From assembly GCA_010093605.1 (NCBI GenBank), contig MU004186.1:203765-267764 (forward strand): DNA of 64,000 nt, given 5' to 3'. Below are positions 1 to 64,000 of the stretch, piece by piece. The notes under the pieces are model-generated. The model was not told the DNA's origin, did no database searches, and saw only the letters and a list, made by a program, of their open reading frames with translations. This DNA comes from Lophium mytilinum. Its lineage: Eukaryota. Each line of letters starts with the position of its first letter. Positions within the stretch are counted from its first letter, which is position 1. The position numbers and the translations under genes were made by a program.

Positions 1-2571
1 CAACTAAACTCGTTTTGAGAATATCATGCTAAGAAAAGGTTTTTGTGAATGGATGATAGTAGCTTTGGTTACCTCATTTTTTCACTCTCTGTTTTATTTT
101 AATCCATTCATGAAGCGCTTAATGGCCATCATGTTTGGGCCCATGGCTCAAAATTGGATACAACTCCATTCAAGCCTCTTACTCGCCTCTGTCGATGACG
201 GAATGCCGCCGTCTGAGGCGCTCCAGCTCATTGAAAATATCACAACGTGATGTGAAACTCCACACGTCATGAATAGGCTTCCCTGCGAGCTAATATCATT
301 CACGCTGTCCGTACCACTCCGCTCGTTTTGAGACTTCAGCACAATTCCCGCGTCAGACAACTTGAAAAACTATTGCCATCAACACCTGATTTCAGTGGCA
401 CGTAACTTGAGATTATGATACATAGAATGGACCGAATTAGATCTCGGATACGCCATAGACTCCGCTGGAAAGATACAATAGTGAGAGTTTGGGCACTCCC
501 TGCAACTGCTTGGAGCATCCCGACAGACTCTAGAAACTCCGGATACGATGTAAAGATCGACCCGATGAATATTATACTACCCTTTGACTAATCAGAGACA
601 TGCTGCCTAGGGCACTCCCTACAGTAGTGTCGATAGAGCAAGAGTGCACTCTCGCACGACGAGGTCTGGTAAGCCACATTCCAACTAACGCCGTTAGGTC
701 GAGTATTTCGAATCGTGGCTATTGTTCTCGATATCGTTCGTCTTGCCATCTATCTTGGCCATGACACTTCTGGCCGTCTTCGAGAACGGGACGTGCAGGC
801 TTTCTGACGGACGCCTGTTTATAAGTTTGGGGACACTTGTAAACTTAAACCAATCAAAGTCCTATGGTCTAGTGGTATGACGTTCGCCTCAGCCTTTGCG
901 CCTACTACCTGCCGCGTTGAGGGGAGTACGTCTAGCAATATCTTCTCGAGAGCCGTGCAGCAGGATTTTTGATGTGATAAAACCAAGAGATGCAATAACG
1001 AAGCAGCATTTTAAAGCGCCCAATATTTGCAAGGAACTCAAATTGAAAATTACTGTATCTAGATGAAACATACACTATTAATCGTCTCTTCTTAGCGCTG
1101 CTGAGAAAGCTGTGTGATGGCGTGTATCATGAATTGATTAGCTACCCCGTTGATTCGAAGGTATTCTATGTAGAATACTTGGGTTGGGTACCGGGCGCAG
1201 AAGGTTTTGAGATCCCCACTGAACCATTCCCCGTCAACACCAAGAACCCATAACCATCTCACGACCCGGGCGCGCAACTCCCAGACCAGCAGAGAGGCTG
1301 AGACTCTCGCCAAAGCTCTGGAGTCAAGTTGGCAAAGAGAGAAAAGGGCACTTTGATTGAAATAGAATTTAGTTCTGTGAAGTTGTTCAAGGTAACTCCT
1401 CTTAGTTCTAGGCGGTCCTCCTCTTCCAGCTTAGCGTGTGATTGGGGCGGGGTCATTACAAAGTAGCGTCCCAAATGTCGTTACCAACAACACAACATCC
1501 CTTCTTCGGACCTCCACAAACTTGCCACTACTCTATCACAACGCCAACCAAAACGGATTACTACGTTGCGATACATCAGCTTTTATTTCCGGTGACTCCG
1601 ACAACACTCCGACGACGTGCAGGGATTTCGACGAGCTCGTGCACGCTGTCGTAGACGTTACCGAGCGCCACCACCCACCATCTTCAAAAATGTATAGCTT
1701 CCTCTACATCACTACATCTCGACCTAGGTGCAAATTGCTGGAAGAAGTAAAACTTGTCGAACTGCGGGGCTGGCCATTAGGCCGAGCCTTGGTGGTAGAA
1801 GCCCACCCTGTCACCCAATGCATATTATCAAGTCTGGCCAGGAGTCGATCGGTGACGCGGCTCAATGAAGCATCTGCCCCTGGCTTCGAGCCCAGAACGG
1901 TAATCTGGCCTGCAAGCCCCTCCTGATGCAGCTCGCAGTTGTCTCCAGGAGGAGCTACGGGACGGGCCTTGCGGCTGTGATTGGCGGGAGTGTTTGTCGT
2001 GTCTTGCTTAGAAGTTGGCGCCGCCGGTGTTACCGATTTTCAAAGCTACGTACGAAAAGGATTATCGAAGTTCGAGGCCTCTTTGGCAGCTGCCACAAAC
2101 CAGTAAGTTACAAGCCCCTGGAGTATCCATGGCTCGTGCAGAACTGACAGCAAGCAAGACACATGGATGCTCGCATATGGAGGAGGTCCCTACGGCCCTC
2201 TGAGACAACGTCACGTGGTTATCTATTCAATAGCGTCTGTGGCTGATAGTCGTTGAATGAGGTTATGCTGTAGAGTACGGCTGAAGTCCGAGACAAGGCG
2301 CGTTCTACTGCAAGCGAGCAACATGCAACCAGGACCTAAAATCCCATGCTAATGTCGAGTTGTGAACGCCAGCAAAGACGGCTCATAACTTACGCAAGCC
2401 ACATACTCGACGCAACGCCTTGTCCGAGCACGCCTGCCGCCGTTCGCTTGCGTTCTTCCCTCATGAGAGGTATAAATTCATGTTCGCATCTCCTCACATT
2501 TCAGAAGTTGAATCATTTGCAGCTGCTGCGCGGACCCTACTTGGCACGCCACTGTAGCCAATCACAACAGC

Positions 2572-5500
2572 ATGGCTTCCAACACTGCTCAGATCAAAAC
2601 CCTCATCTCGGTGCTGGGAAGCGCAAGTGTCCTCGATGCGGACAGATGGGTCGAGACTATCAGCAGCGCCTTTCCAGACCTGGGATCATTCGCATCTTTG
2701 AAGAAGCACATCGACAACGGCGGGCCGAAGCCGATAAAGTACGATGGTTTCGTCAATGCCATCCGCGACGACTCTGCGCAAGACCAAAATATGTCGCTGC
2801 TTGCGCTGGCCTCTGTTGGTAAATCGCTCTTCCAATTCAACGACCAGGGCGAGCCTTATGGTTTTCGTAAAGGGACGAACAAAGTGAGTACACTGCAAAC
2901 CTTACGCAACTGACATCAGAGACTAATACACAAACAATAGGATCGATGTCAGGATGCCATTCAGGACTCGCTGAGCACCCTACTTCCACTGTTACTTCGA
3001 GTACATGTCGACGAAGCTATCAAGAAGCACAATGAGATTATACAGCAAACTAAACCAGACCCACTGGGCGACAAACCCGTGCCGTTGACTTCTATTCATT
3101 CGTACATTGATGACGACGACTTTCTAGATGAGTTCAGTCAAACCATACTCTCTGAGAGTAAGAACACGGCAGTTCCTGCGTGCTTGAAAACATTGCTGAA
3201 TCATCTCTAGCATTCGTTCAGAACGAACAGTTCTTCCAAGATCAGAACAAAACAGCGTCGTCTACCAACTCATGGATGAATGCACTCTTTGTCTATAGTT
3301 ACCTTCGCCGAAAAGGCCAGAGTCCAGCGGCACACCAGCAGCCAGGACGGTTCAATGGCAACACATTCCCGAAAGTAGATGATGCCCGAAATCGCCTTTC
3401 TACGCTCCAAACATGGCTAGATGCGACGACTGCTGCATCTGAGGGCGCGACTTACTCTACGATCCTTCGTAACCTGGCGTCTGCTGATCGAAACGGTCAA
3501 AAAGATTTGAGCCTCCTCAAGGATAAGAGCGCCTTCTTGAAGACCATACTCGACACAGCTCCTTTAACCGGTCTCTATCTGCCTCCGCATGAGTTCGATG
3601 TTACCACGCTCTCCACAGCGACATTCTTGCTCGTACGCTTACCAGCCTGGTCTCTTGACATCGGGCGACCACTTGACCTGGATTTGACACTTGGTGAAGC
3701 GAGCCAGAACTTCATGCGCGGTTTGACACAACGCTGGAACAGTTACGTTGAAAACAGCTTGAAGTCTACGTTGTCTACAGCCTTGGAAAAGTACGCATCT
3801 TCTACATCTGCATTTAGCGTCCGAGGTAGAAATATCAAGTATCCGGTGACGTTTGAGATTCGAGAGTATGGAACAGACATCGTTGAAGACGTCACACGGC
3901 TTAGTAGCGAGACTGGAACCCAATACTTTTCACTCCAAAAAAACGATCGTCTGCTCTACGTGGAGGGCAATACCGACGTTTCAGGCGGCGAATTCTTTTC
4001 ATGGGATTCTCCGCCGCAGCGACCTCTTTTGCCAGACGATGCCAGAGTGATGCTGTTGAAAGGAGGTGTTTTGGGCCCCAGACCAGAAGGAACAAACTAC
4101 TCCGGTGCAGGTTGTTTCATCGAAGGCACTATGGTCTGGACGTCTCTGGGAGAATTGCCGATAGAAGACCTTCGGGAAAATGATCGGATCCTGACAGCTG
4201 CCACATCAGGGGAATTCGGAGTCAAGTCAGATGAGGTAGTGGCCAATCCGACGGGCGGCCGCGCAATCTTTTGGGGCTTCAACCAAGACGATGTCTTTTT
4301 CACCGCAGGCCATGTCTTCCACACCACAACGGGTCACAGAGCAATTGATCCTGTAGCAGCGAAACGTGAGAATCCCTGGCTTGAAGTCGGCAAGCTACGT
4401 GCAGGACATACACTCTACAGGACCAAGGACGGAGAGTCTTATGAGCTCATCACAATTAAGCGACTGCATAGCCAAAGCAAGTTATGTGACCATGTTTGGG
4501 GGGTACATCTGCGCGAGGGCCTGAGAAACTACCACGCAAACGGGTATTTAGTCCATCTGAACTACCCCGAGATAACGGTGAAATCCATCGCAGACATCAT
4601 CAAGACTTTGTCGGCGGACCAGACTGTGGCCATCATGGGAGCCATCAAGGAGCTAAAGCCGGTTTTCGAAAGATTTGGCGCTGGAACTGTGGAGCAGCTA
4701 CTGGAGCGAGAATTGTCGGACGACGAGTTCCTAAAGAGTGCGAGGCACAAGCCTCAAGAAAACTTCGCTCCTCAGCCTCTATGTTTCCAGTCACGGAGCT
4801 TCGATCTCGATCCCTACAAAGAAGGGCTAGAGCTTCCCGAGGGGTACTGGCTCCCGGAAGTAGATGCTTTGGATGGCGTCCTATATGTTAATGGCGAATC
4901 CATTGAACGCTCAAAAATCTATGCGCGGGGCTTCTCGTGGTCGCGAAACTTGAAGGAAGGCTTGTGGGAGCACGGAATGTGCTCCTTTGGTCACGACAAA
5001 CAGCTGATCGCCGGAGATGGACTGGTTTGGATTGATACAAACTCGAACCCCTCCAAGATGTCCTCTCTTGTAGTCCATTTCATTGCATCGTCAACAGCAC
5101 TTCGCGAACAGTACACAACACTTCGTGCTGATGGCATGGTCGCCTCCAGAATGGTCGCCCAGGAGCCCGTGATTTTAAGGCCCAGGCTTACCGCAATCAA
5201 GCTCGACGAGAATACATCGGAGACTGAGAAGCTGTTGTTATCCAAGGATGACACTACAGAGTGGTTTGCTCCTGCACAGACTCTTCTTGCGAAGGAGAAG
5301 CTCGCCGATCAGGTGGAAGGCCGTACACCGCGAGGCATCGAAGAAGTCACAGAGAAACACGACTTGACTTGGGCTCTGAGCTATGACAGGAGCCCATACG
5401 ACGAGAATGAGGATCCTCGCAACGCTTTGTCATACCTAAAAGTCACCAGAGTATACAAGAGTGAGCCTGGAGCACCCCCGACAGTCTCTATCAGGATTCC

Positions 5501-8500
5501 TTTCCTCGATCGACTCGCAGAGGCTCGCCAAACAGCCACGGGTAGTGACAGTAAGGTAACGTTCTACACTTCGGGCGTAACTACGACACAGGACCATAAG
5601 CAGGACATCTGGATCAAAATCTCGAACGGTGAAGCGATAGCTCTTGCGGCTGATGACAACGTGGACGAAGACGGATATGTCAAGTCTTACACTGACCTGA
5701 CGTTCAAGAACTCCGGCTTGAACGACAAGCTGCCCTTCTTGTTCAGCTCGGCAACATTGCGAGTCCACAACATCGAAAACACTCTCAAGGGTCGAATTGC
5801 CGAATACGACGAGAGTATGAAGGAGAACATCGGACAACAGCATTGGATCGTCGGACAGCCTGTGAAAGCTGAACCTACAGAAGCCGTCACCAGGGAAGGA
5901 AGCCAAAGCCCTGCGGTACTATCGCCAGCTCAGCCCGCTCAACCAACCAAACCTTCGTCAGCCGATCCACTGAAGAGTCTGATCAACCTCGGTCGCGGCC
6001 TGGGTGTGGATGGTGAGCTGGTCAAGAAGACCTCCCAGGACTACATCTATAAAGCTATGTTGTTCCACATGGACGACAAAGATCGCGATAACTTTACCCG
6101 AGAGGCAAAGCCACGCACGACAGGAATTGGCGCATTGCCTTCCGGACTGGCGAGCGACTTGGACGAGAACCTACGCGACTGGCTTAAGAAAACGTACTCA
6201 GTCGCATACGTCGCCAACATGATGTCTCAACAGTCCGAGGGAGACCAAGCGAAGATGAACACAAAATTTACAGAGCCGGACAAAAAGCGGCTACGCTATT
6301 TCTGGCAAGGCCGTGGACCAGGCTGTCTATCCCGCAGCAATGAGTACTCACAGTTGAACAGCATTGCTACTACTATAGCGTTCCGCAGTCTCTATCCAGA
6401 CATCATGACTTATGTCACTGATAGCGATGCAGAAGATGTGCTTGACGAGAACAAGAAGTCGTTGTCACAACTACGGGGTGGCCGGAAGTGGGCCTATAGG
6501 TACTTCCATGCGATGACTGTCCAGAACTGGGTGAGCCAGAACGCAGAACAAATTGGCTTCCATGAGTCCACAGTAAGATCTAGGCCTCTCCTACTTTCAT
6601 AGCGCCTGTAGTGTTAATTTGCGGGTCTACAGAACTTGAATCCTCTCGAGTTTCATTGCACTATACTCTCAGCGCTCTGGATAGAGCCAGTCGGCGCCAG
6701 TATAGACGGCACGGGCCTCGCCAAGCTCTTGACGGAGATGGTGCATCGCCAGGTCAAAGACAATACCCTCTTCGCATATAAACTCATGGTTACCGGCAAA
6801 GATCTGGCAACTGGTATGGATGACTTCATGGGATCGCTGATTGACTTACTCATGGACGAATCGATGTCCAAGGCAGCTGGTATAAATCCAGGCATCCGTC
6901 AGAAGCTACTCGACGACATGAACATACTCATTGACAGAGAAAAGATCATTGCTGAGAAGGTGCAGAAGGAGAATGTGTAAGTTCTTGAGCGGCACATTCC
7001 CATTGAGTATGACTGCATGAGTTCACAGCGCGCTAACCATAACACAGCAAAGCATGGAACAAGGCAGCTGCCACGTCTGTGAAGGCCTCGATGTCTGCTT
7101 TGCTTGCAATCAAGGAGGGTAAAGACTACACCTTGAACGGCGCCAAGTCCATACTAGAATTCATTCGCAAGCGCAAAACAGAGCCCCCTAAGGGCGAGAC
7201 CGGAATCGAACTTCAACCCATAGGCCAGAAACCTCCAGAGGTTCTACCAGAAGTAGGAGAGGCTGCTTCTAAAGTTTCTGCCGGTGCCAAAGCTCTCGCT
7301 GTGGCCGGCCTGCTGTTCAGTGTCGCTGCGGTAAGATTTCTACGTGGAGACTGTAGCTAAACTCATGAGCCGACGTAACTGATTGAAATACAGACTGTTT
7401 GGTACGTCGTTCAGACGTGGGATACCTGGAAGCGTATAGGAGACCGAGACATGGGCCATCTTGAGCGAACGGAGCTTGTTGCGACTGGACTGCAGGCTCT
7501 CGGTGGCTTGGCTTTCAACGCATATCGTTCAGTGCAGCTCTTCAAGTTTGGTTTCGAAGGGCCTCCTAAAGGAGCTTCCTCAGCTCTGGTCCAAGAGGCC
7601 GAGCACGCCGCGGCCGGGGTTTTTGAGGACGAAGTCAAAAGGCGCCAATCTTGGCTCAACCCACAAAACGAGAAACTCGCGGGCAATTCGGTCTTGCAGA
7701 AAAGCAGTGCGACCGCACCAATGAAGCTAGCCGAAGACACTTCGAAGGCGGCCAGTGTCAACGAGCAGGTCCTACCCAAGAAGCCATCGAAATGGGTGAC
7801 GATCAAGGGCAAGTTCAAGATGCAGTTCGGTGTACTTGAAACTTCATTGCGCGCATTCGCTTGTGCCATCGCAATCGTTCTTATCGTGGTCTCCATCATA
7901 TCCACAATCCAGAGTTGGAATGACAAGGGGCCGCTGGAGAAATGGATGGCTGTCATCGGCATTATCATCTCGATTGTCTCAACTCTCTTCGAGATCGCTG
8001 CACTGTTTTGTGCAGTCTCGCCGTACTTGACGGTCGGGATTATCGTCATCGGGCTCATTTTCCAGGTCGTCTGCTACTTCACACAGAAAAAGAAAGAGCC
8101 CGAGGACACACCGGCTCAAACTTGGTACAAAAACACCTGGACCCCGTTCAAGGAACTGCTTCCAACGCCGCCTGCCACTCGCTTCAAGTGGACAGTCACC
8201 CCAGAGGGTGGCAAAGTCGGCGACGAAACGACGATATCAGTCGTTGGCACAGCGGCGGCTCCGGTGCCGAACACGCTCAAGAACTTGTCAAAAATCGACT
8301 TCAATTTCACAATCAGCGGTACCGATGGCGCGGGACTCCTCAACACAAGCAGCTTGACTCAGGTGACGACTGCCTCTCCAGGGACCAACGAAGCGACAGT
8401 CATATTTCCCGAGTCGTACGCATCATACACTACCCACTCGATACTGGACACTTCGGCTTCACAGTCTAAACTGCGTACATATACCGCCAGCTTTGGGCTC

Positions 8501-8776
8501 CGCGATGCTGGCCAGCTCTGGGCACAAGATCAGTACAAGAATAACATGCCGTTCTTGGAAAAATGGCTAGCAACGGGCACAGAGATCAAGTTCGTATTTA
8601 GAGCAAAAGTGAATAAGAGGATGAGAAGACCGGAAGGTGCGAAGAACGAGGATGCTGGCGTGGTCCCGGCGTGGGGCAAGTATCGGTTCACAGTGCAGGA
8701 ACACTACACGGACGATACTGGGTCGGTCCCGGAGCAGATTGTTGAAGAGGAGCTGGTCTTTGAAAAGCGGCAGTAG
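2572..8776 (+). CDS. Large (~1966 aa) Hint-domain (hedgehog/intein-like) protein with C-terminal membrane helices; function unknown
   Basis: Five track ORFs plus one short unlisted exon join in frame through five GT-AG introns: exons 2572-2883, 2941-3157, 3211-6572, 6633-6976, 7048-7330 and 7394-8776 (5901 nt, divisible by 3). Hint motifs are GAG|CFIEGT (4113), FFTAGH (block B TxxH) and NYHANGYLVHLN (to 4562). Several hydrophobic segments lie at ~7290-8080. Confidence 0.85.
4113..4562 (+). other. Hint domain (~150 aa, residues ~478-627 of the modelled protein)
   Basis: Block A CFIEGTMVWT...PIEDLRENDRIL, block B TAGH and block F/G VWGVHL...NYHANGYLVHLN. No homing-endonuclease insert. Confidence 0.85.
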
Positions 8777-9152
8777 GCCATGCTGCTGTCGCATTATTGT
8801 CCCTGACGACCGGGTACGCCGAGGAGAGGTTAGACTTAGACTCCGCCGCTGAACTTATGAATCGAGCCGTGTGGCTTCAAGGTTGCACGTAGTGCGATTT
8901 GGGATGTGATTGCCATCAGCTCGTTGGAATCGGAACTTGCCCACATAGAAGCCGGTGAAATGAACCGTGCAATCTTCAAAGATATATTGAAATAAGAACC
9001 ATTTCTGTACAATTTGGGTGATCCTCAATCCTGCATCATCAGTCGTCAATGTTTTGATACCCGTGACTTCGCTTTAAGAAGAAAGCCGTCCTCCTTCTAT
9101 CAATCTTTTCCATCTCTTAATTCTGTGCCAGGCCCTCGTCTTCTTCCATCTC

Positions 9153-12100
9153 CTAGGTTTCTTCCATTTCTTGATCTTCGTCCATAGCCTCCTGAGCGTC
9201 TTCAAACTCCGATTCTGATGCCTCACTCTCAACCACCGCAACACCGCCCTCCATATCCGTATCCTCACCTTCCTCCAAGATCTTCACAGCCCACCAAGCC
9301 GCCTCCGTCTCCGCATTCAGCCTCTTCAAGCCCCCCACTACACCCCCAATCTCCCTTCCACCAACCTCAACTTGGCAATAATACCTTCCCTGATCCCCAG
9401 TATCCACACGCTTATACACCACGGTATCACTAACCGCCATATGACCCAGCCGCTCCTTCGGATGCAAGCAATCAACACTATCTCTCAGCACCCGCTCTAA
9501 GCAGTCCATAATCCCCATCTTCCTGATGAACCCCTCGCAGGCCAAGATGTCGCCGTGGCTGTCGATATATATAGCGCCAAGCATGCTCTCCACGATGTCG
9601 GAGAAGAATTTCTCGGCTTCTGTCCGCGCGAAGAGGTACCATGGGTATTTGCAGTCTTCCCGCAATGCGCTGAGAACAGCGTCGCGAGAGGCCTTATGAC
9701 GTATCAGTGCTGCCTTTTGGAGCTGAGGCGTCTGCGGTGACGAGTGACGTAGGTACTGCCAGAGCGCTCTTTGGACGATGGAAGGCTCCTCCGGACGACG
9801 CGCATTCGTGATAGGGTCGATCGTGATGTTAGCTTGTTCTTCCGGGATAGTGTTCTCGAAGGACATGAAGGCGAGGAAGGCGGCGTTTACCATAGCTGAT
9901 CGGATGGAGTGCATCGTTTCGTGGCTCAATTCCGGATTGTGCGCGAACACGTGGTTTGAGATGATGTAGTCGAGCACGGCGTCGCCGAGGAACTCGAGAC
10001 GTTGGTACGAAGAGGATGCGATTTCGGGTGGTCCGACAAAGGACGGATGGGTGAGCGCTTCCAGCATCAAATGCTTCTTCGTGAAAGTGTAGCCAGTGAT
10101 CGAGTCAACTACCGCTAAGTGGCGAGGTAGAGGCTCTTTCGGAACGGCGTCGAAGAGCACTTGATTAGACTCTTCAAGAGGCTTCCAGTCTTCCGTTGGT
10201 AGGAGGGTACGCAGACAAGAAAGGGCGTTCGGTAAACCTCCTACCACGTAGCTTGCCCCTATCAACGACTCCATGACGTCGGCGATTAGTTTCGAGGACC
10301 GCTCAACCTTCTTAGAGCTCCCCTCCACCTGACTGGAGGTAACGTCTGCCTCATACGGCGGCTTCCATTTAGACCCGGTGAAGCCTTTGGTGATGATGAA
10401 GCGCTCGAGGCCTAGCTGCATCGTAGCCCGAGCCAAGAATCCATTGGAAGTCGTGCGGCCCTTTTCTGCGGTCAAATAACCTTCTGGCCACATTAAATGA
10501 GATGCCATGAGGTTTATAGAGGTGCATAACTTCAGGATGCAGTCGCCAAGAAACTCCAGCCGTTGGTAGTCTGGTTCATTTGTAGAAGAAGCCGTGATAG
10601 CCCTCACGATAATGCTCAAGTCTGTGGGATCAAAAGATACGGGTGCTAGAATAGTAGTGCGGAGTCGCTCAGCCAGCATATGCACCTCATACCTGTTAAG
10701 CAGGGAGGGTATGAAGAGTGCAAAGATAGATACAGAGGCTGGAAGTCGATGGACAATGCAGTCTTTGGCCTCCAGTTTCAACAAAGAGGAATATGCTTCG
10801 TTAATCTGATCCCGTGGGTTTTCTGGGTGCAGAAAGTCTCTCCGTTTTGGAAATCGAGAGACTGTAAGGTGCAGTTCTGTATCGTTATTCTCAGTCATGA
10901 TGTCTCGTAGGATGAATAGGCGGCTATTCCCATGAATTTGAATCAATCCAGCCTCTTGCCCTTGATGCTGACTTAAAAAAGTCAAAGCATCCACCGTTGG
11001 GCTATCTTTCTCGGTCATCTGAAGCCAGTGACGCAGCTGAGTGGCTTTTGGAGAGCTCCCATCTTCCACAGGAACGAATAATGCCACAAAATCATGACGT
11101 TCTGCAGGCATTCGAGATCCAAAGATGGAGTGAAGAAGACGGAAAGTGGTTGCCTTGAAGAATTCAATTTCCTTCTCCTGATACAACGCCGACTTGAGGA
11201 GCTTTGTCGAGATAACATAACGTTTCGTCACATTCCAGTAAAGAATGACTTCCGGAATCTGCGGCAGTGGAAATTGAGTAATAACGATGAGTTTTACAGA
11301 TTGCTCGTCAGCGGATGATAGGCAGACGAGAGTTCTGTAGTAGGTCGTGACGTTTACGTCCGAGTTTCTGCTCTCTTTGAGCGACTCCGCTCCTTCGGTG
11401 TTCTCCGAGGTGCTCGCCCGCTGGGACAGAACCCATGACCATGGATTTACCATGGGCTTTACTAGAATTAGTGAAGGCCGTTTGTCCGGTATGTTGAACT
11501 GCGGCGTGCCTTCAGGCTCTTGACCAAGTGGGAGAAGGTTGTCGTTGATCAGTCCAGCTGCATACAAAGCTTTGTATGCTTGTAAGCAAGCGTCTCGTTT
11601 CGCGTTCCTTTCGGTTAGCCAGCATTTAGAACTGCTTGAAGACCGTACTGAGGCGTCTACCGATGCTGGGAGTGTGACATGGGCTCTTATCATGTCGTAC
11701 TCGTCATTCTTGAAGGAAAATTGAGGTCGCATGTCAATGCTAGAGTTGCTTTGGAGTACTGCGCAGAAATGGTGCAGATGCTGCGATGCATTGTGAAGAT
11801 CCACGAGGGCACTGAGAGTAGGTCAGCCGTAGAACTGAAGAGTGACCGAGTCTTGGTTTTGATAAGATGGAGCAAAAGCCGAGGGAACCCTCACCTAGTA
11901 GTAGCGATTCGCAAGGCTAAGTCTGAGTTTTCTTCTATCGTTTCCATTTCTTCCGCAGCTTTTACATTCCGAAGATCGTTCATATAATCTTCCTTCATCT
12001 TTTCTTCAAGGCTTTCCCAAGGATTCGAGGCTGTTCCCACTGAAAGAACACTAGGTGTGAGTATTATGTATTTTGACGCTTCTTTCCGAGCTCGTCCCCG

Positions 12101-13835
12101 ACGTTGAACGAATGCCTTCAAGTTTTTAGGGGGGTCGAAGTCAATGACAAGGTGGCAGCTAGATATATCGATGCCCTCCTCTAGCACGCTCGTAGCGATG
12201 ATGAGATTTCTATCGCCCTCTCTGAAATCTTCTAGGACTTGTTGTTGGAGACGGGGCTCCGCAAGATCTGCCAAATTCATTTTCCTTTTCGAGCTTGTCG
12301 ATGTACCTACGAAAGTTCCAATCCGAAACACATCCCTGGTCCGGGGATGTTCGGAGAGTAGCTGACCGAGCACCGCAACCGTTGCTCTTTGCTCGGCGAA
12401 TATGATCCCTCTGAAATTGGTGCTGGATTGTGCGACTAGGGCGTCGATTAAAGCTTGCACTTTAGGTGTACAGTACCGTCCGATAGGAGAAGGGACAGGA
12501 GTAGACCCTGCTACAGCCTTTTTGAGTATTGCATGTAGATACTGCTTTTCAGTGTCGGAGTATGGGGTAAGCAGCGGATCTGAGCTTTCTATGAGCTTCT
12601 CGAACTTTAAAGTGCATTTCCGCAAGAACCAGTCAGCAGACCAAGGACCGAGCGCGTTGAGTATATCGGCTATTTTGGCCGCAGTGCTGTTCAGTTGTTT
12701 TTGACAGTACGTGTCAAGTCTCACTAACGTCTTTTCCAGCCTTCGCCTAGCTTGTGGGTCGCCAGCTTCCATCTGCTCTACTAGCTGACGTACACAAGGG
12801 TCTTGCATGATATCGAGGCTTCCGATAATTTTGCAAAGCCGTTGAAACGAATCTGGCTTGGCGAATTCCTTTGAGTCAAGGGCACAATAGGTGACGGTGG
12901 AAAGTTGCGGCTTGTGGACGAACCGAATCAACTCCGAGCGGTGAAGTTTGGGTGTCTTCGTAGTTGCGTCGAGATTCTTCTCAATGGTCCTGATGCTGTT
13001 TAGTATTTCCGGTGTTGTCGGCTAGTGTATTGAACGTACTCGAGACCATCAGCTTTGGCATTGATGACAGGGCTGGCGCTGAGCCCCAAGATTCTGGGTA
13101 TTGAATCAGAGACCGAAGAGAATTTGCAAGGTAAATAGAATTTCTGCATGATCTGATTTGCTGGATGATCCTTAGTACAGTGATGAGCTAGAAAATGTGA
13201 GTAAATTTGTTATGGGTCCCTAAATGTTCAGGAAGAATACCTTCATCGAATATCAAAAGGCTCAATCGGTTCAGCTTGACAAACCCATGGGAAAGAGCAT
13301 CAAGTAAAACCGCATGCGTTGAGATCACGATTCTGACGTTTTCGAGCACATCGTTCCATATGCTTTGATCTGTCCAACGATCAACGTCGTCTTCGCCGCT
13401 TAAGAATTGAATGCCAAAGCCTGGGAGATTGGAGCAAAATACGTCGTATTGCTGGTGGCATAACGCTTTTGTTGGAGCGAGGAACCATACAATCTAACAT
13501 AAGATGGGTTGCATTAGCAGAACAACCATACATGAGAGTCGGGAATGAGCTAGTACCTGGCTAGGGTCTGATGTTTCGAGTGCTGCTTCTGTTCGGGCGA
13601 GCGCTCTTATCGAATAAGCAAAGCCCTCGCATCATAAACGACCATATGACTGTTACATGTGTGTCTTGCCACTGCCAGTGTCCATGGCAACTATGATGTT
13701 CTCCTTGAGGCTGGCCTCGACCATCTCTGTCTGGTACGAGCGCAGACGAAAGGGCTCATTGGGTAGACCCGCCACGACGGAAGTTCCGTCTGAAGTATTC
13801 GTACGGGTTTCCATGACGGGATTTTTAGAAGACAT
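9153..13835 (-). CDS. dcl2: Dicer-like protein 2 (DExD helicase, helicase C, dicer dimerisation, 2x RNase III, dsRBD)
   Basis: Motifs LRSYQTEM...[21 protein letters not shown] and FVQRRGRAR. Two RNase III signatures, [13 protein letters not shown] and [14 protein letters not shown]-terminal HPKERLGH...AETEAA dsRBD. About five introns; start ATG at 13835 or 13814. Confidence 0.93.
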
Positions 13836-14356
13836 AGAAAACAAAGATGACAAGTGGGAGTTTACTATCCAGGCAACAAACCGCTCAGTGCAGATGTCGA
13901 TGAGATGAGCTCGACACAGAGACACGACTGTATCGCTCTGTCCATTAGGTCTAGAAGAACAAGCACATCGTTCCGGTGAGCGTCAGCTGATAGGGAACTT
14001 TCGATGGCGGGGATGCTCAAGGCTGGGCTAGAAGAGGATGACTTGTTGCACAGCATCGCAATGCAGACTTAGCGGCACTTGCCGAAGCTATGATTGGCTT
14101 GCAAAATGTATACACTACTTCGTCAAACAATTACCATTGGAAGCATTACAGTATGCTGGATTTGTAGTAATTGAATCTCGTCAGCGGATTTTACATCGGG
14201 CTCTGTCAATCACCACGCAAAAAGCTCACAAGGAGCTCAGTATATTTCAGGGCATCTCATCGCCGTAAAGTATACATCCAGCGCCGAAGTGCTCTATGGA
14301 ACGCATCGTGACTCCAAGGAAGTGAAACCCATATGCTATACCCAAGCCACCGAGCT

Positions 14357-15363
14357 CTACAGATTCGTCAGATAGTCCTCGACTTCCTCCGGGCTCAGCT
14401 TCCTGAATCTGGGCCCTTGGGCGCCCTCAACACCTTCATATCCCAGAAGCTTGTCCTCCGGTGGGCCCACAATGCCAATCTCAACCGTCTCGCCGTTCAT
14501 CTCTCCTTCTATCGTCTCTTTCAGTGTAAGAAGGGCGATGTGAATCGCATCTTCCAACTCCAGGCCCTCGGTGTACCTCTTTTCCAAGAACGTCTTTGCA
14601 CTAGTAGCGCTCTTTCCGATAGCCGTTGCCTTCCAAGGGAAATAGCTTCCGCTAGGATCAACTTGATACAAACTAGGTCCACCCTTGAGAATGCCACCAG
14701 TCTTGCCCGTCGCCCGCTTCTTCTCTGCGTCCGTCTCTCCAGAATCCTGCACCTCCGACTCCGGCTCGATGCCATCATCCCATCCAGCGATCAGCAGACT
14801 GACGCCGTACGGCCGTACACCACCTTGCTGGGTGGCCTCTTGCATAACCCTAGCAACATCCTGCACTAGTATCCTCGTGGGCGGGTATTCGTTGTAGACG
14901 CGCTTGTAGCCGGTATGCGAGACTTTGCGGGCTTTGTCGACAAGAATGCGGTAGTCTGGACCCATGCCGGAGTAGACCATGCCAACGTTGGGTGTTATGA
15001 GGCTAATTTTCGAGGAGGATTGGGAGTCGATGAGTGGCGATGACGACTTCTTCTCGGTCGCAAGCACGATGCCATTGGTTGCTTGGGATCGTCAACAGCA
15101 TGCTCGAGCTATTAGAAGGGGTCCATACCTTTGATCCCCAAGGATGTCACTCCTTGGTTGACGGCGTTCAACGCATATTCTACAACACGACTGTTAGGCA
15201 AAGCTCAAGAAGTTAGACGAAGGCCACGAAACAGGAGCGCACCTATTTGTACCAGCTTTCCACTGTGAGGTCTGTCAGCAGGATGCGCAGCAGCAGAGCT
15301 TCGCGGGGGAGGTGTTTACCTGGGCGAGAAAGTGGTGAGCGAGAAAGAGTACCGATCGGCCAT
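14357..15363 (-). CDS. PRE8: 20S proteasome subunit alpha type-2
   Basis: N-terminus [14 protein letters not shown] at 15363; [53 protein letters not shown]. Three short 5' introns. Confidence 0.96.
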
Positions 15364-15842
15364 AGTGGGTAGATCGTCGAAGAAGAAGACTCGGGGCTAT
15401 GTAGAAGTTATAGCAGATGCCAGGTACGCAGGCCTTGAGGTTGTGAGAGGAGTTGTGATGTGGACGAGAGGGATAGACGGCCTCCACAGAGCTCAGCTAG
15501 GCAAGCTCGCAGACGACGCGGTCGCTTGTGCCAAGACATTCACCGGGCCGATGCTCGTCCGAACAACCTGTCTTCTCGCGCGACATTTTACAGCAGCTTT
15601 ACCCACACTTCATGCGTCCACCTCTCCTTACCCTCCGCCATATGAGGCCCCCCCTGCCAGCACTTCCTGCCGCATGGCTTGAGCTTAGAGATTTCGCAGG
15701 AAGAGCACCTGAGACCACTAATCACGCTTGCAATATTGGTTCTGAAGGCCTCATCACTCTTGTCTCTTAACACACCCTTTGTCCGCCGTATTGAAGCCTG
15801 GGGCGTCCTGATCTTCTTTTTCCTAGCTATCAGTCTACCATC

Positions 15843-16889
15843 ATGTCTGCGAATGAACCCCAAGCCATGCCGGGGTGGTATTGGCCAGACGATTTACCGA
15901 AAGCAGAGTACGAGCCGTCCTCTGGGACCCAGTCCAGCACTCCACAAAGCAACAGTCAGCCTCAAAACGAGCGGCCACGGCGGAGATTCTGGCCTCCAAG
16001 ACAGTGCCGTATCTGCCTTGAGACGGTACAGCCAACGTACCATACAGCGCCCGAACATCTACCCGGTATTTTCCAATCCGGGCCGTCCGTAACGTACGAG
16101 TCAGAAGAAGGTCGTCTCCTCCGACCCTGCAAATGTAAAGGCTCGTCCAAGTACGTTCATGAGGGATGTCTCCAGGCCTGGCGGCACTCTGATCCTTCCT
16201 ACGGACGCCGCAATTACTGGCAGTGCCCAACCTGCGGCTTTCGCTACCGCCTAGCACGGCTAGGGTGGGGTCGCAGCCTTGCTAGCAAAAGTGAGCACCT
16301 CTACCAACTCATTACTGACTCTATTTGCTGACCCTGCTGTCTTTCAAAAGCCGCCCAGATTTCTTTGACGGTTGGCATTCTTATTTTAGCTGTCTTCTTT
16401 CTAGGATTTGTTGCAGACCCGATCATCAATCTTTACCTTGACCCGTACAGTTACTTCTCACCCTTCTCCAGCAGCCAGCCTGAATACTACTATGAGCCTG
16501 AGGAGAAGTCGTCTTGGGTTGAACATTTCCTGAAAGGCTTCACGTCGATGGGCGTCCTTGGATTCCTGAAAGTCTTGTTGTCCAACCCCTTCTCGTACTT
16601 CCGTCTTGGAGGGGGCGGCACTCGAGGCAGGGCCACAGGACGAGACAGATATGAGCAAGTTAGTTGGATCGTTATCCTCGTTGGGGTTTCCACTTTCCTC
16701 TTTGTAAGCCACCTCCTGTCCCAATTCGCAGAGCTTCATCTAACGGGACCTTAGGCTGTGTACAAAGGCGTCCGAGCATGGAGCCGTAGGACCCTAGAAA
16801 AGGCTGGAGAGCAAGTCATGGATGTTCAGCCTGACGACGACGATGATGAGGATGACCAGGTCCCACCTGCTGAAACTGAAACGTTATGA
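15843..16889 (+). CDS. RING-CH (RINGv/MARCH-type) membrane E3 ubiquitin ligase-like protein
   Basis: CRIC...PCKCKGSSKYVHEGCLQAW...CPTC (C4HC3) followed by TM segments. Exons 15843-16290, 16351-16703 and 16755-16889. Confidence 0.9.
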
Positions 16890-18323
16890 GTCCTTTCAAG
16901 GCTCTCAATACATTACTTTTTCTTCTTCCACAGGCCCACTAGCGTGAGACTTTTCCTTGGTCAGTTGACCACACGTGGCCCGAAGCTACACGTTCCGCAC
17001 TTCATTAAGTTGCCATGAAGATCCCAGTATCATGTCAAATGAGTCACCGTGCGAAGATCAACTCGCGCTACGGTTTCGGGAGCGTTGTCAGCGTCTTGTT
17101 GGCACGCTTGCCGGCCGTGGTTGCACTATCCATAGAGATCCTAAGCCTCAATACTGCAGCCTTTTCCAGGCCAGCCTGAACAGTAACGAGGGATGTGGTT
17201 TCAGACTGGCACATATTATGCGAACAGACTTCCTCGTTCTTCTTATGATTTCTTCATGTCAGAGTCGATTACAGCAAGTGACTCCAACAAATTCAAATGG
17301 GTCGTTTGATGGGCTAATCTCAATTACTGAAATCTCTTCAGATGACTGACTCCATGAACTCATGTGAATCGAACTCCATGTGACTGCCTCGATACTTAAA
17401 ACTGAAGCGTATCCTCTTAAACGTTGTCATTAGTAGCTGTAGCCATGCTTTCCCCGTCAAGCAGCGTGGCTGGTTAACCATATAGCAGTTTGATTGGATT
17501 GTTATTCATTAGGATTGACCTGGATTAACGAATAAGTGAATGCAAATGCTCTCAGTCTAAACGAGCAAGGTGCTAGCCATCTTGCTAATCGAATGCCTAG
17601 CCGGGAGAACACGTACGCGTAAAGCGCCTGGATGCGCGCGGTGGTCTGGCGCGGAATTGAGCCATAATGTCAGCCGCAAAAGTGGATAACGAAGAAAGTA
17701 ACGTCTCGCAGTGCTGTGCTTTTAGTAGATTCAGATTACTCTTGGTAATGATAAATCCAGAAAGTGCTTTTCTCTATGCTGATACCATCTAGAATATACC
17801 ACCTGTGGCTCGATTTCCGCGCTAGACCACGGGACGCATCCAGGCGCTGTATTGCCAGCCTTGCCTGCCTCATTAACCACCGCCCCAGGCCCCTCTAGCA
17901 CTCCGCAATGACGAGACGAGTTGAGCGGATTCTGATTTCTTTGATTGCATTTATAGTATATTAACACGTCTGCTAGGCTTTCGAATTACGCCCGATTTAG
18001 CTCTCTCACGTCGCCCCTCACTCTGGACCACTCCGTAGCTTCTTAGGTCGTTTTACCCTCATGCAACACCAATTAGAATAATTGGGTTGACCTCCACTTC
18101 AAGTCTAGATGAGCTAGAAGTGATATTAATAAACCGGCCGTCAGTCCAATTAACGATTGGCGGGTTTACTGACCACGCTGCGCTCCAGTATACATTCCCT
18201 TGAAAGACACCTATTCCACTTAATTTCCTATACCTACAACCTCTTCTGAACTTTCAACAACGTGTCTCTCGATATCCAAGGCTTGTATCTTAAGAACCAC
18301 GAGCCCCAGACTCCTCACGCACT

Positions 18324-19008
18324 ATGAAAGTTCTGTTTTATCTACTTCTTCCACTTGCAGCGCTCACCGGCGCTAGAGTCATCGATCCCGGATACGATCC
18401 CTTTCCGGGATGGGCAGTTGAATCCTCCGGATGTCATCATAGCGGTTCTGGTCGCCAAGCGGTAGACCAACTGGTCGGTCTAATTCTTCGTTCATGCGTC
18501 CAGTATTTCGCGAAAAACTGCGATAGTACCGAACCATCCGACACTTGCCATGATTGGACGAAGACAGGCTGCATCACCTTCAAAGATGACGGGATTCATT
18601 GGGAGCTATCCTACGAGTATATTGGGGAAGTGGAGGATAAGAATCACACACTTTCCAAGGCAAGCTGTATCGGAGGGTTTTCTCATGTGGTATTCAACTG
18701 CCCTGCGGGCGGGTGGACTGAAATTGAAGACCATAAGGGGCTGCACTGGAAGTTCACGTAGGCATTCCCCAATAATGCTACCTCAAGTCATTCTGCTTAC
18801 AATCTCACAGTGCCGATCCTAACGCGTCTGATTGTCCAGAACTCTCCGTCGAAGAGAAAGAGTAAGTTCTACAACGCGATATTCTATCCGTGACAGGAAA
18901 AGTATTCTATAAGTACAGCTACTAACGCTGGGCGGTAGTTTATCTGGATACGACTTGGACTTGGAGAAGCTGGACTTTGCTGAAAGGAATACTTCACTGT
19001 TTGATTGA
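18324..19008 (+). CDS. Small secreted cysteine-rich protein, Y3 glycan-binding-protein-like
   Basis: Signal peptide MKVLFYLLLPLAALTGA. Intron 18758-18810 gives ...NCPAGG...WKFTADPNASDC, resembling the CPxGG...F.xDPNxxDC C-terminus of Coprinus Y3. Ends at 18865, or at 19008 if intron 18862-18938 is spliced. Confidence 0.7.
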
Positions 19009-19964
19009 TCTAGGAAGAGGGGGAAAGGGCCTATCTATATATCTGACCCGTGCCTATACTAGTCTCAATTCGCTTATGTTGGAACACTAGTCAGCCTAAG
19101 CTAACGACTTCCAACAGAATTCTAGTTGGGTTTGAATCGATTGTCAAAGTACTTCGTAGAGTGCTTTCAATGGAATCACGCTAATATCTGCATGGCGTTT
19201 GGCTAGGCCCAGAGGGGTAGATCATGCGCCGATCATAGTGGTGCCTGATAACACTAATTGGAGTGGCGAATTGCATTGTTAGATCAGACAATTCGATCTT
19301 GAAATCCCTTTAATTTGCATCACTCCCAGTACCAATGCAATTTGTTCAATTCGTTTTTAATGAAAATATTTGGAAGACTTCTTCTGTTTTAAACTTCATT
19401 AGTGGATTACTTTCATTAGTGCTTGTCAATGTGCTAAACTGTACCGTTGGCAATGTTTTCTTTCGATGGCGTTTCCAAACTACCGATGTGTTGCAACTAT
19501 CCTCTGTAATTTGTCACTATTCTACGTTCCATAAGCTTTCATGTCACTTGTGCAATCCGAGAAACAGTGAAGCGGTCGCTATCAAGAGAAATTCTATCCC
19601 ACATCATTCCCGAAACGGCCACATCAACCTCGACGTCCCCTTCTACCGCACAAAGGGGACTTCGCACCTTCTGGTGCTTCTGTGAACTCTCCAAAGGGCA
19701 TCACACCTCCGCAGACAGCGGCATCAGGCCAAAGAGATACACCCCTTTTTCACAAGACACTAATGCCATAGGCAGGATAAAAATAAATCGCCGCAGAGAT
19801 GCCCGCCGCCGTCAAACCAGAAGCCCACACCAAACTGAGCATCAAGGAACCCAATCTGCTTCGACCAATCTGCCCCGCAAACCACCAACCCTCCGATAGG
19901 CGGCAAACGAGCCTCCACACCACTACCGCTTCCGCTTCCTGGAAGCTCTCCCGAACTCCTACAC

Positions 19965-20598
19965 CTACTGCTCCATCTTGCCATCCAGCTTCAGCACGAC
20001 ACACTTCTCCTCCAGCTTCCTCACCTCATGGCCCTGCGCCTGTGCCCGCGCCGCACCCACACGCTTAACATGCTTGCAATCAAACTTATGCTCAGCCCAA
20101 TGCTCCCTCTGGCACTCAGGCGAGCAATACGAGATACGCTCACACGCCGCGCACTTCCGCAGCGTCGGCTTCTTGCAGATCGGACACGCGGGCCCTAGGG
20201 CTGCCGCCGCTGTCGCGTGGCTTGGTTTGTTGCCTACGACCGCCATTACCACGTCAGCAATCTACTCGCAACACCTACGTTTTCAGATGGTGGGGGAAAG
20301 GGGGAAGAAAGATAGTTGACGTACTCCGCGCCTCCTGGGTTCTGAAAAGCTTTTGCATTACCTTCCCGTGCTTGTAGTGCTCCTCCCAGAGTAAATGGCC
20401 TGGGTCCTGCATCGCGTGGAGCTGGTCGTGGAAGGACTGGAGTGCGTGGCCGGGTAGGCCAGCGATGATGCGTTGCATGTTCCATTGGTTTTGCATAAAG
20501 ATACGGTCGAACTCGGCGGGGTCGCCGAGATCGATGCGGGCGATGGCGGGGGTGGAGGTAGGGTGGGAGTAGTTGATGGTTTTTGGAAGGGGTGGCAT
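19965..20598 (-). CDS. MYND-type zinc-finger protein
   Basis: Exons 20598-20325 and 20233-19965 join in frame; CPIC...KCAACERISYCSPECQREHWAEHKFDC. Confidence 0.85.
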
Positions 20599-20826
20599 GG
20601 TGGTTGTGGGAATGTTTTGGGAGATTCTAGTGGGAGATGGAGGGCTGAAGAGGACATAGGCGTTCGGCCATCACGCGCTCGAGATGTGAATTGGGGTTCT
20701 TTGCTTGCGAATAACATTCACAGTTAACTAACTAGTCTATAATTGAGATTTTCATTGAAACAAACATAGTAGCCCAGTCTAGTATTCATACCCAGCACAT
20801 CAGCGACTATCCTTACCCCTAGACGG

Positions 20827-21804
20827 TTACATATCTTTCAACTGATCAAGCGCATCTCCAATTTCTTGTTCTACGGTACTAGCAAGATGAGCAAATTCCG
20901 CTACCTTTTGTTAGCATACGTCAGATAAGAGTATAACGGCAAGGTACCATCTGGAGTTCCATCCAAAGCAATTGTATGCATCTCGCCGTATGGGTATAGC
21001 GTTGCCGGACTCGTCTTCGCAGTAGACTGGCGGGGAAGCTGCTGAGGGATTACTAGGCGGGGACAGACGGGCGATGAGTCTGAAGACTAGGAGGTTAGCA
21101 ACAACCAGACGGCTAGATGGCGGACAGTTACCAAGGGCGAAGTGTTGGGTATCGTGATAATACATCAACCTAAGCCTACCCGGGGGCTTCGGTAGAGCCG
21201 ATGAGCTGCTCGTGAGACAGTTGCCAACCGGTAAAGCATACCCAACTTCTGTGGGAATCAACACATACGCCTCTCCAGGGTCGCTAACTCCAATAGAGAT
21301 ATCTTTCGTGACGAGTGTGTCGTCTGGGCCGAGATCCGTGAACTCGGCCGTCGCGGTGTGGCAAGCTCTCGTAGTTGCGGCGTAGCAGGGCCGCTCAATC
21401 GCGGTGGACGTCTGCTGATAGAATTGACCCAGTTGCTCGGCTGTCCACGCGTTGGTGCATACCGCAACTTGGGCGTTTGCTAGGGATCCATTCACAGTAT
21501 TAGATTGTAAGGGAGCCGATTGGAGTTTGTACCCGTTGATTCTCAAGAACATGTATGCCGCTAGAAGTGCTGTGCGTTTATTTCCATCTTGGAACGCGTG
21601 ATTTTTCATGATTTTTTCGGAGAGTTTTGCGGCAAGCTGGAACATATTCTGTTGAGTGGTGTAGTAATTGATGTTTATGGGCGACTGCACTGCTGATTCC
21701 AACATAGACGGCTGTGTGGGCTGGGCATTCATGATTATGGATCTGTGAAGACGTATAACCTGAGCGGCGGTCAGGAAGCGGAACTTCGCGACGTCGAAGG
21801 TCAT
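20827..21804 (-). CDS. Doc/Fic (death-on-curing) domain protein fused to a fungal domain of unknown function (~292 aa)
   Basis: LESAVQSP...HAFQDGNKRTA Doc motif at 21568-21600. Modelled exons 21804-21132, 21079-20948 and 20900-20827; both introns have GT donors, GCTAAC branch points and YAG acceptors. Confidence 0.82.
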
Positions 21805-22869
21805 TGCCAACTCAGTTCGTTGTCGGATCGATGGCTGAGTAAAAGGGCGAATTTGCGGACCGTTCGATATGGTCTGCACACCTGTTACTAAAAAGTAGCT
21901 TTTTATGAGCGTGTGCTAACTACCAAGGCTTTAAAACGCGTAAATCCCGAGGCTGAGATGAGTAACTTCTCATTCATGGGATGGAGGCTGGTGCTGTCTT
22001 GTTCGTTGAGTCAAGGTTCCACATCGACTTTAGACAAGTCTTTACAGAAATGCCTCCCGCAGACAGCTTTTAAGCGCCTTGTGGATGCGGCGCGGAGTTT
22101 GAAACTGGAGCTCTTCTATTTTTAACAAATGATTCAAATTTCAATCATTCTGGAGGAGGTACCGCTGACGAGGGAACAACGAGTTTTTGAGTTATATAAG
22201 ATGCAGAAAAGGCGTTGCGGGTATTTTGAGATGGAATTGCCTACTTCGTATACGGTGGCTCATAACACTAGGCCTTGGAAGGGAAGCTTTTCCTTAGAAG
22301 ATTCAGAATAAATTAGCAGTTGCACTAGCAGTAGGCTTTCGAGAAAGGTTGATACGTGCTGTTGAATATGATAACTGGCAGATTTACTCAAGACTCAGGG
22401 GGCCCAGGAATGGGAGCGGAGACATTGGACCAGTCAAGGTTCGTTGAACAAAGATTGGCAGTCTCTATCTAAGGTTTCCCGAAGAGTTGCCAAGCGCGTC
22501 CGAATCCCCTTTTGCCAATTCATAAATTCAGAACATGATCGTTGATTTGTAGACTACCACTTATTGTTGAACGAAGCTTGGTAGTGGAGTTGTGAGAGAT
22601 TTCTAGCTCGCTACGGCGTACTAGAATACGCAAGGGGATGTTGTGGCGCGCTTCTAGTGTGCCGTACTAAAACTTCAGATGACCTCGTCGGACAGGCGCC
22701 AGCGAATTATCAAGGCGCCAAACGACGCGTCTGAAACCTTTGGCACGCGCCGGGAGTTCACCTGATCGAGTGCAATAGTATTCAAAGCCCTCGGTGTCGC
22801 CTACGAAATCTCCGCTGAACAAAGCCTCCCCAGCTCTACCAAACTCTCTCCACTGCAACTTCAACGGCC

Positions 22870-23868
22870 ATGTCGAAAGCAACACTCGCTATGGGTGCTG
22901 CTGCCGGCGCAGCAGCAACAGCAGCTATATACTCTCTGTTCAACAACTCCCATCCTGAGCCCCCCATTACCACGACCACCACCACGACCGTCTCGACACC
23001 CTCCCGAACCGGCCCTCCAGCTCCCTCCCCAATCACTCCTGTAGCCATCCGATCACCTCCCCTCGTTGACCCGAACGGCCTCTTCCAATACGGCTTCCCA
23101 GGACCAGTAGCTGACCTTAATCCAACTGCTTCCCTCACTTCTGCCTTCGACCGCCGCACCCGCAATCCCTTCTGGGTCGCCGAACACATTACACCCTTGT
23201 CACTATCAACACACAATGGAGACCGCAAGCACAGCGTGTTCGTGGAGGACGCCTCGATCCCCGAGATGTTCCGTGCAAAACTGAAGGACTACTTTCGGTC
23301 CGGCTACGACCGCGGGCACCAGGTCCCGGCCGCCGACGCGAAGTGGAGCCAGGAAGCCATGGATTCAACCTTCCTGCTCAGCAATATGTGCCCCCAGGTC
23401 GGTGACGGCTTCAACCGCGACTACTGGGCGCACTTTGAGGACTTCTGTCGCCGCTTGACCGGCCGCTATCCCAGCGTGCGCATTGTCACCGGCCCGTTAT
23501 ACCTGCCAAAGCGCGAAGCGGATGGCAAGTGGCGCGTCAGCTACGAGGTCATTGGAAACCCACCCAATGTGGCTGTACCGACGCACTTTTACAAAGTCAT
23601 ATTCGCAGAGGACGGGAGTGTAGGCGGTCAAGTGGCCCTGGGTGCGTTCGTGTTGCCGAACGCGGTGATTGCGAACGACAAGCCGCTCCAGGATTTTGAG
23701 GTCCCTTTGGAGGCAGTGGAGCGTGCGAGCGGGCTGGAGTTTGCGACCAAGTTGCCTGCGATGCGGCGGAAGAAGTTGTGTCAGGAGGTCAACTGCTCCA
23801 TCTTCGTGAAGGATTACAAGCAGCGACAGAAGACGTTTGCGGCTCAGAATCAGGGGGGCAGGCAATAA
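22870..23868 (+). CDS. NUC1: Mitochondrial DNA/RNA non-specific endonuclease (EndoG)
   Basis: FRSGYDRGHQVPAADAK (DRGH), LSNMCPQVGDGFNRDYWAHFE, VPTHFYKV. Intronless. Confidence 0.96.
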   Translation: MSKATLAMGAAAGAAATAAIYSLFNNSHPEPPITTTTTTTVSTPSRTGPPAPSPITPVAIRSPPLVDPNGLFQYGFPGPVADLNPTASLTSAFDRRTRNPFWVAEHITPLSLSTHNGDRKHSVFVEDASIPEMFRAKLKDYFRSGYDRGHQVPAADAKWSQEAMDSTFLLSNMCPQVGDGFNRDYWAHFEDFCRRLTGRYPSVRIVTGPLYLPKREADGKWRVSYEVIGNPPNVAVPTHFYKVIFAEDGSVGGQVALGAFVLPNAVIANDKPLQDFEVPLEAVERASGLEFATKLPAMRRKKLCQEVNCSIFVKDYKQRQKTFAAQNQGGRQ

Positions 23869-24174
23869 TGCACAAGTCATTTGGGCACTAGGACGGTTTG
23901 AACACGATAGGGAGACTGTTCAGTGTTATAGTACTTGAGAGCGGTATGCATTACTTTGGCGTTCCTTCTCCTAGCCACATTTCCTGAGCCCATATTGGTG
24001 GACAAGCATGGCGTGGAGTTCAATCACGCTTTGTAGAATATGCATATTTATTATCGGATGCTCTAAAACGGACGATCCCCTCTTGCATAAGACTAAGACG
24101 TCGGAAGCTTTTAGAACGAGGACTACAATGACTCGTCATAGAAATCCGTACACTCGTCTACCACTGCTTGAGGT

Positions 24175-24509
24175 GCCTCATGGTATTTTCAGCGTTCCGA
24201 ATAAAACAAAAGTACAGCATTTTGAACAACTGTTGACATCGTGAGGCTACTCCAGACAGTGTCAAGATGGTGTACACAGATTGGAAGCCTTATGGTATTT
24301 TCGGCGTTCTAAATGAAAGAAAAGTACAGCATTTTGGACTATTAGTAACCTCGTGAGGCTACTCAGACACTGTCAAAATGGTGTACACAGGTTTGAAGCC
24401 TCATGGTATTTTCAACATTCCGAAAAAGACAAATGTACAGCGTTTTAGACAACTGGTAACCTTGTGAGGCTACTCCAGACAGTGTTAATACGATATACAC
24501 AGATTGGAA
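24175..24509 (+). repeat. Degenerate tandem repeat, ~112-bp unit x3
   Basis: Units start at 24175, 24287 and 24398 (gcctYatggtattttc...gtacagcRtttt...gtgaggctactc(c)agacaStgt...tacacagRttKgaa). Confidence 0.9.
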
Positions 24510-24874
24510 AGTGTATCCGCTGCCCCCAGTTTCCAATAGTACATTGGGGTCCCTCCAACAATGGTAAGCAAGTGTACATGAAGAGGGGGAAGAGCGGTCA
24601 CCGTAGCTGTTTGGCAGGCACATGTGACCCTATTTACCTTCCAGCTCTCACTTCTCACCTCTTCTTCATCATCATCATCCATCAATCATAAAGTATCACG
24701 CGCAACATCGTATCATGTACCGCACCATCGTTATTATACCACTACATGTCAACTTTCGTTAAGCTAGCCGCTTCAGACACACCTCACCTCCCTATCCGCA
24801 CCACCCGTGTCGGATTCTCTCATCCACAGCTGCATACCTACTACCACCGCAACTCAACATCCCAGCCCTGCAAG

Positions 24875-26371
24875 ATGCCTATCTGGAACGTGCTCCTACC
24901 TGGCGGCAGGGACCATTTCCATGCAGTGAAACAAGACTCCGAGGCCAACATTCAAGTGGTCGAAGAAAACTTTCGGCAGGCCGCATTCGAAAGGAGACTA
25001 GTGGAAACGGAAGAAGATGGAAAAGAACCACCGGACCCGAAGGAATTCGCCGCCGACAAACGCCTGAAAGAGTACCAGAGGATCTATCTCAAGGGCGAGA
25101 TCGAATCACTCAAGCCTGGCCGGCTCGTGATCCTCATGGATAACCATGTATCCGCCCTTCTGGAGGCCAGGTTTTTCATGGCGGACCCGCTGTATAGGCA
25201 CGGCGTGGACGCGGATGTTCGAGTCGAGGGGCCGAGAATCTTCGTGACGTGCTATGATCTTGCAGTCGACGATGGTGAGTTGGGTCGGGAGTTCTTCACC
25301 ATGTTACCTCGCTAATCAAAACTTATAGTTGTAACTTCAGATCTGAAGGATGGTCCATTGGCCACTCCTCGAGAGGAGAAGCCACGTAGCCCGGAGAGAG
25401 GGTACCCACCTCGTCCAAAAGATCCAGAAGATCCAGAAGTTCCAGAAGAACCGACCATACCTTCAGAAGAGACGGAGGCTGGCCCTTCAAATCAGCAGCC
25501 GGCCTCTGCGTTGATCAGCTCGATAAGCGGACCGCTGGTTAACGCCTGGACAGCCTTGACCTCGATCGCTGGCCCGAATTCGGACAAGAACCCCGATGGC
25601 ACTGACGCCCACATGGAGGATCTGTTGTCCCCGCTAGAGGAGGTAGTTATCCACCCACCACCGCCAAAACCTCGCACCGAATATGCAGACTGCCCCGCCT
25701 GCAGCTATCTGAAGCCCAAGCCGAGATGTCGCGGCTGCTACAGAGACCCTCAGTGCCGCGAAACCGATGAGGATGCATGCAGCCAGACTCACGACGTGAA
25801 GTACCACACTCGGTGCGCCCTTGCCATGTGGACCATCGTTAGTACGGATCACCCGGACCCTGGCGATGTCAGGCTGAGTATTGTTGTTAGCCCCCGGCTT
25901 ACTAATGATCCGGAGTTCATGTTCAAGAAGGCGAGAAACATCCGTGCCAACGGCTTCCTCTACTCTGCGATCACGTGCCATGTGGCTCATCAGTGCGCTC
26001 ATACGGTGTTTGGAGCTCAGAAGCCTATCCACATTGACGCTGCTGAGGCCAAGACCAGAAAGGATGCTTATGAGAAACTCAGGGGGTCACTGAAGTTCGG
26101 GTTATCGGAGGCAGGAGGGGTGAGAATAGAGGACGATAAGGGCATAAAGAAAGGAACAACCGCGGACGACACGTCCGAAGAAGAGGAAGATATGACCGAC
26201 CCTGATTGGGATGGCTATATAAAGGACCAAAGTCTGTTAGGAACGGACGACGAGGACCTGCCTAGATACGAGAACGGGGAATTACGATTCCGGAAGCGTT
26301 GCAGGGAGTGTGTTAGACGCAACATGCTGTGCTGGCCGGATCATCCAGTAGATAGTGACACATGGCTATAG
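24875..26371 (+). CDS. Hypothetical protein with Cys/His-rich putative zinc-binding clusters
   Basis: ORFs 24746-25315 and 25358-26371 join in frame through intron 25275-25328. Clusters CPAC..CRGC..C..C..H..H..C and CREC..C..H. Start could be 24746. Confidence 0.6.
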
Positions 26372-28998
26372 ACTAGTAGCACAATAGCTCCTAACGGATA
26401 TTTCTACACTTGCTTGCCGCCGTAAGAGGTGCCTTGAAGGATTTTCAGCACCCTGAAAATGAGAAGAGTGCCACATTTTGGAGTACTGGTAAACTCATGA
26501 GGCCACTCCAGACAGTGGCAACCTGCTATATGCGGATTGGAAGCATACGCGCTGGAAGATGCCCCGGGTTCCCAGTAGGTCCCCATCGGAGCGCGTAGGG
26601 TGATGCGTAAAGGGATAACACTTGATATTAAGCCTTTGGATATTACGTTTTTCCATGTCCTTAGCGCCGTCTGACTGCCCCCGTGGTATCAAAAACGTGA
26701 AAAGCATAATGTATGGTTTAGGAGAGCTTACATTGGGCAGACTTTTGGGGGTATAGTGGCATGTATAAAGCTGCTTCAACGTGCTACGCTGAACATCAAA
26801 ACAACGGTGAGAGCACTACGTATAAGAGTGCTTGGGACGGTATGTAAGGCAGTAAGCCCAATATCAGGCTTCTGGATATTATATTTGAAGATGCATGCCA
26901 CCGTTTGAGCGCCTCCATGGTGCCAAAAAAGTCGAATATATGATGTAACATTTGTAAGGGTGAGTATTGAGCATGGCCAGCGGTATAGTGGCAGGTACAA
27001 GACACGATTCGGGCTGCTGTCTAATCGCAGGCGCGAAATCGGACAAAGGGACAGCCCTTCTTAATGATACCTCCGTCAATGCGAAGTTTAATACCCTAAT
27101 CTTCAACATGGCCGACAACCACGTGCAAGATGAGCAATGAGGAATTTGTCGACGAACTTATCAACTTCTGGAAGACCTACGGTAATAAGAAGATCCCCGA
27201 CATTCAGACTATTCCGCAGACCTTAATAGACACGATTTGGGCTGCTACCTACACCTACCTTGGCGACGCGACACCCTCTATCGAAATCGCTCCTTTTTGA
27301 GGGTGATGAGCTATCTGGGGGTCTCATGCCCATACAAGATCCAAAATCTCGTAATTTTTTTTCGAAGACTGCAAATTGGATGTTCCTTTTCTCTAGCCCC
27401 ATCTCCCATTATTCTAGCGCTACAGTCTTATCTAGAGGTGCGAGACTACCGTTTTGACGCCGGAAACGACCATCAAAAACCTCTCAAGCCCATTCACTTT
27501 CTAAATACCTACGATGTAGGCCATAAGTCTGGGCATACAGATTCATCACTGCACGGTTCTGGTTTTGCACATTTGACACCACTGAGTGGAGTGGCCCAGC
27601 TGGTCAGAAGTCAGTGAGCCAAGGGGCAGTCTAATCTACCATGCTTGGGACTTGACATCGCGACTAAACTTTCGAAACTGGGAGGACTGCCCCAGGCAGT
27701 GGTAAACGGTTGTACACAGACTTATGGCCGGCCCGTGAAAACTATGCTATTCGATATGCCCTTAGTCTTTCTTACAGCTTCTAGAAATGTCTTTGCAGAG
27801 ATAAAAATATGTGCCTCCGGTTACCGCTGCGTAAGAAGCTTCATGTTATGTTTAGCATTCCGAAAGAGAGAAGGTGCCGACACTTTAGACAGCTAGTATA
27901 CTTGCTAAGCCACCCCGGACAGTGTCAGCCGGGTGTACGCAGATTGTAAGTGTATTCTCTGCCCCGGTTTCCTATCAATACGTTGAAGGCCCTGACATAG
28001 TGCCTTGCTAGAAGCCTGTCCACACCCCTTTATCACCATTTGAGGTCCTTCAACAGACTATAGAACTTCCGATATTACTTCCAGTCCTTAGTATCTTGAG
28101 TTGAAAGGGATTCATGAACTTACAGCCGACCTAACGAGCCAAGTTTTGTAGTGACTTAGTACCCCCCTTTTCAGCAGACGAACAACCTATTCTATTTTAA
28201 GAAAATTTGTGCGCCGCAAGCTGTAATATATGCGGGCGTCGTGATTGACAAAAGGAAAGTCTAAATATAGCTCTAGTCCAAAGTTTGAACTCTGGTTGTT
28301 GTTCTAGTCTGGTAGTTACGTAGAGGATACACGGTCCCAAAATGACCTAGGTGCTCTAGTACAGAACGACTTTCATCTCAGTCGACCCAGCCCCTGCGAA
28401 GTACTAGCATGCTACCCCGCCTGTATACGTGCACGCGAGAAATGAAAAAAGAAGACACTCAATTCGGCCTTTTGTACAGCTGTCTGCCGCTGCTTGTGGT
28501 CCTTTAATGGATTCTTAGCACTATAAAGAAGTTATAAACTCTTAGTTTTGCGCAGCGTGGGAGCTTATTGAAGACCTCCAAGCAGTGGCAAACAAGTGTA
28601 GCTACCTACTAGGAACACGTAGAATAGCCATGAGATAGCACTGTTAAGTCTGTGGGGCATACATAGCCACTACTTCTGCAAGTCTGTACCCTTGTTTAGC
28701 ACCGCTTGAGGTCCTCCGGTATGCCATTGCTATTTATAGAATACCACATTTGACAAGCCTCATAGCTCTCCGGGCCACCTCAGACGGTGCTGGACTGCTT
28801 GAGTGTGCCGCTTTTTTTCTGCCTATCGTGACGTCTTAGGTGTTCAACGTTAGAATTAGTGTTGTTGCTAGAAGCCGTTTTCCGTAGGATTAGAGAATAC
28901 GATTGCAAACCCCCATTGGCGGGGGACAAGCGAGCGGGCAGCACGTCATTTTTCGCGAGCACTTGGCGCGTCTGGATGGCCGCCGGGTAGTCCACGGG

Positions 28999-29004
28999 TG
29001 ACTC
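28999..29004 (+). promoter_or_regulatory. Possible Gcn4/CpcA response element (TGACTC) upstream of MET2
   Basis: TGACTC ~100 bp upstream of the ATG of an amino-acid biosynthesis gene, followed by a TGACTG half-site. A hexamer can also occur by chance. Confidence 0.35.
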
Positions 29005-29118
29005 CAGATGACTGTCCTACGGTCGACAGGGAATAAAGAAGTGGAATATGCCCTCCGTCCAGCCTCATCTCTCAAGAACCTACGCCTCTGCTCGACCCCA
29101 CTCATGACACCAGGGATC

Positions 29119-30756
29119 ATGGCCACGTCTTCCCCCAACGGCGTCGCACTCAATGGCAGCCAGAAGTATCGTAAGCCCCTCTAAACTTTTTTCTGTCGGA
29201 CATGCAAACATATTTTTGACACCTAAGCAGGCAAGATAACTTCGCAACCCGAGAATCCGTTTGCTAGCTTCATACCCGACCAGTCTTTAGCCATTGTTCC
29301 CGAATTCACCCTCGAATCTGGCGTTGTCCTCCACAATGTTCCCGTCGCGTACAAAACCTTTGGAGCCCTGTCCCCACGGGGCGACAATGCGATGGTTATT
29401 TGCCATGCCCTTACGGGAAGTGCAGATGTGGGTGACTGGTGGGGGCCCTTGCTAGGAGGACCGGGGAAAGCGTTTGACACGTCGAGATTCTTCGTCGTGT
29501 GCATGAACAGCCTGGGAAGTCCGTATGGGAGCGCAAGCCCCGTCACAGCAAAGGACGGAGATAGCACAAAAGAGCTGTACGGCCCAGAGTTCCCGCTTAC
29601 TACTGTGAGGGACGACGTCAACATCTTCAAGCTCATACTCGACGATCTTGGCGTTCGACAGATTGCTGCCGTCATTGGAGGGTCCATGGGAGGCATGCTT
29701 GTTTTGGAATTCGCATACTTTGGCAAAGACTACGTCCGGTGTATCATACCCATCGCAACCTCTGCGCGATACAGTGCGTGGGGCATAAGCTGGGGCGAGG
29801 CGCAAAGACAGAGCATTTACTGCGACCCGAAATACGACGACGGATACTATACCTTCGAGGACCCTCCATCAACCGGACTAGGAGCTGCACGTATGTCGGC
29901 ACTGCTCACCTATCGCAGCCGTGACTCGTTCGAGTCGCGATTCGGACGAAATACTCCAGATCCTTCAAGGAGACAAAATATAAACGGTGGCCAACGACCG
30001 TCCACACCATCCCAGGAACACTGGGCCATCCACAACGACGGACACAAAAACGCCCGCTCTCCACGCCCCTCCCGAGTCCCCAGCTCCGCAAGCATCACCA
30101 CTACCAACGCCACCAATCCCGCATCCTCGCACTCCGACCTCGAATTCCACAACCCATCCACCTCCCCAACCTTCTCGAAAGCCCCCAGTTCCCCCAACGG
30201 CACCACCAAAGCAGCCACGCCCTCGCAACTCGCCAAGAAACAAACCCCAACCTACTTCTCCGCGCAATCCTACCTCCGCTACCAAGGCGAGAAGTTCATC
30301 AAGCGCTTCGACGCCAACTGCTACATCGCCATCACCCGCAAGCTCGACACGCACGACGTCTCGCGCCACCGCTACCCCTCGGGCTGCACGCCCCACGACA
30401 CCGACCCCGTGATGGCGCTGCACCACGCGCTCTCGCTGATCGCCCAGCCCACCCTCATCCTGGGCATCCAGTCCGACGGCCTCTTCACCTTCGCCGAGCA
30501 GCAGGAACTCGCCGCGCATATCCCGAATGCGGCGCTGAAGACCATCGACTCGCCCGAAGGGCACGACGCGTTTCTGCTCGAGTTCGAGCAGGTCAACACG
30601 CACTTGGTAAAGTTCTTGAATGAGACGCTGCCGGATATAATGAGCCGGAGTCCGAAACTGGAGGGGGTGGTTGGGGAGTGCGATGATGGGGCTATGGGAG
30701 CGAAGAAGACGAGCACGTTTGGGGAAGCGGAGGTGGATGATATCACGGCTTGGTGA
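29119..30756 (+). CDS. MET2: Homoserine O-acetyltransferase
   Basis: VICHALTGSADVGDWWG, GGSMGG nucleophile loop, RFDANCYIAITRKLDTHD, SPEGHDAFL. Intron 29171-29230; alternative in-frame ATG at 29104. Confidence 0.95.
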
Positions 30757-31537
30757 CGATTTCAACACGATCAATGAAAGTTTAGAAGAGCTGGGACGGC
30801 GTTTTGGGACATTGGGAAATATGGGTAGGGGGTGGGCGGCTGGGCGGCTGGGGGATTGCATCGACTCTCGGCATACGCTTGAAAGAAAGTCGTGTATTAT
30901 TTTGGGGCGCGTTGTGGAGATTGGTGCGGAGGTGAGGTTCAACTCCTCGGATACCCGCAGTCTTCGTTGAATGAAGAAGTTTGCAAAATAGATACTTTAT
31001 CGCGGACCTAATCAGGTCTATGTGCTTCGTGTTATGCCTGCTTTTGGTTAGTGTTGCAGCATGTTCGATGTGAGCCTGTCAGGGTATGCCCAGGCTGGCA
31101 TTTGGATAGCTGGGCGGCTTACTACCCCCCATGGTGTTCCGCAGCGCTCATAAGGGCTGATGTCAAGCAGAGCTCTTGAGCATAAGAATTGGAATAGCGG
31201 ACTGCGGATAGGAGAAAGTGGTGCTTTTGGCAGAGGTCCTCCACCAATGCCTCGAAAGTCAGGGGGGAAAGTCACACCCGCTCGCACGTATATCAGAGCA
31301 GAAACTCTCGCATGGAGATTGCAACCAGTTGACGCTACCTGCGGCCCCCCAGCTGTGCGAAGCAGTAGAACAATACACCAAGACAGTGGTATCTACGCGC
31401 AGAATCTCAAAACGCCGAATTGCCCACCCCAATCCTAAATGCCCGAGCAGACCCAATTGCGGGGAGGTACAGAAAACACGCCTTCTCTTACAACGCCCTA
31501 GGCGTCTTCTTCCCCTTCCCGATAACTAAAAGCCCCC

Positions 31538-32697
31538 TCACGACCTCCCCGCCTCCCCTTCCCGCTGCTCGTCGTGCCGCTCCGGCTCGTAGTTCGTCTC
31601 GCCCAGCATGTGCGCTGCTTGCGGCGCCTGGGGCGCCGGTGCGACGGGCCTGCTCGCCGCGGCGTGCAGGCGCTGGTCGAGCGCTTTCAGCGCGAGTGCG
31701 CGCCTCCGCTCCGCCTCCTCGCGCCGCCCGCCGCCGCGCCCGCTGCGTCCGTTGGGGTTCATGAGGCTCGGTAGGCCGCCCTCGGCTCGCGCGTGCGCTT
31801 GCTCGTTTCCGGCATCGACGTCTGAGTCCGAAAAGGGCTTGAAGACGCGCAGGGTGATTAGGGTGTTGTAGACCGAGTCCGCGAGCTTCGAGATCGGGGT
31901 GTGGATCGGCTCGGGGAAGAAGTAGGCGAAGGCGAAGGTGTCGGAGGCGTCGCCCTTCATGGTGCTGCCGTCGCCGGTGGCGGCGGAGGAGATGCTGGGT
32001 GAGAGGCGGTAGAAGCGGAGGTAGATCCAGGCGGTGAAGAAGCCGAACCAGGAGAGGAAGAGGGCGGTCTCGGTGCCGAAGAGGACACCCGAGATGGTGT
32101 TGGCGAGCAGGAAGATGGCGGGGAAGTGCTTGACGCGCATGCGGATGAGGCCTTTGAGGATGGCGACGGTGTGCTCGGGGACGAGCTGCTTGAAGGAGAC
32201 GAGGAAGGCGGCTTGGAGGGCGACGCCGCCGGAGATGGTGGTGGTTCTGGGCGCGTTAGTGGATAAGGGCAGGGAAAGCGGTGTATGAAAGCTTACAGGG
32301 CGGCATCGGACTTGGAGATGACGAAGGAGAAGACGTAGATCAGGAAGGTTAGGAGATTGGGTATCATGGCGACGAAGAGGATGAATTTTGTAAACTCGGT
32401 GGAGCTCCATGCTCGTTCCAAATAGCGTCCGCCGTAGAAGACGGTCAGCCCAGTGATTACGAGGCCGAAGACATTCTGCTCGACCACGGTGGCCAGCAGG
32501 AACACCCAAGGGTATATTATTGATACTCCGGGCACAATGGCGAGGTATGGCACGCCGTCTCCCACACCCACGATGGGCTTCTCGACCTTGGATACCCAGT
32601 CGTCCTGCGGCCGTAGCAGTGCGTTGAGGACTGTGAGGACAAGGAGCGAGACGAGGAGACTCCGGGTCAAAGGCGGGAGGTTGATGCGCGGCGCCAT
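31538..32697 (-). CDS. DUF1751 / TMEM115-like rhomboid-superfamily integral membrane protein
   Basis: MAPRINLPPLTR start; GGRYLERAWSSTEF, LVSFKQLVPEHTV, WIYLRFY, GDASDTFAFAYFFPEP, AERRRALALKALDQRL. Intron 32296-32247. Confidence 0.9.
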
Positions 32698-33240
32698 GGT
32701 GTTCGTAAAGGTGTTGCCTGGACAGGATTCTCCCAGGCTTGGTGAAGGGAGGTATTGAATGGAGAGGATGGAGAGATGGTTGGAGGTCGAAAGAGACGGG
32801 ACAGCCTCGGGATGGGGTACGCGGCACGAAGAGGACGCCGGGAGGGAATTCGGCGCGGTGAAGGGTGAGAAGCAGACGATGCCAGCAGCCCTGGAGGATG
32901 CCGTGGAGTCGTGAACGTCGGGCTTGGCTTTGCTGCTGAGGCGTCCTGGGCGTCCCCCGTGGCCGATCATCCCGTCTCGGCCCATTCTTTCGGCCCACCT
33001 GGGCAGGCTAACTAGCCGGAGCCGTAGCGCAGGACAAGAGGCACCATTGTGCCACCAGATACTCCACCTGCAGCTATCCTCGATCCTCACCCGCCGCGTC
33101 TTCAACCCGACTCCAACACCAAATCCCGCCGTCAAACCCTATCGCCAACTACTGCGCATCATCTGCCCTCCCGTCCCGCCTCCTTCTTGACGCGACCCCA
33201 TTGTTTCTAGAGCTCGCGCGTCCCGCGACGGCCATGCGCA

Positions 33241-35164
33241 ATGACGGTTGAGCCGCTCTCCTCCAACGTCGTGAACTACCTGGTGTGGAGATATCTGCAG
33301 GAATCTGGTGGGCATCGCGCGCGCCGACTGCAACCCTATATAATGCTAATGTTGTCCAGGCTTCGGAAATGCGGCAGTCCAGCTGTCGCGCAGCTGGTAC
33401 CACAACCCCGACCGTCTTCCCTTCGCAAAGAATGTCTCCTCGCACGCCCTCATCCATATTCTGCAGGATGGCCTCTGGCTTGACAAGCTGCAGGCTGAGG
33501 TGAAGGATGTTCGTCGCTTCCCCCTCGACCGCTCTTCGTGTTCTGACAGCTTGCAGGGCCAGCGCCGGTATCAGTTCGGACGTGACCATGGACGGCCCTT
33601 CTCCCTCCACAGCACCGAGAGCTCAATGTTAGACCAACAGCCGCCTCCGGATCTATTTGAAGAGATGAATGGTACGAGCGCAGATGCTCCAGCTCGGAGA
33701 GGACCCGCAAAAAAGAAGCAGAAGAAGACAAATGGCATTGTGGACCAGCAGGTCAATGGCGATGCTATGGACATTGATCACAATGGCTCCCTCCAGATCA
33801 CCCCGTCACTGCGTGGTGAATCCGAGGCCGTCCTATCTGATGCCGATTCGCCATCTGTCGTAGAAGAGATACCCATATCCACACTCAGCATTGGACAAAG
33901 CACCTACATCCAGACCGAGGAGCTCCCGTCTTGGGAGAATGAAGACCCCACCAGTCGCGGACTCGAGAGCGGGTACCCTCCTCAACGCGAACTAAATGCC
34001 CCGCAGGCAACGAATCTCATAGCAAAGGAACCAGACAAGGAGATCACGCACACTCTATGGGACCCTTCCGCATCGTCGCTTCTACTCACGGCAGGAAAAT
34101 CCCTAGCAAGGCTCCAGGATATCACCGATACCGACTTGCGACGGTCCTTAGACTTTCAGATCCCGCTCAACGAGTTCATCGTAACAGCTGTGTGTTTCAC
34201 CTCGAATGAGGAGGTAGCAATTGCAGCTCGGGAGGAACACATCAATGAGCAAGGAGATACGATGAAGACGGACAAGTTGATAAAGATCATTGACGCAGGT
34301 CGAGATTCGCGCATAATCTCTTCGGTCGTGGGAATGGTGTCTACCTTACGATGGAATCCATCTTCGCGGACCCTGTTGAGCGTTTCGACCACTGACATGG
34401 CCGGGAGTATCAAAATCTGGACAAACGACGACACGACACCAGCCTTCACAGCCTTTGCCGAATCCGCCATCATGGACGCGGCCTGGATGACAGAAACGGA
34501 ATTTGTTGTTTGTGGCTTGAATATCGTACAAGTGTATCAGATTGACGGGGAGCTCAAGCTATTACACTCTTTCGAAAAGGATGGGACCTGGGAGACGGTC
34601 AAGTACGATCCACTGCATCGCATCATAATCTGTGCCGCATATGAAGAGGAGCTAATGGGAGTGGTATACCTCGACGTCACATCGAAAGGTATTCAGACTA
34701 CCAAACATCCGGATAAGTTCTTCTCAGGCTTGAAACTATCAAGCTTAAGGCAGCCCGCCGGCGACTCTGGACGAGTTCCTTGTTTCGTCGGGACTTGCGC
34801 TGCTGCCGGTGCGTATATCTGGGACGTAGGAGATCCGGAAAACCCATTCCAAGAATACCGTCACTTTTCAGTACCTCTCGCGACCCAAGCTCGTTGTCTT
34901 GCGATCTCCAATTCTGGGGACTTGGTTGCAGTCGGAACAAAGGATTCAGTCTTGATATGGAGGATCATCGGGGGCGCTTACGAAGTCAAATGGCTTTGGA
35001 CGGAAGGGTCAGGCCTTGAAGTTGAACAAGAACAGCATCTGAGCTGGAACCATGATGACTCGCGGCTCGCGTTCTCTGTTGGCGACCAGGTATGGATGCC
35101 TATCCTAATTGCTTTGAACGCTGCTAATGATCAAAAGGTCGCTGTTATCAATCTTCAGGAATAA
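33241..35164 (+). CDS. LisH + WD40-repeat protein (TBL1/Sif2-like)
   Basis: N-terminal LisH LSSNVVNYLVWRYLQESG, then degenerate WD40 repeats (LRWNP..LLS..GSIKIW; LAISNSGDLVAVG). About three introns. Confidence 0.8.
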
Positions 35165-35971
35165 AGAATATTGCAAAAATGGCGAACAAACTCATCAGCC
35201 ACTACAAGCTCGTCTACACTCGCTTAGCACTGCTTGAGGTCCTCAAGAACGTTGTTCAAACCTATAAACCTACAGTTTTGCAAGCCGGAGAGCTTCCCGG
35301 GCCACCTCCGACAGTGCCGGACACTGCTACCGTGTCTCCCGATATTCCGATAGACTCAAGCTCCGAAGACCACTCTCTAGCTGACGGTGCGAGGCACATA
35401 GATAACGTAACGGGACGCTACCACCTATCCTGGTACGGATCGCCGGTCCACAGTAGCAGGGCCATGGAGAAGCAGCGGGGCGCAACCAGAAGTTATATTT
35501 GGCGTCTACAGCTAGATACTAAGATGCATATATCGGTATGGTAGCCCGCCGAGATTTGGATATCAGACAGTTTCTTGCCATTGAGGCATACCTCTAGCTG
35601 GATCCGCGATTTTAGATACCTACCTACTCTTGAATCGAAAGCCACGATCAGAACATGTGTCAATTTCCCGCGTAATGATTAACCAATGTCGCCCAGCACT
35701 CCAGAGCTCGTCGCGAGGAAGACGAGTTAAACAATTGCATCGATCACGTGCGCATCGCGGGGTTTGCCGTGGCACGGATGTTCTCTGGACCCAGGCAACC
35801 ATATAGCAACCAACCTCGAGACAGTCAAATCCCCCCATCTGACACCGTGTATTTTCCACCCTTCAAAATCTCCTAATCTTGCTAAGATGTCAAGGTACGA
35901 TATTTCATCCTCATCATTGTTCAGCAGTGTCAATATTTATCATAAGTTTTCTTGTTTACTCTAACATCAAT

Positions 35972-37060
35972 ATGTCATCGTCTTCATTATTCGGTAGCTT
36001 ACGGAATAACAACCCCAGACGGTTAGAAAATCCAGTACAAACAACAGGAAAAACGAGAGTCGAAGAAGTAGAAAATGAAGCAATGCCAGTCCTCCGCCGA
36101 TCTCTAACTCTCCCCCTCCGTTCTCCATCGCCAATATATTACAACGACCAACCCCCACTTCGTCGCCGTTATCAACGAACCCTCATCCAGGACGCCTGCT
36201 TACTATTTCGTCTACCCCTGGAACTACGCACTATCGTCTATGAATACGTCTTGGGTGGATGGACCCTGCAACCTGCTCGGAATAAAACCACGGGCCAATT
36301 ACATCTCGAAACAGCCCACTTCCCAGGTGTGAAATGTACCTTCCCTCCCCCGAGACGGTGTCCATGCAATACCGGGACCCTGAGGCCGTACTGCCGTTGT
36401 ACAAGAGAGCTGACCGCTGAGCGTGTCTGGCATTGTCGGCTGCACTGCATAAACCGGAGCTCCCGGTGTATCGCATTCCAAATCAGTTCATTACTCACGT
36501 GTCGAGCAATGTAGGCGTTCACCTCGCCATACTATGCCGTCCCTTCAAACCAGTGCTCACATGACAACAGTTACTCTGAGGCTATCGACATCATCTATGA
36601 GCGCAACACGTTTACGATCACGGATATCGGCGTGCTACTTGCGATGCAGAAGCTAGTCCCACCACACCGGCTGCAGAAGATTAGAACGCTAACTCTCCAA
36701 TCTGGAGACATCTCTTTCTTCAGTATGGGGTGGGTCGCGAGAGTGCATGGAACGGCGGCCACGTCGGATTTACTGGAGCGGTTGCAGCCGCGCTTCAGCC
36801 CTCGGTATAAGGTGTGGGAGCAAGGGTGTGCCGTGTTGGCTGGTATGAGCGGGCTGAGGCGGCTTGTTGTTGATATCGATAATGCCACGGCCCAGAGCTC
36901 CCAGGAGGCTAGCAAAGTAGGTATCATGGAGCCGTTGATTAATGTACGAGCGTCGGAGTTGTTTGAGGTCATGTTGCATTGGGCGGAAAGTCCGGAGGAG
37001 CTTGATGTGGTGGACCGGGGTGCACAGTTCACGATTGTGAGGAAATTAGCCTGGCGCTAG
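35972..37060 (+). CDS. Fungal F-box-like protein of unknown function
   Basis: CLLFRLPLELRTIVYEYVLGG, and SLLTCRAIYSEAIDIIYERNTF across intron 36511-36570. Confidence 0.75.
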
Positions 37061-38459
37061 CTTACGAAGGAACTGGATGACTGGAGAAGATGAAGGATGA
37101 GCTAATTGTGAAGTTGTGTTCGAAGCCTTTCACTATCCAGGAAAACTATGTTAGTAAGTGATGTCTCTGCTAGTCCTGACAATCACTTGAATCTCAAGGC
37201 ATTTGAAAATGACTCCAAAATCCTACTGTACGAACGCAAAGGTTTGGTTGTGCCTTTCTGACACTGCTTGTAGCACCTCCATTGTACTTTTACTGATGAA
37301 ACCTGGGGCAATTGGTCACAGGCCTAGTCTGCGCACATTTTTCTACTTCCACCGCCTGAAGTAGCCCAGCAGGGTATCAGAGCTTACAAAAAGATGGTCA
37401 AGAGGTTCATTCGAAAGTAGCCTTTGGCAAGTGGCAGGCTAGTAAGATGCAGTGGTCGAGATCACGAGCTCCTGCAGCGAGCTGGTATTACTGCAACAGC
37501 ACTAACCTCTGTGGACATCACGTATCACGGTATCACTGCTTGTAGTCATATGGTCTGCTTTCAAGAAACAGGACGATATATGATTGGATCGCTTTGAATG
37601 ACATGATAGCTCGCCGGGTCACGGCAGAGAGCTTCATCTATCCCTACATGATACGACTTTTGAAAGTTCACAAGAAATCAGCCACTACGAGATAGGTCTG
37701 TACACTCTCTATTAGATTTTTTCCAGATTCTTTATAGTATGCGGATCCACTCCGGGTGATGGCAATATGGGTTGGCTAAATGTAAGAACGTTCGTTCCTA
37801 GGTATTCACACTGCGTTGGAGTATCAATATCTCGGAAATCTCCGTCATGCGGCGGAGTACCTGAGACAATGGCAAGCAAGACTACGCTAACTCCTTTGCA
37901 GGCACTCTACCCTAAGCAGTGGGATCAGTACGTACGTGAATATGTGTGCTAGCATTGCACTCTCGCGCCGTCGATGTGACCAATGCGCGCATAGCTTTAC
38001 GAGCCTTTGGCAAACTGGCTACCTCCTTGTACCCATCGGCGAGCTCCTACAGATAGTAGCACAGGATCTGGACATTACTTTGCTAAAACTGCTCGACGCC
38101 GTTTGCAGCGCCTCAAAGAATCTTCAGTATCATCAAAGAGATTCAATTATACCTTGTGACAAGCCTAAAACCATGCCGGGCCACCTCGGACGGTGGTAGA
38201 ACAGTGTGCACAGAAAACACTTCACAGTCATCCGTCGCTTCCAAGTTTTCCATCGCCTGGAGTATTCGTCCAGTCTCCACCTTCCTGCTATATAGGATCC
38301 TTCCGGCTTGCTTCCCTTTTCTCTTCACGCAACATCCGTCACAGCGAACATTGCACGGGGATCGTTACAAACTTTAGTAATCCTTGCACAGCGACCATAA
38401 CTTCTCTACACTGTTTTACTACTTCGAGCCACCTCAGCCGACATTATTCTGTTGTCAAT

Positions 38460-38996
38460 ATGATGCCCAAGGCCACCCAGATCATGCTCATCCTCGCTAC
38501 TACGGGCTTCCTTGCCTCTGGAATGCCAACTGACGCCGTCACACACATCTCAGCTAGGCAGTTCCAGGCATCGCCAGAAAGCCCCGGGTGTGCTCAAGCC
38601 GGCGTCTATGTGTGCTCCGATCCTTATTGGCAGGGGAATTGTGTCTACCACTGCGGGCCGTTCGGTAGCAACCCCGACACCCAATGCACCAAGCTGGACG
38701 GATCCGCCTCCAGCATCGGACCTGATGCTGGTATCAAGTGTAATTTCTTCACGTGAGTGTTGTCTTGTGCAAGCTATGATACAAGTCGTCCTATTGATGA
38801 ATGGGAGGGGCGCTCTTTTCAGATATCAACTCTCTTGATGTATCATTCATGCTGACAGTCTTTGCTCAATAGAAATGGATATTGTGACAGCCTCCCCGGC
38901 GAAAGCCAAATCACACTCCAGTATCCAGGCAACGATAACCTTGCCTCGATCGGCTGGGACAACAAGGTCGCCAGCTACGCTTGCTTCGCGCTATAG
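38460..38996 (+). CDS. Small secreted protein with beta/gamma-crystallin-like domain (~138 aa)
   Basis: Signal peptide; GVYVCSDPYWQGNC, ASSIGPDAGIKCNFF, YPG..NL..IGWDNKVASYAC. Intron 38753-38872. Confidence 0.78.
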
Positions 38997-40171
38997 CAGA
39001 CGCTAGGTAGTTAGTTTTGGGACTCAGACTGCGATTGAGTGTGGAGCTTTTGGTGCTGAATCAATACTAGCTGAGGTCCTTCAGCCCGCTCATCAAAATC
39101 AGAATGCAATCTCAAACCTTCCAACTTGCAGATTAGAGTCAATGCTATGCATACAGGTTGACAGCGCCAGACGTGCTCCAATGAATCATTATCAATCCAG
39201 CTACGAGATCAAAGTCTGGCTCTTATGATTCAGACTCACAGCTTTATGTACAGCCTGACGTTTTCAGAAGCCCTGGGTCTGCAGCATGCCGAATCGAATG
39301 CACATTAGGATATCAAATCCTCAACGCGGAAGAATCATACACCAGTCACGAAGCTAATTCACAAGCATTTGACGCTGTTAAAGATCCTCTATAACAAGTA
39401 TGACGAACCTAAAGACGATAGTAAATGTTGAAACTGTAAATCGGAATGTTGAAACCGTGTACACGGGCCTATGAATTAACGAAGAACAGTACGTCGAATC
39501 CCCCCTGGCACAGCTCTCTCCCGAAAACACCACAAGCCCCGGGCTTCCCATCCCATGCCCTCTCCACACATCCTCGCTAAACACTGTACTCATCCCTTTC
39601 GCATCGCCAAGTCGCGCATCGCCCTCGCTACTCCCATCTCGCAGAACCTCGACCTTGTGACCCCATCTCGCCAATCTCCCTTCCCTAAACCAATCCCCCG
39701 CAAACCCCAACCCAATCCCCAGATTCTGTCTCTGACTCTAGGCCCGTGCCAGGGCTTCACATCACGCCAGACCATGCTGATTCCGGAAACGATGCATATC
39801 CGCAGCCGGAAAACCTCACAAATCCCATCCGGTCCCGATGCCGCCGAAAATTGCCGACCACCCCTCACACTCTTGTGGCACAGAGGAAAGATGCGAGTGC
39901 AATACTTAATTCCAGCTACCCCGTGGGAAAAAGCAGTTAGAGCAAGCATGGGCAGTCCTGGTCCTCGGGAATAGTGATTTGTTTTCGTTGTGAAAAATCT
40001 TGCGTGTGCTTTGGAGCGTTGTTGTTTCTTCGTTGACTTTTGCAGAACACTAACGAGAAGGTTGGATTACTCGGTTCCTGCATTTGTGCGGTTGGAAGAA
40101 AATTCGTACAAAGAGTCGGTACTGTTAGCTCCTGGTGCGGAGAGGAGGCTAAGAGACTGAAATCTGTCAAG

Positions 40172-42084
40172 ATGGCTACGGAAGCTGCTGAGCCCAAACC
40201 CGCTATGAGCCACCAAGAAAGCATCCACGAAGGCCACGACGAGATACACGCCTCTAAGCATGTCGTCCGCGCCCATGGCGACATCCTCGCTCAGGAAGCT
40301 CTTGGAGACGATCTTCCGCCAGGCTACTTCACCAGTATCCAGTTCATCGGCACTGCCTTTGTAAAGACCACCTTTCCTTCTAACGCACCCTCTCAATCAA
40401 ATACACTAACAGCTCCCACCAACAGGGCGTCGGTCTCAGCTGCGGCAACGGCTACTTAGGCTGGGTCCTGGCCTCCAACAGCCTCACAGCTATCAACGCC
40501 GAGCTGGGCCCTTCCGAGAACCTCCTCTGGGTGCCGCTCGCCTACATCGTGACCAGCGCCGTCGGATGGGTGCTCTTCGGACGTCTTTCTGACATCTTCG
40601 GCCGTCGCTGGTTCTACATCTCCGGGGATGTGCTAGGTCTCATCGGGTGCATCATCGCGGCCACAGCGCAAAACATGAGCGCCATGATCGTCTCCAACGT
40701 CTTCATCGGCTTCGGCGCCGCGATCCAGCAATCCTACGGTACGGTGATCCAAGAGCTAGTCCCGCTGAAAGCGCGAGGCGTCATGGCCGCCTTCGTGCTC
40801 ACAGTTGTGACGCCCGGCGCCGTGTTTGGCCCCATCATCGCGAAGTCGTTCATCGCGAACACGAGCGCTGGGTGGCGATGGGACTACTACCTGACCATCA
40901 TCACCAACGTAGTCGCCGGCCTCCTACTCGTCCTCTTCTACCACCCCCCAACCTTCGAAATGCTGCACATGGGCAAGACCAAGTGGCAGAAGATCAAAGC
41001 CCTCGACTTCGGCGGCATCTTCATCTTCATGGCGGGCGAAGTGCTTTTCCTGCTCGGCATCAACTGGGGCGGCCAACTCTACCCCTGGAAATCCGCCCAA
41101 GTGATCGTCTGCATCGTCCTCGGCTTCCTCATCATCGTCGCGCTAGTCTTCTACGAAGCCTTCGTCCCCGCCGACCCCCTAATCCCCGTCTCGCTCCTCC
41201 GCAACGTGCAATTCATGATGTTCGTCGTGTGCGCGTGTATCGGCGGCATGATCTACTACGCCCTGGGCATCGTGTGGCCGCAGACCGTCGCGACGCTCTT
41301 CTCCACCGACCTCATCCACCAGGGCTGGCTGTCCGTCTCCGCGACGGGCGGCAACCAGCTCGGCAACATCTGCTGCGGCCTCGCCTTCGCCCCGATCGGC
41401 CGCGTGCGCTACCAGCTCATCATCGCCGCCATCTGCATGACCGCGTTCGTCGCCTCGCTGGCTAGCACCACCCAGCACTCCCAGTCCCGCTCCATCGCCC
41501 TCTCCATCATCGGCACCTGGTTCGCCGGCTTCGTCGAAGTGATCCCTATTGTTTCGATCCCCTTCACGACCGCCCCGGAGGACATTGGCCTCGCGATCGG
41601 CGTCATGGGCGCGATTCGTGCGTCCGCTGGTGCAGTTGCTACCGCCGTCTACGTGTCCATTCTCAACAACCGCGACACGACGCTCTCCGCGAAGCTCATC
41701 CCCACCGCTGTGCTCAACGCCGGACTGCCCGCGTCTTCGCTGCCTGAGCTGTTTAAAGCGCTGGCGGCGGGCACGGCAGACGCGCTGGCGGCGGTGCCGG
41801 GGTTCAATGCGGGCGTGGGCGCGGCGCTGACGCTGGCGCAGAAGAACGCGTTCTCGGGCGCGATCAAGACGGTGTTTTTGGCGACGATTTCGTTTGGCAT
41901 GTGTGGGGTGATTGCGAGTTTGTTTGTGAAGAATATTGATCATTTGTTGACCGGGGATGTGGTGAGGAAGCTGCATAGGCGGGATGTGAGGGAGATTCAT
42001 GAGGCGGTGGTGAGTGATGAGGGGGAAGTGTTGGGGAATGAGAAGAGGGAGAAGGGGCCGGTTGGGGGTGTAGAGGCGGTTTAA
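40172..42084 (+). CDS. MFS transporter, fungal trichothecene-efflux (TRI12-like, 14-TM) family
   Basis: DDLPPGYFTSIQFIGT, GRLSDIFGRRWF, GWRWDYY, FYHPPTF, LDFGG, WGGQLYPWKSA. Intron 40361-40425. Confidence 0.9.
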
Positions 42085-42402
42085 GGGGCTGGTGTAGGTG
42101 GAGAGGGTTGGTGGATGGTTGTGATTAGGGGTGGGATAGGGGTATTACTATTACCATGCTCAAACACAATTGAAGCTCGAAACTATAACTTCGCAATTTG
42201 CTCGCGATTCGCTTTTGCCACGAGTAATGAGACGACAGAGAAAAACGCCTTACCTCCATACGTCTTTCAAAGATCTTGTTTACGCTGTCTTGACATCGTG
42301 AACGGAGCTTAAATGTCCGACGGTGTTTTTGAGGCGTCTCTTCGCACCATATGAGCTCGTTTGTATTGCTACGCCAAGTCTACAAACTTCTCGTCTCTTA
42401 TA

Positions 42403-44966
42403 TTAGTAAGATCGCGCCTTTGGTGGTACAGTCTAATGTTTTGATTAGTCAAACGATTATGTCAATGCTCACTTGAGAGAAACTCACTGCACATTCCTGC
42501 TGATCCAGCGTCTCGAACACTACACCTCTATATCCCACTCTGATATCATCGCCAGTACTCTTCTGCCAAGTTAGGGAGTGCTTCAACCACTCTCCATCAT
42601 TCCTCTCCTGAAAATCGTCTCTTGCGTGACTGCCTCTACTCTCTTTCCTTTCCAGCGCCGCCTTCGTTGTCTGCACGGCACATGTGAGTAGATTCCTCGT
42701 TTCCAACGTCTCTACAAGGTCGGAGTTCCATATAAGAGACTTGTCTTTGACCGAAAGCCGGGAGTTGAAGTCGCGCTCAACTGCACTGACAAGGTCTATG
42801 CCTGTGGAAAGGGAATCGTGGGTGCGGAACACGGCGACAGAGCTCTGCATGCTGCGTTGCAAGTCGTTTCGAAGAGAAGACGTCAGGATGTCGCCGTCTG
42901 CGAGGCGAACCGAGTCGAGATCGGCGAAGGAGTCGAGGCCGATGTTCGAAGGGACGGGAAGATGCGGTTGGGCAGGGGCATTGTTTACAGCGATGTCGAT
43001 TGCACATGCCCGACCCTGGGCGATGCTGTCAGAAGCATGGTCTGGCTTTTAGAAGGGACTGTGCAAACTGATGGACTTACGAACACAACAATGTCGAGTA
43101 AAGAGTTTGCTCCCAGTCGATTCGCTCCGTGCACACTCACACAAGCGGCCTCGCCAGCAGCATACAGACCTCCCACGACGCTTTCTTCGCCACTCTCAGT
43201 TACGTTGATGACTTGACCTTTGTAATTGGTTGGTATACCTCCCATACAGTAGTGTACCGTGGGTAAAACTGGGATAGGTTCTCGAGTGATATCAATTCCA
43301 GCGAAAATAGCCGCCGTCTCAGCAATTCCGGGAAGCCGTTCCAATATGAGCTCGCGCGGTAAGTGGGACAGCTGGAGGTAGATATGATCCTTTTCCGGTC
43401 CGACGCCGCGTCCTAGCAGGATCTCGAGGTTCATGGACCGAGAAACGACATCTCTTGATGCCAGGTCTTTTGCAGTAGGCGCGTAACGTTCCATAAAGCG
43501 TTCGCCTTCGCTGTTCAGAAGATATCCGCCTTCACCGCGGGCGCCTTCTGTGATTAAGACCTATATTTCCGTAAGAACGCGATAGTTCTCGGACAGGCAT
43601 GGAAGGGCTAGCTCACGCCTGCACCGTAGATACCTGATGGATGGAACTGTACGAACTCCATATCTTGGAGAGGGAGCCCAGCTCTTGCAGCCATTGCATT
43701 TCCATCTCCTGTACTCGTGTGAGCGCTCGTTGCGCTGAAGTAGGCACGACCGTAACCTAGAACTCATGATTAGTAGATTCATAGTATCTTGTCGCATTTG
43801 AGATAATGAGGATCTAGATGGACAAGAAGCGAGGATTTAGAAGCCGCAAAGATCGACTCACCACCAGTAGCAAGCACAGTGTTTCTTGCAAATATCCTAT
43901 GCAATGTACCATCTTCCATGCTCATGGCAGTGATTCCAACACACTTCCCGTCTACCATCATCAAGTCCATGGCAAAGTACTCAATGAAGAATTGGCAATC
44001 ATGCTTGAGACTCTGTCCATAAAGCGTGTGTAACATTGCATGGCCTGTCCGGTCTGCTGCACATGCGGTTCGATGCGCCTGTCCTCCGGTTCCGTACTTT
44101 AAGCTCTGGCCCCCAAGCGCTCGTTGGTAGATCCGTCCGTCTGATGTACGCGAAAAGGGCATTCCATAACGCTCGAGCTCGACGATGGCGTCCACGGCTT
44201 CGCGCGTCATGTAGTGGATCGCATCTTGATCACCAAGCCAGTCGCTGCCTTTGACCGTGTCGTACATGTGCCAACGCCAGTCGTCTTCAGTCATGCTGGA
44301 ATAACACAACTTTAGCTTAGTATGGCAAAGTTTGGATCACTGCCTGTGAGGGCATTCGGAGCCACTCACTTTCCCAGCGCAGCATTGATGCCCCCTTGTG
44401 CAGCCACAGTATGTGAGCGTGTGGGGAACAACTTCGAGACGCATGCCGTCTTAAGCCCTGCTTCTGTCAGACCAACGGCCGCCCGAAGGCCCGCGCCGCC
44501 AGCTCCAACAACAATTGCACTTGAAAAAATCAGCACTGCACTCTGAGGGTTGGTAATCGCTAATCTTCAATCGGCATGAAGACTCAACGATCTGAAAGCA
44601 TCGAAGGTACTTGACCGGATGTTTGTAGAATTGACGGTGACTGGAACCATGTTGGAAGCTAGTAACGGAAAGAAATTGATCGTGAGAGCTGCTACGCCGT
44701 CTACGAGGAGGCGGCTTGAAACGCCACCGACAATGGCTCTCCAGACACCTAGCTACTGGACATTCACACGGCGGTGTTGTTGCCCCAAGAAACACGAAAG
44801 AAACAAATACTTCATGTCGCAGTACGTACTCATAATGGTGGTCAATCACCGCATGGCCAGCTTTTGACAGGCCTGATGCTCTCCGCAATTGCTTCAGCGG
44901 TTGCAATGCTGGGAGGGGTATTCTTGACTGGAGGAGGCTACGTGTTACCAGTATGCAGGCCCGCAT
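42403..44966 (-). CDS. SDH1: Succinate dehydrogenase flavoprotein subunit (probably a divergent second paralogue)
   Basis: [30 protein letters not shown] (FAD His), [57 protein letters not shown] and C-terminal VPPKARSY. Multiple introns. Confidence 0.92.
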
Positions 44967-45596
44967 ATTGGTCTTGATGGAAGAACGAGAATTCTCCTAG
45001 CGACAGACATGGTGAATTGAAGGTAGATACCTAGGATGATAGTGTGGGGTTCGACCCCACATGAGGACGATCAAAAGGAAGACTCGCCCGGGCGGACTCT
45101 CAGGGCGTGGATTATTCCCGAGGTCGCTCGTAATTGGTCGCTTTTCATTGGCTATGCAGTTTTCGTCACACGACTCATGCCCGGGCGAGTACATCTCCAG
45201 CTACTTGCCTATAGTCTTACTTCGCTCTCTGGGTGTGGATGGAAATTCCTAGAGTGCACGTTGCCCAACGGAGAAAAGAAAGTTATGCGGACAAGTTACA
45301 CACACTCACCGACCTTAACTCCACGACTTCATCAACACTACACGACGAGCATTGCGTGGCATTGGGTAATCCACTGTGTAGGATTCAAATGTAAAGGCAA
45401 AGTAAGCTCTACTTGCAAGCCGTTTGATTTGAGGCGAGAGCGAGACGAATAGAATTGGGGCGGCCAGCACTCATCGGCGAGGTATATGAATAGCGCTGGC
45501 GCTCCACTTTAGTAGCAAAGGAGGTAAGTTGTCGTGATCAAGGTGCTTAGTTTTCCGTAGAGCCATTCCTCGGAGCTATAGGTTTCTCCAAAGGCT

Positions 45597-46294
45597 TCAC
45601 AGATCCTTTTCCATATGCACAACCTTCAAACTATCCCCATTCCCAAGCTTCACCACGTCCTCCACACCACTCCGCACATACCCGCTCTTCTCATACAACT
45701 TCACCCCCGTCAATGTGCTTCCCATTTCGAGCCTCTCAAATCCGCCCGTGCGCGCCGCTTCCTCGCAGTACCGCAGCATCTTACTGCCCAAGCCGCGACG
45801 GGACCAATCTGGATGCGTGAAGATGGCGCGGATGCTCGCACGGTCAGTGGCGGGGTCGCGGCGGGCGGGGAGACGGCCTAAGGGATGTTAGTATGTTGAA
45901 ATAAGTTATTTGAACGTCAATTGATCTTCGTGTGATATAGTATGTAGAAGGAGGTTGGACAGGAAAGGAGATGCGGCTTACCAGGCGCTCTATCGCCGCC
46001 GTAAAGCGTCTTCCTGAAGCTCCAACCACCAGATGCGACGATCAACTCTGGTTGCGTGGAAGGGTAGATGATGAAGTAGGTTTTGTCGTCAATCAGCAGC
46101 GTATCTGGTGCGAATATGAAGCCAATGGAGCCGTCGATTTGGGATTGGGTATAGTAGCCAACGGAAAGTTGGCGAATGGAGAGGTCTATCAGATTGACGA
46201 GTGCAGGGATGTCCGAGAGCGTTGCTAAACGGAAATGGAAAGATATTGGAGCTGGCTCAGATAGTGTTGAAAGGCCATTTTGAGGGTCCGTCAT
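45597..46294 (-). CDS. GNAT-family N-acetyltransferase
   Basis: ASGGWSFRKTLYGGD, RAIFTHPDWSRRGLGSKML..CE, LEMGSTLTGVKLYEKSGY. One intron at ~45981-45878. Confidence 0.88.
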
Positions 46295-47285
46295 TGTGAT
46301 TGATGCAGTTGATCAAAAGTCTTGAATGTCACAGTAGCTTGCTGAGTGATCTGAGTGAGTTTTTCATTAAAATGGATTGGAGTATTGATAAAATCGAAAA
46401 GGTTCAAGTGCCGATGCGAGCGTATACAGCAACGCAACGAGCTTGTCTCTCATGAGTCATGAGAAGATAAGGATGTAGTAAGATAGATCGCCGATATCGG
46501 TGAAATAATTAAAGGAAGCTATTATCAAGAAGCAAAAGCACCCACCAGTCGGTTTTCTGTAGACTAATGCTAGTAAAACTGGTAGAATAACAAACTGTGA
46601 ACGATTACGTGTCTTCGTTGCTGCATGTGACATGTATTGGACGAGGCGGCGTCGGAGAGGATCAATATAGGGAAAATAGTAGCCATAGCTTCGGGCTCCT
46701 ACTGAGCTTTACTAAAGTGAAAGTACACGTTGACAACAGAAACCGGATGTCGAGATTGTTGATGGTACCTTCGTAGCTTGTAGCTCCTGACTGGGGCAGA
46801 AAGCCTACGTGATCGAAGACCACAACGCGAGTTCAATGCGAAAACTACGACGACTAAAGTCTTGAGACGAGTTTAGTTGTTTTGAAAGGTTGTCTCACAA
46901 ATTAAAGTATCTCTATCGTCTGCTGTGAGAGTAGCAATATTTGCCACGTGATATAAGCCTTTGAGCCAATCAGGGTTTTGGACGCTTGGTTATCGCAAAA
47001 CAAAAGACCTTATGCGCACTAGTTTCATCATAGCCCGGGTGGTTTCAACACCTACGTCACAGCAGTAACCTCTAATTCAACGCAACCTGCCCTGGAAGCA
47101 CTAGGACGATGGAGCTATTGAATCACGAATCTACTTGTGATTTGGGGACAGCCCTTTCTTTACAAGCCCTACATTACCAATTCTCTACACAAGACCCCCC
47201 ATAACGTCCGAATCTCCTCCTTTTCCACGCCCACGAACCGTCTTCAACTCTTTTGACCCCGCCGCTCTCATCTCCGGTCCTCATC

Positions 47286-48824
47286 ATGGGTATGGACGCG
47301 TCTGAGATCGTCACCCCCTTCTTGGGAGCTCTACAAGCTTCAATTGCAGTCCTGCTAACTATATTCTTTGGTGTGCTGGCGGCGCAATTCAATCTACTCT
47401 CCGGTGACTCTGCCAAAGAAGTATCACGGACATGCGTGTGCATGTTTCTGCCTGCGTTACTGATCACGAATGTGGGCGCCGAATTACATCTGGATACCGG
47501 CATAAGATACCTTCCCGTTCTCCTTTGGGCAATTGTCTACAACCTGCTTTCAATGCTGCTCGGCGTCTTTGCGACCCGCGTATTCAAGCTACCTGCATGG
47601 GTTACTCCAGCTCTGGCTTTCAATAACACGACGTCGTTGCCACTTCTGTTGATCCAATCTCTTGAATCCACGGGTATACTCAACTCCATATTGATGGGCG
47701 ACAGCGACACTTCATCCGCGGCCATCAATCGCGCCAAATCGTACTTCTTGGTGAATAGTATGGTGTCCAATAGCCTGACGTTTGCTCTTGGCCCTAGACT
47801 TCTTCGGCCGCATGACGAGGACGCATCAGATGACGATAGGGCGAAACCGGACCAGGGGCACTCAGGATCGCATGATTATCCTATCAATCAGCGGGAGGAA
47901 GATGTGGAGAACGCGCCAATGCCAGTTCCAGGAACAACGAGCAACGACAACGCACCCAACGGTCACCATGAACGGGAAAGCAGCGAAGTCAGAACACGAG
48001 AAGATGCCATGCAGGACTTCGTTGACGAGGAGACTTCCCTGCTTCCGCGAGCATTAATTCAGAAGAGCCGCCAAACTGAGCGGGAGGGTTACAGGAAGGG
48101 AAGACACTACTGGGACCGCATGCCAAAGTGGGCCCAAGAGATTCTGAAAGTCATGTATGCTTTCGTCAATCCTCCGCTCATCGGCGCTCTCCTTGGTGCG
48201 CTCATTGGTCTTGTTCCGGCTCTCCACCGCCTCTTCTTCAACGACACCAACAGCGGTGGATACTTAAATGCATGGCTGACAGCAAGCATTAAGAATATCG
48301 GTGATCTCTTCGCCTCGTTGCAGATTATTGTGGTTGGAGTAAAGTTGAGCCAGAGTCTGCGCAAGATGAAGAAGGGAGAAGAGAGCGGTGCAGTGCCATG
48401 GAGGAGTATGACATTTATTACGTTCATTAGGTTCATTCTCTGGCCGCTGTAAGTCACTCCTCAACCACATTAGTCGCAACTTATATCTAAACGTCAAATA
48501 GAATCAGCATTCCAATCATATGGGCTGTAGCAACAAGAACTAGCTTTTTGGACGCGGATCCAATATTGTGGTTTGCTATGATGCTGATGCCGGCCGGGCC
48601 ACCAGCAATGATTCTTGTTGCCCTTGCGGATGTCAATGGGTCCGAAGAAAAGGAAAAGATGGCAATTGCAAAGTTTCTTACTGTGAGTTCGATACGTTCT
48701 AGGAGATTGAAGCTTCTCAAACTGACTCTTAGATTAGATATCGTATGCCATTACTCCATTGATTTGTCTAGCAGTGGTGGGGAGTTTGAAGGCAAGTGAG
48801 GCTGCTATTGGATCTAGGCCGTGA
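47286..48824 (+). CDS. Auxin-efflux-carrier (Mem_trans/PILS-like) membrane transporter
   Basis: MFLPALL, AFNNTTSLPLLLIQSL, NPPLIGA..G..IGLVP, DPILWFAMMLMPAGPPAM. Two 3' introns. Confidence 0.88.
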
Positions 48825-50178
48825 GGCCTGGGGAAAGCTCTAAGACTGGAGTTGGAAATTGGGCATTCTACTTTATAGCAATCCGAGTTCATCAAAAGCT
48901 AGGACGAAAAGTATCTGCAGTAGAGCTACGTACGCATTCTGTCGCGATCCCTGGGGGCGCTGTCGAGACTATCTAAAATCTACGTCCTTAAGGACACACT
49001 TGACGTTAATTTTGCTATAGTCTCCAACTGAGCATTAATCCGCGTCCCCATCACTGCCTTGAGAAATCTGCCCAGTGTGAGGCCCGTCTGATAGTGGTGT
49101 TGTCGCGGTATCACGTGACATAGATGAAATGGACGACTATAGTCCTTCGAGACGTAACCATATCCAAGCAAAAAGATGAACAGTACAGTCTGACCGAGCT
49201 CGACCAACGATCCTCCTGCTTCGTGGAATTTCAAGCTCAACGACTTTTTCAAGAGCAGCCTTCAGCTGTGAATTGAAAGCGGAAAAAGAAAACATGATTA
49301 GCCGGATCAGGTCAGGGGCAGCAGATCAGGCACACCAAGGTGATATTCCACGACGCCTATTGGCAGGCCAATCTTGTGATCAGCGTAAAGAAATTGGCCA
49401 ATACGGGGGCCGGGAGACTCCCGATCGCGAGGTCTGTGAGGTGGCCCTGACAGATGTATCATGGAAGCACAACAGGAGGCCAGAACGGCCACGATAACGG
49501 CGCAGCTGACATCGGAAAGCTGCTGCACAGGGAGCCTTGCAGAGCTGTCTGCATAGATGCAGTCTGACGCCGCATCCTGGCCGGAGGAGCTCCGTGGGTC
49601 GCACCAGGGCGCCTTTGGAGGGCCCTCGATTCCACGGCTGCCACGCGGACGTCTCGTAGGAGTTGGCGGCGAAGAGGCTGAAGTTTGGAGAGCAAAACAC
49701 CAAGGCAGCTTCCAGCACGAGGACCTCGAGTGTCTCGATATAGATATATGAAGAGCAGCAAATACATAGCAAGTGTTAGCAAGCGCACCGTCTCATGCCA
49801 AGCTGCTGCAGGAACATCCTAGCGCATGCCAGGTGGACCCCGTGAACGTTTTACGGTTTTATGTCGAGAAAGCGGTCGCACCAGCGCGTTTCGATCACAC
49901 AAACGTCCTGCCTACCAGCCTGCAGTCTTACCTCGATACCGCGATCGTTGCTCGCTGTCCTACCCAGGCTCGCCCTCACCCGCAGACTGCCCTGCTCGTC
50001 CAGCTTCGCCGCCCTCTCCTCCGTCTCCGCCCATCCTTCCCGTACCCATCAGGGGCATCCTTAAACACGCGCTATAATCGCCCTCCCGAACATCTTAAGC
50101 AGTCCTGCTCGAACGGGCCTCTATTTCAACCCGTAATGGTTTTGCGCCGACACGTCTTTACATAGCGCGACAGGTGCC

Positions 50179-53100
50179 ATGCCCGGTTGGAGACCTCTCC
50201 CGCGGATTGCCTTTGCAGTTTGCATCTATCCCTTCTCGCCCTCCGCCTCCGCCGACCTCCCCCTCGAAATCGGCGATGAATTGTACATAATTGAGCAGGG
50301 AGGGCGAGATGGCGCCTGGTATCGCGGATATTTGGTTGCGCCCCCGTCGCTGCTGGCCGGTCTGACAAGTGTCAAGGGACAGACGCTCGAGGCACGTGTC
50401 TTCTCTGGCATCTTCCCGCGCTGCTGTGTCGAGGTCCGCGAGGTGCTTGGAGACGGACAATCCCCAGGACACGGCGCCGATGTAGCTGCCAGCTCTCGGA
50501 CAAGCCATGTTGAACAGCACACCAACGGCATCATCACGCCGTCTGAGAGCCCGGGTGCGTCTTCTGCCTCTGGTATGGGAGCATCTCGGGCGAAGCAAAC
50601 CTCCAAGCCTGAGCCAATCTCCATCCTGCCCTCTGTAGCGTCACGCCCGCTATCAAGGAAACGCTCTTCCAAGAATCGCACTCGCACTGGGAGCTATGGA
50701 TCGCAATGGACAGCGCGTTCCGACCACCTACAGCAGCTTGCGCTGCCTCTCTCACCCGTCTCCGTCGGCTCCCGCGACGCGAACGCACCCAGGCCTCCGG
50801 CTCCAGTTCCAATGCTAAAGATTGGCGACGAAACCCCAACATCGAAGCTAGAGCCATTGGTAGACGAGATTGCGTCTTGCCTCAGGGAGTGGCATGCGAC
50901 GAAGCTACATGAGCTCCTTTTGGCACGAAGGTATGGCACGTTGGATAAGATGTCGGCCCTGGTACAACGGCTGGACACAGCGCGACGCCAACTGTTGCAC
51001 AAAGTTTTGACGGCGCAGGAGCTCCAGAGAGTCCGCGAATTGACGGTATGGGACCTTGTGTCAGGCAACAAAATGCTCTGTGGGGAAATAATTGTCCGCA
51101 GCCCGTCCCAGCGAGGCAGAATCCTGACTGGCGACGACTCCGCCATCGAAATCACCAAGCTCCAATCGTTGATGAGCTTGCTCGACGAACGTCCGGTCCA
51201 AAATATCGATGAACACAACCTGCACCACCTTTTCGTAAACATCCGACATGTTCTCGGGGACTTCACTCTTTCAGCAGCCCAGGTCAGCATCCATCTCTGC
51301 CTCAAGATCCCTGGCTCTGCGCCGAAGCCCTTGTCTGAAGTCTTCTCAATCGATCTCTTCACGAAGGAGGGAACTGCGACCGCCTTGAACGAGGAGAAAC
51401 TCAAAGCACTCTTTGTTGGTCTGAGCTCTACAGATATTGGCGAGGGAGCCGGCTCAGGTTCTAGCTTATTCCTGGTGTTCAAGCTCCTCGCAAACGAATC
51501 TTTCCGCGGTTCAACAAGTACCGCGAACTCGAGCGCTGCTCCCCGTGAGAGCACTTCGAGCCAGACAACTCCTCCCTTGCAGCCATCTCAATACGGCAGC
51601 ATCAAAGGCGGGCGACGAAGTGTCATGTTTGGGCATAAACCTCGGAAAGAATCAGAGTCCGTCAAAATAACCACTGATCAGCGACCGCCCAGCGTTGACT
51701 CCAACACGAATCGAGCTCAAACTGCAGAACGACCAGATTCTGCGAAACCGAGGGCGTCTTCTAGGGATCAGAAAACTGTGAAACGGACCGTTGCAATTGG
51801 CCTCCTACGGGTGGACTCACTAATGAAAGCTCAGGCGGAATCAGAGCAAAGCATAACTCTGTGGACTCCCGCTGGACCTTTCGACGAGCTTTCGGAGGAA
51901 GGGGATGAATGGGATGCTGTGTTGCCAGAGCTATACCCGAGCCCTAACAACAGATACAAGAAGAGTCCTCTCGTCAACCGGTTGAACGTTCACGTCAAAG
52001 CGTTCGCAAACCCAGAAGCCGAAACATTGATACAGAAGACCCCAACGCTACTTCACAACATCAAGCAGACGCGAAAGATTGGGTTCTCGGGGGCTCCCAC
52101 GAAATCGAGAAGCGACATCTACTTAACCCTAACTGAATCTTTCTTGCCTCGGAACGCGTTTCTATCACATCCTAAATCTGGCACCGTGCCCCTGAACCAA
52201 CACTCTGGCATGGCGAACCTCCAGCTCACGATCGAAGTGCGCAAGTCAAACGGAGAAAGGATCGACGGATGCATCTATCCTTCTTGCAACAGTGCAGGCC
52301 ACACAGCTTGGCGGACGACTGCAGTGGAGCGAGGGGAGGGATGGAACCTTACAGTCAGACTGGCTATTAGCCCCGAAGATGTCCCTGGTTCACATATTGT
52401 TATGAGCGTTGCTGATGCGCCCGGCTTCCCGTTCGCACTCTGCTGGATGCCACTATGGACACAAGATGCCTTCATTCGTGATGGCGATCACTCTCTCGCC
52501 CTGTACAAATATGATGAGTACACATCGAGCATGATTGCGGGGCGTGGTGCGTATCTGGCATTACCTTGGAGCTCACGGAGGAAGGACGAATCCGTCACAG
52601 GTCCTGTAGCCTCACTCCACCTACGCACCTACCTTTGCAGCACCAAGTACTCTCAGGATCCGCATCTGCTCGGCCTCCTCAAGTGGCGCGACCAAGCCAA
52701 CGGGGAGCTTCTATCACTACTCAAAAGATTTGTGTTCGTTCCCGAGATCGAAATCGTCAAGCTACTCAACGAGGTCTTCGACGCCTTGTTTGAAATATTG
52801 GTGGAATATGCAGGTAGTGACGAGCATGAAGATTTGGTGTTCAATGCCCTTGTCATCGTCTTGGGCATTGTGCATGATCGACGGTTCAACCTAGGTCCAC
52901 TTGTTGACCAGTATGCCAAGACGAGGTTCAACTACCCCTTCGCAACGTCTTGCCTAGTCAGGAGCTACACTAGGCTGCTATCTAACCCAGTGGACCCGGA
53001 ATGCTCCAGACGCCTGCGCGCAACTTTCAAGGTAGGAGGTCACATTTTGAAGTTCATCATGAGTGCGCGACAACAGCAGAAAGAGAAGGAGGCCGGCATT

Positions 53101-56100
53101 GGAATTACCACCAGAGAGCCGACCTTCGCCAACGACATTCGCACCATCTTCAAATCCGTCGATGCTTTGATGGCTAACCCGGCGCCAATTCTCATCGGAA
53201 CGAAAACCTTGGTTGTTCAGCACTTCCACACTTGGCTCCCCGAGCTTTCCCCATCTTTGCCACCCAGTGAGATCGTCAAGCTGGCTTGCAGTTTCATCGA
53301 CTCTTGTTCAGCGGCCCAAGGAAAGCTTGTTCTTTACAAATTGGTGCTCATCATCCACTACGCCCAGGTCGAAGTCTTCAAGCTGCCTGATATTCGACGT
53401 ATCCTTCTCAACAATACTGTCAAGTGGCTTGCTCCTCATTGGGGAAAGACAGACACGGTGAACGATCAGTGGAAAGACCAGGTGCGGTTGTGCTGCTCTG
53501 TCATAGCCTCTCAAGTGGAAGATCTTGGACAGGAAGCGTGCGAGTATATCCCCAAACTCGTCGATTCATATCGAGCTATTCAGACAACCCCTCGGCCAAG
53601 CAAGAAATCCTTGTCGTTACTCTTCCCTACTTCGTACCCTTTTCCATCTCGGTCTACGACCACGGGTGCTGTCTTCGACGAGGCGCTGGTCGAAATATCA
53701 GCGGTCTTAGCGGCACTTTCAAGCTTGCCGATCATTATCCACCTGGATTGGCCCCAAGATGACATTGCGGAGTTTCTGTTCAGCACTCTACAAGTCTACA
53801 TTTCGATCCTCGATGGGGAGGCATTTCCTACCTCGTGGTTGAGTGTGCACATTTTCCACCACAAGGCAACTATGCGAACTCTTGAAAAACTTGCAAGCAT
53901 ACTGATCGACTCGTTTCTACCTCACCCCGACGAAGCCGATCAGTTCAACACGGAACTGTGGAGGGCTTTCTTTGACGCTTTACTCAAGCTCGTTGGGAGC
54001 GACGCTCTCGCCTTGGAGACCTTCCCGGAGCAGAAGAGACGAGCAGTTTGGAAGATCGCAGGTGATGTTCGCGAGCTTGGCGCCGACCTGCTTCGAAGAA
54101 GCTGGGAGGCGATTGGCTGGGAAACTAGTCTCGAGGACAAGAAGCAGTATGGACTTGAGAAGATGGGCGGGTTCCAAGTTCAGTACGTTCCAGGCTTGGT
54201 TGCACCGATTGTCGAATTGTGCCTCAGCGTCCACGAAGGGCTGCGAAGTGTTGCCATTGAGGTACTGCAAACTATGATTGTCAGCGAGTGGACATTGAGC
54301 CAGGACCTGGCTCTAATACAAGCGGAAATGATCGACTGTCTGGACCGACTTTTCAAATCAAAACACCTCACCGAGAGCATACTTCAGAAGCTTTTCATCG
54401 GAGAGCTGATCGACCTCTTCGAGCCACTAGCACAAGAACCAGACGATCCATTGTTCCTTGCAGTCAAGAATCTAATCACCACTATCGATGAACTGCTTGA
54501 TTTGCTGGTGGCGGTACACAGCACCGAGGCTGTCGGAGAGGTGTTCCATATCATGGACACTCTCCATCTCATGGAGTTCCTCAAGGACATGCAGAAAGAA
54601 GACATCTATATCCGATATGTCCATCAGCTTGTTGAACTCCAAGCCGACGCCGGTAATTTCACAGAAGCGGGTTTGGCGCTACGTCTTCATGCTGAGCTTT
54701 ATGACTGGGATCCCACTTCAGCAGTAGACCCCCTTGCCGACCCCTATTTTGCATCGCAGACCTCGTTCGAGCGAAAGGAGCAACTTTACTTCCAAATGAT
54801 CAAATACTACGAAGACGGCTCGTCATGGGACAACGCCCTGGGAACATACATGGAGCTTGCGACACAGTACGAACACAACGTCTTCGATTTCTCCAAGCTT
54901 GCGCGGACTCAGCGAGCCATGGCGACAATATACGAAAGCATCAGCAAGGGCGAGAGGCAGAACCCCCGTTACTTCCGTGTGGTGTACAAAGGCTTGGGAT
55001 TCCCGATCGGACTCAGAGACAAACAATTCATCTTCGAAGGATCCCCTACAGATCGCTTAGCTACGTTCACGGACCGAATGCAACAGCAGCACCCTTCGGC
55101 TCAAATCTTAGCTGCCAATGGCGAGGAAGATGTGGAGGGACAGTATCTTCAAATATATCCCGTCAGCGCTCAGAAAGATCTACTTCATCCTATCTACCAA
55201 CGCGCAAAGGTCGCGCAACCTATTCGGGACTACTACCTTCTCTCGAGACCCTCGCACTTTACGACAGCCTCGCGTAGGACTGGGGGAGAGTCTAACGTCA
55301 AGGACCAAACGGTTGAAAAGACTGTTTACACAACCGCCGAAGCCTTCCCTACCATCCTACGCAGAAGCGAGATTGTATCTGTTGGCACAATATCATTAAC
55401 GCCCCTTCAATCTGCAATCGAGCGCACTACACGGAAAGCTGTAGAGCTGATGGCACTAGAGAAGAGAGCCGCTGATGGGGAAGACTCTATATTCACATCC
55501 CTCACGCACGAGATCATGGTGGCAGTAGACCCGATTTCGGAAACTAGTGTTGCTAATTATCACGACCTTCTTCCCAAGCATCGGGACTCGTCAGAAATTG
55601 ATCCAGACGAGGAAGAAGAAGAGAAGCCAGCCAATCTCCTTGAGAACGCGCTGAAAGTAGCCATGATGGACTATGCTCTGGTCGTGAAACGTTGCTTGAC
55701 ATTATATTCTAGGCCTGCTCATCAGGCCACTAAAGCAGATCTAACGCAACGTATGTTCCCGCTTAAAAATATCATTTAAATGATTACTAACTATCCTAGG
55801 TTTCGAGTCTACATTCGTAGCTGAGTTAGCAGCTCTCTCGCCCGGCTCTCAGAACGCAATTTTACAATCACCAACCGCCTCTTGGCTCATAGCCTCTGAG
55901 CCTTCTCGAGGTGCTAGCCCCGTGGCTGCTCCACTCAGTCAAACAAACGGTACGCACGCCACATCATCGTCCGACGTACGACCTACGCCCGGCCATCAGA
56001 AGAACAGACTGAGCCTCACATTTCTGAAGAAAGGATCGGTGAGTGAGCCAAGGGAAGGACGTCAAAACAGCAAGACCGCTATGGATGATGAGGAGACTCA

Positions 56101-56434
56101 GTCCACGTCGTCCCGCAGTCGGAGCAAAGATGCAGGAAAGCAACACAGGCTGAGTTTCCTACACCACACGCCAACAAACGAGTCTCTACCGCAACCGCCA
56201 GTGCACCAAGTGGCTAGCCAAGCATCTATCCAAGCGAAAAGTCAGACGCAGAGCCAACGCAGCCAGAGCAGTGAGCGCAGGCCCGAGACTGGGAGGAGCG
56301 AGCAGTCGAACAACCAGAGCTTCGGCGACCGAGTAGGCAATGTGCGGAAGAGACTCAGCTTGTTGCATATTGGGAAGAAGCCTAGCAAGGCCAGTGTCAA
56401 GGGGCGGTATGACGAGACACTAACGGAGGAGTGA
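50179..56434 (+). CDS. DOCK-family Rho/Rac guanine-nucleotide exchange factor (SH3, C2/DHR-1, DHR-2)
   Basis: SH3 AVCIYPF..DLPLEIGDELYIIEQ..WYRG; DHR-2 YIRYVHQL..NFTEAGLAL..YFRVVYKGLGFP. Intron 55751-55799 joins the last exon ending at 56434. Confidence 0.94.
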
Positions 56435-56989
56435 AGATTTCTTTGGCTCTTTACATTTTCTACGATCAGGACACTGGACTTGAAATCTTCTTGAGTGTCC
56501 ATACATTATGTTAGCCCATTATCGTACTATCTCATTAGCTGTAGGTGCAGTGTAGGTTACAGACCTGGCCAGCCTGAAGTTCTTTTTTCGCATGGGAGTA
56601 GGATTCTTTATCGTGGTTCTTTTTTTTCCGGGTCTCGGCAGTTGAGCGTGGAGCATGGTCGATTTAGATGCAATCTGGACTGATACTGTCCGGACTACTG
56701 TTGGACAGGAGATGTGGGTGTTTTTGTATCATAGTGTTCGAGGTGTATACCCAGACTCTCCTTTTAAGGTGGAGCCGCGCTCGAATTCGAGGCACGCTTT
56801 TTGGATAGTAGAATTGGAAGCTGTTGCCAGCTGAAACGAGGCTGTCCCGTGCTTTGGAACTTTTGACTGCTCGTCTCCCCATGCAGCGCGCTAAGCCTAT
56901 TACGTCAAACTCTCGAAATCTTGGCGATCGACAACTTAACAAAAAGTTGCACGAGGTTTTAGTCCACCACGTCTGCCATCCACGCCAAC

Positions 56990-59900
56990 ATGTCGCTCAA
57001 CGACCGACTGGCCAAGATCCGCTCCTCCCCGCGGCTGCAGAACCAGCAGCAGGTATGTAAATTCATATCAGATTTCTTGCGCCGCGTGCTAATTGCCCGC
57101 AGACTGCCGTGGTTCTCTCCGCCGTTGAGGATACCCTGCGCGAGCAAAAAAAAGAATTGAGCCCCACAGGATATTTCTCCGCATTACTAGCTCTACTCGT
57201 CCAGCAGATATCCTCGGATCGTGGCATAGTCAACAAGGATGTCGCCTCCGCTGTCGTATACCTCCTCGACCTCGTCACACCCCACGCTCCCCCGCCTCTC
57301 CTTCGCTCCAAATTCTCCGAGATCCTCACAAGTCTTGCGCCTGCCTTGACACACCCAGAAGCTGAGGCGCCGCTTCTGAGGTCCTCGATAGGGTGCTTGG
57401 AGTCGCTACTGGTCATACAAGATGGGCAAGCGTGGGCGCTGCCACAAACACAAATCAGCCCTCGTCGAGCCGTCGCGGGGCTGCTCACGATAGCTGTAGA
57501 CCACCGGCCGAAGGTTCGCAAGCGGGCTCAGGATGCGCTTGCGAAAGTGCTCCAGAACCCGCCCCCGAGTCCGTCGTTGGATCATCCGGCTGCCGACATG
57601 TGCGCCGAGTCGGCGCTGAAGTCTCTCAAGGACATCGCCGACGCGGCAGGGAAAACCAAGAAGCACAAGGCACACAAGGATGGCCAGCATGAGCCGGGGC
57701 TTATACACGCGCTTCAGTTGATCAAGACGATTGCGACAGCGTCTGGCGGATGGCCAAGCCGGAAGATTGATCCGCTGTGCGAATTGCTTCTAAACATATC
57801 CAAGTCTAGCAACGAGTACCTCACAATGACGGCCTTTGAGATATTTGAAGTAATCTTCGAAGGCATGGCTGACGAAGTATCCTCCGCGAAGCTTCCCCGA
57901 CTTCTGGAAGTCATCTCCGAGCTCCAGCCTGCGAAGACGGACTCCCAGCTACTCCCTCCGTGGATCGCAGTCTTATCCCGAGGCTACGACGTCTCCGCAC
58001 AAGTGCTTCCCGACGAAACTTTCCAGAAACTTCCTGACTTGTTTGTTATGATATCCAGTTTCCTTAGCTCTCCCTCTCACAATATCCGTGTTTCTGCATC
58101 CGAGTGTCTTGTGTCTTTTATGGCAAATTGTATACCCGACAGTGTTCTGTTAGAGCCGTCGATCTTTGACGAGAAGACTCTGGAGAAACTCGCCAAGTGC
58201 GCTCAGGATTTGCTGAGTGTCAAGTTTCAAGCTGCCTGGATGGAGGTCTTAAATGTCCTAGGTGCCATGTTTGATGCTCTGCGATGGGTTTCTGCCCCGC
58301 TTCTCTCTGGAATCGTCAAATCGATCGGCGAGCTACGTGGGAACGAGTCATTTACGGGGAAGAAAGAAGCGGATGCCGTCTTATCCAAGGCCATACGTGC
58401 CATGGGCCCAGATAATGTTCTCGACATTCTACCTCTCAACCTCCCGAAGCCAACTCCTGGAAATCCAGGACGTGTCTGGCTGTTGCCAATCCTGAGAGAT
58501 TCCGTCAGTAATACCCGACTAGCGCATTTTAGGTCGACCTTGATACCGGTCAGCGAGGCAATGTTCCAGATTGTCTTGAACCATGGGGACAAGGAGAAGA
58601 CCGTCGAGATCAAGGTCTTTGAGACCGTCGTGCAGCAGATATGGTCGATCTTACCTGGCTACTGTGACTTGCCACTTGACCTTGTAGACGTATGCTATAC
58701 CCCTGGTTTTCACGACACCGCTTGCTGATCTAACCTAGGCGTTTGACCAAGCTTTTGCTGAGCAGTTAGCAAATCTGCTTTACGGACAGGCTGAGCTTCG
58801 GACCGACTTATGTCGGGCGTTGCAAAACCTTGTGGATACCAACAAATCCATCGCAGATTTAGAAGGCGACGATGACCTTGTAGCACAGTCAAGAATTTCA
58901 AAAGCCGACGCAAAACGGAATATTGAACATTTGGCTGGCTTCGCGGGCAACTTCCTTGCTGTGCTTTTCAACGTTTACAGCCAAACTCTGCCACAGTACC
59001 GTGGAATAATCCTAAGATGCATCAACGCTTACTTGAGCATCATACCACAAGAGGTGAGTTCACTCTTCAGATATATAGTGTAAATCATTAACCCCCCTTA
59101 GGAGCTTATGGAGACCTTCAATCGAGTCATCACTAACCTAGAGTCGTCTCTTGCCGAGGGAGGCTCACAGACACAGGCGGATAAGCAGAAACAGGAGAAG
59201 AGTAAAGACAAGATGCCTCCGATGAGCTATACTCTCATGGATCTTGTCATCACGATCTCCATTTACCTACCTCGCGATAGCTTCCCATCCCTCTTTCAAA
59301 TAGCCGCGGTGATCGTCAACAAAAAGGAAGACCCTCAGCTGCAAAAGAAGGCATACAAGCTCATACCTCGCCTGGCGGAATCTACCCTGGGAAAGGCCGC
59401 ACTAGAGGAGCGGAATGCCGAGTTACAGCAGCTACTAATCAACAGCGCCGAACAAGCTTCAGCTCCCTCTCGCCGGGACCGTCTCGGCGCCATTGCTCAG
59501 ATCATCGAGTTCATCCCCCGCGACGACCTCCACTTCATCACCGCCGTCCTCCCCGAAGTCGTCATCTCCGCGAAAGAAGTCAACGAAAAAGCCCGCACTG
59601 CCGCCTTCGACCTCCTCGTCGCCATGGGCGAGAAGATGGACCTCGGCGGCACCGTCATCACCTCCAAAGCCCCCAACATGCCCTCAGACGCGCCGTCCGT
59701 CGATGCCAGCCTGGAAGAATACTTCACCATGGTCTCGGCCGGCCTCGCCGGCGACTCGGCGCACATGATCTCGGCCGCGATCACAGCCGTGACGCGCATC
59801 CTATACGAGTTCCGCACGCGCATCTCCGAAGACACGATGCGTAACCTGCTCGAAGTCATGGACATGTTCCTGCAGAACCCGAACCGCGAAATCGTCCGCT

Positions 59901-60892
59901 CGGTGCTCGGCTTCGTCAAAGTCGCCGTCATCTCGCTGCCCGAGGCGCTCGTGCTGCCGCGCCTGAAAGCCCTCGTGCCGAACCTCATGGTGTGGTCGCA
60001 CGAGCACAAGGCGCAGTTCAAGGCGAAGGTCAAGCACATCCTCGAGCGCATGATCCGCCGCTTCGGCGTCGAGGCCGTCGAGAAGGCGTGCCCGGAGGAA
60101 GATAAAAAGCTCATCAGCAACATCCGCAAGACGCGCGATCGGCGGAAGCGCAGGAAGGACGCGGGCGGCGACGATGGCGCCGACGAGGAGAACGCTGGCA
60201 AGCCACAGCAGCGCAAAGGCAAGTTTGAAAGCGAGTTCGACGAGGCCGTCTACGGCTCTGACGGCTCCGACGACGACGCCGGCAGCGACGTCAGCGACGA
60301 GGAGGTCATGGGCGGCCGCGCGGGGGGCAAGCGCCGCGAGAAGAAGGAGGGCCGCTCGTACATCATCGAGGACGACGACGAGCCGCTCGATCTGCTGTCG
60401 AAGCGCGCGTTGGGGAATATCTCGTCGACGAAGCCCGCGCGGGCGAGGGTCGTGCCGGCGCAGAAGACGAAGGTCAGGCGGAATGAGGACGGGAAGCTTA
60501 TCCTCGGCGGGCCGGACGCGTCGGATGAGGAGGGGGATGGCGATGTGGTCATGATGGAGAAGAATCCGGGGGATGGCTCGCTCGAGGGCGGGATTAACGC
60601 GTATGTGGATGCGATTAAGGGGCGGGATACGGCGCAGAGGGGTAGAGGGGGGAAGTTGAAGTTTAGTAATCGGAGGCAGAAGGAGGAGGGGGATGAGATG
60701 GATATTGATGATGAGGAGAAGACGCAGGTGGCGCGGAAGATGAAGGAGCGGGCGAAGGAGGGGAGTAGTGCGCGGGGAAGGGGCGGGTTCAAGACGCAGC
60801 GAAGGGGGCTGGGTGTGCAGAAAACGCGGGGGGGGAGGGTGGATAAGGGGGGTAGAGGGGGTGGGAGGGGAAGGGGCGGGCCACGGAGATAG
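56990..60892 (+). CDS. RRP12: Ribosomal RNA-processing protein 12 (HEAT/NUC173)
   Basis: MSLNDRLAKIRS, DHRPKVRKRAQ, PGRVWLLPILRD, QIWSILPGYCDLPLD, KVKHILERMIRRFG, EDDDEPLDLL and an RGG tail. Three introns. Confidence 0.94.
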
Positions 60893-61360
60893 GTTCGGCT
60901 GAGCGCTTTAGGATTGTTTTCGTAAATGTGCGATGAATGGGGCGTTAGAGGGTTATGACAGATAGATATGGGTCTACGGAAAATGGGACGCCCCTTGCAG
61001 GATTCTTACTGTTTCGGAATATGGGTTTCTAGATTGTTATATCTGGTGTGTAGCGACTTGGTGATGATACATGTATAGCCTGGACATCCAAGACCCTCTC
61101 TCATCTTCCCAGATCTGTAAGTGCGAAAAGATGCGCCGTCCCTCATGCTGTGCGTATAATTACACGCCACCTTAAGAACGCCCGCTGCTAACAAATGACA
61201 GTACTCGTACCTTGGCAGAGAGTGGTAATTTCTCATAACCCCGTCTGAGGTCGCTTAAAGACCTATCAAGCTGGTCAAAACTGGTGTTACCCAAATCCTG
61301 ATAACGAACCAGGGCACCTCAAGCGGTGCTAGGCAGGGGGGACGCTTATAAGACCTCCTT

Positions 61361-63649
61361 TTACGCAGACGTGAGATCCGCGATACGTTGCTCGATATCC
61401 GGAATCGCGCGCAGCTGAAGATCAAGCTCTTCTTTCTCACTGTACAAGCATTAGCAGCCATTCCCTCGACGCAACCAAAGACGGGGGTACTCACTCTTCC
61501 AACTGCAACCTCCTCTCCGCGTCTAGCTTCGTGAAGATATACTTCCCCTGCCCATCAAACTGCAGAATATTTTTATGATACTTCCACAAACTCCGCCGAT
61601 GACTGACAGTCATGAGTGTGATGCCCAGCCGCTTCGCCTCGTCGTACATGACGCGCTCAATCTCAAGCGTCACGCTGCTGGTGCACTCGTCGAGGATCGC
61701 GTACTTGGGCGCGTGGTAGAAGAGCCGCGCCATGGCGACGCGCTGCTGCAGACCGCCGGAGAGCACGTCCGTCCACTCCTGCTCCGCGTCCCAGCCGTCG
61801 GGGCGGTCGACGATGTGCTCGATTTCGACGACGGAGAGGATGGCGTGGAGGTCTGCGTCGGTGATGCCCTTGTCGCGCATTTCGCGGACGCCGTCGGGGT
61901 AGATGATTTGCTGGCGGAGGGTGCCGCGGGAGAGGTAGGGGCGTTGGGGGATGTAGAAGATGTCTTCGAAGGGGGGTTTTCGAACGGTCCCACCGTAGAC
62001 GGGCCACAGGCCGCCGAGGATGCGGAAGAGGGAGGACTTGCCGCACCCGTTTGGCCCGACGATGAGCATGTGGTCGCCGGGTTTTACGGAGAAGCTGAGG
62101 GCGCGCACGAGGACGTCGCCGTTGGGGGAGACGATGGGGACGTTGACGAATTCGATGTCCTCGCTTTCGATGACTTTGCCGCGCCCGCTGAGGACGGCGG
62201 CGTTTTCTTCGGTGTTTGCTGAGGAAACGAGCTTCTTCTCAAAATGGCCGGCCTGGATGTCGTCGATGACATCTAGTAGTGTTGAAACTCTTGAGGTGTA
62301 GCCGGCCAATTCTGTTATTTCCTTGTAGGAGAACATGACGCGACCGAACGCATCGGATGACATTAGCAGCATTCGTCGATTGGTAACAAAGCCTGCTATT
62401 TGTTAGCATGAGCTCTGCCAATGCTATGGGAGCAACTTACTCTCCGTCCGGTCGCCCATGCTGTTACCCGCCACGCCAGGGATCTTGAAGAATACTGGGA
62501 CACTGCAAAGCATCAAGCCTAATGCGCCCCAGAAGTACTTTATTACAAAGTCTTCCATTACACCGTGATAGAACCGCCTCCTCAGTATTCGGTTGACGTG
62601 CTTGATGAGCGTGAAGTATCCTTTGTCTAGGGTGTCCTTTTCCGCCTCATGCCCGTGATATAGGGCCACTTCCTCACTGTAGTCAATGAGCCGCGAGTGC
62701 TGGAACCTGAATTCGCCCTCCAGGCGTGCTTCGTCTGCAACATATCTGCCGAATGGTGGTGTAAGAGCTCGCATCACGCTTGCGGAAAGCTGGACAATCA
62801 GGCTCATGAAAAACAGTCCTTCTCCGCCAACACTTCGAGACAAAGAGTAGTTGTATATGATCATGTCGAGGACGGGTTTGGCGATGTTCGAGTATAATTC
62901 TGCCAAGCTGTTGGAGAACTTCGCGACATCGACGGTAATGAGCTGGTCGGCGTTCTTTATCCGGTCGTCGAGCGCGGAAAGCGTGTAAAAGGTCATGTGT
63001 GAGAGGTATCGATTGTGGATGTAATTCGTAAGGCGGGAACGGTATTGGAGCGAGAGTTTGCATTGGTGGTAGGAAAGCTGCAGAAGGTCAGTCAATACAC
63101 TGTTAGACTCCAGAGTCCATATGGACGTACCATCGAATTCGTAAAAGTGGCTGGTATAGCCACTACCATCCACCAGACCAGCCCAGTGAGGAAGTCTTTG
63201 CCTTTCCCTCTAACCAGACTGCTCACAAGTCTGCCATCCAGCTCGGCGACGTACAGACTGATGAGTGTCCGGAGCACCAGAAAGATGCTATGGCTAATGA
63301 GCAGCCGTAGCTCTTTACTCCTCCATCCCGGTATCACAATCTTAAGCAACCGCAGCAAGTTCTTGAAGAACTCCCGGTTCAACTCCACCTTCTTCCTCGA
63401 TGTCGCCTCTCCTTCGGTGGGGCCCGTCCCGGGTCGTTTCCGGGCCTCAGCTTGCCGCAGCGACGCTGCTTTCTGCTCGGATATGGCATTCCGTATTCGA
63501 TTGATGAGCGCGACGAAGAGAGTGAGGTATACAGCTCGAGAAATGCGCGTGCGGTGTTGGAGGTAGCGGGCAGTCAGTTCGTTGACCACGCGCTTGATGG
63601 CGCTCTCGGAGGGAACGGCGTGGGAGAAGAGCTTCGACTGAGCGGCCAT
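61361..63649 (-). CDS. PXA2: Peroxisomal long-chain fatty-acid ABC half-transporter (ABCD family)
   Basis: [22 protein letters not shown] (EAA-like), [45 protein letters not shown]. Three introns. The PXA2 versus PXA1 assignment is less certain than the family. Confidence 0.88.
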
Positions 63650-64000
63650 GGTGGTTCGAAGCTCAAGTCAGCATGGAATCGAGTGGGTTCAGTCGCCTGG
63701 AGCTTTGCGCATCGTGTTGGGATGGTGGACGTAGTGAGAGGTGACGATGCTGGTTGGTGCTTCGCATGTGATGCAACGCCTCGGCTCACATTCCGCGCTT
63801 TGCCTTCCCCACAGAATTCACTTCGAGGTCACGCGGCCTGCTGCGGTCGAGCAACACCAACTTCATTTCGGGAGCTGCTACTCGGCATTGAATATAATGC
63901 TCTGGATCTGCGGGCCGTATTCACGATGAGAGAGTTTCAAAAGCAGGAAGTAGTAATAATTCCTTGACCAAACCTCAAGTCTATTCCTCTACGTGTGAAC

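Follow-up and report, generated by a model that had tools for sequence, protein, structure and literature searches.

A transcribed gene of Lophium mytilinum encodes a large protein with a predicted Hint fold that aligns colinearly with a gene pair of Clostridia

The window analysed here, a stretch of 64,000 nucleotides of Lophium mytilinum DNA, carries at positions 2572-8776 of the + strand a real, transcribed and spliced gene of six exons, with a 5901-nt coding sequence and a product of 1966 aa that has 0 internal stops. Exon 1 (2572..2883, aa 1-104) begins with ATG and is followed by exon 2 (2941..3157, aa 105-176 plus one base), exon 3 (3211..6572, aa 177-1297), exon 4 (6633..6976, aa 1298-1411 plus two bases), exon 5 (7048..7330, up to aa 1506) and exon 6 (7394..8776, aa 1507-1966 and the stop codon). 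The five coding introns (57, 53, 60, 71 and 63 nt) are all of the GT..AG type, and the translated model is identical in every letter to P0078, "hypothetical protein BU16DRAFT_525041 [Lophium mytilinum]" (1966 aa). A single public run (X1), whose type we could only guess ("RNA?"), contains the gene; one contig of 11,778 nt covers 2400-9000 with 0 mismatching letters and skips exactly the five coding introns, together with a further 53-nt GT..AG intron in the 5' leader (2470..2522, + strand), which indicates that the contig derives from spliced RNA. An earlier note on this DNA had joined five open reading frames into one spliced gene of ~1966 aa; the single gene and its length hold, and the coding segments prove to be six, with each of the five junctions borne out by the contig. 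The ATG at 2572 is the first in-frame one past an in-frame stop 52 codons upstream, so a signal peptide cannot hide further upstream, and by eye no hydrophobic signal is apparent at the start of the protein (MASNTAQIKTLISVLG...), in keeping with the note's claim that a signal peptide is absent.

The protein opens with a family-specific, fast-evolving N-domain (aa 1 to ~430; 2572..3971 with introns included, + strand), whose modelled part (aa 178-430) is mostly helical at low to moderate AF2 confidence. Pfam gave zero matches to the N-domains of the window protein and 27 relatives, and queries of the ESM Atlas with aa 1-477 and aa 628-1300 returned no usable match. An iterative profile unites 64 of 64 fungal N-domains as one divergent family, which refutes the suggestion that homologues swap their N-domains. 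A disordered linker follows (aa 431-477; 3972..4112, + strand; pLDDT <50, exon-3 residues 254-296) and ends in Gly477, after which the cut is predicted. In 59 of 77 relatives, pairwise homology to the window protein starts at q457-480, placing a domain boundary at the cut site. The residue preceding the first Hint residue (Cys1) in 75 relatives is G in 34, S in 23, T in 12, A in 3, N in 2 and L in 1.

The Hint domain (aa 478-627; 4113..4562, + strand) runs from Cys478, within the motif GCFIEG, through block B (T541-x-x-H544, here T541-A-G-H544) to Asn627. In the AF2 model pLDDT exceeds 90 across exon-3 residues 301-450, and the best Foldseek match is Tetrahymena BIL2 (E 1.7e-6). Ranks 1-24, which are the 24 matches with E <= 0.001, consist exclusively of BIL domains, inteins or hedgehog, with BIL domains the nearest solved folds and inteins and hedgehog after them. 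Structure prediction thus confirms the genuine Hint fold that had been proposed to start at Cys478, with its catalytic motifs intact. At the sequence level, Pfam Hint_2 (PF13403) matches the window protein over profile positions 2-31 of 147 (E 4.9e-4, 20.9 bits, below the gathering cut-off of 28.4 bits); among 27 full-length relatives, 20 match at E <= 0.01 and one is above the cut-off (P0048, 32.8 bits). A PDB sequence search, using exon 3 alone and the fungal profile, gave a weak match to BIL block A (E 0.011), the remainder being noise (gp41, designed proteins).

Conservation of the catalytic residues was read from an alignment of the fungal family (A1, 76 rows), in which 75 rows cover the Cys1 column. 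Cys1 is kept in 75 of these 75 rows, a small residue (G/S/T/A/N) precedes it in 74, block-B Thr/Ser is found in 72 and block-B His in 74. In the 17 bacterial ORF1 proteins described below, Gly-Cys, block-B Ser and His, and Asn-Tyr-Pro are all invariant. The beta-fold, the first-residue nucleophile and the block-B T-x-x-H are those of the Hint superfamily. At the C-terminal end an Asn-Tyr-Pro(-Glu) motif is present, with Asn-Tyr-Pro in 76/76 fungal and 17/17 bacterial rows, so that the +1 residue is Tyr throughout and not the Cys, Ser or Thr of inteins. Before the invariant Asn, position -2 in A1 is H in 34 rows, A in 22, R in 9 and others in the rest, position -1 is L/V/M, and the Asn itself lies one residue later than in BIL2, counted from the ANG motif. 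Because the domain does not close with the canonical His-Asn of inteins and BIL domains, the Asn is shifted and position -2 is variable, the Hint domain is atypical. Judged from residue conservation, the domain probably cleaves itself.

Behind the Hint domain lies a helical tail (aa 628 to ~690; 4563..4751, + strand) of ~60 aa, which starts with YPEIT, is conserved in fungi and aligns with the bacterial ORF1 C-terminus. It is succeeded, on the same strand, by a first small beta-barrel (aa 698-806; 4773..5099), a second beta-rich domain (aa 890-1063; 5349..5870) and a helical domain (aa 1100-1294; 5979..6563, extending into exons 4-5), the last carrying the second conserved block of the family and being homologous to bacterial ORF2 from aa 439. 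A hydrophobic helix of uncertain membrane status spans intron 5 (aa 1494-1512; 7292..7411, + strand; Kyte-Doolittle 2.11), and a helix upstream of the hydrophobic cluster was found in 10 of 17 other fungal relatives checked. The cluster itself, a putative membrane anchor of three hydrophobic helices (aa 1657-1738; 7844..8089, + strand), aligns with the TM cluster of ORF2 and is present in 18/18 fungal and 2/2 bacterial proteins checked. The C-terminus is an Ig-like beta-sandwich (aa 1766-1966; 8171..8773, + strand) that has no counterpart in bacterial ORF2 and is of a generic kind. The hydrophobic helices and beta-rich tail described in the earlier note are therefore both found. A word-based search with exon 6 matched the protein itself and nothing else, and HMMER against 1.84 billion representatives gave 30 matches with E <= 0.001, comprising family fragments and full-length relatives with no evident new architecture.

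The family ranges over Pezizomycotina and Agaricomycetes and includes dozens of "hypothetical proteins" of ~1800 aa, among them members in Fusarium, Trichoderma, Colletotrichum and Neurospora. A quick tree and the homologue survey show a patchy distribution, with paralogues in several fungi. In Fusarium oxysporum, 90%-identity clusters contain 71 and 57 member sequences, with copies on megabase contigs; at this first level of inspection such large clusters show no sign of allorecognition-type polymorphism. The genes around it in the window encode a Dicer-like protein, a proteasome subunit and RINGv, Fic and nuclease proteins, and neither an immunity-like partner nor an NLR lies near the gene. 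A search of viral contigs produced 49 pattern matches and 0 relatives. The claim that the family is undescribed agrees with our literature searches, which found it described in no paper and six member locus tags without mention.

The bacterial relatives that the earlier note had thought worth seeking exist in gut Clostridia as a pair of genes, in which ORF1 comprises the N-domain, Hint and helical tail, and ORF2 the beta-barrels, helical domain and TM cluster. The Sellimonas ORF1 matches aa 465-678 of the window protein by BLASTP (E 7e-23), and profile comparison with hhalign relates the ORF1 family to the fungal family (probability 99.9%, E 1.6e-35) and the ORF2 family likewise, over 536 columns and through the TM cluster (probability 99.65%, E 3.7e-25). 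The fungal and bacterial N-domains are possible homologues, colinear across 271 columns at a probability of 44% (E 2.4e-4), and barrel 1 aligns with the ORF2 N-terminus (probability 83%); the second beta domain is unmatched in bacterial ORF2 (probability 0.5%). We read the fungal protein as a colinear fusion of the Clostridia gene pair. A metagenome set of 28 loci from ~7 lineages included 24 with a typical ORF1 and readable downstream sequence, and ORF2 stands directly behind ORF1 in 24/24 of them; two further loci (L001 and L002) also have ORF1 followed immediately by ORF2. The bacterial ORF1 reaches its stop codon ~50 aa past the invariant Asn. A complex prediction of ORF1 aa 296-508 with ORF2 aa 1-440 yielded no verdict either way (score 0.00).

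Two variants of the module depart from this arrangement. In G168, a protein of 1146 aa without Hint has the N-domain joined directly to the ORF2 body (N-domain hhalign 97.7%, E 1.4e-12), and the 315-aa ORF upstream of it is unrelated to ORF1. L036 and L037 encode proteins that lack the N-domain, their first residue lying ~38 aa ahead of the Hint domain; they carry Gly at the Cys1 position and keep Asn-Tyr-Pro, with Hint and tail fused to the body. We propose that Hint is an optional cassette whose presence allows N-domain and body to be cut apart where they join. The module occurs in 2 of 401 sampled bacterial genomes, and a Pfam scan of 3 bacterial genome loci and 3 metagenome loci found no conserved third gene beside the pairs. 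The contexts differ from locus to locus (MerR, aldo-keto reductase and C39 peptidase; HAD and pseudouridine synthase; IS66; a CDI-toxin-like gene; polysaccharide genes; hydrogenase), with the CDI-toxin-like gene adjoining the module at one locus only and transposases among the other contexts.

Hint domains at present fall into inteins, Hog, BIL and Vint. BIL domains have a Cys1 nucleophile, a block-B His and an ANG motif, lack a homing endonuclease and a +1 nucleophile, and in the A-type carry a C-terminal His-Asn at a canonical distance from the ANG motif. This family shares with them Cys1 after Gly or another small residue, the block-B His, the ANG motif near the C-terminus and the absence of both homing endonuclease and +1 nucleophile. 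Profile matches to BIL domains are weak: the bacterial ORF1 profile (A3) matches Tetrahymena BUBL BIL2 (PDB 6tmm, 6y75; E 0.006) and the fungal profile Clostridium thermocellum BIL (PDB 2lwy; E 0.011). In contrast to BIL, the C-terminal His-Asn gives way here to x-L-N-Y-P-E, in which the Asn sits one residue further on, Hint is followed by a conserved helical tail and a ~1300-aa body with TM helices, and the N-terminal cargo, of 300-480 aa, is specific to this family and not a ubiquitin-like or secreted module. The resemblance to Hedgehog/Hog (PDB 1at0, 6tyy) lies in the succession of cargo, Gly-Cys-Phe junction, Hint and helical extension, and in the thioester chemistry expected to release the cargo. 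Hedgehog is a secreted precursor, whereas a signal peptide is absent here, so processing would be cytosolic. Pfam finds no hedgehog-type Hint, and only weak Hint_2; the sterol-recognition region of ~60 aa in Hedgehog, to which the helical tail shows no detectable sequence relation, compares with >1300 aa including TM helices here, since a large body continues behind the tail, and the hosts of this family are fungi and Clostridia.

Vint (PF14623; PDB 8r2c), described in Burglin 2008 (PMC2362128) as the eukaryotic Hint of VWA-Vwaint-Vint proteins, neither intein nor Hog and present in fungi, is alike in being a eukaryotic Hint outside the inteins and Hog. Bacterial ORF1 matches it weakly (E 4.5e-4, 20.5 bits against a 27-bit cut-off), but Pfam detects no upstream VWA or Vwaint in the window protein and 27 relatives, BIL domains and inteins are closer in structure than Vint, and the flanks are entirely different. 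In bacterial polymorphic toxins, as set out by Zhang et al. 2012 (PMC3482391), a HINT peptidase precedes a variable C-terminal toxin in proteins with secretion or repeat modules such as RHS and FilH. The likeness consists in a large multi-domain protein that contains a Hint, predicted here to process itself, and in a module that is rare and patchy in bacteria and once adjoins a CDI-toxin-like gene. The variable side here is, however, N-terminal and a single family, toxin, RHS and secretion domains and an immunity gene were not found, and fungi and Clostridia share a conserved, colinear arrangement of everything behind the Hint that the two have in common.

We consider it reasonably probable, at roughly 60%, that cleavage at Gly477|Cys478 frees the N-domain from a membrane-anchored scaffold. 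From hydropathy and charge counts, the ~1650 N-terminal residues are likely cytosolic and would be tethered through the C-terminal hydrophobic-helix cluster. A Hint of BIL/Hedgehog type would carry out an N-to-S acyl shift at Gly477|Cys478, and once the thioester is resolved the ~52-kDa N-domain would part from the Hint, helical tail, two beta-barrels, helical domain, TM cluster and Ig-like tail. Cleavage and this topology are the most likely reading of the protein, and the fusion of the two-gene module argues that N-domain, Hint cassette and membrane body work as one unit. Against it stand the sub-cut-off Pfam detection of just the first ~30 Hint residues, the atypical C-terminal end of the Hint, the low AF2 confidence for the N-domain, the 44% probability at which fungal and bacterial N-domains are related, and the split bacterial form, in which the N-domain is untethered to the membrane protein, so that release from a membrane anchor cannot be the general purpose of the module.

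Since cleavage by itself gains little in the bacterial pair, it can be argued that what matters is the chemistry at the C-terminus of the N-domain. The Gly477 thioester could then be attacked, in a hedgehog-like transfer, by a specific nucleophile that the tail, barrels and membrane body present, be it a membrane lipid, a small molecule or a protein amine, and the N-domain would depart with a covalent C-terminal adduct. A conserved helical extension does sit right behind the Hint domain in fungi and bacteria, where hedgehog has its sterol-recognition region, and the partner module is membrane-embedded. Pfam, PADLOC and NCBIfam nevertheless detected no ligand, lipid-binding family or transferase signature, the barrel fold matches are at chance level, and Clostridia lack sterols, so any nucleophile must be something other than a sterol; we regard such a transfer as unlikely. 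It is similarly doubtful that Asn627 cyclises and cuts Asn627|Tyr628 as well, excising the Hint without ligation and freeing the body as in a BIL. The universal conservation of Asn-Tyr-Pro in fungal and bacterial rows, its persistence in the Cys-less L036/L037 proteins and the C-terminal Asn of BIL2, the nearest solved fold (taken from the entry title, C1A-N143A), would suit a second cut, but the Asn lies one residue past the canonical spot relative to the ANG motif, the penultimate His is not conserved and the motif may be purely structural. The ~50 residues behind the Asn in bacteria also mean that a second cut would release little.

In the L036/L037 proteins the Hint fold and tail stay complete and joined to the body although the Cys is gone, which points to a Hint role beyond catalysis, and the domain might on that account be a structural adaptor that does not cleave in vivo. 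We think this very unlikely, given the persistence of Cys1, Thr/Ser and His across divergent fungi and of the catalytic residues in the 17 bacterial ORF1s, and the loss of the Cys exactly where the N-domain is missing. The earlier note had raised the possibility of a gasdermin-like pore-former or toxin that activates itself by cleavage and acts in cell death, allorecognition or antagonism, with the post-Hint fragment as membrane-active effector. Conserved hydrophobic helices, patchy distribution with fungal paralogues, rarity in bacteria and variable contexts there, with transposases and once a CDI-toxin-like gene, are in line with that idea. The TM hairpin also resembles, below threshold, the Orbivirus NS3 viroporin (E 8.2e-4, 19.4 bits where the cut-off is 27) and PycTM (E 0.0042), although such matches on hydrophobic segments are probably compositional. 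Library searches (Pfam, PADLOC, NCBIfam) and fold searches contain no toxin, pore-forming, HeLo, gasdermin or HET domain; the fold searches used two models, of exon 3 (aa 177-1297) and exon 6 (aa 1507-1966), and their lists are dominated by Hint and generic folds, while PADLOC and NCBIfam gave, for fungal and bacterial proteins, sub-threshold TM or intein-N matches only. The unswapped N-domains, the lack of an immunity-like partner or NLR nearby and the large Fusarium oxysporum clusters on megabase contigs also count against it, and with no evidence for toxicity we hold this reading to be highly improbable.

The Clostridia gene-pair counterpart, the Hint-less form and the Cys-to-Gly form without N-domain are new here. 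The family would add to the known Hint proteins a distinct and widespread architecture of N-domain, Hint, helical tail and membrane body, and even plain self-cleavage would give dozens of "hypothetical proteins" in well-studied fungi a testable biochemical activity. If a specific nucleophile resolves the thioester, proteins would here be lipidated or conjugated in a new way. A broader proposal, that the family is a hedgehog-like protein-ligation machine of fungi and Clostridia in which a lipid or other nucleophile supplied by the body conjugates the N-domain, is in our estimate decidedly unlikely; it would be the first Hint-driven lipidation or conjugation outside animal Hedgehog and ciliate BUBL proteins. 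The fused (fungal), split (Sellimonas-type), Hint-less (G168) and Cys-less (L036) forms are natural controls for the purpose of cleavage, and at the L036 locus an adjoining full ORF1 retains the Cys.

From the forward-strand stop-to-stop ORFs and the sequence at their borders, we modelled a gene of six exons (2572-2883, 2941-3157, 3211-6572, 6633-6976, 7048-7330 and 7394-8776, + strand) separated by five coding introns of 57, 53, 60, 71 and 63 nt, all with GT..AG borders. The CDS of 5901 nt encodes 1966 aa with no internal stops, and a word-based search, with exon 6 as the query, found a protein entry identical to the model, "hypothetical protein BU16DRAFT_525041 [Lophium mytilinum]" (P0078, 1966 aa). 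This stretch is present in one public run, guessed to be RNA, in which a single contig of 11,778 nt aligns over 2400-9000 with 0 mismatches and omits exactly the five coding introns and a sixth intron in the 5' leader (2470-2522, + strand, 53 nt, GT..AG). A contig without introns is possible from spliced RNA only, and so shows that the exons are transcribed together and spliced in the way the model has them. The earlier note was therefore right that the separate ORFs form one spliced gene of about 1966 aa, and all five junctions it wanted confirmed by RNA are found in the contig of this presumed RNA run. With the leader intron removed, no in-frame ATG lies between the ATG at 2572 and an in-frame stop 52 codons upstream, so that the N-terminus is as annotated; it has no hydrophobic signal, in agreement with the claim that a signal peptide is absent. 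About 810 nt more of the contig extend upstream of position 2400, and represent either a long leader or a merger with an upstream transcript.

The product of this transcribed gene has a Hint fold, a conserved N-terminal catalytic set and a domain boundary located exactly at the Cys. Pfam Hint_2 matches the protein weakly (E 4.9e-4; 20.9 bits, below the 28.4-bit cut-off; profile positions 2-31 only), and a similarly short match at E <= 0.01 occurs in 20 of 27 full-length relatives, one of which passes the cut-off; no other credible Pfam domain was found in these 27. The Hint assignment of the earlier note is upheld by the predicted structure, since the AF2 model of exon 3 alone (76 aligned sequences; mean pLDDT 75.7) exceeds 90 over exon-3 residues 301-450, corresponding to aa 478-627, and Foldseek and VIA-align searches with it confirm the Hint fold. 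Sec66 matches in the post-Hint region of two relatives, P0039 and P0046 (aa 433-522; 20.7 and 22.6 bits against a cut-off of 22.1), are probably spurious.

In the 76-row alignment, the first Hint residue (Cys478, within the motif GCFIEG) is Cys, and the next Phe, in 75 of the 75 rows covering the column, and block B carries Thr/Ser in 72/75 and His in 74/75. The -1 residue is more variable (G 34, S 23, T 12, A 3, N 2, L 1). The domain ends in YHANGYLV-x-L-N-Y-P-E, with the Asn, Tyr and Pro each present in 76/76 rows. In the alignment this Asn lies one residue further from the ANG motif than the catalytic Asn of BIL2, and His is not conserved at the two residues that precede it; because the +1 residue is always Tyr, classical splicing is excluded.

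In the AF2 model of exon 3, the modelled part of the N-domain (aa 178 to ~430) is helical at low to moderate confidence and is followed by a disordered linker (aa 431-473). After the Hint come a conserved helical tail (aa 628 to ~690), an eight-stranded beta-barrel (aa 698-806) and a disordered stretch, then a second beta-rich domain (aa 890-1063) and a helical domain (aa 1100-1294). The hydrophobic helices proposed earlier hold up as a cluster kept in 18/18 fungal relatives and 2/2 bacterial counterparts (ORF2, see below) among those checked. The segment ahead of this cluster is strongly basic (6 K/R vs 1 D/E), a charge pattern that would fit a protein with most of its N-terminal part in the cytosol and, possibly, its tail outside.

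A search with the exon-3 protein, in which 8000 candidates were scored, returned 77 relatives labelled hypothetical or "Hint domain-containing" throughout, and all the named ones are fungal (Orbilia, Dactylellina, Fusarium, Trichoderma, Neonectria, Colletotrichum, Neurospora, Podospora, Triangularia, Microdochium, Clarireedia, Phaeosphaeria, Delitschia, Rhizodiscina, Sphaceloma, Xylographa, Exophiala, Aspergillus melleus, Galerina and Pluteus). Full-length members have 1600-1960 aa, and one species can be represented in two clades, as in Xylographa opegraphella and Fusarium oxysporum. Pairwise homology to the Lophium protein begins at aa 457-480 in 59/77 relatives and before aa 400 in just 16/77, and extends past aa 1700 in 19/77. 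These start points suggested N-domain swapping, for which the earlier note had proposed a homologue survey, but an iterative N-domain profile rules it out by recruiting 15, 58, 63 and finally 64 of 64 N-domains, and single linkage (E <= 1e-3) joins 61/64. Judged by sequence, the N-domain is one fast-evolving family.

The N-domain/Hint unit, at least in its Hint part, and the membrane body are homologous to a bacterial gene pair, and to bacterial fusions that lack the Hint or its Cys. A pattern scan of prokaryotes (one genome per species) with the family's own motifs LVxLNYPEIT and RxGxRSYHAN yielded three Lachnospiraceae loci, including Sellimonas intestinalis, so that the bacterial relatives the earlier note had in mind do exist. 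Viral contigs, scanned by pattern as well, yielded no member of the family. In Sellimonas, ORF1 (508 aa) and ORF2 (1064 aa) overlap, and ORF1, consisting in order of a ~308-aa N-domain, Gly-Gly-Cys, Hint, NYPEIT and a ~50-aa tail, matches aa 465-678 of the Lophium protein with E 7e-23. The ORF1 family (17 sequences) aligns to the fungal profile with an hhalign probability of 99.9% (E 1.6e-35), beginning ~50 residues ahead of the Cys. For ORF2 the probability is 98.7% with a single sequence and 99.65% with a three-sequence profile (E 3.7e-25, 536 columns), and the alignment spans the fungal helical domain, the TM cluster and the juxtamembrane motif; the first fungal barrel matches ORF2 aa 33-82 (probability 83%, E 8.9e-6). 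These homologies indicate that the fungal protein is a colinear ORF1-ORF2 fusion plus an added Ig-like tail.

Metagenomes contributed 28 loci, often near-identical copies of one another, from roughly seven lineages. Where ORF1 is typical and the sequence after it can be read, ORF2 follows it directly in 24/24; outside this count are two short or broken contigs and two loci of different architecture (L036 and L037). The ORF1 family forms ~20 clusters, the named ones from an Oscillospiraceae MAG and Abyssisolibacter, all hypothetical and with no Pfam domain, and of 401 genomes sampled in the same bacterial family, 2 have ORF2. Contexts vary among the loci examined, with no conserved third gene; IS66 or DDE transposases are among the neighbours, as is, in one lineage, a CDI-toxin-like gene. 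In this gut-metagenome lineage (L024, 4471-5199), the ORF1-ORF2 pair is immediately preceded by a protein with a CDI_toxin_EC869_like domain and several small ORFs of unknown type, which may be a toxin/immunity islet or a coincidence.

Bacteria also have two natural variants. In one bacterial genome (G168), aa 18-232 of a single 1146-aa protein form an ORF1-type N-domain (hhalign probability 97.7%, E 1.4e-12; HMM E 2.3e-21) that is fused straight to an ORF2-type body, with the Hint absent. The L036 and L037 loci encode a 1142-1156-aa protein that starts only ~38 residues ahead of the Hint and continues via the tail into the ORF2 body, with Gly in place of the nucleophile; a full ORF1 just downstream in L036 keeps the Cys in an otherwise near-identical motif. 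Loss of the Cys thus coincides with the absence of an N-domain that could be released, and the Hint fold and tail are retained as a component of the body. The Hint-less variant (L008, G168:C38) adjoins a DDE transposase, and downstream of the variant come a 438-aa ORF of unknown type and a 724-aa regulator with AAA_22 and GerE/LuxR domains; these neighbouring features are at 166-1188, 6625-7938 and 7954-10125.

Hint domains act through an N-to-S acyl shift followed by resolution of the thioester. By this established chemistry, the shift would take place at Gly477|Cys478, and resolution of the thioester would detach the N-domain; Asn627 might cleave as well. We keep alive a hedgehog-like transfer variant, in which a specific nucleophile, not water, resolves the thioester, mainly because freeing the N-domain from the membrane protein cannot be what cleavage is for in the split bacterial form. 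The toxin or pore-former favoured by the earlier note is unsupported, since domain-library searches and fold searches with the exon-3 and exon-6 models found no known toxin or pore domain, and an immunity-like neighbour and N-domain shuffling are absent.

A full-text literature search found no publications on the family or on six member locus tags. In part of its text, Burglin 2008 (PMC2362128) catalogues fungal inteins, a Glomus Hog protein, Vint proteins and unclassified Hint-like ORFs, and that part does not describe the N-domain-Hint-membrane body architecture. Zhang et al. 2012 (PMC3482391) treat HINT as a toxin-releasing peptidase, and the toxin layouts in the corresponding part of that paper differ from that of the Lophium protein. 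By its architecture we regard the family as a fifth class of Hint proteins, common to fungi and Clostridia.

In a quick maximum-likelihood tree of the Hint plus tail (92 rows, 77 eukaryotic and 15 bacterial), all bacterial rows fall to the same side of one branch (SH-aLRT 100), and the Lophium protein and P0001, its 71% identical relative, adjoin sequences from Orbilia and Dactylellina (support 99). There is no sign of recent transfer in this tree which, being unrooted, does not show the way a transfer went. Unnamed proteins of 640-1390 aa (P0072-P0077, one from EukProt) form a divergent clade that branches outside the main fungal clade (72 other eukaryotic rows, all fungal-named proteins included) and may represent non-fungal eukaryotes; the N-domain is more distant in P0072, P0073 and P0074.

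Near the Hint gene, domain matches identify Proteasome (14360-15091, -), RINGv (15795-16328, +), Fic/DOC (20914-21915, -) and Endonuclease_NS (22819-23865, +) ORFs, the first being a proteasome subunit and the last a non-specific nuclease gene; none of these neighbours in the window is an obvious partner. A Dicer-like gene (Dicer_dimer, two Ribonuclease_3, DSRM_2 and Helicase_C) lies at 9153-13021 on the - strand, convergent with the Hint gene. The 11,778-nt contig continues ~4.7 kb beyond position 9000, and probably merges these convergent transcripts via their overlapping 3' ends.
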